Shown: one piece after another, positions 1 through 64,000 of the stretch
Position numbering within the stretch: the first letter of the stretch is position 1
Layout of the letters: every line of letters begins with the position of its first letter
DNA from: Epithemia pelagica
Lineage: Eukaryota > Protista > Bacillariophyta
Direction: 5' to 3'
DNA: 64,000 nt
NCBI GenBank assembly: GCA_946965045.2
Contig: OX337232.1
Location: 1,860,001-1,924,000, forward strand
The notes under the pieces: generated by a model
Databases searched by the model: none
Seen by the model: the letters and a program-made list of their open reading frames with translations, nothing else
What the model was told of the DNA's origin: nothing
Program-made: the position numbers and the translations under genes

Positions 1-1279
1 AAGTGGGGCGGATGGTCTCAAATTGAAAACTTGCTGCCACGAGAAACAATGCAAATTGGAAGCCATCGCTCGACAATGGTGGAAGTCGTCACCCCCATGG
101 CCATAACTTCCTCAATAATAGAGCTTGACTCGACCGCTTTGACAATAAGATTAACACAGAGCGGGGTTGAGCGAAGCCAACCCCGGCAGCTTCGCGCTAC
201 CCCGTTCTACCAACTGCAGAGATCAGAAGAAGGTGGAAAATGCGTCGATTCAACGCGATAGATAGTGGATTTGCTGAATCATGATCAGATTATGATCAAA
301 TGTCATGGTGAAACAAGGCAGAGATTCCAGAAATCCCGTGCATTTGAAGATTAGCAGCGAGGTCAGAGAAGTCAACGGGATCACTCTTGTTCGGCACAAT
401 CCTGCAACTGTGATAGTGGACGACGCCAACCAGAATCTGAATGCTGGACAGGACAACCCAAGTCGTGGTCCGACACAAGCTGCGAAAGGCCAGTGATTGC
501 GCCATTCTGTTGCTTCTTGCTACCGGTTACAAGTCAAAGTGTGGTTGCTGTCATTGAGAGGATGGGTTGTCTGTACCTTTCTCATCATCCTCATCTTTTT
601 GTCCCATTTTCATGACCTCTTCTTTTAGCTCTACTCATCTGATTGCGGCTAGTTTGCTCTCTTGTCTGGTCACGAGCAAGCTAGATCAGTACTTGGAGCT
701 GCATCTCTCGGTTTCAATTCTCTCGGCTCGTTCTGACCAGACCGGCGTCGTCATCAAGATCCTGTCACTGGTGGAGGAATGCATACCAAGACTCTGAATT
801 TGCGTTCCGTTCCTAGGGCGAAATTTTTCCTTGAAAAACAAAATTGTGCAAGGGATCTCTACCTTTCTTCTGTTGGTGGAAGCAGAATTCACATATCCCA
901 TGTTCCTTCCCTGGTACCCGAAATGGAGATAGACTTCGCATTCGTTACGATTGGACGGAGGAGCCGCCCGACCCTTTGCACATCGACGCCGTTTGGCTTG
1001 TCATGCCTTGCGTCACATTTCTGGAGACTTGCTCAGGACAGTTCCACTGGCACTAGTTTCGGGTGTACGTATTGTAGAATCACATCCAAATCGCCATCTC
1101 ATCCAGCACGTGCACTGGATGTCGCGAGCCTTCAGAACTCACGTGTTTTCGTCGCTGCTGGATTGGGAGATATTAGCCAGCGCCGTGTGTTGCAAGATTC
1201 AGATCAATCCCAACTCCCAACTCCCAACCACTGATCCAGGAAACAACTCTTGCCATAAGTCCGTCGCTGACTATGACTG

Positions 1280-4200
1280 CAAGGTTGCTACTACGTCACG
1301 TCACCGGCCAGGGGCGTGACATGACGCCGTCAAAAAATGACGGGAATATGTTCCCGTCTGGTTTTTCCCGTCACTCCCGTCACCTTTGGGAAATTGATAA
1401 AGACAACATGGATGGATGATGGAAATAACATGTATTGACTAACTTGGTGCATAAATATAATATAGAATGGTCTCTGGTGTCTGCTAATGGTGTTTGAATG
1501 CTCCCATAATGGACGGAAGCTTCATTCCGTCTCTTCAGAGGATAAATTCTGCAAGCAAATACTTATCCCGCCTCACATAGTCTTTCCGACTAAAGTATCG
1601 CTTGTCCTCCTGAGCAAAGTTCTTAAGATTTTCACTGGGCAAAGGCTCCAATGTATCTGAGCGTGTCTCTGGTGGGTCTTTGTCGTATCCAGGCTGTAGT
1701 TGTTCTGTTGCAGCTGCAGCTGCCCGTTGCGCAGCACGACCAGCCCGAGTCGGAGAATGTTCCGTTCGTAGACGAGCTGCGTTCTCACGGGCCATTGCAG
1801 CAAAATCAACAACACTACCAGCATCACTGTCACCATCCAATGCTTCTATGTTGATGGGATCATGCATTTCATTTTCATAGCCCGTACCGTCATTAGGATC
1901 CTCATCGTACAGGGATTCATCATCAGGAAACGACGACTGGATTGCATCTAACAATTGTTGCATCTCTGGTCCCAATTGTGTATCGCTTGTATTGGCATTC
2001 CCACTGGCATTATTGTTGTCATCCATATCTGTCACTGTCTCTGTAGTTTCTGTTGTAGTTCCAGTTCCAGTTCTAGTGTCTTGTTGTTGCGACGTTCTTG
2101 CCATGTTGATGGGCAGAAACTCGTCGTTGCTGTCATATTCTTCTTCATCATTATGCTGGCCGCCTGTGCTTCTCTCTACACGCTGCTCACTGCGTAGCTG
2201 TTCATTTGTTATTTCCTGGACATCCTCTTCTTCATTGTTGTTTGCTGCGCCTGCTGTTTTGTCACGATTCCCAGCAGCCTCTCCAGTACTCTCCTCTGTT
2301 GTCTTTGGGTACTCCGTCGCGGATACAATGCGATTACGATGTTGGTTAGTTGTTTTGAATCGCTTTTTCTTCTTTCCACCTCCATGGCCAGTAGTATCTG
2401 TGTCATCACTGCCATACACAACTTGCATGTTGTGCTTTATCAGCGTCGACTTCTCCATTTTAGCCTGTGAAAGTCAATTTCTGGACTTGGTATTGAAAAG
2501 AGCAAAGTCTTTGAAAAGACGCTCACATGAAGCACTCTGAACGGGAGCGCCCAAGATCCATGCGGCAAACCTGCAGAAAGCTTCGCCACAGGCTCTGTTC
2601 TCAAGATACCAGTCCACAATGCTCGGGAACATCTCCGGATCATATGGTAGAGTAAATTTAATACGCAAAGGGTGGTTCGTGAGGTACCTGTGCACTGCAA
2701 CGACCAGGTTGTTTCGTTCGATGCGCAGCTTGCGAACACTGGTCGGGTCACTCTTACCACTGTATGCGCTGAGCTCGTGCTTCTCCCAATAGAAACCTGC
2801 TGCCCACGCCAATCGCATACTCGACAGCACTGCTATTCGGTTTGCAGGCCATGAGCCCCTGGAATACTCGTTGAACGCAATGACGTGAACGGCATACTCC
2901 TTGTAAGCTGGGTGAAGCGCAAAGGCAAGAACATAAAGTGGCTGTTCACATTGCGCCCATCGTTCTCCCAAATCCAGGGTAAGATGCCCAATTTGATCCT
3001 CACTTCCAACAAAGTCAAGTACATGCAAATACAAGTTTAGAAGCATCAGGAAAACGTCGACAAGGGTGTTGCATTCACGTTGCATCAGGAATGATGCATC
3101 ACAAAATGGGCGCACGAGGTACTCTGCTTCCTCAAGAGAGTGGAAGAAATCTGTTGTTTCCCATGCCTTGCAAGCCTTGGGGAATTCATCATCATCTCCA
3201 TACTCTGCCACGAAGAGTCTGCAAGCCTTGCGAATGCGAAGCTGTGATGCAAAACACCCCTGAATGGTGTTCCAACGGGTGTCGCCAACTGTCATGATGG
3301 TTGTTGCGACTTTGCTTCCATATGTTCGACGACAGACTTGTTGGAGCCGCACCAACCATTTGGACGACGACTTAGAAACCTTTGCTGCTGCGGTTATGGC
3401 CTTGTTCGCCACATCCTTGAATTGAGGAGTCTGAACAAGATGGCCCACCATCAGATTCACTTGGTGAGCCCAGCATTTGTGGAAGAGAATATATGGGTGG
3501 CGCAAAGATAGGATGCGGCGCGCTCTGGCACACTGTCCTGCGTTGTCGGACACAAAGTATTTCACCTTGTGGGCATAAGGTCGTAGAGTATCCGTTCGCA
3601 GGATATCTTCCTCCCATACCTTAGCGATTGCCAATGCATGGTGAGTGTCGCCTTCTTTGTAGGTTGATAGCAAGAATGATTTTGGTCCTGCCTTGACCAT
3701 TACACCTTGTATGTGTACCTTGTTTATCATTTCCCAGCCATCGACCACGATGCCGAAGTGGTGGCCTTGCATAGAGGCTTCAAGGATGGACTTGTTGCGA
3801 TTCTCCAAGGCCTTGTTGTATCGATCATTTAATATCTTTTCCGACAGCCACCATCGCCCTTTCAGAGCTCGTGATGACTGTGGACGAAGAAAATCAAGAA
3901 GACGATGGAAAGACGGTCGTTCAACTACGGAAAAGCCAGTTGACAAGTCGATAACAAGTTCCAGGACCAACTTGTTGAGTTCTTTCTGCTCGGCTTCTGA
4001 AAGAGGCGGAGAAGCATTGAAGTATTCTTCCATCCTGCTCCTGAGAGCAGGCTTTTTCATGCCCAGTGACAACGATGAAGAAGATGGGTGGGGTGGTGGT
4101 CGCTTGAGATTCGATGTGGCCTCTGCTTCTGCTGGACTTGTAGTGAGGTAGCTACTGATGGAACCTCCCTGTACACTTCTCCTTGCAATAGTATCAATAG

Positions 4201-4952
4201 GTGGCTGTGGTTGTGCTTGCACTTCTGTACTTCGCGATGCCTTGATGTGGTTTTGAAAGGCTCGGCACTTGTTGAGGTGCTGTTTGCACTTATCGGGGCG
4301 CTTGCGCATCTCTTTTGGTTTTGGTGGCATACCAATGGATTGATGGCTCTTGAACTTTTCAAGTTCTCTTTCGTAGTGCAACTTGCAATGGCAGCAGACT
4401 ACGTACAAGTTGCCGCCACTTCGTCGCCCAACTTCTACGAAGTTTTTGTAAATTTCTTCGTTGGCCTTGTGGGCTCGGCTTTTGCCTCCTCTTGAACCCC
4501 CCCTCCTTTTCCCGTTGTTAGGATTCTGCTCTGTTGTTGTCTCTGTCGCTTCTTCTTCCCCCGTAGCTTCATTGTTGTTGTCGTCATCGTCGTCATCTCC
4601 TCCTCCTGATTCCAGCACGTACTCGTAGGGCTCGTCGTCATCGTCCGAATCCGAAGGCATCTTGGTTGTGGTCTCCTTCCTGCTCTCTTATTCTTGGCTT
4701 CTGAGGGAATGATCATTCATGATCATCAATGGTTGATTGTTGTGTATTCCTTGGATCATGTTTTTATGCCATTTTTGTGCGTTTCTCGCCATTTCTGTTT
4801 GACGACAAGATCCAAAAAAGATTTTTTGTTTCCCGTCACATTTTTTCATTCCCGTCATTTGTCACCGCCTGATGGCCGGACGTGACGTCGTCAATTTTAC
4901 GTCTCGTCACGTGACGTGCGTCAATCGTGACGTCGTCACAGTAGCATCCTTG
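1280..4952 (-). mobile_element. hAT-superfamily DNA transposon, full length (3673 bp)
   Basis: TIRs CAAGGTTGCTACT (1280-1292) and AGTAGCATCCTTG (4940-4952; revcomp CAAGGATGCTACT, 12/13 match). Flanked by the direct repeat ATGACTG (1273-1279, 4953-4959). Subterminal TCCCGTCA/TGACGGGA and CGTCAC motifs at both ends. Encodes a hAT transposase. Confidence 0.92.
1535..4660 (-). pseudogene. hAT transposase interrupted by one in-frame TGA (2474-2476)
   Basis: ORF 2474-4660 has a BED-like CxxC..H..C finger, VVDGW, FVSD, KCWAH (CxxH), TRWN, ALHP and SASCERLF. ORF 1535-2458 is in the same frame, 5 codons after the stop (KSRN*LSQAKMEKSTLIKHN, typical hAT RNRL..K.N tail). Confidence 0.88.
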
Positions 4953-6791
4953 ATGACTGGAAATACGCCTTCGCTACCCTTACCAATATCCACAGATGAA
5001 GACAAGGATACCCAACAGGATGACTTGGTGGATTGGTAGGGTTTGACGTGTGACTGACCGACATGTTCTTTTCCCATAGCCCCCGTCGTCCCCCGTCATC
5101 CCCCGTTTTCCCCCGTTACAAACTCTTAGTAGTGTACTAGTACAATAACTATTTTCCGGACTCCGGACACGGACACGGACAAGTATTGTACGAGTCCGAG
5201 CGACACAAATCACAATACAAAATACAAAGTACAAGTACAAATTACCAATTACCACCAATTACCAATTAGCAATAAAAATGTCTTACAACAGCTATCAGAC
5301 AATGGATAACTGGAAACGTGTTGGGGGTTGGGGAGGCTCTCCCCTTACGAGTAATGATCTATGTGGACTGACAGTACCGAGCATCGAACATCATGCAACT
5401 CGTGTCCTCTTATTTAGGGCGTTATGGTATTTTTATCAAGGAATGAATTTCCAGAACCATTGTCAGTGTCAGTCGTGTCCCGGTAGGTTCGGTATTCACG
5501 GGCAATAGTAGGAGCTCGTTCTTGATGGCATCCCATTTTGTCCCAACCAGATTTCAGTATGGGACCGACTGACTGAAACACATGTGTTGGGTGTTGTTGG
5601 TCTTCACTTGTTTCTTTTTTTCTCGGTTCGTGGTGGTGATTGGGCCCTTCCCCCTCGTTTCATGTGTTTGATGTGGCATTTCTCTTGTGGTGGTCGTGGT
5701 GGTCTTTCTCCCCAATCTTACAGACCTTCTTGAAAACACCATCACAAAAGGACCTTTTTGGTTACTCCAGCAAAAAGCCTCAAGAGTCACTTTGTAACCC
5801 CGTGGGTTTGTTATTTCGACAGGTAGAAGAAGAAGAACAACAAGAGTGCATTCCCACGCCAACAAATACTACTTCTTTGTGAGTACCAACGAACACATCT
5901 TGCGACCATCACATTGAAAATAGTGCGGATTGTTTTTCCCGTTTTGACTGCGAAAATTGAAGCAACTACATCCAAACGACTAGAACAAGACGAGACACTA
6001 AAAGAAGACACAAGAACCAAACCAAGATGACACCTTCTTCGCTGTTTCTGCTGACAGTAATGATGCTGGTCCTTCAGGCCACTTCCTCGTCGTCCTTAGT
6101 ACAACAAGAACAAGGGACAGAACGAAAGGAAACACAAAAACAACAAGAAGAAGAACACCACTACGATGCGGCTCCTTTCTTCTCTCCCCTTCTCTCCTTT
6201 TACCACCAGCCGTCATGGTCCCAGTCGTCGTCGTCATCATCTGTGGTATCACCACCAGCACGCTCCAAGACGCCTACGGCAACTCTTCCTCTCCTACGAC
6301 CACCCTCGGCGTCCTCCTTGTCGGCGACTCCACCAGCCGGCCACCCCGAATCTCTTCCGACTGTTTCTCCTCCTTCGTTTCAACAACAAGACCGGCGCAC
6401 CAAGTAAGAGGAGGACCGTACAAAGAAGACTGCTGATGAAGTGAGTACTGTCATTACTCAGATTCATAAACTAAAGCAGCCACTTCCGATCGATATGAAC
6501 GAAGACTACGAGAGGGTCGACATGGAACACCAACCACACTTACCATCTTCTTCCGAAGCAACTAAACCTTTGACGGCTGGCAACCCGCCCGAACCAGCTC
6601 CTCGTGCTCGTGGCGTCCGGCAACGTCGTGTCAAGAAAACCAAAAATGTGTTTTCGAAAGCTTCCAAGGAAGACCCTCCACAGCGGTGGTAGCAGCAAAA
6701 CCCAAAAGGGGAAGGGTGGGGGAAGCAGCAAGTCCTCTACAAGCTCAGACGGCAGCTCGAAAAAGAGCAAAAGAAAAAATCGGAAAAGAGC

Positions 6792-6881
6792 AAAAGCGAA
6801 AAGTCCCCCAAAAGCGAAAAGTCCCCCAAAAGCGAAAAGTCCCTCAAAAGCGAAAAGTCCCCCAAAAGCGAAAAGTCCTCC
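6792..6881 (+). repeat. 18-nt tandem repeat x5 (AAAAGCGAAAAGTCCCCC, encoding KSEKSP)
   Basis: Five near-perfect copies read directly from the sequence. Confidence 0.95.
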
Positions 6882-7019
6882 AAAAGTTCCGTCGACGATA
6901 CACCTACCTCTTTGCCAACAACAACTCCGACTGCACTTCCAACGCCCGAAACCAAAAGTCCGACCACGGCACCAACAGGTACTCCCACAGATCAACCCAC
7001 TATTGCGCCCACTGAACAA

Positions 7020-8732
7020 CCAACATCGCAACCAACATCGCAGCCCACATCGCAGCCAACTGCACAGTCAACCTCGCAGCCAACGTCTCAGCCAACATCA
7101 CAGCCAACTGCACAGCCAACAGCCCCAACATCGCAGCCAACGTCACAACCATCAGCTCCAACGACTCAGCCAACGTCACAGCCAACAGCCCCTACATCGC
7201 AACCAACGTCACAGCCAACATCGCAGCCAACTGCACAGCCAACGTCTCAGCCAACATCGCAGCCAACCTCGCAGCCAACGTCGCAGCCAACATCCTCAAC
7301 ATCTCAGCCAACGTCACAGCCAACAGCCCCAACTTCGCAGCCAACGTCACAGCCAACAGCCCCAACATCGCAGCCCACATCGCAGCCAACATCGCAGCCA
7401 ACATCGCAGCCAACATCGCAGCCAACATCGCAGCCAACCTCGCAGCCAACGTCTCAGCCAACATCACAGCCAACATTACAGCCAACCTCGCAGCCAACAT
7501 CACAGCCAACATCACAGCCAACAGCCCCAACGTCGCAGCCAACTTCACAGCCAACAGCCCCAACGTCGCAGCCAACTTCACAGCCAACAGCCCCAGCGTC
7601 GCAGCCAACGTCGCAGCCAACAGCCCCAACATCGCAACCAACATCGCAGCCAACATCGCAGCCAACATCGCAGCCCACATCGCAGCCCACATCGCAGCCA
7701 ACTGCACAGCCAACCTCGCAGCCAACGTCCCAGCCAACGTCTCAGCCAACTGCGCAGCCAACATCACAGCCAACAGCCCCAACGTCGCAGCCAACGTCAC
7801 AGCCAACAGCACCAACTTCTCAGCCAACGTCACAGCCAACAGCCCCAACATCGCAACCAACATCGCAACCAACGTCGCAGCCCACATCTCAGCCAACTGC
7901 ACAGCCAACCTCGCAGCCAACGTCTCAGCCAACATCACAGCCAACGTCGCAGCCAACTGCGCAGCCAACATCACAGCCAACAGCCCCAACATCGCAGCCA
8001 ACGTCACAGCCAACAGCCCCAACGTCTCAGCCAACGTCACAGCCAACAGCCCCAACGTCTCAGCCCACATCGCAGCCAACTGCACAGCCAACGTCTGAGC
8101 CAACGTCACAGCCTACATCGCAGCCAACATCGCAGCCAACGTCGCAGCCAACATCGCAACCAACGTCACAGCCAACATCGCAGCCAACATCGCAGCCAAC
8201 CTCGCAGCCAACGTCTCAGCCAACATCACAGCCAACATTACAGCCAACCTCGCAGCCAACATCACAGCCAACATCACAGCCAACAGCCCCAACGTCGCAG
8301 CCAACTTCACAGCCAACAGCCCCAACGTCGCAGCCAACTTCACAGCCAACAGCCCCAACGTCGCAGCCAACGTCGCAGCCAACAGCCCCAACATCGCAAC
8401 CAACATCGCAGCCAACATCGCAGCCCACATCGCAGCCCACATCGCAGCCAACTGCACAGCCAACGTCTCAGCCAACATCACAGCCAACGTCTCAGCCAAC
8501 TGCGCAGCTAACATCACAGCCAACAGCCCCAACATCGCAGCCAACGTCACAGCCAACAGCCCCAACGTCTCAGCCAACGTCACAGCCAACAGCCCCAATG
8601 TCTCAGCCCACATCGCAGCCAACTGCACAGCCAACGTCTGAGCCAACGTCACAGCCTACATCGCAGCCAACATCGCAGCCAACGTCGCAGCCAACATCGC
8701 AACTAACGTCACAGCCAACATCGCAGCCAACG
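7020..8732 (+). repeat. Coding minisatellite of 12-nt PTSQ and 9-nt PTA units with higher-order duplications
   Basis: CCAACATCGCAG-type units. Rare variants recur at long spacing: PTLQ near 7471 and 8233; PTSE near 8092 and 8632. Confidence 0.97.
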
Positions 8733-9737
8733 GGTATTACCCGTTGATTTTGCAGGGTTGAAGTAGTCGATGCGAGAGAAATTCTTGGGGTCGGTTTCTC
8801 GAAGCTTGTTGATAGTACTCCTAAAACATATAAATTGTTGTTCTCAGAGTGTGATTTTGTTGTCACATGTCGCAACTCGTTTTGTTATGCAGAGAGAATA
8901 TTTGGTGTGTGGTGTTTGTATAATATAGACATTCAAGACCGTAAATTGAGAATGTGGCAGTCGGGGTTTCTTCCTTCACATTTTGGGATGCATTGGAAAG
9001 AAGCTGGATAGATTGATTGGAACAGGATTGTACTTGGATATACACAGATGCTAGCTGTGTGGTTGGAGGACAAGGTATAAGCTAAGATAGCCGTTGGATA
9101 CATCCATACGAGCGTTTTTCCGTTCAGATCGAGAAATGTTACAGACGACAGGGAAAAGCCAGGTTTGCTACAGGGGTTCCTCGGGTCATGAGGAGCACAA
9201 TTACTATATCTGTTAATGTGGTGTATATTGGCCACAATTTGTTGGCCAATGTTTCGCTTGTGGGCCTGCTCTGTGATTTTGGTATCTCAAGCCTTGAAAA
9301 GTTCAGAAATCTTTCTGCAAACGATGTCCCTTCGATCGACGTTTCCAAGCTTATCGGAAAGATCACCTGCGCACGTCGCCTATGTGACTATTATATCCTT
9401 GGGTTTCGTACCGCGAAGGAATTGTGCCCTGTGTGATCAATCATCGTTTTTGAGGCAATGATACGTCTATAGAAAATTTTGAGTATTGGAGCTTGGGAGA
9501 GAAAGTTGAACAATTTCGTAGGAGTGCTTTGTATACGCAACTGTTTCCATAAACAAGGCCGAGTGAAATGCGGTGGATGACCAAGAGGAACTTTACAGGG
9601 CCATGTGTCATCTTGGTGAATTGAGAAAATCCTGGCCATGAGAGCGCAAGCGAATTCTGGAAGTAAGTGCGAGGCCGCATACATGATATTGTTGTGCTAC
9701 CCTTTCGGAACAAGCGACCTTGATGATGACAAGTTGG

Positions 9738-11003
9738 CTATTTGATTATGACAAAATTCTCTCCTCGCCACTCTTTTCCTCCTTTGACTTTCTTTTTCGG
9801 TCGCCGCTTCTTTCTGCTGGCAAGTTCTTTCTGAGCAGCCGCGTGTGAAGGAAGTTTGGCAGAGAGACTTCGCAGCGCATAACTAGCCATCCTGTCTGTC
9901 ACCAAACTTCCCTTGGGAATCATTGTTCGAAGAGAACTTTCCCCTTTGCATAGCTCCGAGGTGAGCGCCACCGGGAAGGAAGGAGCCGCAACCGGGTCCA
10001 TGACAGAAACCTCTTTCTCAATTCGAGATCCCTTCTTTTCTGAAGCTTTCTCCTCCACTCGCTTTCGTTTTTCTTCAAGTCGTTCTTTCTGTTGTTCCTC
10101 TGCGAGCTTTACCTCTTTCCGGAGACGTTTAATTTGGAAGACTTGGCGTTCTCTTTCCTGTTCGCGCTTAACGTCCAGCCTCTCCCGTTCCTCCTGCCTG
10201 ACTCGTTTTTGTTTATTACGTTGCGCTCGCGTCAGTTTTCCTTTCTGCTTATGAAACACCATCTTGGACTCGTCGTTTGCTCCTTCCGACTGGCCCTCAC
10301 CCTCTTCGTCGTCGCTTGAGTCTGAGTCCGCCAAGAGAATGGCTTTCGTTGCTTCCGACATTCCGGGACTTAGTGGAGCGTTCTTTTCTATCTCTGCTTT
10401 ATCTCGTCTCTCTTCGACATTCAGGGCCTCCCGTAAAACTGACTGGTGTTCTACTGGATCAGGCCTGTAGGACTGTCCTCCTCTGGCCACATCTACGGCA
10501 ACCATGTTTGCCCGTTTGCTGTCATGCAAATTAGCGCTGGACTTCTCTCCCTTCAAAGCCTTTTTCTTCTCATCTTTCTGTTTTCCTGATTGCAAAGACT
10601 TTGCGTCTCCCCACAAATCAAATGTCTTTGGTGGTGTCTTGGACTTTCGAATTCCATGCGTACGCAAGTGATTGGTTTTGTCAAATAATCTCTGTCCATC
10701 GGCCGCCATTGATGCCAATTCTTCCTTCGAATGACGTTTCAAGAGATTTTCAATGTCTCTACGCTCGCGATTGGACCATACGGTTTCCTTGCTCTTTTTG
10801 CTCCCTGTTCGTTGGAAGGGAGAAGGTCGTGGCGTAGAGGGAACATGGTCTCCCTTGGTATCGAGGACAAAGAGCTCCTTATCAGACTGATCAACCACCG
10901 ACTGTCGCGCTACTTGTTCAGCTTGCTCTTCTTGTAGCTTTTCTGTCAAGGCCTTTTGTCGCTTCTTGGACCGAAGCGCAGCGCCTTGCAATCGTTTCCC
11001 CAT
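9738..11003 (-). CDS. NOP53: Ribosome biogenesis protein NOP53/GLTSCR2
   Basis: Motifs LFVLDTKGD, FDLWGD, GGQSYRPDPVEHQ, KLTRAQRNK and KGSLVTDR. ATG at 11003 (MGKRLQG). Confidence 0.85.
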   Translation of the reverse strand: MGKRLQGAALRSKKRQKALTEKLQEEQAEQVARQSVVDQSDKELFVLDTKGDHVPSTPRPSPFQRTGSKKSKETVWSNRERRDIENLLKRHSKEELASMAADGQRLFDKTNHLRTHGIRKSKTPPKTFDLWGDAKSLQSGKQKDEKKKALKGEKSSANLHDSKRANMVAVDVARGGQSYRPDPVEHQSVLREALNVEERRDKAEIEKNAPLSPGMSEATKAILLADSDSSDDEEGEGQSEGANDESKMVFHKQKGKLTRAQRNKQKRVRQEERERLDVKREQERERQVFQIKRLRKEVKLAEEQQKERLEEKRKRVEEKASEKKGSRIEKEVSVMDPVAAPSFPVALTSELCKGESSLRTMIPKGSLVTDRMASYALRSLSAKLPSHAAAQKELASRKKRRPKKKVKGGKEWRGENFVIIK

Positions 11004-11214
11004 TGTTGTTCGTTTATGTGGAGAGTGGAGAGGCAAAATGTAAGTGGTGGACGCAACATCACGTCCATCAGGGCGCGGCGAAGTGCAGACGATCAGAGTA
11101 TTTCTAACGTTCACCATCATAGAATCCAAAATAATTTCCACGATTTTACAATTCGGAACTCTAAGGTTTGTTGTTTGCTCCACAGAAAGAGGCAAAATGG
11201 ACTGTTGAGGTCAT

Positions 11215-11426
11215 TGTTGGAGGTAGCTGGAGTCGGATGTGCGACTAAGGACAAAGAACAGGCGAAAATGGATGACGAGAACACGTGGCAGCTGGTGACG
11301 CGAAAGAAAAAGAGTCATAGTAGATCTAGTGGTAACGAGGGCACCAAGTGCTCATTCTATCAACAATAAGAAGTTATCGATCCTTTTGTTGCTTGTACGG
11401 CACTTGGTAGGGATTGTGTTTCAACA
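11215..11426 (+). repeat. 5' LTR (212 bp)
   Basis: Identical to 17229-17440 except C11353 vs T17367. Confidence 0.97.
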
Positions 11427-11440
11427 TATTGTTGATAGAA
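11427..11440 (+). other. Primer-binding site position; complementary to LTR 11355-11368 (putative self-priming PBS)
   Basis: TATTGTTGATAGAA directly follows the LTR and is the exact reverse complement of TTCTATCAACAATA. It does not start with the TGG that pairs with a tRNA CCA end. Confidence 0.75.
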
Positions 11441-11472
11441 AACTTTATATCTTAAGATTGACTGTTGCGTTC

Positions 11473-12273
11473 ATGTCCGGAGCTGAGATTCCTTTTGGAC
11501 CGCCAGTTAATACTCCAGTGACCCGTCTCATCCGTGCACTTGCCCACTTGAAGATTGAGCAGAATCGCGAACTCAACCAACGAGAACGAGGTCACCAAAC
11601 CCGACTTCGTGACATCGATCGTCAATACTGGGCCGACAAGGCTCAGTTGGAGCAGCAGTACCAGCAGCGTCGCGCGGAAGAGTGCCAACAGTACCAACAA
11701 ACAGTACGAGACATTCGCCACAACCAGGAAGTTGCCCAACGCGATCTCTACCGTGAAGCAGAGCAAGCCGAACAAGCACGACGTCAAGCAGAGGTGCAAG
11801 AGAATCTCGAAGTCGAAGAAGAGGAACAGCCCGAAGAACCGCACGTCGTAGTAGTACACCGTGACGAAGTTCAACCAGTCAATCAGGTTCAACAAGACCC
11901 AGAAATCCTAGCAGAGGCTCAGCCAATTGGAGTCGTCGCTGAGGAACAGGAACACGAAGAAGTTCAAGAAGCAATTCCAGACAATTCTCGTGAAAATCCG
12001 AGAGAACAAAACCTTCCTCAAGCCCAACCAGTTGCGCACCGTCTACGAGTAGTACCAGTACGTGAAGTAGCAGCACGACAACTTGCAGTTGGAAGTCGAG
12101 TCGGAATCCGAAACGGGATACGCCTCGCAGACCACATCGGCTCGGTACACAATCAGGAAGGGCGAGTCACGCGAATCACTGAAGTGTACATCCACATAGA
12201 GGTGTGGAATCCAAGAACCAACCACCACGAAGTAATACTAAGACAAGAACAAAACGTCCGTCTCATTGAGTAA
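11473..12273 (+). CDS. Extra retrotransposon ORF upstream of gag-pol (266 aa; coiled-coil, Glu-rich, C-terminal KOW/SH3-like barrel)
   Basis: Open frame inside the element from ATG 11473 to TAA 12271-12273, 8 nt before the gag ATG. C-terminus LAVGSRVGIRNG...EGRVTRITEVYIHIEV. Confidence 0.75.
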   Translation: MSGAEIPFGPPVNTPVTRLIRALAHLKIEQNRELNQRERGHQTRLRDIDRQYWADKAQLEQQYQQRRAEECQQYQQTVRDIRHNQEVAQRDLYREAEQAEQARRQAEVQENLEVEEEEQPEEPHVVVVHRDEVQPVNQVQQDPEILAEAQPIGVVAEEQEHEEVQEAIPDNSRENPREQNLPQAQPVAHRLRVVPVREVAARQLAVGSRVGIRNGIRLADHIGSVHNQEGRVTRITEVYIHIEVWNPRTNHHEVILRQEQNVRLIE

Positions 12274-12281
12274 CCACCAAG

Positions 12282-15200
12282 ATGTCCAGCAATCAAACAG
12301 ATGGCCCAAGGCCTGATCAAGCGACATCATCTTCGAACCAGTCCCAAGGACGTGGTAACCAAGGTCGTGGAGGACGAGGAGGACGCGGACGATCGAACCA
12401 AGGTCGAGGACAGCGCCAAAATCAACCAAAGTTTGAAGGGCAAGAGTCGCTGCTCAAGGAGTGCATATTTGATTATGCCCATGATGCACAATCAAAGAAG
12501 TACCTGAAGAACATCGAGCTACTTGTCGGATACGTGGGGACTAAGTTCCCGAAGTATAACATGATTTTTCAACGTGGAATAGAGAATTTGGAAATTCCTC
12601 CACCGCAAAGGCCAGAAATCCCTGAAGACGAAAGCACCATGACGATGCTAGCCGTCGAGCAGTGGAAAATGGAGTTCAAGCAGATACAAGAGCAAGAAGT
12701 TGCAATTGGCAGTTTCAAATCGTCGCTGTGCAGTCTCTTGCTCGGCCAGTCAACACCCGTACTCAAAGACAAGCTCAAGGCACACGCGTCGTTCGAAAGC
12801 ATTCAAACAAGTCGTGATGGAATCGAACTACTCAAGTTAATCAAGAGTATCACCTTCACCTACGATAGTGATAGAGTCTACACTGGAATGGCCATGGATA
12901 AAGTGAGGGCAGACTTCTACACCATGAAGCGCCATCCTGGCCAGTCAATCCAAGCATTCTATGAAGCCTTCACTGCGAAGGTAAAGATCATGAGGGAGTT
13001 GGGAGTGGTGTTATGCGACCCAACCTACGTGAATGAAATAGCCAAGAAAAATGAGAGAACAACTGCTGAGGATGCCGACAGGGAAGAGGCAGAAGAAAGG
13101 ATGATCGCAAATAGATTCATCAGGGCGTGTGGAGTGAAGGAGTATGAGGCTCATCTCCACAACAGCTTCTTGGATGGGAACACCATACACCCAACAACCT
13201 TGGCAAATGCCCGTGCAATCATTGATGCACGAATGGTTCGCCGTGATAGCCAACAGAACAATAATAACAACAACAATCAGAACCAAGGACAAGGGACAGG
13301 CACTGGTGTAGCTTTTGTGGCTGGGAACTCTAATGCAAGCGAGCATGGGTCATCAGAGAACAGCCAAAATGCATCTAGCTCAGAAGGTTCGCGTTCAAAT
13401 GCAATTTGTACTGACAACCACTACTCTGTCTCACATATATTCGCTGCCTCTACTTTGTCACAGGATAATGTCCCTCCCCATTGGGTCCTATTGGACAGCC
13501 AAGCAACAGTTAGCATTTTCAGTAACAAGAAACTTATTACCAACATCACAAAGGTAGCAACAAGCATGACCATCCGAGGCCTTTGTGGTAAAAGAACAAC
13601 CAACCTACAGGCCCAAGTCAAGAATTATGGTACCGTATGGTACGACCCAGGCGGTTGGGTGAACATTTTATCTATGCATCAAGTGAAAAGAGCACACAGT
13701 ATCCATTTCAATAGCGTGAAAGAAGACGAATTCATTGTCCGGGCAATACTGACAGGGGAAGTCACAGATATATTCCGCCCCAGCCCTGAAGGACTGTACT
13801 ATACTAGCTGGCCAAGTGCCCCATTCACACACGGCTCTGTTTTAGTTAGTACAGTTAAAGACAATAAGACATCATATTCGAAACAAGATATCAAACGGGC
13901 TGAAGCCGTAAGGCAACTGCAAGCCAAGATAGGACGGCCAAACACCCGAGAATTCATCACAATCCTTGATGCAAAGATGATCAACAATTGCCCATATACA
14001 AGCAAGGACATAAAGATTGCTGAAAGTCTGTTTGGGCCCGATATAGGAACGCTAAAAGGAAAGACCGTGCGATCAAAGCCAACCAAAGTGCACACGGAGG
14101 AAATTAAGGAGTGTAGAATCCCTGCCGAATATCAAGATGTCACACTTGGGATGGATGTTATGCATGTGAATGGTGTGGGGTTCCTAGTGACCGTGTCACG
14201 AAACATCAAGTTCGGAACCATTGACGTAATCTCAAGTACACAAGATAGTGAAATCGTCCAGTCAATCAAGAAAGTGGTCAGTACCTACAGAAGAGGGGGC
14301 CTGCGGCCTAAAATTATACTAGCTGATGGTGCCTTCGACACCACAGAGATTAACAACGCCCTTGGACTACTGGGAATAAAATTGAATCCGACGTCACGAG
14401 AAGAACATGTCGGTGACATTGAGCGTTACATCAGAACAATCAAAGAGAGAATGAGATGCGTGTATAACACCCTACCATTTAGCTTTGTCCCGCGGATAAT
14501 GGTGATGGAGCTTGGGAAATTCGCTGTCTACTGGCTGAACTCATTCCCGGCCAAGAATGGAATATCAGACCGATCAAGCCCTCGATTATTGGTAACTGGT
14601 GAGGATATCAACTTTCACAAGCACTGTCAGTACGAGTTCGGGCAGTACGTACAAGTACACGAACCGCATAACAACACCATGCAGCCACGAACAGTCGGAG
14701 CCATTGCACTCCGACCAACAGGAAACAAACAGGGGGGTTACTACTTTATGAGTTTGGTAACCGGGAGAATTCTAAACCGGGCAAAAGCAACGATACTGCC
14801 AATGCCCGAAGGAATAGAGAAAAGAGTAGCGGCATTGACAGCAACACAAGACCAATATCCTGAATTGGCCTTTGGAAATCGTGACAACCGAATCACAATG
14901 GTTAATTTTGAGGATCTTGGCTATAATGAGGACGACGACGAGGATTATGTTGTACATGAGGATTTTGACGAAGTATTAAGATATGATGACGAGTTTATTG
15001 CTGAGGAGCTGGCCGATGTTCAGGATGACGAACCAGTGGGGGAGGACATTGTCGCTGATGATTATGTAAGTGATGGAGATGGAGAGGATGAAGGAGTGTT
15101 GGATGGTCTGGAGGACGAGGAGCCTGAAGAACATGGTTTGAATGATGAGGAAGGTGACAACGTGGTAGACAATGTAGCTAGCGTGGATCATCATGTGGAT

Positions 15201-17383
15201 GATCACTTGGAACCAGCACCGGAACCCAATTCGGGTCCAACTACAGCTCCAAATGCAGAGGCACACCAAATGGAGAATGCCTCGGTACAAAATCAGGAAG
15301 ACACTGAAGAAATTATTGAGCAATTCATGGAGCAAGCTACGGCCGATGATGAGATGGCAAATAACAATAATGAAGCACCTGAAGTGGAGACAGACAGCAA
15401 TGAGCCGGATATGGAGACTGCGAGAAGAGAACCGAGCGAGGGTCCAACTGCAGCTCCCAGTGGAGATGATGCAAACAGGGCGAGTCCACCACAACACCAA
15501 TACAACCTACGAACCAATCGAGAACGGAATTATGCCCATCGTTATCACGGTGATATCTATGTTAGCAGCAGTACTGTTCAGGACCTGTCGACACCACAAA
15601 TGAGCATGAAACAAGGGGTGAGACTGTTCGGAGATGCAGGAGTGGCAGCAGTGAAAACTGAAGTTGTTCAACTTCACGAACGAGAAGTGATAAGAGCAAT
15701 ACAGAAAAGCAGTCTTACACCGGGACAAATAAGAGAAGCGTTAGGATACTTAATGTTCCTTAAACGAAAGAGGAATGGGAAAATAAAAGGAAGAGGATGT
15801 GCAGACGGACGGAAACAAAGAGCATACATTGCCAAGGAAGATGCAACCTCACCAACTGTCAGTACAGATGCTGTATTTATCACAGCAATCATTGACGCCA
15901 TGGAGGGTCGCTGTGTGACTGTTGTAGATATACCAGGTGCATTCATGCAAGTCATGATGGACAAAGGCGTGCACATGAGAATCACGGGACTAATGGCAAC
16001 ACTTTTGATCGAGATCGATTCAAGTTACAAACAGTTTGTTGTGTATGAACATGGCAAACCGGTCATCTATGTTGAATTGCTGCGTGCTCTGTACGGAACT
16101 CTTCGGGCAGCTCGGCTGTTTTGGGAGCGTCTGTCAGCTGAGATCAAGGAGTGGGGATTCATTATCAACCCATATGACAGCTGTGTGGCGAATAAGGTGA
16201 TCAACGGGTCACAATGTACCATAACCTGGCACATTGATGACCTGAAAAAATCACACAAGGAAGACAAAGTGGTTAGTGACATTGTGGATCAAATCAAGCA
16301 TAGCTTCGGTCAGCTGGGAGAAATCTCAGTATCGGAAGGAAAAAGACATGATTACCTGGGCATGTACCTGGATTATACCGAGCCTGGGGTATTGATTGTT
16401 GACATGAGAAGTTACATTCAAAATGCATTGGATGAAATGCCGAAACAGTTCAAAGGGAAAGCAGTGACCCCTGCTGCACAACATTTGTTGCAGTAAACGA
16501 CAATGCTCCAAAGCTCAACAAGGAAAAGAGTGAATACTTCCATAGTCTGGTGATGCAATTGATGTATCTTGCCCACCGTGGTCGCCCCGATATCCGTGTA
16601 GCCATCGGATTCCTGAGCACAAGAGTTGCAGCACCCGACCTTGACGATTGGAGAAAGTTGAGTCGGGTCATGAAGTATTTACAGTCAACCTTTGATTTGT
16701 TGTTGCGTCTCGAGTGTGATGGAAGTGGACGGGTGCAATGGTGGATTGATGCATCGTATGCCGTACACCCCGACATGCGAGGTCACACTGGTGCAGTGAT
16801 GAGTCTAGGCAAAGGTGGTGCCATGAACATGTCGAGTAAACAAAAGCTTGTGTCACGAAGTTCCACGGAAAGTGAACTGATTGGGGTTCATGACGGACTG
16901 CCAAATTTGTTGTGGTGCCGAAATTTTCTGCACCATCAAGGGTATCAACCTAAAGACGTTGTGCTGTACCAAGATAATATGAGCGCATTACAGTTAGAGA
17001 AAAATGGACGCGCATCAAGCAGCAAGAGAACGAAACACATCAACGTACGCTATTTTTACGTGAAAGACCGGATTGCGAAGAAAGAATTGCGTGTGGAACA
17101 TTGCCCAACCGAAGAGATGTTGGCTGACTTCCACACTAAGCCACTGCAAGGTCATCTGTTTTACAAGTTTCGCGACGCTATCCTCCATATTCCAAAAAGT
17201 GATCCACATCATTCTTCGAAAAGGAGTGTGTTGGAGGTAGCTGGAGTCGGATGTGCGACTAAGGACAAAGAACAGGCGAAAATGGATGACGAGAACACGT
17301 GGCAGCTGGTGACGCGAAAGAAAAAGAGTCATAGTAGATCTAGTGGTAACGAGGGCACCAAGTGCTTATTCTATCAACAATAA
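12282..17383 (+). CDS. Gag-Pol polyprotein with a 1-nt frameshift near 16493
   Basis: PR LLDSQAT; IN TLGMDVM/ADGAF/DIERYIR; RT KGRGCADGRKQR, DIPGAF, LYGTLRAA, WHIDDL; RH WIDASYAVH, RSSTESE, QDNMSA, KHINVRY, ADFHTKPL. The RH part is in a different frame; restoring one G (cag gta aac) gives LLQVNDNAPKL. Confidence 0.92.
17218..17228 (+). other. Polypurine tract
   Basis: GAAAAGGAGTG immediately before the 3' LTR. Confidence 0.7.
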
Positions 17384-17440
17384 GAAGTTATCGATCCTTT
17401 TGTTGCTTGTACGGCACTTGGTAGGGATTGTGTTTCAACA
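17229..17440 (+). repeat. 3' LTR (212 bp)
   Basis: Direct repeat of 11215-11426, followed by TSD GTCAT. Confidence 0.97.
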
Positions 17441-18031
17441 GTCATTGCAAAATCAAGGAAGTGGAGATCAGCAACTTTGTCGTTGCCTTGATATACATCC
17501 GTCGGAAGGAATCTTCTGTTGTCTTGATTCAAGAAATTCAAAGTGAAACGAGGAATTTCCATTCTTGCGCTCCTATTGAATACCTTCTCGCTACGACAAC
17601 AGTCACGCTCAATCAGCTTCTCATCGGGTCCATTGCTGAAGTTCGAGGAGGTGCATTTCACCTCCTTTTGTACGGCGATTGGAAAAGACGCCATTTTCTT
17701 ATCCGCAAACGAACAATACTGATTGTGGAAGATACATCAGGTGATAGTCGGACTTTCTCGGGAAGCCCTGTCCGTCAAATTGGCTGAATTTGATCGGTTT
17801 CTGGCGTTGTTGTAGGCTGTAGATTCCCCCTGTTCAAGTCTCTGCGTACAAAACCTCATCCACTTTAGCTCGTTGATTGATTTTGTGCCTTGATCCACTC
17901 TCATCGTATCAGTGAGGGGGAAATTCCATTCAATCACCAAATCCAAATATTCTCGCCATTTTGCGGACACTGCTTGATCAGTTTATGCGTGTAATTCATC
18001 AGGAATTGTTCGCAACTGAAACAGCGTCAAA

Positions 18032-19495
18032 ATGGCAAGTTCAGGGTCTTTGCAGCATACGCTACGAAGTTTGGATGGCTCAGCCCCATCCGTGAAGAAC
18101 GCCGCATCCGCCATGATGAAGCACTACGATCGGACGGCAGCTGTGGCGGTCACCGAATGGAGAAATGTGCTGAGCACAACAACGAGCTCCCAGCACTTGA
18201 TCTCACTCCTCTATGTGGCCAATGAAGTATTACAAATAAGCAAAAGAAATCGAGGAAACAAATTTCTGGAAGCCTTCTCTGGTATTTTGGGCCAGGCATT
18301 AACGCATATTTGCTCTCAGGATCCTTCCTTGACTGAAAAAGTACGTAGAACTGTAAAGATTTGGGGCGAAAGAAGGGTATTCTCGGTCCGATTTGTTCAT
18401 GACCTCATTAGTGGCCTTGAAAGCTTTCGGTCGCAAGCTGGTTCTGCTCCTTCGGCAGCTGCTGGTTCTCGCTCCACTGGAACCACCAACAGCGGCTCGG
18501 CCGACGCCCATCACAACAACCTACCGAGTGCCCGCCCTACATTTCAGAGGGACGATGATGGGGCTACCTTCTCTCCAATAGAATCAAACCCTTCAGAAGC
18601 TGCAAGCACAGCTCCATCGAGTGAAACCAAAACCTCTGACCAAACCAATGACGACGACGATGAAGGAGATATCATGGACATTCTTGAAGCGCAAGAGAAA
18701 GCCAAAGAAGAAGAGGGAGACGACGACGATGATGATCATGACATTTTCAGATCAGACAATCAACTAAACTTGGATCTTGATCTTGACCAAGTTGGTGCAA
18801 AAGAATCTGATCACTCATCGTCAGCTCAAAAGACATCCAAGCGCCGCTCCTCCACTGCCAGCAATGGTTCGACAGGCAAGCGCCGTCGCCGCAACTCTTC
18901 CACAGGAAGAACAACATTGTCCACAAATAGTTTACTGGAGCTTGCATCTAGCGTCGCAAAATTGCAGGATGACTTTGAAGAATCACAACGAACGTTGGAA
19001 AGGATTGATCGAAACCTTGCCAAAACTTCTGCAGAGGAATTAGAGCAAGTCGTGGGCGATGAACTGTTGGTTGAATTCCGGCAGATTGTACGGTATCAGG
19101 AGCAAATCGTTGACGAGAAGAAGCGATTGTATGACATTGCACAGAAACGAAAGGGTTTGGAACAAGAAGCCATCGCCTACCTCCCTTGGCTGGAGAAGGC
19201 ACTCCAACAGGATGCCGAAGATATCAACTTTTGTACACAATTACAGAAAGACCTGGAAGCCTTCTTACCCATTCACAAAGAACTCAAGAAAGCACGTGAT
19301 ATTCGGAGGGCCGAAGAACAAAAACGCATCGAAATGGAAGCCGAAAAAGACCGCATTCGGAAAGAAAAGGAAGAAAATGAACGATTTCGTCAGGAATCTC
19401 TCAAGCGACAAACTGAGCAAAACGACGGTATGGTATGGAACCCAACGACAAGAGAATATCAACAACTGGATACAAATGAATCATGGAGGGACTAG
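18032..19495 (+). CDS. CID-domain protein (RPRD1/Rtt103-like, Pol II CTD-interacting)
   Basis: LLYVANEVLQISK..FLEAF...VRRTVKIWGERRVFS, followed by an acidic linker and coiled coil. Confidence 0.85.
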   Translation: MASSGSLQHTLRSLDGSAPSVKNAASAMMKHYDRTAAVAVTEWRNVLSTTTSSQHLISLLYVANEVLQISKRNRGNKFLEAFSGILGQALTHICSQDPSLTEKVRRTVKIWGERRVFSVRFVHDLISGLESFRSQAGSAPSAAAGSRSTGTTNSGSADAHHNNLPSARPTFQRDDDGATFSPIESNPSEAASTAPSSETKTSDQTNDDDDEGDIMDILEAQEKAKEEEGDDDDDDHDIFRSDNQLNLDLDLDQVGAKESDHSSSAQKTSKRRSSTASNGSTGKRRRRNSSTGRTTLSTNSLLELASSVAKLQDDFEESQRTLERIDRNLAKTSAEELEQVVGDELLVEFRQIVRYQEQIVDEKKRLYDIAQKRKGLEQEAIAYLPWLEKALQQDAEDINFCTQLQKDLEAFLPIHKELKKARDIRRAEEQKRIEMEAEKDRIRKEKEENERFRQESLKRQTEQNDGMVWNPTTREYQQLDTNESWRD

Positions 19496-19562
19496 AACGG
19501 GTATAGGATCAGAGGGAACGATTCTGATGCAGTTGCGTACGCAACATTTGATTTTTATAAAA

Positions 19563-21689
19563 TTATTGTAGCTTTTCTTTGACTCTGAAACTGACACACA
19601 CTCGCAGTTGGCGCATGGCAACGCTTCCTGCATTAGCCACGTGTTGGATCTCAGCCTTTAGACCAAACTCCTCGCACACCCTTTCCAACACTTGACGTGT
19701 TCGAAGGCAAGTTGGAAACTCATGATCCGCGGCAAAGTCGTACCAATGACACTCTCCACCATCAGGTTTCATGACAGGGAGCAATGCTTTCAAGAACGCT
19801 ACCCCGCCATCTCCCGTCCCCAAGTCTCCGTCATGGGATCCCTCTTTTGGCCTTGGTGCAACAATACGGTCATAATGTCGACGGGGAAGGGTTGGAAGGA
19901 TTTCTAGGACATCTCCATGTATGATTTCCAACCGGTCGGCCGCTCCTCCGCACTTGATACCCTTGTTGCGTTCTAACATTCGCTTTGATCGCAAAGCACA
20001 TTGGACCGCAATCTCATTCTGTTCAATGGCCGTTACCGAAAGAGCTTCCGTTCTTCCAGCAATTTGCATTGCGTCCATGCCCACTCCACAGAAAAGCACC
20101 AGGACGTGTTCTCCTCGTGCCACTTGCTGACATAATCGAAGTCTTTCTTGTCCCATTCGTGGAGTGAAAAATGTATGGGTTAAATCTACGACGCATTTGA
20201 TTCCGTACTCGCTATGAGTTGTGATGAGAGGCGATCGATCTGCCCCTGCAATTATCTGGAAGCCCCCTTCACCTGGTGCACGTTCCGGTCCCTGCATGTT
20301 CGACTGGCGGACAACAACTACCCGAATAGCCTTATTCCGTTGCATGATTGCTTCCCCAATCGCACGTTGTTCTTCCTCGTTGGTTGTTGCAATTGCATGT
20401 AACACAGCGATATCTCCAACAATGTCAAAACTGCGAGGTATTCTCCACTCACCAGGCAAGGACGAAGAAACGGATTCATTATCGACGATCTCGGGATCCC
20501 ATTTATTCACATCATCATCGAATTCATCTACTACAGTTGACATGCCTCGGACAGATAGAACAAATCGATCTATCTTCGACCAATTTCTTTCATGTCTCTC
20601 GTTAACCAAGGATGCTAACCACTCTGCGACTTCTGGGTCTTGTTTCCTGTTCCTAGTACCATAAAGCGGCGTTCCGTTCGGCATACAGAGAGGCATTTCT
20701 AATCCTTCATCGCCCCAAATGGCCACGATAAAACGCGATCCATCGTGTTGGTCATTGTCACATGTCCACGTTGTCAGACCAACGTTTTTGAATGCTGGTC
20801 GAGCAGCATCCATTAAAGCTGATGCTGATTTCAACGATCGACAGGCGACGTGCAGAATAAATGGTTCGAAACGCAGCCATACTGATTGGTCCACTTCATC
20901 ATTTACTTTCTTGTCCTCCATGGAAGCTGTCTGGTCTCTTGTACCAGTTTGACTGGGCCATGCCTCACTTTCTTTACTCATACCGATAGGCGACAAATCA
21001 GCCTTCTCCCCGCGATCTGAAGAAGTGGCCATCTGAGATTCTGTTTTCTCATTCTCAAGCAAGTGATCATACTGACCAATAGGACGAATTGGGTCTCCTC
21101 CACCCGATGGGTCCGACTCAAGTGATGAAAGGTCAAAGTATCGATCAGGGTCTCTAATCAAGTCATGGGAAACACGGTATCTCACAAAATGTGGTTGATA
21201 TTGCTGTTGCGGTGTCGTAACTGAAGACCCTAACTCAGTTTCTTTGTTGTCGCTATCCGTTGAGACGACGACACGAGCAAGGTTGTGGGATGATTTGACT
21301 CCTCGTCCCCGATATAGAAAACACCGTCCAGCGCAAGAGCTTGTTGTATAGAAGCAATCAAACTTTTCATTAATCAATCCACAAATCTCTACTGCCTTGG
21401 GGTCAATACGACCAGCCGAAGATTTGTCACGTTTCCCCATGACCTGATTCTTGCTGTTCTGAAAGTTTTTGACATGTCGTCGTCGTCGGTTCTTCCCATG
21501 CTGTTGTTCCAGAAAAGATCTCCCATCAAGGGCAGCTCCTCCGGATTCTCTACTCTCTCCCAGAGAGGTTACTAACGGAGCAACGTGTTCCATTCGGGCG
21601 GTGCTACGGCGCTGTTGCCGATGTTCATTGTTCATCGTCGAACAAACATCGACTGGGGTATAATTTAACCCCAACCCTAACTGTATCAT
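19563..21689 (-). CDS. Fusion of TYW3/Taw3 and a Trm5/TYW2-fold SAM-dependent tRNA modification domain (start uncertain)
   Basis: N-half: IDPKAVEIC..IN..FYTTSSCAGR and LRFEPFILHVACRSL (TYW3). C-half: SFDIVGDIAVL, THSEYG..DL..FFTPRM..ER, VLFCGVG, DRIVAPRPK, HWYDF. Confidence 0.88.
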   Translation of the reverse strand: MIQLGLGLNYTPVDVCSTMNNEHRQQRRSTARMEHVAPLVTSLGESRESGGAALDGRSFLEQQHGKNRRRRHVKNFQNSKNQVMGKRDKSSAGRIDPKAVEICGLINEKFDCFYTTSSCAGRCFLYRGRGVKSSHNLARVVVSTDSDNKETELGSSVTTPQQQYQPHFVRYRVSHDLIRDPDRYFDLSSLESDPSGGGDPIRPIGQYDHLLENEKTESQMATSSDRGEKADLSPIGMSKESEAWPSQTGTRDQTASMEDKKVNDEVDQSVWLRFEPFILHVACRSLKSASALMDAARPAFKNVGLTTWTCDNDQHDGSRFIVAIWGDEGLEMPLCMPNGTPLYGTRNRKQDPEVAEWLASLVNERHERNWSKIDRFVLSVRGMSTVVDEFDDDVNKWDPEIVDNESVSSSLPGEWRIPRSFDIVGDIAVLHAIATTNEEEQRAIGEAIMQRNKAIRVVVVRQSNMQGPERAPGEGGFQIIAGADRSPLITTHSEYGIKCVVDLTHTFFTPRMGQERLRLCQQVARGEHVLVLFCGVGMDAMQIAGRTEALSVTAIEQNEIAVQCALRSKRMLERNKGIKCGGAADRLEIIHGDVLEILPTLPRRHYDRIVAPRPKEGSHDGDLGTGDGGVAFLKALLPVMKPDGGECHWYDFAADHEFPTCLRTRQVLERVCEEFGLKAEIQHVANAGSVAMRQLRVCVSFRVKEKLQ

Positions 21690-22060
21690 AGCCCGGATAG
21701 CTACCTCTCTTAGCTACAGTAGATAGAGGAGTAGTCTCCTCCCTAATCGAGGAGTATGAATCATAGATCATGATGCGGAAAAGAGAAGGGAACGTCCCTC
21801 CTCTCTTTTGCGAATTAGGCGTATTGGATAGAGAAGTAACACCAAACGCGAGAGAAAAGGAAGGAGATGAGCAATCGCTCAGGTCACACCACTCTGTTTT
21901 CAAGAATAGAATGGATTGCCGACATATCTAATCTCCGATTTCGGCCACATTTTGAGCAAAGTAGTCAGTCCAAAAGGTTGTGCGGAATTGAGACTTGATG
22001 ATGAATAACGGATTCAACCTCTCACAGTATTTTCAGTGCCTATGAAAAAAACCCGGGAGC

Positions 22061-22963
22061 TCATGCCTTTTCACGTCCTTCACAGTGACGCAAAACTCTC
22101 GCGATGCGTTCTTTGGCAGTTTTGGTCGCAGTGTCATCATTCTCGAGGGACGAAAGGCATCCAAGGATAAGATTGGTCATTGTTGATGGAACACTTTCTT
22201 CCACCGCTAAAACCAATGCAGCCATAGCCAGTGACAATACTGGGACTGTCAGGGAGCGGGACGAATATACGGCGACATAGTTTAGTATGGACGAAGAGCG
22301 ATTGGTCATCCGATGCCATTGTACATCAGCCAAATTCGATTGTTGCTGCTCTTGAAGAGAGAGCACAAGAGCCACCACCGCACGATGAGGATGACAAACA
22401 CACACATCAAAACCAAGCCATCTCAAAACATGCTGTTCTGCTGCCACAAGTCTCTCTTTCATGGCCCAATACGTTCCATCCAAAGCGGGCGGGTCTTTTT
22501 TCCATTGTAACACACAATGATGGCTGGATGAACCTGATCCAGAAGCATTTTTGTTCTTGCGCTCGATTCTATCTCTCTTCTCCCAGGATAACATGTGACT
22601 TATATTGATGAAGTCACGAAGACGCCGTGGCTCTTCTTCTGTTTTACATGCCAAGCAAATGCAACTGACCAGAATCAATTGGCCATTGAAGGTTTGCGGT
22701 TCCTCTGAATTATGTCCCAATTGGGTTATATTGTCATGTTCGGATGAAGATTTTGTATTTTGATGGTTCGTTGAATAGAAGTATCGGTGTAGGAGACATG
22801 CGGCTGTGAAAGTGGTTTCCTTTGACAATCGCAGTACATGACAGGCCATCAAAAGAGCTGAGACCATGGGGATCATCGCGTTGTCGTGTTCCTCCTCGAA
22901 ATCCTCCGACATCGTCCCGAAAACCTGTGGAAGCGGAGGTCTCCGTGAGAAGTTGGTCGTCAT
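22061..22963 (-). CDS. Cyclin L/K-like transcriptional cyclin
   Basis: TFTAACLLHRYF, SCICLACKTEEEPRRLRDFIN and AEQHVLRWLGFDV..HPH. Confidence 0.85.
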   Translation of the reverse strand: MTTNFSRRPPLPQVFGTMSEDFEEEHDNAMIPMVSALLMACHVLRLSKETTFTAACLLHRYFYSTNHQNTKSSSEHDNITQLGHNSEEPQTFNGQLILVSCICLACKTEEEPRRLRDFINISHMLSWEKRDRIERKNKNASGSGSSSHHCVLQWKKDPPALDGTYWAMKERLVAAEQHVLRWLGFDVCVCHPHRAVVALVLSLQEQQQSNLADVQWHRMTNRSSSILNYVAVYSSRSLTVPVLSLAMAALVLAVEESVPSTMTNLILGCLSSLENDDTATKTAKERIARVLRHCEGREKA

Positions 22964-23246
22964 TGTCGTTGGCCCTTGGTCTTGTCGTCATGGTACTGTT
23001 TTTAGACGGACTGACTGACGGACCAGAGCAAACCAGTTGGGGAGTCTGATCTTTACACCCAACCAAACAACTGTGAATCACGACTTGATCTGGGAATGGA
23101 TACGACTACAGTAAAAGCGATTTGTATTTCAAAAAACCAGGTCGCATTACCCGCGAAAAATAATCCCCCCCAGGTGTTGCACACATCATCATTCAGCAGC
23201 TCACAAAACAGACATCGTTCGAGAGAAAAACAAAAAGAGCAACATA

Positions 23247-24665
23247 ATGGTTAACACAACTCGTCAGCAACCAAAGAAAGAGCAAGTTGACTATGCAGCC
23301 ACTAATTCGATGATAAAGGAATCAACTGGGTTGAAGACAGCCTCGATGAACCGCACTAATCATAAGCAACCAAAGAGGAAGCAGGTCGCCACGACACCCA
23401 CTACTGCTGTCAGCAAGGATGCAACTCGGTCAAAAACAAGTTCGACAGATCGCACTGGCCGCCAGAAACCAAATAAGACGGGCGTCGATTCCTCAACCAC
23501 AACAGTCATCAGGAAGGAACCAGTAATATCGAAAACATTACCTACGGGTCGTACTGCAAAAACAAACCGGTGTTTCAAGCGCACTGTTACAATTGCCGAT
23601 GACACGGTTCGAACACTCGAGGAAGCCGAGGAGTTTTACTTGAAGCATAAGGAGCTTATTGATGAAGTAATTGAACTTGCTGGTGACATCCCATACGTTG
23701 GTCAATATGTCAGGGCCGTCGAGATCTTCTTGGAATTTGCGGTCAAGTATGGCAAAGATTTGGTCTACCTTGAGAAGCTACTGGACGGACTGGCCAAGGG
23801 GAAGTTGGTCGTGAAAACGGAAAAGGCAATTCAGCTAACAAAGGACTTTGCCCTAAAAGATGTCAAGATGACAATACAAAAAACGGCTAAGCCTTCAATA
23901 TCCGGCTATGGGACCTTGGTTGCAAAACTGGACAATTCGCACACACTTGCTGCGAAGGTTCATATAAGCAAAGATGATTCAGAGTCAAAGGTATGGCGCA
24001 TTGGAGGACGTGTGATTAGCGATTTGAGGTTACCCATCCTGCCGCAAAAGGAATCTCTCTCTCTGAAGAATTCCAACATCAACCTGGAGGTCAACACACA
24101 AACCATGGAGTGGATCTGCACTGTCACAGAAAACATTGCGCTTGAGAAATCTGAGTCGAATTCAATGTCTCTTGTTTTCGGAAATGAGGTCAATAGTTTC
24201 CAGAACGCGATGGTTGATATGACGGTCGATACCTTGAGCAATGACGCCAAGAACTCCACAATCACAGCCTATGACCTTGTGGCTAGTGTGGTTGAAACTG
24301 CCTGCTTCAAAAGCACACCATTGTTCATGAAGATGAAGAAAACTCTCGATAGTGTGGTGCGGGTTGTTTCTGCATCAATATATGCACAACCGTTTTCTTC
24401 TGGCGATGTGATCATTGAGATGGATGTCACCAATAAGAAGGGCGATATTTCCAAGATGTATTTTCTTCAGATACTTTCAGATAATAAAAGTGGAAGGAGA
24501 GAAGTGGCACTGGTTCTCGGCCCAGATTTTTCCCGATACATCGCGTCCACGAATGCTGTGGTCAAAATGAAATGGGGACCATTGAACGGTACGATACTTA
24601 GATTCCGGAGCGGAGATTTCTTGAATGCGGCTTCAATAGATAGTCACAGCCAGAGTAAAGGATGA
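23247..24665 (+). CDS. Hypothetical protein, 472 aa, no recognised family
   Basis: Long intronless ATG-started ORF with protein-like composition; only short shadow ORFs on the other strand. Confidence 0.7.
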   Translation: MVNTTRQQPKKEQVDYAATNSMIKESTGLKTASMNRTNHKQPKRKQVATTPTTAVSKDATRSKTSSTDRTGRQKPNKTGVDSSTTTVIRKEPVISKTLPTGRTAKTNRCFKRTVTIADDTVRTLEEAEEFYLKHKELIDEVIELAGDIPYVGQYVRAVEIFLEFAVKYGKDLVYLEKLLDGLAKGKLVVKTEKAIQLTKDFALKDVKMTIQKTAKPSISGYGTLVAKLDNSHTLAAKVHISKDDSESKVWRIGGRVISDLRLPILPQKESLSLKNSNINLEVNTQTMEWICTVTENIALEKSESNSMSLVFGNEVNSFQNAMVDMTVDTLSNDAKNSTITAYDLVASVVETACFKSTPLFMKMKKTLDSVVRVVSASIYAQPFSSGDVIIEMDVTNKKGDISKMYFLQILSDNKSGRREVALVLGPDFSRYIASTNAVVKMKWGPLNGTILRFRSGDFLNAASIDSHSQSKG

Positions 24666-24703
24666 CCAAAATAGACCAAAATAGACCAAAATAGACCAAA
24701 ATA
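24664..24703 (+). repeat. 10-nt tandem repeat x4 (GACCAAAATA)
   Basis: Four perfect copies starting within the stop codon of the upstream ORF. Confidence 0.95.
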
Positions 24704-25138
24704 GTTCTCTTTCTCTACCTCCTCCTACCTAGCTACGCTACAGTTTGCCATCTTTCGGGGCTGTACAGCCAACCATGAACCACGACTCACCCAGTTCCGC
24801 ATTTCATCTGCAAGTCGTAAAACTTATCTGGCAATGGGCCAGGTTTACAAACACTCTTATCCGTTCTCATCATATTCTCGCTGAGTTTTGTCTTTCGCTC
24901 AACACGACTGCCCCATAAATGCGACTGGATCGATTTTCTGGGGAAAGTATGCGTTTTTAGAACCGTTAAGAACCATGCCCTCGATCGCTGCCGCGCGTCA
25001 AAGCGCCCATAAAAAAGGCAACAGAGCATCATCCTCGCTCATCTTATCGCAACACTACTGTAAAACTAGCGAAACAACAGAAAAACGATCCCCACGCAAA
25101 TGACAGCACACAGAAACGAAACCAGGATCAAGAGCACC

Positions 25139-26444
25139 ATGACAGATTCCGATATCCCCCTTGTCTACGGAACACCAATACCTCCTCCAACTGGCGCAAA
25201 CCCAGCTGCCAGCGCTCCAATTGTCGATACTTCAGGACGTCCAAACTTGCAATCGGCCACGAGACTAAATGGAGGGAGAAGTTCTCGTTTTACGCTCCCC
25301 ACTGATAATGAAAATGTGGAAATAACTGAGCGAACAATCCAGAGCTTGATGGATCAAGGTTTCACAAGAGGCTTGGCGGAATCTCTAAGACGAAACAAGA
25401 TGGCGTTTCCCTTGTCTATCTGGATCGTTGACAACAGTGGATCCATGCAACACCAAGATGGCCACCGAATCCTCGAAATACAGAAAAAGAAACAACTGAA
25501 GCTTGTGCCGTGTACCAGATGGGCAGAAATGCAGCAAACTGTCGAATATCATGCTTTGATGGCGGCAAAACTTCAATCACCAACCATTTTCCGGTAAGTC
25601 AAATCGACCTCACAGCAAATTTGTAGTGATGCTTTCCTGCCACTAACTGTATTTGGAAAGGCTTCTGAACGATCCTGGTCGGTCAGCTGGGGAGCAACAG
25701 TTTTCAGTTGCAGAGCGAGGACCATCGCTTATCGACGAAGATCTTGCTGTGGCACAACAAACAATGATCAACGCCTCTCCCGGTGGGGTGACACCCCTAG
25801 TCCCTCATTTGCAAGAGGTTCGCAACAACGTCTTGGCTCTCGAGCCTGACTTGCGAAAAAATGGCACCAAAGTTGTGTTAGTGATGGCGACAGATGGCAT
25901 CCCCACAAACAATCGAGGATTGTCCGATTCCGTTGTCAAGCAACAGTTTGTTGAGGCGCTACGAGCCTTTGAGGGACTGCCTGTTTGGGTTGTTGTGAGG
26001 TTATGCACCGATGAAGAAGAAGTCGTTGACTTTTGGAACTCTTTAGATGAACAATTAGAACTCAGCTTGGAGGTACTAGATGATTTTGCATCGGAAGCCG
26101 CTGAAGTACATGAACACAACAAATGGCTCAACTACGGACTGCCCTTGCATCGCATGAGAGAAATGGGATTCCACAATCGGCTGTTTGATTTGTTAGATGA
26201 GAGAAAACTCGATAAGGGTGAGCTTCGGGAGTTTTTCCGTCTTTTATTCGGAGACGGTAAGATGGACGGTGTAACTGATCCTGAACTGGATTGGAAGAGT
26301 TTCTATCATGATATATCCAAACTGACGGAAAAAGAGGAAAAGACATGGAACCCACTGACGAGACGGGTGCAGCCTTGGATTGATCTCAAACAACTTAAGA
26401 AAGATTACGGAGGTGGTTGGTTTTCAGAAATATTCGGGATGTAG
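25139..26444 (+). CDS. vWA-domain protein, paralog 1 (intron 25594-25660)
   Basis: WIVDNSGSM (MIDAS DxSxS), GGVTPL, VMATDG. GTAAGT...AAG intron with CTAAC branch point joins FR|LLNDP. Confidence 0.88.
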
Positions 26445-26955
26445 ATGGGAAAGAAAAAATGATTGTTTACTTACAGTAGTGGAAATTCTTAAACAGCTGA
26501 CAGTCCATTCGTAGCTTTCCGATGCTTATTATCTCATTGTGATCTGTTCTATGAGCGAATAAAAACATTAGGATTGTTTGAGTCGAGGTACATTTTTTAG
26601 GTGAAGATCGGAGATTGATGGCGACACTTAACAACTGGCAAATTCTCGACGGAACGGTCCATTGTGTATAAACGAACCTAGACCAACGGTGAACATTCGC
26701 CGATAGATGCTGGGTAGAGTCCGTATGTATAGCGTCTATTGAACATACTTGATAGACACACTCTTCGTGTTAAGATGATTCCTTACTAGGAGTAGCAAGG
26801 TAGCTATGGATAGCAGCAACCCCAAACGCGGAATTAAACGCGTGTCAATTGTCAATCCCGTTCACGACTTCTTGCCGTAACGCGACTTCTTTTTTGACTT
26901 CCGAGCTTCCGAAGGTTTTCTCATAAAAAGAAGAATGAGATCAAAAGCGAAAACA

Positions 26956-28214
26956 ATGACGGACCCTGATATTCCTCTCGCGAACGCAGTCCCCATCCCT
27001 CCTCCTATCAACCCAGCATATGACGCTGCGAGTGCTCCCGGATCATATCAAAACGAACGCCAGAGCCAGATAGATCTCTCATATTCACATTCCGATGGAT
27101 TGGACGAGAGTAAAGTGATGGGTACGTTGATGGAACAGGGCTATACGAGAGGATTGGCAGAAGCGATGATCCGCAGTAAGCAGACATTTCCACTTCGTAT
27201 TTGGGTGGTGGACAACAGTGGATCAATGCAGCACGTGGATGGTCATCGAATTGTGCAGAAAGACCATCAACTGAAACTTGTTCAATGCACGAGGTGGACC
27301 GAAATGCAGCAAACTGTTGAATATCACGCTTTAATGTCAGCACAGTTACAGTCACCGACTGTTTTCAGGTAGCGATAATATCGTTTCGTCTGGATTTGAT
27401 AAAAATTCTTGACTCACACCGGCTTCTTTGTTTCAGACTTTTGAACAACCCGGGACGCGCCGCCGGAGAACAGCAATTCTCAATCGCACAACGTGGACAG
27501 GCACATATTGAAAGCGACATTGCGGTGGCACAACAGACAATGGAGAGTACGTTTCCTGGTGGTGTAACACCATTGATTCCCCACTTGGAAGAAGTACGCA
27601 GCAATATTTTGGCACTTGAGTCTGAACTGCGAAACACTGGTACCAAGGTTGTCCTTGTCCTGGCGACGGATGGTCTTCCAACAAACAATCGAGGAGTTTC
27701 AGATGGGACTGTGAAACGTCAATTCGTTGAAGCTCTCCGAGCATTGGAAGGATTGCCAGTGTGGATTGTTGTGAGATTGTGCACAGACGAAGAAAATGTG
27801 GTTGAGTTTTGGAATTCCTTGGATGCGCAACTCGAGCTCAGCTTAGAGGTTCTTGACGATTTTGTCTCCGAGGCTGAAGAAATCCATAAGCATAATCCTT
27901 GGCTGAATTATGGATTGCCTCTTCATCGAATGCGTGAGATGGGATTTTACCATCGATTATTCGATTTATTGGATGAGAGGCGGCTTTCCAAGTATGAACT
28001 GCGGGATTTCTTCAGGCTTTTGATGGGGAACGAAAAAATGGCGGATGTTCCAGATCCAGAAGAAGATTGGAAAAGCTTTTACCAACATATATCAAAGCTT
28101 ATCGGCAAGGAGAAGAAAACATGGAATCCGGTCACCAAACTGCTTGAACCATGGATTGACATGAACCAACTAAAGAAAGACTATGGAGGTGGTGGCGGTT
28201 GGTTTTTCTTCTAG
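26956..28214 (+). CDS. vWA-domain protein, paralog 2, tandem duplicate (intron 27369-27436)
   Basis: Clearly similar to paralog 1 along most of its length, with the same phase-2 intron position (FR|LLNNP). Confidence 0.88.
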
Positions 28215-28429
28215 ATTCCTACCGGACTGTGGAAAGAAGCCGATCGGTGTCTTTTGAGCTATGTATTGGTGTTCAGGCTGGGTTCCGAGAGGCAAATACC
28301 AGTTAACACCAGGAACATAAGTTGAAAAGACATTCTGACTCGGTTGCTGCTCCTTTGAAAGTCTGTCGAGTTCTCGCATGGTAACAGAAATTCCTAAGTG
28401 GACTTCTAAGTGGACTTTGTCCATCTTGT

Positions 28430-28906
28430 TTAAGGCTGGTCGCAGACTGTAACCTTTTCATAAGCTGTCCCTGTATCTTTGTAGAATTGTTTGCATCGAA
28501 TGAAATCGCCTCGATCAACTTTTCCGAATGCGTCCAGCGACCCCGATCGCTTTGTCGACATTCCCGCACGAACACAGGCCTCTCCAGTGGCCTTACTTGG
28601 GAAACCGTAATTGCACAGGGCTTCATCTTCGCTGAGTTGTTGCTGGCGATTTGAGGAATCGGCAAGCTCTTGATTGATGAAAGCGTCCATATCCAATGCC
28701 TCAGCGGAAGAGGGAGGATATCCCAATGCAACAGCGGCACCCATTGTTGCGATCAAGGGAGATCCTGCAACCGTAAGTGATTCAGTGAAAAATTCTCGTC
28801 GAGTTTGGAACGAGGCTCCATGTCGTCCCCCCAGCTGTGATGGAGACCATGCTGATGAGACGACCAAAGTTCCAAGGAATGCAAGATATATACTGGAATA
28901 CCTCAT
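28430..28906 (-). CDS. Putative thylakoid-lumen protein of unknown function
   Basis: Signal peptide ending SSA-W, twin-arginine TRREFF, hydrophobic stretch, AEA cleavage site, and a small mature domain with 4 Cys. Confidence 0.7.
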   Translation of the reverse strand: MRYSSIYLAFLGTLVVSSAWSPSQLGGRHGASFQTRREFFTESLTVAGSPLIATMGAAVALGYPPSSAEALDMDAFINQELADSSNRQQQLSEDEALCNYGFPSKATGEACVRAGMSTKRSGSLDAFGKVDRGDFIRCKQFYKDTGTAYEKVTVCDQP

Positions 28907-29340
28907 TCTTTTCACAGCGAAATGTATTGAATGGATGTCAAAGGAGTCGGATTTATTCAGCTAAAAGTTGGGGTGCCTCAACCGTGATGAGGCGCTCATC
29001 ATCGTCATTCTGAATGGCTGAATGAGGTGGTCGGTACATGTGTGCGTCCGCTCAAAACAACCAACACAAAACTTCATACCAATTCGTAGCGGGAATCACC
29101 TTTACAGATTCGTAATTATTTTCTTTACGAATGAAGTAAGTGAATTATGAATCGCTTAGTAGTAGTAGAAGTATAAAGTATACTCCCAAGCGGCTTGTTT
29201 CAGAGGTCTTATTTACGTTTAAACAAGAAATTACACCCTCAAATAATGCACCGCTGGGGGGGATACTCTAAGCCATCTGATTTTTGTGCTGTGGTTTTGG
29301 ATCTCCCCATCAAAGTGTGTGCTGTTGATCCCCATGGACC

Positions 29341-30795
29341 ATGGTCGAGAAGTCGAGTTCACCTGAACAGGCAGCAGATGATGATAGTCCATCATGGACT
29401 CGTCCGGCAGAGCCCCGACATGCTCATTTTGATTGTTTCTCGGGTGCAGCCGGTGACATGATTTTGGCAGCCTGTCTGGACGCAGCTGGACCAAAAGGAG
29501 AAGCACTCCTTCAGCATGTTGACCTCTGTATTCGCAAGGGCATGCCCGCCCTCGATGGCGAATACTCTATATCGAAGAAACGAGTGTGGAGAGGCGTTGG
29601 TCGCATTGCAGCCACGCATGTTGACGTTACCAGTGTATATCAGCATGAACCTGCTCCAGTCCCCGATTCGAGTAAACACGCAAGTCCTTCAAATACACCG
29701 ACCAGACTTCGTGAAAGACGAAGAGCAGAACTAGACGACGCACAGCATAATGCGTCCACCACGACGCACAACCCATCCACTCCAAAGAATTCTAGAAAAA
29801 GTTCTTCCGACAGCAAAGTGAAGTCATCCGTCGGTAGGACAAACAGTAGCCGAAGTGCATCTGGTTTGAATGAAAGCAAGAGAAGTCCATCGGGATTGAA
29901 TGATGACACGACAAACTTCACAGGATTGAATGACAGCAAAGGTAGTCTCATAGATACTCTCGAAGCGATTATAGGAGACCACAAACAGGAAGAAGAACAT
30001 GCATCATATGATGATAGCAACCTCCATCATGGCCACGCTCATGACCATCCTCCGAATACGAATTACTTGGAAGATAGCCCCAAACCTGCTACTTCCACTG
30101 CTTCACACGATCATGCTCATGGACATGGACACTCGCATGATCACGGACACTCGCATGATCATAGCCATTCTCATGGCCATAGTCACAGTTATACACATCA
30201 CATGGATCAAACACATGTCAAGGGACCACTGCGAAATATCCCCGAAATCCGGCGAATGTTGGAAGATTCCAAAGATTGGATTCCCGCTTGGGTTCGCACA
30301 ACTGCAATTAAAGCGTTCACATTGTTAGCAGAAGCCGAAGCCTCGGTCCACGGCGCTGAGAGTACGGATGCCGTACATTTCCATGAAGTGGGAGCTGTGG
30401 ACTCTATTGTCGACACCGTTGGATCTTTGGTGGCACTTCATGCCCTTGGTGCTGAAACCTTCTCGTGCAGTCGTCTCCCTTTGGGCGAAGGGACCGTGCG
30501 CACAGCACACGGACTTCTTCCAGTACCGGCCCCAGCAACTCTCCGTCTCATGATTGGTATGCCCACAACTGCTGGTCCACCAGGTATATCCGGTGAACTG
30601 GTCACGCCTACCGGAGCCGCATTGCTACGGGCACTGACTATCAACAATTCAAGTGGAATGACCAACACGCAATCCCACAGCACCCGACCTCCTCGCTTCA
30701 CACTTCGGGAAATAGGAATTGGAGCTGGCACAAAGGATTTTGGGAATCATCCCAACATCGTACGTCTAATGATTGGCGATGCCGTTGTCGTCTAA
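29341..30795 (+). CDS. larC: LarC (DUF111) nickel-insertion family protein, N-terminal domain only, His-rich
   Basis: FDCFSGAAGDM, poly-His linker, AEAEASVHG, VHFHEVGAVDSIVD, GTVRTAHGLLPVPAPAT, GELVTPTGAALL, GIGAGTKDF..HPNIVR. Confidence 0.92.
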   Translation: MVEKSSSPEQAADDDSPSWTRPAEPRHAHFDCFSGAAGDMILAACLDAAGPKGEALLQHVDLCIRKGMPALDGEYSISKKRVWRGVGRIAATHVDVTSVYQHEPAPVPDSSKHASPSNTPTRLRERRRAELDDAQHNASTTTHNPSTPKNSRKSSSDSKVKSSVGRTNSSRSASGLNESKRSPSGLNDDTTNFTGLNDSKGSLIDTLEAIIGDHKQEEEHASYDDSNLHHGHAHDHPPNTNYLEDSPKPATSTASHDHAHGHGHSHDHGHSHDHSHSHGHSHSYTHHMDQTHVKGPLRNIPEIRRMLEDSKDWIPAWVRTTAIKAFTLLAEAEASVHGAESTDAVHFHEVGAVDSIVDTVGSLVALHALGAETFSCSRLPLGEGTVRTAHGLLPVPAPATLRLMIGMPTTAGPPGISGELVTPTGAALLRALTINNSSGMTNTQSHSTRPPRFTLREIGIGAGTKDFGNHPNIVRLMIGDAVVV

Positions 30796-31019
30796 CCATT
30801 GGACATCATCATACCTACTCCGATAATTTGGTCCCGCATGTTTATTCCCGCGCTGGGGAAATCGCCACGTGACTTTTTAGTCCCATATGTCGCTCGCTGC
30901 GTGATTGGATTGCCACCTGGCGATTTGGAGCGTGGAAATGGGAACCAAAAGCTGCTCTATGGTCTCACAAAATTAAAAACGCGGTTTTTGAATCTCAAAA
31001 AAGGAAAACAACTCTCACT

Positions 31020-31706
31020 ATGCGACTTTCACTCCCAGCAACCTTGGTATTGGCAGGTTCAGCTGCCCTTACACCTGCAACTGCGCACTACTACGGAGGT
31101 CGACGTATTATGGCGCCGCATCGTCATGGAAGGCGCCAGCTTCAGCAGCGCTTGTCGTCATCGGATCCTCTGACACTGGCCCTGGACTTTTTGCACACTC
31201 CCTTTTATGGTGATTTCGATCATCTTTTCCAAGCCACTCAAGACACCATGGATAGATTGGCTCGCGCCTCCATTTCATCGCCTCGCTACATGGTCTCTGA
31301 AAACAAAGAGGAGGGTTTGATTGAATTGTCTATGGAGTTACCAGGCGTTAGCGCGAACGACTTGAACGTCGAAATTGAAGACAACCGAATTCTCCGTATT
31401 CAGGGGTCTCGGACTATCGCACAGGGAATGACATCTGAGTTTGATCGTTCTTTTCAGTTGGACAAAGAAATTAACCCGTCCTCAATCCACGTAACTCTTT
31501 CGTCCGGAATTCTCAAAGTGACAGGTGCAAAGAAAGAAAGAGAAATCAAGCAGCTTCCGATTGAATGTCCCGGAGAAGCAAAGCAAACCCTTTCGTTGAA
31601 TGACTCAAAGTCAGAGAATGAAGACAAATCTGAAAATTCAGCGGAATCGACCAAAGTGGAAGAGACTGTGGATGGTATGACGATAACAACGGAAGATGAT
31701 GCTTAA
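31020..31706 (+). CDS. Small heat-shock protein (HSP20) with signal peptide
   Basis: MELPGV..DLNVEIED.RILRIQGSR, FDRSFQL, GILKV; hydrophobic N-terminus. Confidence 0.88.
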   Translation: MRLSLPATLVLAGSAALTPATAHYYGGRRIMAPHRHGRRQLQQRLSSSDPLTLALDFLHTPFYGDFDHLFQATQDTMDRLARASISSPRYMVSENKEEGLIELSMELPGVSANDLNVEIEDNRILRIQGSRTIAQGMTSEFDRSFQLDKEINPSSIHVTLSSGILKVTGAKKEREIKQLPIECPGEAKQTLSLNDSKSENEDKSENSAESTKVEETVDGMTITTEDDA

Positions 31707-32134
31707 ACATGATATATTGGTCCAGCAAAAGAGAAGAGATTTTGCGAATTATTTTGCATCCTCCTAAGCGAATAGAATACATATTAGTGATCGAAAGAAT
31801 AGTTTACGTTTACTCTTGAATCATCCGTATGTTTGCGACCCTTCTCTCACCAAATGACTTCTCCAAGACTCAATGAATCCACATACAGCTTCAGTGAATG
31901 CTCAATTTAGCACGAATGTGCATCACCTCAGAGGATGAAGCTAAGGCCCTCCAACGAGGAATTTATCAAGTCTCCTCTGGACAACAAAAATGGAGTACAA
32001 AACGAAACAGTTTTCGTTAGGTTGTATATTGACGGGTTTTCCAATGGAATAACGTGAGTCCTGAAATTTCGTTCCCCTAGGAGGTCAAGCAGATGGTGGG
32101 CTCCAAATAGAGAGTTGAGTTATGCACATTATTT

Positions 32135-32722
32135 TCAGCCGAATAAACCCCAATCACGAATCCGTAGTGAACAAAAAATGCTTCGAAAGAGAGCGGACGT
32201 TGTCGCTGTTGTTGTCGTGTCTTGTGGATTGGACTCATTGGGTGAAGACAACGTCACCAAAAGATCTGTCTTCACATTATCCAAGCGAAGGAGACCAAGT
32301 TCTACACTAACCCAGGAAGCTTCCTGTGATTTTTGCAGATTGCCGAATACGTCGTAATCTTGTCCTTTAGCAATTTTTTGCAGTCCCTTTCCAATGCAGA
32401 CCACTGACTGAAGCGGGAACTCTCCACTCATGAACTCTTCATCTGGCAGTGCCGTGTATGCCATGTCATCTGTTGACGATACTCCATTTGATTCTGCCAG
32501 ATCCTTAAAGAAAAATTCTCCGGCAGAATCATTGGGAATCGTGGTTTGCTGATCAAGAATCTCGATAACTAACACGCGACCTCCCGATTCTTCCCAACAC
32601 TCTTGGTGGTCAGGAACCTGGCGCAGGTCGGAAATGTCTTGAAATCCATCAGGGATGTAGCACGTTATTGCTCCTCCAAAAAGTGGGCGGATAACTTCCG
32701 GTTGTGTTTCCATTGTCGTCAT
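32135..32722 (-). CDS. MOG1: Ran guanine nucleotide release factor MOG1
   Basis: RPLFGGAI, DISDLRQVPDHQE, VIEIL, FFKDLAESN. Confidence 0.88.
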   Translation of the reverse strand: MTTMETQPEVIRPLFGGAITCYIPDGFQDISDLRQVPDHQECWEESGGRVLVIEILDQQTTIPNDSAGEFFFKDLAESNGVSSTDDMAYTALPDEEFMSGEFPLQSVVCIGKGLQKIAKGQDYDVFGNLQKSQEASWVSVELGLLRLDNVKTDLLVTLSSPNESNPQDTTTTATTSALFRSIFCSLRIRDWGLFG

Positions 32723-32729
32723 CGAGAAT

Positions 32730-35699
32730 ATGGCGAGTTGGGAAATGGTGAATGGTGACAGCCAGTCGTGCACCAGTCAGTCCCGCACCCCGCCCTGTCA
32801 CGCCCATCGCTCTATGGGCGCGTTGTACGTGTCCCCTCGCGCGCACATATCAAGGTGTTCCACTTCCACCTATGGTCAATGGTCATGGAAAATGAAACCG
32901 TTGCAAGGACACGAACGCCAGTATGAACAAGACCTTGCTTTTACAGGCAACGGCGTACCAAATAGCGACATGGACAATTTTGCAGATCTTAGCGACGGCG
33001 ACTTTTTAATTGTGAAGAATCGATTTAAGGCGCTTCTCCCCAAGTATGGAACCCTCTGGAGATCAATGATCGATAAAAAACAAGATCATACTTCTGATTC
33101 AGATGACAGCGAAGAATACTCGAACGAACATGGATGCAAAGAAGGGTACTGTCGTCCGACGACGACGTCCTTTCTACCAACATATCTCATTGAACAACCT
33201 GCCTCCGTTGATGATGAGAACCTTTCATTACAAAGGATCAACTTGGCGGAATCCAGCGACAATAATTCCATCCAAAGCCCTATTAGCCTTGATTCTCGTA
33301 AGAGTATGAGATCTCATAAATCATCAGGACTTAAAGTTGGAGACCTCTGGTGTGAATCGAGCGATGAGGATGGATCAAGGTCGAATGGTGAGCAATCCAC
33401 CTCGGTAACTGAAAAGCATCATTCCCCCATTGATCTTGAGAAACTTTCATCACGAAGCATCAATTCGAGGAAATCCATCACGCTTGGCTGTACCGAAATC
33501 CCAGCTTATTTCGAGGTCGAAACAGAAGCCTGTTTTGATCATACAACCGAAAACCATGATTCTGCTGATATTGGCAATTTTCTTCCCACCATGGAAAATA
33601 AACCGAGTCCAGTATGCGACACTAATCAGTCTGGGTCCCATAACATATCAGAGCAAAAAAGAGAGGAAGTCTCTTCCGATTCCAGCAATGACGACGGATC
33701 AAGCTCTGACAGTAGTGAATCAACGAGGGTCAGATGGGATGACTGGAAATCGCCCGAGGAGTGCCTTGCCGAAACCTCTGAGACATTCCCTAAAGCGCAG
33801 GACGGGTTGCTTATCCCAAAGACTTCTCCAAAATCAGGATCATATCGATCTCCTGACACAGGCATCGATGCCCTAGAAAAAACTCAGGGCCAGCACGGCG
33901 ATTCCACAAAGCAATATGGGTTGGCACCCATGGGAGCGGGTGATCTCAGTCTTAATCACAACTCCTCAACTTCAGAGGCATATCAAACTCCTCTTGCAAA
34001 CATAGCTTTAGATATCTCTGAGAAAGTTAAGGATCAGTGTGACGATTCGGTACATGGGAGCGGGTCTCTCGCCCTTCAGAATTCGTCTCTGGATTCCAAC
34101 GATCAGAGTCTGAACCAAACTTCCCCTGGTGAACAGGAATATTGGTCTCCTGATACAAGCGTGGTCAAAGACACCCCTGAAACAGAACGGGACCATCGCG
34201 ATTATAAGGTGGACGACGTTGGAGCTCCACAATCACTATCATCAGGAAAGAAAGAACAGAAACTGGATGTTATCGATCTTGTGAGCGGTAGCGACGATGA
34301 AAGAGAGTACGATGCGCGACGTGCGATAATCCAGCAGCGTTCTCAATTCGTCGAGTCGATGAACACTGACGAAGACAACGGGCGATGTAGTTCAGAGACG
34401 GAAGACGATTCGTTTCCGATGAATCAATCGAAAAATCATATGACTAAAAAAAACAGGCTTTTTGAAGGCCTGAAGGAAACCATTACAACGAAACAGAGCC
34501 AAGAAGAGGTTTTGGCACGCTCCTCAAAAGTTGCGGTCGTCAATCTGATGAGCAGCAGTGAAGATGAAAGTGAGAAATTCAGTAAGCCCATAAAAGAACG
34601 ATCAAAATCCACCCAGTTCTCTCGCGACCTCGAATCAACTGCCCGAGACGAGGAATATAAATGGCGCGGAACAGGCGATCTATCAGATGATGACCCTATT
34701 GCCTTTTTGACAAATCGAACCAACAAACTTGTAATTGATGGCAACGACGACCAATCTGATGAAGATGCAATCATTGGACGTGGAAACACCTTTGCTGTCG
34801 AGCAGAACAGTGACTCTGGCCAATCTTTCGAAATCATTGACAGCGACGACGAAGAACAGCGTTGCGGAAACAAGTCTCCCTTCCGTGGCCGTAGGGGAAA
34901 TTCACTGACGGATCGTACGAACAGCTTGGCAATTCACGACTCTGATGAAAGTGTCAATTATGAAAGCCCAAAGAAGAAGAGAGGACAACGAACAATTTCC
35001 TTTAAACGGAGACGGCATGATCTGTCACAGGAGCTTTTCGTCAAGTTCGACAAAGCCATGACCAATGGCCGTCTTGGCAGTTGTACGACGGTCGAGTGGT
35101 CCAACAAGCTTCGAACCACGGCAGGGTTGACAAGGCTATTCAAACGTCGTAACGGGTTTGAATATGATCGCATAGCGGTCATTGAGCTATCAACAAAAGT
35201 TGTTGATGAAGAAGACCGCCTACGAGATACTCTGCTTCATGAACTATGCCACGCCGCTGCTTTTGTAATCGACGGGGTCACAAAGCCGCCACACGGAAAA
35301 TGTTTTAAAAAGTGGGCCAAACTGGCCATGGCCAGGATTCCCGGCACATCCGTGACCACGACGCATGACTACGAAATACAGTTCAATTACGCATGGGGCT
35401 GTACCTCACAGGACTGCGACTTTGTGGTTCAACGCCACAGTCGTAGCGTAGATGTCAAAAAGCATATTTGCCCTCTCTGTCGGTCATCATTGGTCGAGAT
35501 TGATGTCCAGCGTAGTGGACGTTCAACAAAAAAAGAGAGGAAGAAACAAGCGCCAAGCGCGTACAATCTGTTTGTCAAAGAACATTTTAGCAGTGTTCGT
35601 CAGCGATTGGTGGATGAAGGACAGTCGGTGTCCCAGGCACAGATAATGAAAGAATGTAGCCAGTTGTGGCGTACATTAAATCAGAAAGAAACCGAATAA
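32730..35699 (+). CDS. GCNA: GCNA/ACRC-like protein: acidic disordered region, SprT metalloprotease, Zn finger, HMG box (true start probably downstream)
   Basis: EWSNKLRTTAG, IELSTKV, DTLLHELCH, HGKCFKKW, CxxxxC..RHS..CPLC, APSAYNLFVKE. Confidence 0.82.
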   Translation: MASWEMVNGDSQSCTSQSRTPPCHAHRSMGALYVSPRAHISRCSTSTYGQWSWKMKPLQGHERQYEQDLAFTGNGVPNSDMDNFADLSDGDFLIVKNRFKALLPKYGTLWRSMIDKKQDHTSDSDDSEEYSNEHGCKEGYCRPTTTSFLPTYLIEQPASVDDENLSLQRINLAESSDNNSIQSPISLDSRKSMRSHKSSGLKVGDLWCESSDEDGSRSNGEQSTSVTEKHHSPIDLEKLSSRSINSRKSITLGCTEIPAYFEVETEACFDHTTENHDSADIGNFLPTMENKPSPVCDTNQSGSHNISEQKREEVSSDSSNDDGSSSDSSESTRVRWDDWKSPEECLAETSETFPKAQDGLLIPKTSPKSGSYRSPDTGIDALEKTQGQHGDSTKQYGLAPMGAGDLSLNHNSSTSEAYQTPLANIALDISEKVKDQCDDSVHGSGSLALQNSSLDSNDQSLNQTSPGEQEYWSPDTSVVKDTPETERDHRDYKVDDVGAPQSLSSGKKEQKLDVIDLVSGSDDEREYDARRAIIQQRSQFVESMNTDEDNGRCSSETEDDSFPMNQSKNHMTKKNRLFEGLKETITTKQSQEEVLARSSKVAVVNLMSSSEDESEKFSKPIKERSKSTQFSRDLESTARDEEYKWRGTGDLSDDDPIAFLTNRTNKLVIDGNDDQSDEDAIIGRGNTFAVEQNSDSGQSFEIIDSDDEEQRCGNKSPFRGRRGNSLTDRTNSLAIHDSDESVNYESPKKKRGQRTISFKRRRHDLSQELFVKFDKAMTNGRLGSCTTVEWSNKLRTTAGLTRLFKRRNGFEYDRIAVIELSTKVVDEEDRLRDTLLHELCHAAAFVIDGVTKPPHGKCFKKWAKLAMARIPGTSVTTTHDYEIQFNYAWGCTSQDCDFVVQRHSRSVDVKKHICPLCRSSLVEIDVQRSGRSTKKERKKQAPSAYNLFVKEHFSSVRQRLVDEGQSVSQAQIMKECSQLWRTLNQKETE

Positions 35700-36256
35700 T
35701 AACTATTACGACAGCTGACTTTCCCTAATCTGGCGTCTCAAGTCGTTATTTCGTGTTCAGTGTCAGCCATTCGAAGCGCTCTCTGAGAGTACTGGTATAC
35801 AAGAAAAACAGATGTTGACAGGGACCATGCTTTGAAGCTTCACTTCCACTCGTTGAACTCCTGGTTTTCGAAAGATCATGAAACGAAGATCCTGTTGGAA
35901 CAAAGGAATAGGAATGCGAACGAGGCCCTCATGAGCAACAACGCTGGCGAAAAATTTCAGCTGAATCATGTGCTACAGTCGTGTGGTTTTCATTCCGGCG
36001 GAAGCGCAGTACTTAGCCAGCAAAATGGTTCCGCTTCGAATGAAACGGTTTCGATCCGTCAACCGAGAAGTCCATTTAAAACTTTCATCCTCCCAAGGAA
36101 AACGGTTTTGCCTCCAATGAATCATCTTTCGATCCTTTCATCGAATAGTCGGACGAAAACTTTCATCTTTCCATGGACCGTAAGCCAATGTACCACGTCG
36201 AACTATTGACAATCAGCTTCCACGATGATGGGATACTTGTTACCGTGGTTTTGGAG

Positions 36257-37732
36257 CTAATTGGGAATTTGCCTTTGTGGAGTTTGGACTTCTTCGTGGC
36301 TGACCAAGCCCTTGTACCGGTAGCGCAGAAGCTGCGTGCCTACTCCCTCCAATCCTCCACTGTGCACGTAGAGAACCGATCCTCCTTTCAAAGGAAAAGC
36401 GTCATCAAAGGCCGACAGTGTCTTGCCATCCCCACATGTTGGTTTGGCGTTGAAATGACGAAGCATGATTGTCCAACTAGGAGCTCCGTACAAGAGATCG
36501 ACCACCAAGTCGTGTTCATCTTTCATGTATCGGTAAGTTTCCAACAGCTCTGGATGCGGTTGGCCAAACGAGAAGTATTGGTCATTTTTGCTTTGTTGCT
36601 GTCCATCATCCGGAACGTTGAGTGACAGAATTGCCGGAATATCATCCTTGGCATATCCTAAATTTGCATTTAATCCCATCATTTGACGTTGCGAGTAGAC
36701 TTCATCGCCCACGCATGGAATCACCACAACTTTAATGTCCATGTTCTTTTCGTCATGATAATCAATTTCACTTTTAAATGCGTGGTGAAGCAAGAGAGCC
36801 GTTGAACATGTTCCACCGGGAAGACAAACAGAAAGAGGACTGGCATTGGAAGGACCGATTTTACGACCTTGATTCTTCCAAAATTCCACCAACTCTTTGG
36901 CCAAGCGTCTTGCACCGGCTAAAGCAACGCCACTGGCTCCTCCTTGTGGTACCCAAAGCGAATGTCCTGGAATGGGAGGCTGCAGAGCCAGAGGTGGTTC
37001 GGTTTTGCCTCCCCATTCACTGCCAAACAAGTCGTTGTATTTGTCGTGTGAGGGCAATTCTATCAGTTCCATTCCCAATGCCTTAGCACGAAACAAGTTT
37101 CCGCTGGGATTACTACGGAGAAAGCGAGGCAATTTCTTGGAGTAGTATACGAATCGGTATGGATTCGTGTTGTTGGGGGTGTCGTCTCCTGCTGCTCGTT
37201 CGTTTTGGTTTCGAAAGTGGACAATGGCCGCCAAGGCAACCATCGCATTGGATTGCGGCCCACCATAACTTACAATGCATCGAGGAAACTCAGTTTCTCT
37301 CAAATTATTCAAGGCTAGAAATTTGCGAGCCTTGTTCCCAGAAACGTGAGATCCTGGCAATTGAAGTAGATCGTCTCGTTTCACATACACCCTGCGATCT
37401 CCGATCAATATCGTATCTACCGGGGAAGCCTCCGACGGACAGTGAATCGTTTCTTTCGACTCTTTGAACCAATCAATCGTCTTCCATCCGTTACCCCTTG
37501 TCTGGGATTTCTCGTCCTCCATTTCGTGCTCTAGACATGATTGTCTTTCGTTGCCCAACAGTAGACTTGGATCATTCAAAAGCTGGTCCAAAAGATCATC
37601 TTGAGACGCTCTTGTCGAGCGATGGTGTCTGTGAATTGAACGATCCATCGCCTGAAGTGGCGTGGAACTGAAGGAAGATGCTACATATCGACGGCAAACG
37701 GCCAACATGAGCACGCAAACGGAAGCCTTCAT
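36257..37732 (-). CDS. PLP-dependent D-cysteine desulfhydrase / ACC deaminase family enzyme with organellar presequence
   Basis: VYVKRDD, SGNKARK, SYGGPQSNAM, PQGG, LPGGTCST, LYVHSGG; signal-like start MKASVCVLMLAV..ASSF. Confidence 0.85.
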   Translation of the reverse strand: MKASVCVLMLAVCRRYVASSFSSTPLQAMDRSIHRHHRSTRASQDDLLDQLLNDPSLLLGNERQSCLEHEMEDEKSQTRGNGWKTIDWFKESKETIHCPSEASPVDTILIGDRRVYVKRDDLLQLPGSHVSGNKARKFLALNNLRETEFPRCIVSYGGPQSNAMVALAAIVHFRNQNERAAGDDTPNNTNPYRFVYYSKKLPRFLRSNPSGNLFRAKALGMELIELPSHDKYNDLFGSEWGGKTEPPLALQPPIPGHSLWVPQGGASGVALAGARRLAKELVEFWKNQGRKIGPSNASPLSVCLPGGTCSTALLLHHAFKSEIDYHDEKNMDIKVVVIPCVGDEVYSQRQMMGLNANLGYAKDDIPAILSLNVPDDGQQQSKNDQYFSFGQPHPELLETYRYMKDEHDLVVDLLYGAPSWTIMLRHFNAKPTCGDGKTLSAFDDAFPLKGGSVLYVHSGGLEGVGTQLLRYRYKGLVSHEEVQTPQRQIPN

Positions 37733-37895
37733 GGTCTGCGGTCTGAGACAGCGGTCAGAATGAGCCTCGGGAAAAGCGCAACTCAAGCGCTGTTGAAGAA
37801 AACCAAAACGCGACCACTTTAAATCGCCGCCCCTCATTTTTCTCCGCCGATTGGGGAATGCTGAAGAGATCGTTCCTGAAAAAGCGACAGTGTCA

Positions 37896-38411
37896 ATGAG
37901 CGGTAAAATTGGAGACAGCAATGACGAAATCATAACAGAAAACCTCAGCCTGATCCGAATAGGAGAAGGACCGAAGGGAAGGGGACTATTCGCCACTCAA
38001 GAGATTTCTCCACGAACGTTAGTGCACAAAGCTCCCTGCATTCGAGTTTCCAAGGACGACTATGAAACACACGTTCAGTACTCTATCTTTGAACACTACT
38101 TGTTTAACGATACAAACGGAGGTCATAAACTTTTGGCCTTGGGTTATGGTTCCTTGTTCAACCATTCTTCGAAACAACCCAACATGGACTACCGCGTTGA
38201 TTCCAATGGGTTGCAAATCTTATTTTATTCGGGACACAAGGCAATCGCCAAGAATGATGAACTCTGCATTTCCTACGGAAGAAACTTGTGGTTTGATGAC
38301 GCATCGGGGCATGATTCATCATCGTCTTCTTTGGAAGATGAAGGATTTCAAGGTCGCATTGACGTTGGAGAGAGCAATGATGATGATATCGCGAAACCTG
38401 ATGGTGGATGA
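37896..38411 (+). CDS. Small stand-alone SET-domain protein
   Basis: KGRGLFAT, LALGYGSLFNHS, ELCISYG. Confidence 0.88.
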   Translation: MSGKIGDSNDEIITENLSLIRIGEGPKGRGLFATQEISPRTLVHKAPCIRVSKDDYETHVQYSIFEHYLFNDTNGGHKLLALGYGSLFNHSSKQPNMDYRVDSNGLQILFYSGHKAIAKNDELCISYGRNLWFDDASGHDSSSSSLEDEGFQGRIDVGESNDDDIAKPDGG

Positions 38412-38808
38412 GGATCTTTATTATTTCAAGAAATCTTCTTCATGACATTGACAATACATGGAATCAGTTTGGGTTCAGCATGTCCGAGTCAGCAGACTTC
38501 TATCTAAGATCAAGAGCGTTAATGGCGAGCTGAGATATAATGTTTTCTGTGATCCGGTTCTGTCAGAGCTACGGGAAGACTATGATCCAAACTTCTTTCA
38601 AGGTAATTAAAACGTCGGGACAAGAGAAATGGGAATCTCAAGCAGAATCTAGTTGAAACTTTTGCGTCAACTACCTAGTAGTATTCATCTATCTACTTTT
38701 CTTCACCCATAGAGGTATAGGAGAACTGCGATTACGCGTATGAAGACGTTGGGAAACGAGACGAATGGCAAAGCTGGGAGAAATATGCGTGCGTCAACAA
38801 TGGTCTTC

Positions 38809-41537
38809 TTAAACACTGTCACTGTCCGATTCGTACTGTTCTTCTTCTTGTGTCCACTCGCTATCGTCATCACCGTTACTACCAGTTTTTCCATTGTTGT
38901 CGTCTTCATCATCACTCGCAAAGGCATCCTGCAATGCCCGTCTCTTCGCTTCCACTTGCTCCCTCTCTTTGCGTGCCTTTTCTTCCATGCGCTCTTGCCG
39001 CAACTTTCGTTCTTCGGAATTGAAGTAGTCCAAAGTGGCCGTTGTGGGTGGCTCAAACGGGGGCAATTCCAAAGGTAGCGTCCGTTTCTGAAGCTCCAAC
39101 TTGGGTCGTTCGCGTGGGGGCGATGACGTTTTGCCCAATCCTTCCCATCGCTGAGAAATGACCGTCTGCGTCGTTGCTTGGCCGGCTGTTTGTTGCAAGT
39201 GATGGTCACTGCTGCTGGCCTTGCTGGCCCGTGGGAGGTCCTCCAAATCAAGAAGTTGCTTCCCCGTACTTGGTCCCTTCCAACAGCGAGCTGCTTCTGA
39301 CAGCAATGTCCGTGGTGATCTGGTATCCAAAAGTTTGACACAGTGAATGTATCGTTTTGGTTCGGGATCAAAGCTTTCAGTATTCAAGCGCCAGTAGTCA
39401 CTGTACTCGTGAACAAATGCTCGCGCTGGTCGATCCATGGGCCACAGTGGAAGAGAAGCAGCCTTGTCGTCCTCTAGAAATAGCTTCCAGCGTCGCTCCA
39501 ACTTCGTAAGAAGACCAAGTCGCTCTCGAGCCTGCAAGATGAGTTCATCAGGGTAGCTTGCCTCTGTGAGCTCTCGCCCATACTCATCCAACCCGTCACT
39601 AACCGTCGGTCGAGACCAGCTTGATTTAAGACTACTACCGCTCTCAGCCTTTCGCAATGTCGCTGGCTTCACATCCAGAGCATTCGCAAATGCTCGGTTC
39701 CGCTCCAACTGAGCTTCAGTAGGTTCTGGAGGCGAGGAAAGAATGTTCGCATTGGCGGATACACTCGATGGTGCTTGGGAAGCTACAGGAGCAATCGGGT
39801 CAACCCCAAACGTCAAATTGGACATCATTGTTCGACGTTGCCACTTTTCGTGTGCCATTTGCATTCTTCGACGTTCTTCCGGGTCGGTCTTTTTCACGGA
39901 AACTGCAATTTTGGACAGTGTTTGTGATTTGGGTAAAACTTTTTTGTTGCTGCTCCTATGGTTACTTTTTGATGCCGGAGTAGATGATGAGGCTGTTGGT
40001 GGTGTCAAGGCAGGGAAATCGGCCGCCTTGCGATCGGCCTGGTGGCTGAATTGGGAAGCAATGTGACTTGAAGACCATAATGTGAAAGGCGTTGTCGTCG
40101 ATGAGGTCGGGTTTGTGGAAGGAACAAATTCCGCAGCATCACCACGCAACAACCGAGTAGTGTCTCCACGCAACCCAGGATTCAGATCGTCGTCAATGAC
40201 AAGAATGCCACCGATATCACCGTAAATCCCAGAATCATCTTGTGAATGTTGCGGGATAGAGGGAGTCTGATGTGCGTTGTGATTCCGACTAGACATTGGT
40301 GTTTGTTGTCGAAGTCGTTGTTCTTCCTGTTGATGCTCGTGGGCTTGGTAACTGGCCATCAACGAGTGATTGTTGTTGGTGTCATTGCTGTTGCGAGAAG
40401 TCGATCGGTTGGGAAGTGACGAGGGTCCTCCAAACAAGGCATTCAGAAGAACAGCGGCTTCCTGTTGTAAAATGGCAGCTCTTCCTGCGGCTGTATTTCC
40501 AGCTGCTCCTGCAGTACTAATCGTGACGCCTTTCGCATCGTAGGCCTCTGCTACGTTGAGATTATGAAACCCATGGCGACGGAGATACTGATCCAAATTG
40601 ACAATTTCGTCGCGAACCAAATCTCGACGATTTAAAGGATCAATGAATTGCAGTTGCGACACCATGTAATACGCCAAAGCACGTCCATCGTAGAGATGAA
40701 CATGGCGATCCTTGGAAGGAGTGGTTGATTTGGATCGACAGGAGGAACCGCCCCCACTCTGTTGTTTGTCAACATCTGATTGAGGCTCTTCTCGCACGGA
40801 CAGTTGGTTTCCCCATTGTTCCTCTAATATTCTTTGCTGTCGTTGTTCTTCAGTCTCTTGTGCTTCTTCAACATCCTGTTCAGGTGAATCGGTGGAAGTT
40901 TCAGGGAAGGGCCAAACTTCGATAGTAATATACGGTTCTTTAGCAAAGAGCACAAACGGGGGATAGGGAAGGGAATGAAGGGGTTCCAAAGTGATTGGAT
41001 CAACAGCTTCGTCAGGAATGTGCTTTCTCCACGGAAACCGCTTTTGCTGATTCAGTTTTCGCTGGTTCTGTCTTTTCCGATTCCTCCCATTCTTTCGCCT
41101 TTGGCTGTCCGAGTTGTTGTTCCTGTTGGAGTTTGACTCTGATTTCTCCACATCTTCTGACTCTGCTGTACCACCACGGTTGGAAGAAACGATAGTCGTT
41201 GTTGGACTCTCTGACGAGGCACCATTGGTTGGTGGTGCCTTTGGTTTTCGCCCTCGATTACCGCGCCTTTTATTGGAAGGGTTGGCGCCGTGACGGGAAG
41301 ATGGCGTTTCATTGTTTCCACCAATGTTGGCGTCATTGCCGGTGGTGGAAGTGGCTTGAGAGGAGGAGGAAGAAGAAGGTCCTGGACTATGGTTGGACAG
41401 CTTGTTACCATTACCACGTCGCCTTTGTGATTCATTCTTACGATGGGGCGTTCTCTTGTTACCACGAGAATGTGAAATTGACGCTGGCCCCGAACCAGTG
41501 CTTTCCATCGTTTGATTCTTCTCAGCGCCTTGTGGTG

Positions 41538-41571
<34 letters not shown>

Positions 41572-41670
41572 ACGTTGGATAGCCTGGCTTGGAATCAAGT
41601 TCGAATGTTGTGGACTGGCCGAGGCAGTTCCCGAAGTGTATGGTTCGTTCGAGCTGCCGTTCGTCGACAT
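38809..41670 (-). CDS. R3H-domain protein with U-box-like motifs and long disordered regions
   Basis: PMDRPARAFVHEYSDYWRL.TESFDPEPKR (R3H); DPITLEPL ... YDGRAL..DPLNRRDL. Confidence 0.75.
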
Positions 41671-42272
41671 GATCTACTCTGATTCAAACCTTTGTGGATT
41701 AGGATATGCTTTTTATGAGAGCATCACACACTTTCGCTCATTGCTCATTGCGTTGCGTCGATGAATCGTGTCTCCCACAGTCGCCGCACGTTTGGGACTG
41801 ACTGACTGAACGATGCGTAAGCGGTACCTCCAAGCGGAGGTTGAATCATGGGATTTCGTGACTCGCTTCTTTTTGTTCGTTCCTAGGAACCTCATTCACG
41901 AATTTGTAAGACTCAATAGCCGCTTGGGAGTAGTGTATGCGGAAAGGGCGAACCATATGCCAAATACGCAAGTTGCGAGAAACAAGAAGAGATAAGGTAG
42001 GAGTATCATATAGGTCCGGTGGATGCACCTCACCTCTCCTTCTATATCTTCAAGCAAGGGATTTCTTCCAGCTTGACCTGAAACCATAGGACCAGGACCT
42101 TGTTGGACGAGAATAGGACGAGGGAAGTGGACGAGACTTGTTTCCGTGGTATCGTTGGATCCTTCATCCTTTCCCTTGTGCGAGATCTTTCGGCTGCATA
42201 TTCGAATCGTTCCTTGGAGACCTTAACAACGGTTAATTCCACAAGAAATCTAGAGTTGATCTCCTGTCGATC

Positions 42273-44555
42273 ATGTCCTCCGAATTTCCTTCTCCTTCGT
42301 CACCGGCATCCTTATCATGGCTCTACGGTGGTATGCAACAGCATTTGCAACGCGCGTTGGATGAAATGTCGAACCGACAGCAAGTTCAGGATTGTTTGAG
42401 TGATATGGTAACCAATGTGGAATGGGCGGCGCAGTGCAACCAGCAAGTAGAGATGCAGCAAACTAAGCGGGCCTTGCAAATGGCCTTGACGCAACAAGCA
42501 ACTGTATTGCAGGAAACGGCGTTGATACAACAGACCAATGAAACAGAACGGAATGAACTGGCCAACGCTTTGGTGCGAGAAATGTTTCAAATGAGTCAAT
42601 CCCTTGGAGAATTGTATCAGTTGCGGCAGGATCATCAAGAATTATCCAATAATTACGACGCACTCGTGGCCAAGTTGTTGCAAGCTGAAGAACGAATTCA
42701 ATTCATGCAGGAAGGAGGGGGAGGAGACACCAACAACGCCAACAGTGCCGAACCCTCCGGTGCCACAGCCGGCCAAACGACCGTTGCGCCAGCTACAGAA
42801 ACCGAAGCAACATCAATGACACCCTTATCTTCTCCAAAGTCCTCGGAGGCTCCTCCAGAAGCTGCGACCGAACATTCTGGAGAACCTTCACCAGCAGTCC
42901 CCTCCAGCGCTTCAGGAACTTCAGAAGGAGGCGAGGATGACAATGCTACGTCAACAGCAACAACAAACGAAGAAGCAGCGAATCATCTTGTGGATACCAA
43001 AGAAGGCCAGACCGTGACTGCCGATGGTGTCATCAAGAGCGATACTACCCCTACGGAGGAAAAGGCTGAAGTGCCACCGGACGCTTCTTTGGATGATTCG
43101 GCACCTAGAGTATCAGAAGCTGAGACCAAGCCAACTCCAGGAGATTTGTTGGTAGAAGAAGACGGACCCAGTGTTACTACTGCGGCTGCTCCTGCGGCGG
43201 CTGTAGTGTCAATTGTCGAAGAAGACCCACCTCCTTCACTGGAAACCTTGGAGACAGCGACACTCATGCACATTTTCCAGTATTTGGATGCCCTAGATAT
43301 TTTGAATACTGCTCAAGTCAATATTTCTATGTACAGCCGCGTGGATAACTTGTTCGGATTGGGTGATGCTCCACAGTCCGAAGGAGACAATTCGACCATT
43401 GCCACGGCGGACTCGAACCATGCGGTCAATACTTCTTCGTTGACTGCTCCACCACAGTCCACGCCAGGTGCATCGCAGTCCGGTGCTTCAACCGCAGGTA
43501 CTTCTGTCCCATCGACCGGTGCACCCTCCCAAACTGGACCGGGGATGAGTTCCACATTAAGCACTACTACTACCTCTGATTCCACACTCACGGGAACTCG
43601 AAGTACATCGACTGGTCCGCAACCTCCTTCCTTACCGTCAACACCGAAACATGGGGTTGGTTCCAGCAATGCTGCTGTAGGTAGTACCTCTACATCAGCG
43701 GCTGCTGCAACACCACCCCCTGGGGGAGAACGGTCATTGTTTGGATTCTTGCAACCTCGCAAGAGTCCAATGTCTGCTACAACATCGGCTCCCACTTCGA
43801 CATCTTCCACAACTGGTGGAGCCTCAGGTGCACCGACTACAGGTCCTACGTTGACCCGCAAATCATCCCGGTCCTCATCGCAGCAACCACCGGAACCCGC
43901 ACCAATGAACGCTGCCTTGGCCAATTCCATGGCATCCAAACTGACTGACGCTGAGTTGAACGCAATTATCCAGATGACGGAGCGATTAAGAAACAAGGAA
44001 TCACAGCTTGAACAGTTGCGCACTGAGCGGGAACGATTGTTGGCACAACTTGATGGAACAGATGCAGTCAAACAGTTTTTGGTGGCCAAAGTCTGGAATA
44101 TGGAACAATCATTGAAGCAGACGGAAGAGCAACAAGCGAAGGTGGCGCAGCAAATCGCTAGTGACCAAGAAGTCATTGCCTTCTTAGATGGACGTGTACA
44201 AGAATTGGAAGAATCCTTGTCGACTCGTCAAACAGAAACGGATACGGTACTAGCTGAATGGAAAGCCTATCAAACACAAGCGGAACAAAAGGCAACTGTT
44301 CTCACCGATATGCTACGCTTTGAACGCGAACGTGTCCAGGAAACCCAATCAGAGTTCAAGGCGACCAAGAAATTGCTCGTCAAGGAAGTCAAATCATGTC
44401 GCGCGCAGATCATGGCCTTATCGGCCGAGAACCAAGCTGTGGCACAAGAAAATGAAACCTTGAAACGTGCTCTACTTACGAGTAATGGATCATCCGGCGC
44501 AACATCATCTCCTGCGAGGTACCAACAACATGTGCGGATTTCCTCCATGTCGTAA
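42273..44555 (+). CDS. Coiled-coil protein with central F-box-like motif and Ser/Thr-rich region
   Basis: 760-aa ORF; LETLETATLMHIFQYLDALDILNTAQVN; heptad-rich termini. Confidence 0.7.
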   Translation: MSSEFPSPSSPASLSWLYGGMQQHLQRALDEMSNRQQVQDCLSDMVTNVEWAAQCNQQVEMQQTKRALQMALTQQATVLQETALIQQTNETERNELANALVREMFQMSQSLGELYQLRQDHQELSNNYDALVAKLLQAEERIQFMQEGGGGDTNNANSAEPSGATAGQTTVAPATETEATSMTPLSSPKSSEAPPEAATEHSGEPSPAVPSSASGTSEGGEDDNATSTATTNEEAANHLVDTKEGQTVTADGVIKSDTTPTEEKAEVPPDASLDDSAPRVSEAETKPTPGDLLVEEDGPSVTTAAAPAAAVVSIVEEDPPPSLETLETATLMHIFQYLDALDILNTAQVNISMYSRVDNLFGLGDAPQSEGDNSTIATADSNHAVNTSSLTAPPQSTPGASQSGASTAGTSVPSTGAPSQTGPGMSSTLSTTTTSDSTLTGTRSTSTGPQPPSLPSTPKHGVGSSNAAVGSTSTSAAAATPPPGGERSLFGFLQPRKSPMSATTSAPTSTSSTTGGASGAPTTGPTLTRKSSRSSSQQPPEPAPMNAALANSMASKLTDAELNAIIQMTERLRNKESQLEQLRTERERLLAQLDGTDAVKQFLVAKVWNMEQSLKQTEEQQAKVAQQIASDQEVIAFLDGRVQELEESLSTRQTETDTVLAEWKAYQTQAEQKATVLTDMLRFERERVQETQSEFKATKKLLVKEVKSCRAQIMALSAENQAVAQENETLKRALLTSNGSSGATSSPARYQQHVRISSMS

Positions 44556-44765
44556 ACATGGACTAATAGGGATGAAAGCAGTGGCTAAATACGAGATATC
44601 CTTTTAGAAATAGCGTTCATCTAAAAGAGGTTCACTACCTACGTAGTTCACGTAGCGCCCCACCGACGAAACAACCCGGAAATTCAAAGTTTTGTCGTGC
44701 CCTTCATATTTTCTAGAAGGTTGCACTGTGCCCATGAGAATGAGCAATTCATCATCATCACGACG

Positions 44766-45743
44766 ATGTCCGGTCGACTGAAAATATCAATCAAAAAGTC
44801 ATACTGCCCGTGGTCCGCATCCAATGTTTCAAAGTATCGTAAGGAGGAACAGCGTGTTCGAGAGAGTCAACGACTGGAAGAGAACAAGTTGAAGGAGGTT
44901 GCGAGTCAAAACCGACGGCATTCGATGGCCCAGGAACGGGCCCGAAAATGGAATGAAACCTTGTCTCCACTGAATCCTGATCATGTTCATCTGTTTCCAC
45001 CGCCTCCAGACTCAGAAACAAGGGGGGTAGGACGCCATTCTGCTGAACATGAGACAAAGAGCACAAACAAAATGAAGCATGATAAACCATTTTATCTAGT
45101 TGCTCGAACAGATTTTTCTTTGGATCAAAGAAATCATACAGCGAAAGGATCAGATTCACGAAAAATTGTAAAAGAACGTTCGAAACACGATGCTTCGGAT
45201 CCCATGCACAATGTCTGTCGAGAGTCTGGAGAGAAAGTTTCTTCCGTTGAGAAACAACTTGCCACCACTCGGAATTCCCTCAGTGAAAGAGAGGAGAGTT
45301 GCGTGACTATGCCTCCCCATCCACCGGAAATACAGGAGTGTCATGTTCGTGCGATTAAAGACGACGAAAGAAGAAAGCGAAAGAGAAGGGAACGACGAAG
45401 TACCCGAAAGTTTTCTCGTCGTGATGATGACGATGATCCGGGGAGCACGAGTAGCAGTGTTTATTCCGAGGAAGACCAAAGGAAGGATCAAAAACGAAGA
45501 AGAAAGGAGAAGAGAAAACAGAAGAAATGGGAGCACGAAAGAGATAGACACAAGCGGCATGGTGAACGCCTTCTCGAGCGAAACGAGACTATGGAAAGCA
45601 ACATAGAGATGCTACGACGAAAGCGACTGGAACGGGAGTCAAAAGAGCAAAAACGAGAATCTACGCTTATGAGCTTGGTTTCTCGAAACAATCCACAATC
45701 ATCATATGGCTACAACTCTCAATACCATAGATTCATTTCGTAA
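44766..45743 (+). CDS. LENG1-like / Cir_N-type spliceosome-associated protein
   Basis: N-terminus KKSYCPWSASNVSKYRKEE; C-terminus IEMLRRKRLERE..E and YNSQY. Confidence 0.55.
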   Translation: MSGRLKISIKKSYCPWSASNVSKYRKEEQRVRESQRLEENKLKEVASQNRRHSMAQERARKWNETLSPLNPDHVHLFPPPPDSETRGVGRHSAEHETKSTNKMKHDKPFYLVARTDFSLDQRNHTAKGSDSRKIVKERSKHDASDPMHNVCRESGEKVSSVEKQLATTRNSLSEREESCVTMPPHPPEIQECHVRAIKDDERRKRKRRERRSTRKFSRRDDDDDPGSTSSSVYSEEDQRKDQKRRRKEKRKQKKWEHERDRHKRHGERLLERNETMESNIEMLRRKRLERESKEQKRESTLMSLVSRNNPQSSYGYNSQYHRFIS

Positions 45744-46167
45744 TCACCTGAAGATTGTAATGGCTCTGAGACAACACTGTGCTTACTTGTTTGTGTAAAC
45801 CCTTTGACCTATGCTCCTTGGACCATTACGACAACATACATAAGCATAAGTGATACTACGTACAATTACCACATGTTGGTGGGACTGCGAAACACATTGT
45901 TTGATGTCTCTCTTTACTTGCGTGAGTTTGTTCGTCTCTATGGAAAAAGAAAGATACCATTGTATCCATAATTCAGCTACATACAGACTATTAACTATGC
46001 AAACTACGAAGATCACACATACCCCTTTGACTTTGACCGCCCCAAACATTCCATATAAAGATACAAAGGAGAAACGAAGGAAGATGTACGACGAGTGACA
46101 AATACCATATCAACTTGTTGATGCAGGTCGTTCAAGCATACAATCCGTGTTATCGACAATCGACACT

Positions 46168-47679
46168 TCAATTCTGTTTTGTGCGACGAAAGAAGCCACG
46201 TCTGGCTCGGGGATTGGTGATGTTACTGCAACTCTCCGGTTTGTAGTTCCGGTAACATTTGTCCAATTGCTTCATATCAAACCAACTCATATGCTTCTTC
46301 GTCATTGGATTGAACTGCTTCCCTTCGAGTTCCACTTCTTTGGTTAAGTTTGACGCAAACTCTTTCCAATTTATATGAATATCCGGAAAGGATATCAAGA
46401 TGCCTTGTCCAAAGAGCAACTCTACAAATTCTTTCAATTCATCCTTGTTGAGAAGCCTTTCATCCAGGAGGTCAAATATACGATGATGATATCCCATTTC
46501 TCGACATCTATGCAAGGGCAAGGTGTAATTGAGCCAGGGGTTGACCTTTTGAATCTCACGTGCCTCACCAAAGTAATCATCAATGACTTCCAGCGGCAGC
46601 TCAAGCATCGCATCCAATTGATTGTAGTAGTTCACCACACTTTGGTCGTCGGTACAAAGACGGACAACGATCCAAACTGGAAGTGCTTGCAACGCTTTCA
46701 TGTGAAGGATGAACTCTTGTTGTTCTTCATCTGTGGAGTCACCGTACATATCGGTCGGCATCTGTTGCAGTGGGAGAAAATAAAAATGAGTGACTTTGCA
46801 TTACAAACAAACAGCCGTGAACAAAAGAAAGCATAAAACACATACGCCATCTGTCGCCAGAACGATCACAACAGTCTGTCCTGATCGGATGAGAAGTTCT
46901 TGCATTGCCTCGACTTGCGTTCGTATATCCTTCAAATGGGATGTCAGGGGTGTCGCACCCTTGGGTTGGGCACTTTTCAAGACGGCTTTGGCCTTTTCCA
47001 ATTCCTGCTGCACCGTTTGTTCCGTAGATCCCGCAATGGTAAACTCTTGTGGTCCCACTCGCCCGCCAGGATTGTTGAGAAATCGAAAGACGGTCGTTGC
47101 CTCGAGTACACTGGCCAATTCGGCATGATACGTCACCGCCCCTTTGAGTTCTGTCCATCGAGTACAGGACACGGAAGTCATTACTTGCTCGGACGAAGCG
47201 CTGTCCATACTGGTCGACCCTCCGATACTTCGCAATTCATTTCCATCTGGTGTGAGCATGGAACCTGAGTTGTCAACCACCCAGAATCGAATTGGATGGG
47301 CAATCTTGGCTGTAATCATTTCGAACGCCAGTCCTCTAGGAAAGCCTTGACGCTGCAATCCGCTGAGTGCCTTTTGTGTCTGACTTTGCAATCCAGGAGT
47401 ACCATTAGTAGGCGGCAAAGTATTCGAAGAATGCCCAGCCATGTGTTTCAGAGGGACAGCTTGTGTTTTGTGTGGGCCTTTTGAGGGTCGCGCAACTTGT
47501 GGTTGATAGTTCTCCGACGAATGTGCCGTGCTTGGGACAGGCATACTCAAGTCGATGGACATTTCCGAGACGAGAGCAGCAGGTGCTGTCGATGAAGACA
47601 TTTTTTGTCTCCGCCGTCGATCCACCGAGTCCGTGGGCGAGATCTCCTGTCGCCTTGAGTGGTTTGACGAAGGCGACAT
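46168..47679 (-). CDS. vWA-domain protein, paralog 3 (intron 46762-46845)
   Basis: FWVVDNSGSM, CTRWTEL, GATPL, VLATDG|MPTD, WIVVRLCTD, PWLNY.LPLHR.RE. Different intron position from paralogs 1 and 2. Confidence 0.85.
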
Positions 47680-48176
47680 CTCGTTTGATGAGGTCCTTTC
47701 GCTTCTAGTGAATATATGATGTTCTTGAGACCAAGTTGACAACAGATAATGTGAAAAACTTGCAGATGATGGGTTACATCATTATTCCATTCGTTTGTTG
47801 GAAAGATGCAATCCTCCAGCTCGGACCTTGTTGCAAAAATTGAAGTATTGACATTGTTGATAACGGTACATGAATACGAACGTACCTTCTATCTGGGATC
47901 TAATGTACCCCCCATGTTGTATTCTTCAGATCTCTATTATGAAACCTTGCCGCCCTTGCTTGGACTTGCATCTGCATCCGTTCTGTACTTGACATCGGAA
48001 TCGGACACGCATCCCATAGAGACTCCGTCTTTTCGGTCGTGGATGCGAAGTAAGAACGACTGAGTCACCAATTTCCATCGTGATCGGAGAGAAATATTTC
48101 TAATGAATTCATGGACTTTGTCATGTAATATCGCTGGGACGTACCATGCCTTGCCAGCTGATCTTTGCGTGACACC

Positions 48177-48918
48177 CACCCCTAGCGGGGGCGGCTACGA
48201 GGGTGTAATTGTGTGTAGCCACCCCCATCTCTCTGGTTGGGATCTAGTCGGCCGGCATATTTCATTTCCTCCACCACGATAACAACACGACAATCAAACT
48301 TTGTTGTTGCTGGTGACCTCCTACGACCACCCCATCATGATCCGACCATTGTATGCTTCATATTATCACCATGGTAGTGCATTGTGAGGGGCACAGTGCA
48401 TGAATGTCAGTCTAGGAAAGAAAATGTAGTGAGCCCGTAATCCGGCACAACACGAGAGACCATGATGGCACAAGAACACATGACAGTAGATGTTTTGCTA
48501 TCAATGCACTACGTAACTACTGCTGTTATGTGTATTGTGTTTCAATAGGTGTCCAATGAAAGCAAGATAAGAGCCATATCACCCTTTGAGTTGCTTCGTT
48601 CGAAATGGTGAGACGTCACTTCCGTATGCCCGTGCCACGAAGCATGGTGCCTGAGAGTCTGATCCATAATTGCCTTGACCTTCAGGTTTTGGCCTCGCAT
48701 ATGCATCCTACACTATTGGTTTGAGGTCTACGATTCATCCGACAGGTTCGAAGTGTCAGAATAGGTCCACAACAACCAGTGCAACACATGGTCCGTGTTG
48801 TTATCGCGATGGCCGGAATGAGTTATGCCGGCCGACTAGAAACAGGTTATTTTTCCACCAGAGAGGTGGGGGTGGTTCACTGATATTAAACCCTCAAAAC
48901 TACCCCCGCTAGGGGGTG
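48177..48918. mobile_element. MITE / non-autonomous TIR element with long imperfect TIRs
   Basis: Both ends CACCCC(C)TAGCGGGGG, alignable for about 140 bp (shared blocks CTCTCTGGT, TCTAGTCGGCCGGCATA, CGATAACAACACG). Flanked by the direct repeat GCGTGACACC (48167-48176, 48919-48928). No internal ORF of note. Confidence 0.85.
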
Positions 48919-49353
48919 GCGTGACACCGGAGCACGAAGAGATAGGCCCCCTATCAATAAGGAGTGGTAATAAGAAATGAACAAGTCCATGGACTATCTA
49001 TTGTTATCCGTATGCTCCCTCGAGAGAACCCCGATAGAGATTTGACATTAACTACTCAGTGTTTCATGGCGTCACCAATTATTTGTAGAAACGAGAAAGG
49101 AAATACGTTAAGCGATAAGGATTTCCCCCTCAGGCGACATAAGGGACAGAGTGATTCCCCCCCACTTCTACTTCTACCGCCCCCCTTTTTGATAGGTTGC
49201 GTCCCTTCTGCCTTCTGCGGATCGACGACGAAGCAAAATAGGTTCAAGACTTTTAGTCGCCGCCGAGGTGCATCTGCTGTGAGAGGGTTGGACCTTGGAC
49301 AACACACCGACGATACCAACGTTGTACGAAGAGCAAAGGCATTTTGGGACAGG

Positions 49354-51707
49354 ATGGAGTTCCTTAGCATAGACAAGCTTCGCAACGTTGCGGAAGACGC
49401 GTAAGTACCTGGTCGGTTGGTGTTGTTAGGCTGGCCCAACCACATTGGCAGCACGCGGTCATTCGGTTGAAGGATATCCGATGGCGGAGTGCATGGTTGG
49501 CTTTCCTTCATTGAGCGTGTGATAATCCATAGCACGTCAGTTGATGGGTGAAATTGGGCAAATGAATGGATCATTCATCGACACCCGGTTTGCGTGTCCA
49601 TTTTCGTTCCTCTCCTCATTTCCATTTCCGTTCCTCTCGTCGCTATATCTTTGCTCATTTCTTCAGCTTCAACCAAGCAAAGCCCAAAACAGAGACAGAG
49701 ACAAAACTGTATGAGGTGTTGTCTCATAAAAACTGGGGGTCAAGCAGTACATTGATGAATGATATTGCTCGTGACACCTACGACTATGACAAATTCGGAA
49801 TCATTTCCACTGTCATGTGGGAATCCATGGAAAATCAACGACCCGCGGCGTGGCGTGTGGTATTCAAGGGCCTGACTCTGTTGGAACATTTGATCAAAAA
49901 CGGATCAGAACGCTGTGTGGATGATGCTCGTAACCATGGCCATTCTCTGAGAGCTCTACAGCAATTCAACTACTACGAAGAGACCATTGATCGAGGTCAG
50001 GGAGTCCGAGAAAAAGCAAAGCAACTGATCGAAATGCTCGGGGATGATGAACGAGTTCGAGAAGAACGTATGAAAGCTCGTAAACTTCGAGAAAAATTTG
50101 GTGGTGGCAATCTAGGAGGTGTGAGTGGCGGCGGTGGTTCTCGCGGCGGCGGCGGTGGTGGTGGTGGTGGTGGTGGTGGCTACGGCAATGAAAGTAGTTG
50201 GGAGTCTGGTGGTGGATATGGAAATGGCGGCATTGATTCGAGACCCCGCCGAAGTAACAATGCCTACAGTGGTCGATATGACAATGAACGCGAAACGCGT
50301 GCATCGGCGGCTTCTGGTCCAACCTTTGCCACGCTCCCTCCCGCCCCGGAATCAACCAAGCGAAAGAAAAAGAAGGAAAAGAAGAAACCGGTACAATCCG
50401 AAGAAAATATCCCAGAGCCTCCTCCACCAGCAGATTTGTTGGATTTTGGTAGCGAAGCTCCTGCTCCAGCTCCTGCAGGAGGGGTTAACTCGGGTGGTAA
50501 TGATGGATTCGATGACCTCACGTCAAGGAATGTACCATCTGACGCTGCTGATCCCTTTGCTTCGTCTGGTGGTGCGGCCGCACCGGCCTCGGACGATTTT
50601 GGTGCATTTGATTCTGCACCAGCAGCTCCGAACAATATAGGCGTACCAGCAAACAATGGTGGTGATCCGTTTGCGGCCGCGCCACCAGCGCAGCAAGCCA
50701 TGGGAGGAGGATTTGACAACATGGCTATGAACAATAATATGGCCATGAACAACAACATGGCAATGAACAATAATATGAGTAACATGAATCCCATGATGCA
50801 GCTTCAATCAGGTATGGCTGGTATGAATGTGGGAAATTCAGCAAACAGTATGATGGGCAGCATGCCTCCTCAGCAAGCAAACAACAGTAATATCATGGGT
50901 GGTGGTCCAGCACAGATGCAGCAACCAGCAAAATCCGCTGCAGAAGATGACGAATTTGGAGCGTTTGAGGATGCGGGAGCTGGAGCTGCTTCGAGCGCTA
51001 CCGCCGTTTCCACAGATCCCATGAGCAAGCTGATATCATTGGACGGATTGTCAAAGAACGCCCCAAAGAAGTCAAACAAACTCTCTGAACCAGTAGCTTC
51101 CGGTCCATCCGATTCAAGTCAAGGAATGGGAGGAGGGTTTGACAGCTTTGGTAACATGGGTGGTGGAAACAATATGGGAATGCCAAACATGAACCAAGGG
51201 ATGATGGGCGCTAACGGTAACATGGCATCTGCCAGTTCCACAATTGGTATGATGGATCCGTCACTAATGGGAATGTCTGGACAACAGCAACAAGGCATGG
51301 CTGGTGGAATGGGTATGGGAATGCAAGGAGGCATGGGAGGTATGAACTACAATAATCCTCAAGGTGGCGCACAAGGCATGGGAGGTATGAACAATATGCA
51401 AGGAGGAGGCATGGCTGCTGCTGGTATGCAAGGAATGGGAGGCATGGGAAATAATGGTATGATGGGCAATCCTATGATGATGGGTGGCATGCCGATGAAC
51501 CCTGGTATGGGTGGAGGAATGATGAATCCACAAATGATGGGTGGTCAGCAAGGACAAATGGGCGCCATGAACAACAACATGCAAGGTGGAATGAACATGC
51601 AACAACAGAACATGACAATGAACAATCCACAGATGGGCATGGGAGGAGGAAACTTTGGTGGTAACAGCGGAATGAACCAGGGTGGTGGCTTCCAATCCAC
51701 CTTCTAA
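49354..51707 (+). CDS. Epsin / ENTH-domain clathrin adaptor (intron 49401-49666)
   Basis: Exon 1 MEFLSIDKLRNVAEDA, GTAAGT donor, CAG acceptor. ENTH motifs NWG, WRVVFKGLTLLEHLIKNGSE, DRGQGVREKA; DLLDF and DPF motifs; Met/Gly/Asn-rich tail. Confidence 0.9.
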
Positions 51708-51904
51708 TGCGGAGCTTCCGACAGGCTACCTAGGTAGAAGAAAGAAGGCTGTGTCTATTCAGGCGAGGCGCCTCAGATAGACGAACCACACCTTGTCATT
51801 CCTTTGCTTGAAAGTCTCGTTTGGCGCACTGAACTCTAGTAACCTCGTTTTAGTAGTCCAATTGACGCATGTGTTCATCTGCAATATGTGTGTTGAACGG
51901 TGGA

Positions 51905-52661
51905 TCATCTAATACGAATGACCTCAACGTCCCAAATGGTAGGCGCCGGAAATGGTGGTTGTGAATCTCCGCGACCATTCAACCTGTTCTGGTAGTCGAT
52001 AATTTGCTGGCGGCCACGAAATGTTGTGGGTTTCGGATTCCAGTCACTGGTTTCAAAACCGAGCGACGGTGGACAAACAATGCGACGCTTTTCTCCTCGT
52101 TTCATTCCCACCATTGCCTTTTGGATACCAATGGGAACATCTTTACCACCCATTGTGACCAATAATGAATCAAGTGATCCTATATCCTGCACCAAATTGG
52201 CCATTGCCGAGATCGATTTTGTTGTACCCCATTCCCCTCGAATACATATATGAACCATTGGCTTGGACGATGCTGTAAGCAATCGAAACTTTTCCAGAGT
52301 CTCCCACTGTCTCCGCTCCAAGACCGGGAGCCAAGACACGGAACTGGACACCTCCAGGGAGTCGTGTCACAGGGTTTGCTTTCACAAATTCTTCCTCCTT
52401 TCGTTCACCGATTTCACGACAGGAATCAATATCGGTGCACTTAGCTTCTGCTGCAGTAGAGCCCGCACCCAATATCAAGGACGACGAGCTCCAAACAAGC
52501 CAGTTGCGGCGATTCATTTCGATTCCTGGCGCTGTCAATGGTCTTACAATCTGCTCACGAAGTGAATTGTCCAAAGGATCTAACACATCAGATTCACGAA
52601 GTTTTGAGGAAGTCCCTGACCACGCACGACATGGCAGTGGAAGACAAACAATGAAAGCCAT
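51905..52661 (-). CDS. Thylakoid-lumen FKBP-type PPIase with apparent 1-nt insertion at 52194-52196
   Basis: Signal peptide, NRRNW twin-Arg, AEA; VSIAYS, VPIGIQKAMVGMKRGEKRRIVCPPSLGF, WDVEV. The two halves are in different frames; removing one base gives GNGQLVQDIGSLDSL. Confidence 0.82.
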
Positions 52662-53006
52662 TACCAAACGAAGGGCTACAACCTTAACGGTAACAAAAGT
52701 GGCAATGAGGGTTCAGAATCAATATCGGCGCATCTCTTCAACAAAAAAGACAAGGTATCAGTAGTGCACAAACTCGACGTACATGTTTGAAGTTGTACAT
52801 CATTGTCGTCTCCAACACCTCGAACCTCGAACGGTAAAAAAAATGAGGGATCATCATCGCCCAACTGTGGTCAGTGAGAACTGAAGCCTCCCGTGCAGGG
52901 AAACTAGGTATCCTGCTTATCTAAGTTTTCGTGGCTCGACCGTCTCAAGTCTGACTTCAGAAAGGGGACTACCTACTCCTAGGGGGACTATAATGTGATC
53001 TTTTGT

Positions 53007-53986
53007 TTAGTTTTTGTCATCTTTCTTCTTCTCTTCTTTGTTGCTGTCGTCCTCTGTTTCCTCAATAGAGTCAAGTACTTCAGTGCGAAAGTTGTGATTT
53101 GTATAAACACACATATCGGCTGCAATAGTCATTGCCTTGGTTGCGACCTCCTCAGCACTCAGATCCGAGATCTCCATCAGCGCTCTCGCAGCAGCTACAG
53201 TGGGACAGAATAGAGAGTGAGACCATAAGACGAATGGTTAGAGACAACGGTTCGGGACGTGTTGGATGTTTTCATCCGCTCGACCCAAACCGTAAAGGGG
53301 AGGATCATGGGAACTTACCAATTGCGTAAGGTGAACCAGATCCAACACCAAGAATACCATCATAGCTTTCCAACACATCTCCATTTCCGTTGATTTCTAA
53401 ACTGACCTTCTCATCTGCTACAATGAGGGCCGCTTCCAGGCGCCTCAGGTATTTGTCAGTACGCCATCCTTTGGCTAATTCGACACAAGACCGAGATAGT
53501 TGCCCAGGATACTCATCCAATTTTCCTTCCAACCGCTCGAGAAGGGTAAACGCATCAGCTGTAGTACCCGCAAAACCCACGATAGTTCCCCCATTGTCGT
53601 CCTAACAGCAAATAGTCATGGTCGAACAATATGAGCGAGACGACAAAAAAGGAAAGTTGATTTGTATTGATGCTCACCGTGCGGTCTTTTGATGGGATTC
53701 GACGGATTTTGACGACATTTGGCTTGACAATCATAGGACCTTGGCTGACCATTCCATCTCCCATCATACAAACTTTACCATTTTTCCGAACACAGACGAT
53801 CGTTGTGCCATGCCGATCTGGAAGTGTCTCAGCCCTGGACGTTCCATGATACGATCTCATATTATGTGCGACAGTCGGACTTCCAATGCATCGCGAAAGC
53901 ATGACTCTTGTTTTGTTGCATTGAGCCGCCAGATCCTGTTGTTCGGCATGTTTGAAGAAGCTTTTGACTGAAAGGATTCGAAGCAT
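53007..53986 (-). CDS. hslV: Mitochondrial HslV (ClpQ) protease subunit (introns 53602-53677, 53195-53318)
   Basis: [10 protein letters not shown] (catalytic Thr), [49 protein letters not shown]. Confidence 0.95.
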
Positions 53987-54347
53987 GATTCAATCTTCAG
54001 GAATGTTGCTCTTTCGCAGTTCTAATCGTCAGAAAACTACAGATTGCTGCTGAATGTCGAAAAGTGGTAAGGCCGATGTTCCAAAAATCTCTCTCTTGTT
54101 GGCTCGATTGTCGTTCAGTGTTCAGTGCATTGTCGATGCGTATGGGATTGTCCCTATCCAGGCAGCCACAAGAAGATCTTTTGTGTGAGACATCAGAAGC
54201 AGATGGTTCGCAGTTCCGTGAAAGCCTCAGTCGCGGATGGTAGTCGTGACAACAACGCCGACGGAATTACTACTGATGCGTGGTACGCCTAGGTTTTCAT
54301 GTGACTTTAAGTGGCCCGAGGAGTTAGACTCTGATTATCTGGGTTCA

Positions 54348-55481
54348 TCAGGACAACTTCTTCTTCGATTTTCGTTCCAAGTCTGCCTCCCATGAAGTCC
54401 TTGCGACTCTATACAGCTCCATGGCAGCTCGGGCATCATCAACAGAATCGTGGGACTCGCCCTCCCTCTGAATATCTATGTTACAGTGTTCCTTGACCAA
54501 ATCACGGAGCTTTCGTGGTCTCCATTTCTTCCCAGCTAACCGTTGATATGGTCGGTATTTTGCTGTATCTCTTATGTCATCTTTCGAATGTTTTAACATT
54601 AGTGCATCCAAGTCATTTTTCAGCGCGTGTCCAACAAGAATTTTCCCCTTGAGAAGAGAGGCTACCTTTGTTCTACATTGCTCAGGAGAAATAGCAGTGT
54701 CAGCTTTCAGATGCCGGGCAGAAACTCCCGACCAACGTGTGCGGAAATCAGTGACTTTAGATGGGACCTGGACGAAAGTGTCTAGCAACACTTCACCAGA
54801 CCAATCTGTAACAGAAACTCTTGCTAGGGCAGATATTCGCCCTTCTCTTCCTATACCAACCATTTCACAGTCAACGGCACGGTATTGATCCTTGATTTCA
54901 TCGGAAATTTCAGACTCGAGTTTTGCGAGTGCTTCTTTCTTTGCTCTCTTCTCTGATCTTTCCTTCTCATCCTCCACCAATTTGTTGATGTTAGGAAACT
55001 CTCGTGTCCGTTTTCTGTTTATAGGATTTTTGTTTGTTGCATCAGAAGATGATGATGGATTTTGATTATCCTCCACAAAAACAATGTCTTTTTCATTGAC
55101 TCCTTCAATTCTCGCTCGACGACGTGTATCCTTTCGAAATTTCCTTGCTTCCTTTCCTCTGAGATTTTCAGGGATATGAACCCTCATTTTTCCATCGAAA
55201 GAACGCCCAACAAAAGAGGAAGAGCTAGAAACTTCGACTTCTTTCAAAGTGCGTGATTCGAAAGAATCGGGTGCTTCCGCACTGGAAGGTTGACCGCTTC
55301 CTACGCCGTTTTGGGAATGTAAATCGCCATCGTCAATATGCGGCTTCTTCGACGCGTCCTGTTCACCGAGACGGTCATGCTGTTGATGGTCGTGCGAGCA
55401 TCCATTTGTTTCACAAAGAGCTCTTCGTTTCTTCTTCCTCCTTTCTCTCATTCTCTGCTTTTGTTTCTTGCTGATGAACAT
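54348..55481 (-). CDS. REX4: RNA exonuclease 4 (DEDDh)
   Basis: AVDCEMVG, LARVSV, VTDFRTRWSG, LVGHALKND, HDSVDDARAAM. Confidence 0.9.
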   Translation of the reverse strand: MFISKKQKQRMRERRKKKRRALCETNGCSHDHQQHDRLGEQDASKKPHIDDGDLHSQNGVGSGQPSSAEAPDSFESRTLKEVEVSSSSSFVGRSFDGKMRVHIPENLRGKEARKFRKDTRRRARIEGVNEKDIVFVEDNQNPSSSSDATNKNPINRKRTREFPNINKLVEDEKERSEKRAKKEALAKLESEISDEIKDQYRAVDCEMVGIGREGRISALARVSVTDWSGEVLLDTFVQVPSKVTDFRTRWSGVSARHLKADTAISPEQCRTKVASLLKGKILVGHALKNDLDALMLKHSKDDIRDTAKYRPYQRLAGKKWRPRKLRDLVKEHCNIDIQREGESHDSVDDARAAMELYRVARTSWEADLERKSKKKLS

Positions 55482-55869
55482 TATAACAGTGCCAGACCCT
55501 GGTTTGGGACATGACCAGGATGAACGCGACGTTTTGGATTTGGAATTTTTTACTACTCCTACACTGAAGATTTGGATGGGTATCGGGAGAAGGTACGTGC
55601 GTCGTCGGCTTGTCTTGTTTCTCAGCGCGCTCGTTGCGTAGAGTCGGCATGCGCGCGTCACGTTTTGGCGTTAACCGTTAAATGGGGACTCCACTCTCCC
55701 CTCACAACTCGGGTTTTGCAACTCGCCTTTTTCACCGTGCAAGCTGATTGCGGCTTGAGACGTCCTACACAAGATACAAGCCCATTTCATTGGAAGAGAA
55801 GAGCAAAACGCAGCATCGCTTGTGTGGATACTTTGATTGCATCTGCTGGCATTATTGAACGGATGAAGG

Positions 55870-57427
55870 ATGGATGCAACTGGTGGCTTTATCACAATGG
55901 CTGGAGACCGTGTTCACAGATCCACGGCAACATACATCTTTCCTACTCTCAAGCTTAGTGAGATTCTACAGTGCCTCGAAGAACTGGAGATTCCAATCAG
56001 CAAACAGGAGCTTACAGAACCCTCTCGCCATAGAGATAAACTGAGGCAGATGTGGATCCGGGTTGTAAGTGTTTGAAAGTGATTCTGTGGACATGACAGT
56101 TTTCTTAAGGTAAATATTCTAACAACCACTCGTCATGGCAGCTGGATGTTTGCACAGGTCAAACCGAAGAAGATCTTTCGGACCCTATTCCATTGCCGGA
56201 GAATGCAGACGAAGCATTTAAAACATCCCATACTGGTTTCGGTGATGTACAGCTTTTTCGAGCATTGCGACGGCTGATGGACATTGCTGGCTACGACCAT
56301 TTCTCAATGCGCGACTTATATGCTCCCGAAGCAAAACGAGTCAAGCACCAACTTTCCGCAATCATTAACGTGGCGAAGCACCGTGAAGATAAACTGCTTT
56401 TGTATACGGAGCTTATTGAACCTGTAAGTTCGAATGAGGTATGTTATGTTGACACAATATGATTGCATCCTAAATCATCTACATTTTTTCTTCTCATCAG
56501 AGGGCGGAACTCGTCGCAGCTCTTGAAGAGCTCAACGAAGAGAACAAGCTGCTCCACTCTCAGCTAGAGGAAGCGAAGAAATCTTCAGAGATGAAATCGT
56601 CTCAACTGAAAGAAATTATGGACGAATGCAGTGAATTGGAGGTTGAGATTGGTCGGGATAACCGAATGCAGGCCACCTTGAGAGAAGAGGCGGCTCAACT
56701 GAAACGTCAAGCAAATGATATAAAAGATGAGTTGACTGCAGCAGAGTGGAAGTTGGAAGAACTGGAAGCACAGGAAGAAAGTCTACTCTCGCATGTGGTT
56801 TCTAGTCCTGATCGACGTCGGAAAGAAGCTGATGAGCTTCTTGAACGTGTTCAACGTGAGAAACAAGAAAACACAGAAATTGAAGAAAAGATTCAAAACT
56901 GCAAAATCTGTCAGCGCAACCTCAAGACAGCTGAAAAAGATTTGGTTGTCACAACTGGAATGGTAGAAGAATTGCACCAATCGGCCGTGAAATACATGGA
57001 CTTGGTGAAGTCAGTAGAAGACACTATCACAACGGTCTCAGAGAAAGAAAAACAGCTGCAACAAATTGAAGATGAAACTAAGCAAAAGCAACGTAGTATT
57101 CACCGATCGGAAGAAGACGCAATAGCCCAACGGAAACAACATGCACTTGAACTTGAAGCGGTACAGGAGTCATTAGACTCATTTAAATCTCAACTTCTCG
57201 TGGTTGAGAAAGATCGACGGGAGGGCATGTTACGAGTTCAGCAGGGGGAAGCTGAAGTCCAAGCCATCAAAGAGGCAATGGAGTTCGAGCGTGCGCAAAC
57301 AGAGCGTGAGATCGGAGAGTTAATTACGGAATACAAGAAGGCAGAGCGACGGTTCATTGAGAGAGACATTGCTCGCCGAAGTGTACTAGGTAGGCTTTCT
57401 GACTCGGCCATCAATTCTTCAACATAA
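55870..57427 (+). CDS. NUF2: Kinetochore protein Nuf2 (introns 56065-56141, 56424-56500)
   Basis: FPTLKLSEILQCL, DLYAPEAKR...LSAIINVAKHRE and a long coiled coil. Canonical splice sites keep the frame. Confidence 0.85.
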
Positions 57428-57479
57428 GAAGTGCGCATCATGAAATCTTTCAAAGAGAGGAGAACGATAACGTTCTAGT

Positions 57480-60400
57480 TTAGAATTTCCCACCCTTCTT
57501 GACACCTATCTTTCCAGATCTTGCTTTTGCTCGGGCGGCACCAGTACCACCTCCACTAAGCAATCCCCCACCTTGAGCTACTTGTTGGTTCATTGTCGCC
57601 TGTTCCCCCTCCAGCCAAGCGAAAGCCTTATGTCGCTTGGCTTTGGCCTCGGCATCTTTCTTTATTCGTTCTTCACGGCGTTCGCTTTCAACGAATGCAG
57701 CATCCAATCGTAATTCACGAGATATGGCTTTCCGTTCACGTTTCAGTTCCCTACGAGTCCTGTCCAGAGCAACCTGTTCAGAGTTCTTTCCTTTATCTTT
57801 CGATACACTGTACTTTTCCCAATTTTCCAATCGAGGAGCCAGAGTCTCAATAGATTGCTTTGTCTTTATTCCTTCGCGTCGGTTCAATGGAACCCGTGAT
57901 GAATCGTACAAGCATACCTCCCTGAGTGCACTTGCAACATTTGCAACCTTCTTTACAAGAGAGGAAGGTAACCGATTCCCTTTCTCATTGGGGCGGAGAT
58001 CGAGGACACTATTCGATACCTCAGAGAACAATTCTCTCTCACCCATTTGAACGGAACCGTCTAGATTTCGAATCGTACTTTCAAGTATAGTCAGTGACGC
58101 ACCGAGCAAAGCAGCGGAGGCACTTGGACCCTCGATAAAATCTTTTTCGAGACTTAGTTGAGGAGAACTAGAGTCACCTTCGAAAGAGCACGCAAGCACC
58201 CGCAGGTCGTCAAGGTTTTCTTCTTCTGCAGCAGCTGCTAGGTTCAAACATGGATATTGTCCTCGTCGAGCCTTGGGAGCAGCAGCGAACAACCGCACGA
58301 CTCCACCCAGAAACGCATGAGCTTCAGGAACAGATCGTTTAGCTTCTTTTGTATATTCAACGAGTAACCCTGCACAGAACACCCCCATGGTAAGGTCTGA
58401 CACTGAGTATACCGGGGTGTGTGATAGGTACTGTCCGAGGAGTAACAAGGCAGGTGTGACTACATAGTGTCGTTTGTCGGTCACTGGAAATACATGACCC
58501 AGAGCTCGTAGTAACAACAGCACTCCAGTAGATGGCCAAACAGAAAACTCTTCGTTGGTGTCGTTCTGCTGATATTCTGCATCGCGTAAACGTTTTGCAT
58601 GGGCATTGTGTAATATTCCCAGTCGCCGTGACCACACAGCTCCTGCACTGTCAGGTGAATCCTGTGCCATACTGTAAAGTATTTTGGTCAACGAGTCTAG
58701 TTGATTGTAGCGGCCTAGCTCTGTTCCTCCGCCTCCAGAATGGTGAATCGCATCACCGACAGCAATAAAACGCCGCAACAAAACGTCATAGAAATTCTGC
58801 ATCTTTTCTGTATTTCGTCTATCCAAGCGCACAGAGTTCGAAGCGTATATACGTTGAATCACCAACGTTACCTCTTCCCCGTTTTTTGCATGCTGTCCGA
58901 TCAGATCATGCAAGGCCTCTAGGGTAGTTGGCACATCAAAGACAAACGGCATCTCCGCACTGTACGAGAATGTAGTAAGAGACACAATAATGTTAGAAAA
59001 GCTGTGTTTACCATGGAGACCCATAATTCTGTGCCTTGAAATTGCAGGTACTATTGTGGTCGACAATGATTTGATATGGGTAGAGATCTGCCACGAGAAT
59101 CAGTCAAAGGCAAAACGCCTCATCGGGACTCAAACAGATGCGATGGGAAAAATTAACGCAAACGCGTAGTGCAGCTCACTACCCAACACCCAATACCCAT
59201 TACTTACATCGCCTTGTCGGTGGCCTTCTGCCGTTTCCGTTTCAAGTGGGCTTCCTGCTCCTTTCGCTGTTCTTCTTTTTGCGCTTCTTCTGTACTCTTC
59301 TCTATTTGCTGAATGTGTTGTGGTTCAATTCCATCCTCGTAGTCACCATCATCATAATCCACATCATATCGGAGCGCACCATCCTTGTTGCAGTATACCT
59401 TGCTCACTTTACCCTCATGCCAAGACAAGTGTCCATCAAACTGTTCTTTGGCTCGATAGCATGCTTTGACTCGATCTCCGACGGACAACTGTTGACTCAG
59501 GTCTTGCTTTGTCGTCGACGACATCGCTTTGCCCACAACGACACCATTTTTATCCACTGTCATGAGTCCATCTGCAGTAAACACTGGTTTCAATTCATCA
59601 TCCGACTCTACATCTGACTCATTATCCAGATGTTCTGGGGAGATTCCGTCTTTGGCTCTGGGGCGCTTATTTTTCTTAGATGCATAATCATCGTCCGATA
59701 TGTCCGAGAAATTGTCATCAACGTATTCCCCATTCATCCGTGCTAACCGACGTGTCTCTAGCTCATTAAGTCGATCTGCTTCTTCTTTAGCAATTTCTTC
59801 CTTTGTTTTGGTGCGGTCTGTCGCAGCCACCTTTCGTTCCAAGAATTGGTACTGTTTCATCTCCTTGTCCCAGTCGACCATTTCTTGATCAGCATCAGGC
59901 AAATTGCCTTCTCTACGGGCTGCGTGGTATTCACGTATTTCCTTTTCTTTGTCTCGAAATTGAAGTAGTTCCGCGAGATCTCGATACGAGTCATCCATTT
60001 TCTCAAAGGCCTCCACTTGGGCTTCTTTGGACTTGACTCGTTCTGCTTTCAAAAGTTTCCTTCGGGCAATAAGGTCATCCAACTCTGTCTTACGGGAAGA
60101 ATATTGATGTGCAAGAGAGTTTTCGCCCTGACTCGGTCCGTAGGGATCGTCCCGCTCGGAAGAGCCTCCAACTCCACCACCAAAATGCATCATCGTGTCA
60201 ATTGCATCCAATTGACCAACATCCCCATCTTCGGAATCGGACAGAATCACATGATCTTTTGCTGCGGTGGCATCGATTTCTCTGCCTCTATGTGTCAGAA
60301 CATCGCCATTTCCATCACCACCATCATCGTCCAAACTAAATTTTCCAGATCGCTTGCTTCGACGAGATCGCTCCTTGACAAGACGTGCCAAGTTCTGCTC

Positions 60401-60733
60401 TTCACGTGTCATTGTCGGATTATTTTCTCCAATACGACCATCGACAAAGGAGTTGGATTTCTTGGATCGTTTCAATTCTTCTCTCAGCTTTGTCTGTCTC
60501 TCTTTCAACGCTCTTGCCAACGCTGACTGGGAGGTCACCTTGGGAGTTGGTCTATTGACTACCTCATGCTTTGCTCTCTTGTTGCGTGCTGTTGCTTCGA
60601 ATGGATTCACCAAATCGGACGGCAAACTATTCTTGCCTTGCGGTCCTCCAGAAACACCCCGTCCTTTACGAACAGGAAGTCCCTTGGGTAATGATGACAG
60701 GCTTCGTTTCGCTCGTGCTTTTCGTTTGACCAT
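57480..60733 (-). CDS. NOP14: Nucleolar protein Nop14 (intron 58960-59207)
   Basis: NPFE, FVDGRIGE, LTHRG, DRTKTKEE..EE..RL.ELE..RL.RM, EMPFVF.VP, ELKRERKAISRELRLDAAF. Confidence 0.9.
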
Positions 60734-60911
60734 GGTGTTTCGTCAGAATCGATTCATGAGATCAGAAAAAGTAAAAAATGGGAAAGTTTCGTGGTCGAGA
60801 GGGCAAGACGGACGAGGGCAAGACGCTATCAGCCCACAGCCCACAGGGGCGTTTTGCCCCGCCCGCTGGCACCTGACCTGAGATCTGAGATTTCCTCGGC
60901 ATCAAGCGACC

Positions 60912-61268
60912 ATGACGAATCGAGCTACGCTGCAAACGCCGCCTCTTCATGTCTTGCGAGGAATTTGTCGCTTATTAAAAACTCCATCATTGCCTCAAGA
61001 GCTACTCAAGAAAGGGCCTCCGCCCATGCATCCCACGGAAATGCAACGACTAGTTTTGGAACGCTATCGTGTTCATTCCCGACTGTCGACGTCGCAGTCG
61101 AGTTTGCATCGTGCCATGGCAGTTCAGTATCACAATCTCAAACTTGATTTGAAGGAGAGGGATAGATTATACAAACTCGACACGGGTGCAGAGGTACAAC
61201 TTTCTGCCAAAGAAATGAGCCGTCGAGCCGCGGCACGTGCAGGTCTCCAACTGCCCGAACTGGGGTAA
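60912..61268 (+). CDS. FMC1-like mitochondrial ATP synthase assembly factor (LYR-related)
   Basis: 118 aa with C-terminus TGAE...KEMSRRAAARAGLQLP. Confidence 0.55.
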   Translation: MTNRATLQTPPLHVLRGICRLLKTPSLPQELLKKGPPPMHPTEMQRLVLERYRVHSRLSTSQSSLHRAMAVQYHNLKLDLKERDRLYKLDTGAEVQLSAKEMSRRAAARAGLQLPELG

Positions 61269-61493
61269 GAAGCAACCAACAGCCTTGCCAAAGAAGAGTT
61301 TTGGCCAGAATGGTTGTCTCGTGAACGAAGACTACAAATTAATTTGGAATATCAAAGGGATGACTTCTTGTGGTCATGGAGATCGCCAACTACCTAGTTC
61401 ACAATGGGCTTGAAGGGTGTTTCGGAACGAGGTTCACAAGGGAGGCCTTTTACTCCAGAAAAGTCTTTGACATAAATAAGATGGGATCTTTTA

Positions 61494-62624
61494 TTATTCT
61501 TGTTTCTCTTTGCTTGTCAAGCTCTTTTCATATCGCTTCACCAGGAACATTCTCAATAGAGCTGGAAAGAAAAATCTCAAAACATAAGCGACCAAGGATG
61601 AAAATGAAGCAGCAATGGTGAAATCCACTTCCCCCTTGGCTATTCTTGTAAGGATTTCCGTGGCAACCTGTGTCGGGTCGGCTCCTGCGGCCGTGGTAGG
61701 GTCCATACGTCCATACAAGGTGCCATCGCCAGTCAAGGCGCCTTGCGACAAACCTGTGCGAATGTAGCCCGGTGATACGGTATGAACCGATACACCACTC
61801 GAATGGAGTTCTGCGCGTATCGACTCCGTGTACCCCTGCACAGCGAACTTGCTGGCGGCGTAAGACGATCGATTAGGAATGCCGAGCAAACCTTGCATGG
61901 AAGATATCCAAATGATGCGACCTGACTTTCGTTCCACCATTCCTGGCACAAGCGCCTTGGCCAAGGCCGCACCAGACAAGAAATTTATTTGCATCACCTT
62001 GGAATCTACATCAATATCCGTGTCTAAGAACCGGGAACGACTTGAAACACCTCCATTGTTGATGAGAATGTCAACCTGCTTGGATTTATCATCGGTAAGC
62101 TGCGTGGAAACCTGCTTAACATTGCTGGGATCGCTTAAATCGCAAACAATCAAATCGATCGGAATTGATCCATCCACAGCAGAGCATTCTTTGGCTAGCT
62201 TCTCTAGATCTTCTTGTTTTCGCGACGACAAGATGAGTCGATGTACCTTCCATTGAATCAGCTGCAGTGCCAAGGCCTTGCCCAAACCACCAGTGGCGCC
62301 AGTCAATAAAACGGTTTTGGCTGCGTATGCTTGCTTGATAGAATCTTCCATCATATTTTCTCTCAGGTTTTTGTCTATTCCGTCAATGGCTTCCTCGTCT
62401 GATGTAGAAAGTTGCAAAGGCACGGTAGTAATCGTTGTGGATTGCACACGAGAGGATCGCAAGGGTTCTCTTGATGGGTTCGTTCGCGGGCGTGTTGATT
62501 TAGGCCAGTCGACAATCAAAGCCTCAGTGAAGACTGGAGCGATAAGAAGAACTGTCCAGATCAGGAACGAAATACGAATATTGGACCGAGATTGATGAGC
62601 TACGCTGGTGCTGGTGGACTCCAT
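61494..62624 (-). CDS. Short-chain dehydrogenase/reductase (DHRS7-like)
   Basis: TGATGGLG, ILINNGG, SSMQG, YAASK. Confidence 0.92.
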   Translation of the reverse strand: MESTSTSVAHQSRSNIRISFLIWTVLLIAPVFTEALIVDWPKSTRPRTNPSREPLRSSRVQSTTITTVPLQLSTSDEEAIDGIDKNLRENMMEDSIKQAYAAKTVLLTGATGGLGKALALQLIQWKVHRLILSSRKQEDLEKLAKECSAVDGSIPIDLIVCDLSDPSNVKQVSTQLTDDKSKQVDILINNGGVSSRSRFLDTDIDVDSKVMQINFLSGAALAKALVPGMVERKSGRIIWISSMQGLLGIPNRSSYAASKFAVQGYTESIRAELHSSGVSVHTVSPGYIRTGLSQGALTGDGTLYGRMDPTTAAGADPTQVATEILTRIAKGEVDFTIAASFSSLVAYVLRFFFPALLRMFLVKRYEKSLTSKEKQE

Positions 62625-62944
62625 GGCGAGAAGGGGTGGTAAAAGTGCCGCAGAGCCAAGACAGAGAGAGAAACGCGACCGGGTTGGAGCGAAATTCTCC
62701 CGGGCGCGGGTACCGGGCAGGGACAGGGGCAAGACCGGCAGAGGGCGAATTGTGCACGGCATTTTACCTCAACGTGGTGTAGCAACATTGGGTGAGACAA
62801 TGCTCCAACAGGGCAACGAAGCTGAACAAACATTGAGTGTCTATTCACCATCACGGAAGTGAGAAGAGCTGTCTACCTACCTACCAGATTGAGAGCATAC
62901 CGAGGCTTGCGCTGACCGATTAAAGTTCATCTCGCAATCAGAAG

Positions 62945-64000
62945 ATGAATGACGACAACAATGCTATCGATTCGGCCTCGCAAGAAGATCCCTTCGATAG
63001 TAGCATTGGATGCAAGCCCTTGGGAATTCCACAGTCTATTTCGAAGCAAGGATGGTTCACAGAGATGGAAACCATGTGGCCTGGACAAAAATTTTCATTG
63101 GCGTTGGAGGGGTTTTCAACTGAAAAGTCTATCTTGTTTCACGAACGATCCAAGTATCAAGATATACTTGTGTTCAAGTCCGCCCAGTATGGCAATGCGT
63201 TGGTGTTGGACGGTGTTTTGCAGCTGACGGAACGCGACGAATTCGCCTTTCACGAAATGATGGTCCATGTGCCTCTGTTTGCCCATCCTCGCCCCGAAAC
63301 AATATGCGTGGTGGGAGGAGGCGATGGAGGTTGTTTACGCGAACTTTTGCGCCATGAAACTGTACGTCGCGTCGTGCTGGTGGAAATCGACCCTCGTGTC
63401 ATCTATGTGACCAAAACATTCTTTGCGACGAGCCGTAGCGGTAGCTTGGCTTCGAGCTTTGATGATCCTAGGGTAGAAATTGTGTTCCAAGATGCTGCTA
63501 CCTACCTGGAACAACAGCCATCCAACATGTTTGACATCATTTTAAGTGATACGTCGGATCCTGTTGGACCTGCTGAATCTCTTTTTCAGCCCGCTTTCTA
63601 TGAGTCGATGCATAGAGTCTTGCGGCCTCAAGGAATTGTGTGCGTTCAAGCACTCTGCCTTTGGATTCAGCTGGATCTCATATCCGATCTTGTCGCTTGT
63701 TGTGCCGATATTTTTGACACGGCCGAATACGCCTCTACCATGGTCCCAACATATCCTTGTGGACAGTTACGTACATTGCGGTTAGATCTTGGACATATCC
63801 TCGCTATATTGGGATAGATGGTAAATGCTAACCCTTGTTTTGTGTTTTTCGGTTGCTGTTTCAAAAACCACAGAATCGGATTCATTTTGGCGTGTAAGGA
63901 ACGCTTTCACTCCTGTCGACGGCCCATTCCTCGACAATCGACATTGAATCAAAGCGAGATCTTGTCCCATTTGAGATGGTACTCATTCTCACAACATACT
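62945..64000 (+). CDS. Spermidine synthase / aminopropyltransferase, 3'-partial (intron 63766-63873)
   Basis: GWFTE, SKYQDI, LVLDGVLQLTERDEF, VVGGGDGG, DTSDPVGPAESLF, PTYPCGQ|IGF. Confidence 0.92.

Follow-up and report, generated by a model that had tools for sequence, protein, structure and literature searches.

The diatom Epithemia pelagica encodes a protein in which a TYW3-like domain is joined to a C-terminal domain that, by its sequence and its predicted fold, is of the archaeal Trm5a/Taw22 type and is neither a TYW2 nor an ordinary Trm5. The gene lies on the minus strand of the window, that is, the whole stretch of 64,000 nucleotides analyzed here (contig OX337232.1, positions 1,860,001 to 1,924,000). 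This layout, a two-domain wyosine-pathway enzyme composed of TYW3 and a Trm5a-type domain, is previously undescribed, and targeted literature searches turned up no report of Trm5a, imG2 or mimG in connection with algae. The bases imG2 and mimG have been termed "archaea-unique" (PMC7761594), and the archaeal Trm5a/Taw22-type methylase has been stated in the literature to be without eukaryotic homologues. On the phylogenetic evidence presented below, the latter statement is contradicted by a well-supported eukaryotic clade in ecologically dominant algae.

The frame of the gene is open throughout, from the ATG at 21689 to the stop codon at 19563–19565, and the full-length protein can be aligned with 13 orthologues. 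Pfam recognizes TYW3 (116.6 bits, cut-off 27), TYW2_N_2 (PF25133) and TRM5-TYW2_MTfase (PF02475, residues 490–675, 59.1 bits, cut-off 28), and no Kelch family was found in the 708-residue protein by this search, which bears out the preliminary description of a TYW3 domain joined without Kelch repeats to a Trm5-fold domain. Because hundreds of homologues have the same two-domain layout, a chance origin is of no concern. The parts of the gene are as follows:

19563–21689, minus strand: whole gene, one 708-aa open reading frame with its stop codon, no intron needed
21480–21689, minus strand: N-terminal ~70 residues, non-conserved and predicted to be disordered
20556–21452, minus strand: TYW3/Taw3-like N4-methyltransferase domain (residues 80–378, PF02676)
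20241–20474, minus strand: D2-like domain of Trm5-family enzymes (Pfam TYW2_N_2, residues 406–483)
19566–20222, minus strand: Trm5a/Taw22-type Rossmann methyltransferase domain (residues 490–708; Pfam, NCBIfam, PDB and tree)

In the orthologue alignment, conservation begins near F76, most orthologues start 10–20 residues ahead of the TYW3 domain, and no conserved targeting peptide is found in the family. The N-terminal extension of the diatom ORF (~70 aa) is Arg-rich and has pLDDT values below 50 over residues 1–57 in the AlphaFold model; the true start of the protein may be M1, M19 or M33. The D1 domain is absent, its place being occupied by the TYW3 domain and a disordered linker.

Trm5a, which is the same enzyme as Taw22 (P. 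abyssi PAB2272, PDB 5HJI/5WT1; N. equitans NEQ228), is a bifunctional methyltransferase acting on tRNA-Phe, where it forms m1G37 and methylates C7 of imG-14 (PMC5714064, PMC5113207). Pro or Thr, and not Asn or Asp, at the first NPPY-equivalent position is the criterion for the Trm5a/Taw22-Taw21 group (PMC5113207, PMC5714064), as seen in residues 260-PTPK-263 of the P. abyssi enzyme (PaTrm5a) vs NLPK in MjTrm5b (PMC5714064). Taw2/TYW2 has Gly at the MjTrm5b N265 position (G199 in PhTaw2) and a motif A of the form MxSxxNxxxR/K (PMC7761594, PMC5113207), and motif A reads Y-E-H in Taw21 and E-R in the Taw22 state (PMC5113207). In PaTrm5a, F284 is in contact with the modelled imG-14 and K324 has been proposed to hydrogen-bond it (PMC5714064). 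The corresponding elements of the diatom protein are:

20142–20171, minus strand: FFTPRMGQER, Trm5-type motif A (F507 equivalent to PaTrm5a F165, E515-R516 to E173-R174)
19845–19856, minus strand: PRPK, the NPPY-equivalent motif, with Pro where Trm5b/TRM5 has Asn and Taw2/TYW2 has Gly
19803–19844, minus strand: EGSHDGDLGTGDGG, a 14-residue acidic Gly-rich insert directly after PRPK, found in the eukaryotic family only
19734–19748, minus strand: HWYDF, matching HYYDF of PaTrm5a (F652 equivalent to F284)
19602–19604, minus strand: R696, at the PaTrm5a K324 position

The interval 19845–19856 that the preliminary description gave for YDRIVAPRPK is exactly that of PRPK, the longer string being encoded at 19845–19874 on the minus strand, and the comparison motifs that it had named are also correct: PTPK and HYYDF in PaTrm5a (SPTPK...LHYYDF) and NLPK in MjTrm5b (PMC5714064). 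The TYW2 of Epithemia reads GLLPSS where the fusion has its PRPK-type motif. In the eukaryotic family, all 28 members have Pro at the P260 position, which in the comparison sets is N or D in 19 of 22 Trm5b/TRM5 and G in 9 of 9 Taw2/TYW2; Phe occupies the F165 and the F284 positions in 28/28, and E-R the E173-R174 positions in 28/28, vs the E-H of Taw21. The K324 position, which is basic in the Trm5a clade, Q, H, I or M in Trm5b and H in Taw2, is R or K in 25 of the 28. All nine Taw2/TYW2 rows combine Met as the first residue of motif A with the motif Gly, where the fusion has F and Pro, and FFTPRMGQER differs both from their motif A and from the YEH form of Taw21. Taken as aligned, these diagnostic residues fit Trm5a, with motif A in the Taw22 rather than the Taw21 state. 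The region of the insert includes residues with pLDDT below 50 (616–625) in the AlphaFold model.

A phylogeny of the C-terminal domain, which the preliminary description had proposed, places it in the Trm5a clade. Our careful maximum-likelihood tree (72 rows, 260 columns, LG+C20) used a subset of a 120-row set whose quick tree gives the same picture; the COG2520 trees were built without Taw21 and Trm5c references, with Thermococcales references from one genome, labelled by NCBIfam cut-offs, and with the C-terminal piece of the Epithemia TYW2, which a break divides into two ORFs. The eukaryotic fusion proteins form a clade (100/99) inside the PxPK (Trm5a) clade (97/93), apart from Taw2 plus the Epithemia TYW2 (100/99) and from the Epithemia TRM5 genes, which group with NLP-type Trm5b (92/95). 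Their sister is the Thermococcales Taw22 (91/93), in a relation that joins two long branches and is short of full support; this Thermococcales protein has 625 bits against the NCBIfam Taw22 equivalog cut-off of 550, and 452 bits to PaTrm5a. An identity as ordinary Trm5b/TRM5 was rejected on the basis of PRPK in place of NLP(K), the missing D1 and the 97/93 branch, which in the tree separates the domain from Trm5b/TRM5.

Profile and structure comparisons agree. NCBIfam bits for the fusion are 107.8 for Taw22, 85 for Trm5b, 54.9 for Taw21 and 38 for Taw2, the values for Taw22 (NF047728) and Taw21 (NF047729) lying below the equivalog cut-offs of 550 and 400 of models that are built on narrow archaeal groups and that DPANN Trm5a-like proteins fail too. 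Among PDB sequences, PaTrm5a (84 bits) precedes PaTrm5b (68), MjTrm5b (50) and PhTaw2 (33), and PaTrm5a is also the best Foldseek match of the AlphaFold model (rmsd 2.5–2.7 Å over 284 columns, 31% identity), in which pLDDT is about 85–95 over residues 420–708. With phmmer, one Epithemia TRM5 (L021) and the TYW2 had no match to the Trm5a-type domain, and the second TRM5 (L022) reached only 28 bits. Trees, AU test (see below), diagnostic residues, NCBIfam, PDB ranking and fold search are concordant in supporting the Trm5a/Taw22-like assignment first made in the preliminary description. A word-index search with the C-terminal domain alone returned close diatom relatives only; the best 150 matches of an exhaustive representative search included no Thermococcales Trm5a, and no Taw21 above the cut-off was found among 81 relatives of an archaeal genome (G074), all of them small genomes.

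The TYW3/Taw3 family is defined by a set of eight residues, namely an N-terminal Asp, (S/T)xSSCxGR and a His; the counterparts of D96 in the Epithemia protein are D25 of SsTaw3 and D32 of ScTYW3, with a role in SAM binding (PMC5311493). The relevant features are:

21402–21404, minus strand: D96, the SAM-binding Asp of TYW3, in an invariant column of the alignment
21324–21347, minus strand: TTSSCAGR, the TYW3 signature (S/T)xSSCxGR, invariant in orthologues (PMC5311493)
21165–21167, minus strand: H175, the invariant His of TYW3, equivalent to SsTaw3 H73 (PMC5311493)
about 21192–21296 and 20895–21092, minus strand: two variable low-complexity inserts in the TYW3 domain, gapped or variable in orthologues, pLDDT <50

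D96, T115-S117-S118-C119-G121-R122 and H175 are all invariant in the 14 orthologues, and on this alignment the fused domain retains the complete catalytic signature. In the TYW3-domain tree, the fusion domains form a separate clade (100/100), outside both the canonical TYW3 clade (100/98), which takes in the Epithemia TYW3-Kelch gene, and the sampled archaeal Taw3 clade (94/78); the match between the fusion domain and the canonical TYW3 of Epithemia is just 33 bits. To judge from this tree, the fusion TYW3 is a third, previously unrecognized TYW3/Taw3 lineage and, because of this separate position, orthology gives no indication of which substrate it prefers.

The fusion is found in the diatoms Seminavis, Nitzschia, Fistulifera, Pseudo-nitzschia, Amphora, Cylindrotheca and Attheya, in the pelagophytes Aureococcus and Chrysophaeum, and in the dinoflagellate Pyrodinium, and its transcripts are present in MMETSP. 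The Thalassiosira protein is partial and covers the Trm5a-like domain only, and Chromera has a Trm5a-type domain on its own. These are lineages with red-type plastids. UniRef labels the Aureococcus orthologue as a yW-pathway enzyme. The nearest prokaryotic relatives occur in Nanopusillus, an Altiarchaeota genome and a euryarchaeal MAG, each of which has Taw1, Taw3 and a PxPK protein as the sole strong Trm5-family gene. An archaeal genome of 0.8 Mb (G005, uncultured Methanosarcinales) has the PxPK protein, though Taw1 and Taw3 were not found in it, and Desulfocapsaceae bacteria have a PxPK protein without Taw1. In these genomes the protein must have a role other than C7 methylation, presumably m1G37 formation, and because of them PxPK is insufficient proof of C7 methylation.

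The preliminary description had also proposed a search of the genome for separate TRM5, TYW1, TYW2 and TYW4. The first three are present: two canonical TRM5 genes of the NLP/NYP type, TYW1 copies that are flavodoxin-length and near-identical in the Wyosine_form domain, and a separate TYW2, besides a canonical TYW3-Kelch gene and LCM genes. No short organellar TYW1 was found in the Epithemia genome. A 967-aa LCM gene on C10 was rejected as a TYW4, being LCM plus Rieske with no Kelch; such a gene fits the stramenopile pattern, in which the Kelch part is carried on TYW3 (Iyer et al., PMC2938197). For its supply of imG-14, the fusion would have the cellular TYW2 as a competitor. Since two TRM5 genes are available, m1G37 is already covered, and imG-14 can come from TYW1. 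The earlier suggestion that this alga has imG2/mimG rather than wybutosine is upheld in part: the predicted gene content for the route imG-14 → imG2 → mimG is present, but "rather than" does not hold, as genes of the wybutosine route are also in the genome. On this gene inventory, the fusion is an extra branch and no replacement of the wybutosine route.

Several known systems share parts of this organization. With archaeal Trm5a/Taw22, the diatom protein has in common the D2-D3 fold, with PaTrm5a as top PDB sequence and fold match, Pro-x-Pro-Lys for Asn-Leu-Pro-Lys, FF(N/T)PRMxxER, H(Y/W)YDF, the basic K324 position, and the co-occurrence with 4-demethylwyosine synthase (Taw1/TYW1) and a Taw3-type enzyme. 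Unlike it, the fusion is eukaryotic and nuclear-encoded, stands behind a TYW3-like domain without D1, has Arg instead of Thr as the middle residue of the motif and EGSHDGDLGTGDGG after it, and shows an identity of only about 31%, far under the NCBIfam equivalog cut-off. Taw21 (S. solfataricus SSO2439), a monofunctional imG-14 C7-methyltransferase, resembles the fusion in having no D1 and Pro or Thr at the first NPPY position, and would act beside a separate m1G37 enzyme, as is available in Epithemia; it differs in the Y-E-H of motif A, vs E-R in the fusion, and its NCBIfam score is half that of Taw22. The TYW3-(Kelch)-TYW2 fusions of plants, chlorophytes, stramenopiles and apicomplexans likewise place TYW3 first, followed by a COG2520-family enzyme for C7 of imG-14. 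In Epithemia, however, the partner is a predicted Trm5a-type methyltransferase and not the TYW2 aminocarboxypropyl transferase, there is no Kelch, the fused TYW3 falls in another clade than canonical TYW3, and the TYW3-Kelch gene is separate. The paralogous pathway of Trypanosoma brucei adds another TYW3 paralogue and a short imG-14 branch of archaeal style to a full yW pathway (PMC4417183), but it has no Trm5a-type enzyme, its product is mitochondrial imG and not imG2/mimG, its TYW1S has no counterpart found in Epithemia, and the diatom fusion has no conserved presequence.

We slightly lean toward the fusion being a two-step enzyme acting on cytosolic tRNA-Phe, by which imG-14 is converted first to imG2 and from there to mimG while the wybutosine route runs alongside. 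TYW1 would supply 4-demethylwyosine (imG-14); the C-terminal domain, with Pro where Trm5b has an Asn that obstructs the tricyclic base, would carry out the SAM-dependent C7 methylation to isowyosine (imG2), and the N-terminal TYW3/Taw3-like domain would add the N4 methyl group to yield 7-methylwyosine (mimG). The fusion is probably cytosolic, sharing the tRNA-Phe pool with the canonical route (TYW2, TYW3-Kelch, LCM), and would form a second branch from imG-14, as in the Thermococcales. These archaea encode Taw2, Taw22 and two Taw3 proteins, and contain yW-72, imG and mimG as a mixture; the wyosine gene set of Epithemia resembles theirs. We infer from sequence what each domain does, on which substrate, with what product and in which compartment, the last of these solely from the lack of a conserved presequence. 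More tentatively, and at somewhat less than an even chance, diatoms, pelagophytes and dinoflagellates may have imG2 and/or mimG at position 37 of cytosolic tRNA-Phe, made by the fused Taw3-Taw22-like enzyme in competition with TYW2 for imG-14; the cell would then be able to switch from an inexpensive base with two methyl groups to the costly side chain of wybutosine and back, perhaps tuning frameshifting.

Among the alternatives, the C-terminal domain could do no more than form m1G37, possibly on tRNA-Phe specifically, with the TYW3 domain methylating N4 of imG-14 or yW-86; such a fusion would couple the initial reaction of the pathway to a late one, and its products would be imG or the usual yW intermediates rather than imG2/mimG. 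Taw22 itself also forms m1G37 (PMC4024628, PMC5113207), the motif-A E-R and the P260-equivalent Pro, both required for m1G formation in PAB2272 (PMC5113207), are kept, and several archaeal genomes, one of them without Taw1/Taw3, have a PxPK protein as their only strong Trm5-family member. We nevertheless consider this reading unlikely, as with two canonical TRM5 genes a third m1G37 enzyme is superfluous, D1, which helps Trm5b to check tRNA shape, is missing, and the strict conservation of the Pro, F284 and basic K324 positions, expected to accommodate imG-14, is left unexplained. Somewhat less probable still is that the protein acts on something else, be it further tRNAs bearing G37 or a wyosine-type base or a different RNA, or that one domain is catalytically idle and serves for binding only. 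Further M. jannaschii tRNAs do bear imG-14 or imG (PMC7761594), the TYW3-like domain branches deeply and apart from the others, and the eukaryotic family has inserts of its own, such as that after PRPK; but both parent families are known solely from position 37, and in both domains no catalytic or SAM-binding residue varies from diatoms to dinoflagellates, which argues for two active sites.

An organellar enzyme, forming a second, compartment-specific pathway like the mitochondrial TYW1S/TYW3 of T. brucei, has a small likelihood. Kinetoplastid paralogous wyosine genes do serve mitochondria (PMC4417183), and the Arg-rich extension and the occurrence of the family in lineages with red-type plastids would agree with it. 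Against this, the extension is unconserved, with most orthologues starting close to the TYW3 domain, no hydrophobic signal peptide of the kind needed for diatom plastid import is seen by eye, the TYW1 copies found are all flavodoxin-length, and bacterial-type organellar tRNA-Phe normally has A37 (PMC2938197). Very improbable is a TYW3-TYW2 fusion of the usual chlorophyte and plant kind, whose C-terminal domain would transfer the aminocarboxypropyl group to give yW-86. Such fusions are well known (PMC2938197), the Pfam model does not discriminate Trm5 from TYW2, and the UniRef name of the Aureococcus orthologue points the same way. Nevertheless, the two groups are apart in the tree (97/93 and 100/99) and the AU test against a joint clade of the fusion family with Taw2/TYW2 gives p = 0.016 (delta lnL 60); Pro replaces the critical Gly of all Taw2/TYW2 and FFTPRMGQER their MxSxxNxxxR/K, Taw2 is the lowest-scoring relative in both NCBIfam and PDB sequences, and the genome has a separate TYW2 gene.

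The fusion makes the "archaea-unique" label of imG2/mimG directly testable, in organisms (diatoms, pelagophytes and dinoflagellates) that account for a large share of marine phytoplankton. If the two-step reading is true, these would be the first imG2/mimG and the first Trm5a in eukaryotes. If only yW were found, the family would still be a new eukaryotic Trm5 paralogue needing a function. Finding mimG or imG2, on the other hand, would change the catalogue of eukaryotic tRNA modifications, prompt a rethinking of wyosine evolution (retention from an archaeal ancestor vs later transfer into red-plastid lineages), and provide a soluble mesophilic enzyme for a reaction so far studied only in hyperthermophiles. 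Automatic annotation at present labels such proteins TYW3 or Trm5, and with mimG or imG2 found this labelling would need to be changed.

The fusion gene is a single open frame on the reverse strand, encoding a 708-residue protein with the features listed here.

19563-21689, reverse strand: whole fusion gene, 708 codons plus stop
Residues 80-378, reverse strand: TYW3 domain (Pfam, 116.6 bits; cut-off 27)
Residues 406-483, reverse strand: TYW2_N_2, the D2 domain of Trm5-family enzymes (Pfam)
Residues 490-675, reverse strand: TRM5/TYW2 methyltransferase domain (Pfam, 59.1 bits; cut-off 28)
19845-19874, reverse strand: stretch encoding YDRIVAPRPK, of which 19845-19856 is exactly PRPK
19734-19748, reverse strand: stretch encoding HWYDF in the C-terminal domain

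The Pfam scan found no Kelch family in the protein, and the preliminary description of a TYW3 domain fused to a Trm5-fold domain without Kelch repeats is correct in frame, domains and motif positions. Its assignment of the C-terminal domain to the Trm5a/Taw22 subfamily is also right, since score ranking, phylogeny, diagnostic residues and predicted fold concur. The NCBIfam scores rank Taw22 (107.8 bits) above Trm5b (85.2), Taw21 (54.9) and Taw2 (38.2), all far under the equivalog cut-offs of these narrow models, and a PDB sequence search ranks Pyrococcus abyssi Trm5a (PaTrm5a, PAB2272; 84 bits) above PaTrm5b (68), MjTrm5b (50) and PhTaw2 (33). With phmmer, the domain has no match to the genome's own TRM5 (L021) or TYW2, and reaches 28 bits with the second TRM5 (L022) against ~100 bits for archaeal Trm5a-like proteins. 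The reference paralogues for the trees came from a single Thermococcales genome and were labeled by NCBIfam cut-offs (bits/cut-off: Taw22 625/550, Trm5b 612/600, Taw2 571/550); the Taw22 reference matches PaTrm5a with 452 bits. In a maximum-likelihood tree of 72 rows and 260 columns (LG+C20), built without Taw21 or Trm5c references, the eukaryotic proteins form a clade (100/99) that joins the Taw22 reference and one MMETSP transcript (91/93), although this pairing of long branches lacks full support. The enclosing clade is that of proteins with a Pro-x-Pro-Lys (PxPK) motif (97/93), while Taw2 and the genome's TYW2 form a distinct clade (100/99) and its TRM5 genes fall among NLP-type Trm5b (92/95); a quick tree of 120 rows is consistent. 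A single clade of the fusion family with Taw2/TYW2 is rejected by the AU test (p-AU 0.016, a cost of 60 log-likelihood units). The domain therefore groups with neither TYW2 nor ordinary Trm5, the outcome that the preliminary description had given as refuting it. An AlphaFold model with 14 orthologues as input (pLDDT ~85-95, residues 420-708) retrieves PaTrm5a entries first in a Foldseek search of the PDB (rmsd 2.5-2.7 Å, 284 columns, 31% identity), then PaTrm5b and Taw2. The D1 domain of PaTrm5a is, in contrast, missing from the fusion protein, as from many Trm5a proteins.

The motifs given in the preliminary description, NLP in Trm5 and PTPK followed by HYYDF in Trm5a/Taw22, agree with published work and with the PaTrm5a sequence (...DRVVSPTPKGVD...LHYYDF). 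PaTrm5a 260-PTPK-263 aligns with MjTrm5b 265-NLPK-268; 4-demethylwyosine (imG-14) collides through its third ring with the side chain of the Trm5b Asn, and Pro gives room for it (PMC5714064). The first position of the NPPY-type motif is Asn or Asp in Trm5b/c and Pro or Thr in Trm5a, Taw2 is set apart by motif A (MxSxxNxxxR/K), and Taw21 has Y-E-H at the site of E-R in other subfamilies (PMC5113207).

Residues at diagnostic columns (PaTrm5a numbering) in 120 sequences: 28 of the eukaryotic family; 61 archaeal or bacterial PxPK relatives; 22 Trm5b/TRM5; 9 Taw2/TYW2, in this order
P260: P 28/28; P 60/61; N 17, D 2 of 22; G 9/9
F165: F 28/28; Y 54, F 7; Y 19, F 3; M 9/9
R174: R 28/28; R 61/61; R 17, H 5; R 7, K 2
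F284: F 28/28; F 55/61; F 14, I 6; N/T/L/A
K324: R 24, K 1 of 28; R 50/61; mostly Q/H/I/M; H 9/9

Phe at position 165 is common to the eukaryotic family and the Thermococcales Taw22 reference.

In the TYW3-like domain, D96, T115-x-S117-S118-C119-x-G121-R122 and H175 are invariant among 14 full-length orthologues; these eight residues define the TYW3/Taw3 class, and three are essential in yeast (PMC5311493). Two low-complexity inserts (~residues 132-166 and 200-265) vary between orthologues and are disordered in the AlphaFold model. In a tree, domains of the fusion type group by themselves as a clade (100/100), outside both canonical eukaryotic TYW3 (100/98, including the genome's other TYW3, matched by BLASTP with only 33 bits) and the sampled archaeal Taw3 (94/78), and by this placement appear to be a third, deep TYW3/Taw3 lineage.

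Proteins with this pair of domains are common: they occur in diatoms (Seminavis robusta, Nitzschia inconspicua, Fistulifera solaris, Pseudo-nitzschia, Amphora, Cylindrotheca and Attheya, with 55-77% identity in the C-terminal domain; a partial Thalassiosira protein covers only the Trm5a-like domain) and in the pelagophytes Aureococcus anophagefferens and Chrysophaeum taylorii and the dinoflagellate Pyrodinium bahamense. Chromera velia has the Trm5a-like domain by itself. Expression of the gene is evident from MMETSP transcripts, and its database names (TYW3, Trm5, "tRNA-yW synthesizing protein") are purely automatic. A second, highly divergent eukaryotic Trm5a-like sequence, the 364-residue MMETSP transcript product P0355, carries DRIVAPRPK; its long branch attaches near Thermococcales Taw22, outside the fusion clade.

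The closest prokaryotic relatives are from Altiarchaeota, Woesearchaeota and Nanoarchaeota, including Nanopusillus, and from a few Desulfocapsaceae bacteria. Nanopusillus, one Altiarchaeota genome and one euryarchaeal MAG each have the PxPK protein as their sole strong Trm5-family gene, beside Taw1 and Taw3, which is the Taw22 configuration. The motif by itself is no proof of wyosine work, because neither Taw1 nor Taw3 was found in one 0.8-Mb archaeon encoding a PxPK protein, nor Taw1 in the single Desulfocapsaceae genome examined. Bacteria usually use TrmD and carry A at position 37 of tRNA-Phe; Desulfosediminicola, Desulfopila and Desulfofustis (Desulfocapsaceae) encode an archaeal Trm5a-like protein inside the PxPK clade (protein P0260; loci L052:6001-6747 and L082:6001-6759). 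Four archaeal Trm5a-like proteins have about twice the usual length: P0278 (647 residues) has an N-terminal extension of ~380 residues, and P0316, P0343 and P0344 (~595 residues) may contain tandem Trm5 domains, since the query matches each in two stretches.

The rest of the wyosine pathway was located in the assembly (60.5 Mb, 23 contigs).

C1:5745590-5745826, C1:5753095-5753331, C2:6280438-6280674: three TYW1 copies, with identical Wyosine_form domain scores
L020:4631-5410 and L020:5502-6281 (contig C4, ~2916630-2918280), reverse strand: TYW2, two adjacent ORFs of 259 residues each, ~90 bases apart
L019:4291-6849 (contig C3, ~1632290-1634848), forward strand: canonical TYW3-Kelch gene, 852 residues
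L147:2094-4997 (contig C10), reverse strand: LCM-Rieske gene, with a near-identical twin at C4:2536-3120, the very start of the contig

Two TYW1 copies are full-length, with long, intact frames; the other lies on C1, 7.5 kb downstream of the first copy, and is split into several short frames. The separate TYW2 gene, whose two pieces were searched individually, carries MFSRGNITEKVR and GLLPSS; an intron, a frameshift or an assembly error may account for the gap. The canonical TYW3-Kelch protein ends in a segment resembling the N-terminal part of TYW2 (...KLRVKLEQAGWLDKRYRMTP...) with no TYW2 methyltransferase domain after it, and looks like a TYW3-Kelch-TYW2 fusion whose TYW2 catalytic part was lost or split off. 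There are also several LCM genes and two TRM5 genes (motifs NLP and NYP). A 967-residue protein pairs an LCM domain with a Rieske [2Fe-2S] domain, an unusual combination.

The earlier proposal that the alga may make isowyosine (imG2) or 7-methylwyosine (mimG) rather than wybutosine is not supported in that form: with separate TYW1, TYW2, TYW3-Kelch, LCM and TRM5 genes present, the fusion would be an addition to the wybutosine route and no substitute. This gene set mirrors that of Thermococcales, which have Taw1, Taw2, Taw22, Trm5b and two Taw3 genes, and yW-72, imG and mimG together (PMC7761594). We slightly favor a model in which TYW1 would form imG-14 on tRNA-Phe, the Trm5a-like domain would methylate C7 to give imG2, and the fused TYW3-like domain would methylate N4 to give mimG, beside the wybutosine route. 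The fusion would thereby repeat the pattern of TYW3-TYW2 fusions, in which consecutive enzymes acting on the same base are joined.

The Trm5a-like domain may have a Taw22-like dual activity, but with two TRM5 genes in the genome it is not needed for m1G37, and the same redundancy makes it rather unlikely that the domain produces m1G37 only, next to N4 methylation by its partner. We give a smaller chance to action on another substrate or to one domain being idle. Service in an organellar pathway is improbable: the N-terminal ~70 residues show no conservation in the alignment with 14 full-length orthologues and are absent from most of them, which points to the cytosol or nucleus. Least credible by far is a TYW2-like aminocarboxypropyl transferase, given the separate clades, the AU test and Pro in place of the Gly of Taw2/TYW2.

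The kinds of component, Trm5a/Taw22 and TYW3/Taw3, are already known; what our sequence comparisons present as new is the Trm5a clade in eukaryotes, the joining of its domain to a TYW3-like one and the separate TYW3 lineage. Taw22 was described as having "no homologs in eukaryotes" (PMC4024628), and imG2 and mimG as "archaea-unique" (PMC7761594). Targeted literature searches, which do not fully exclude earlier notice, found no paper tying Trm5a, imG2 or mimG to algae.

Elsewhere in the window, 2 kb at 6001-8000 have an odd composition (GC 0.55, GC skew -0.37, AT skew +0.40), against ~0.47 GC and skews near zero in the remainder.
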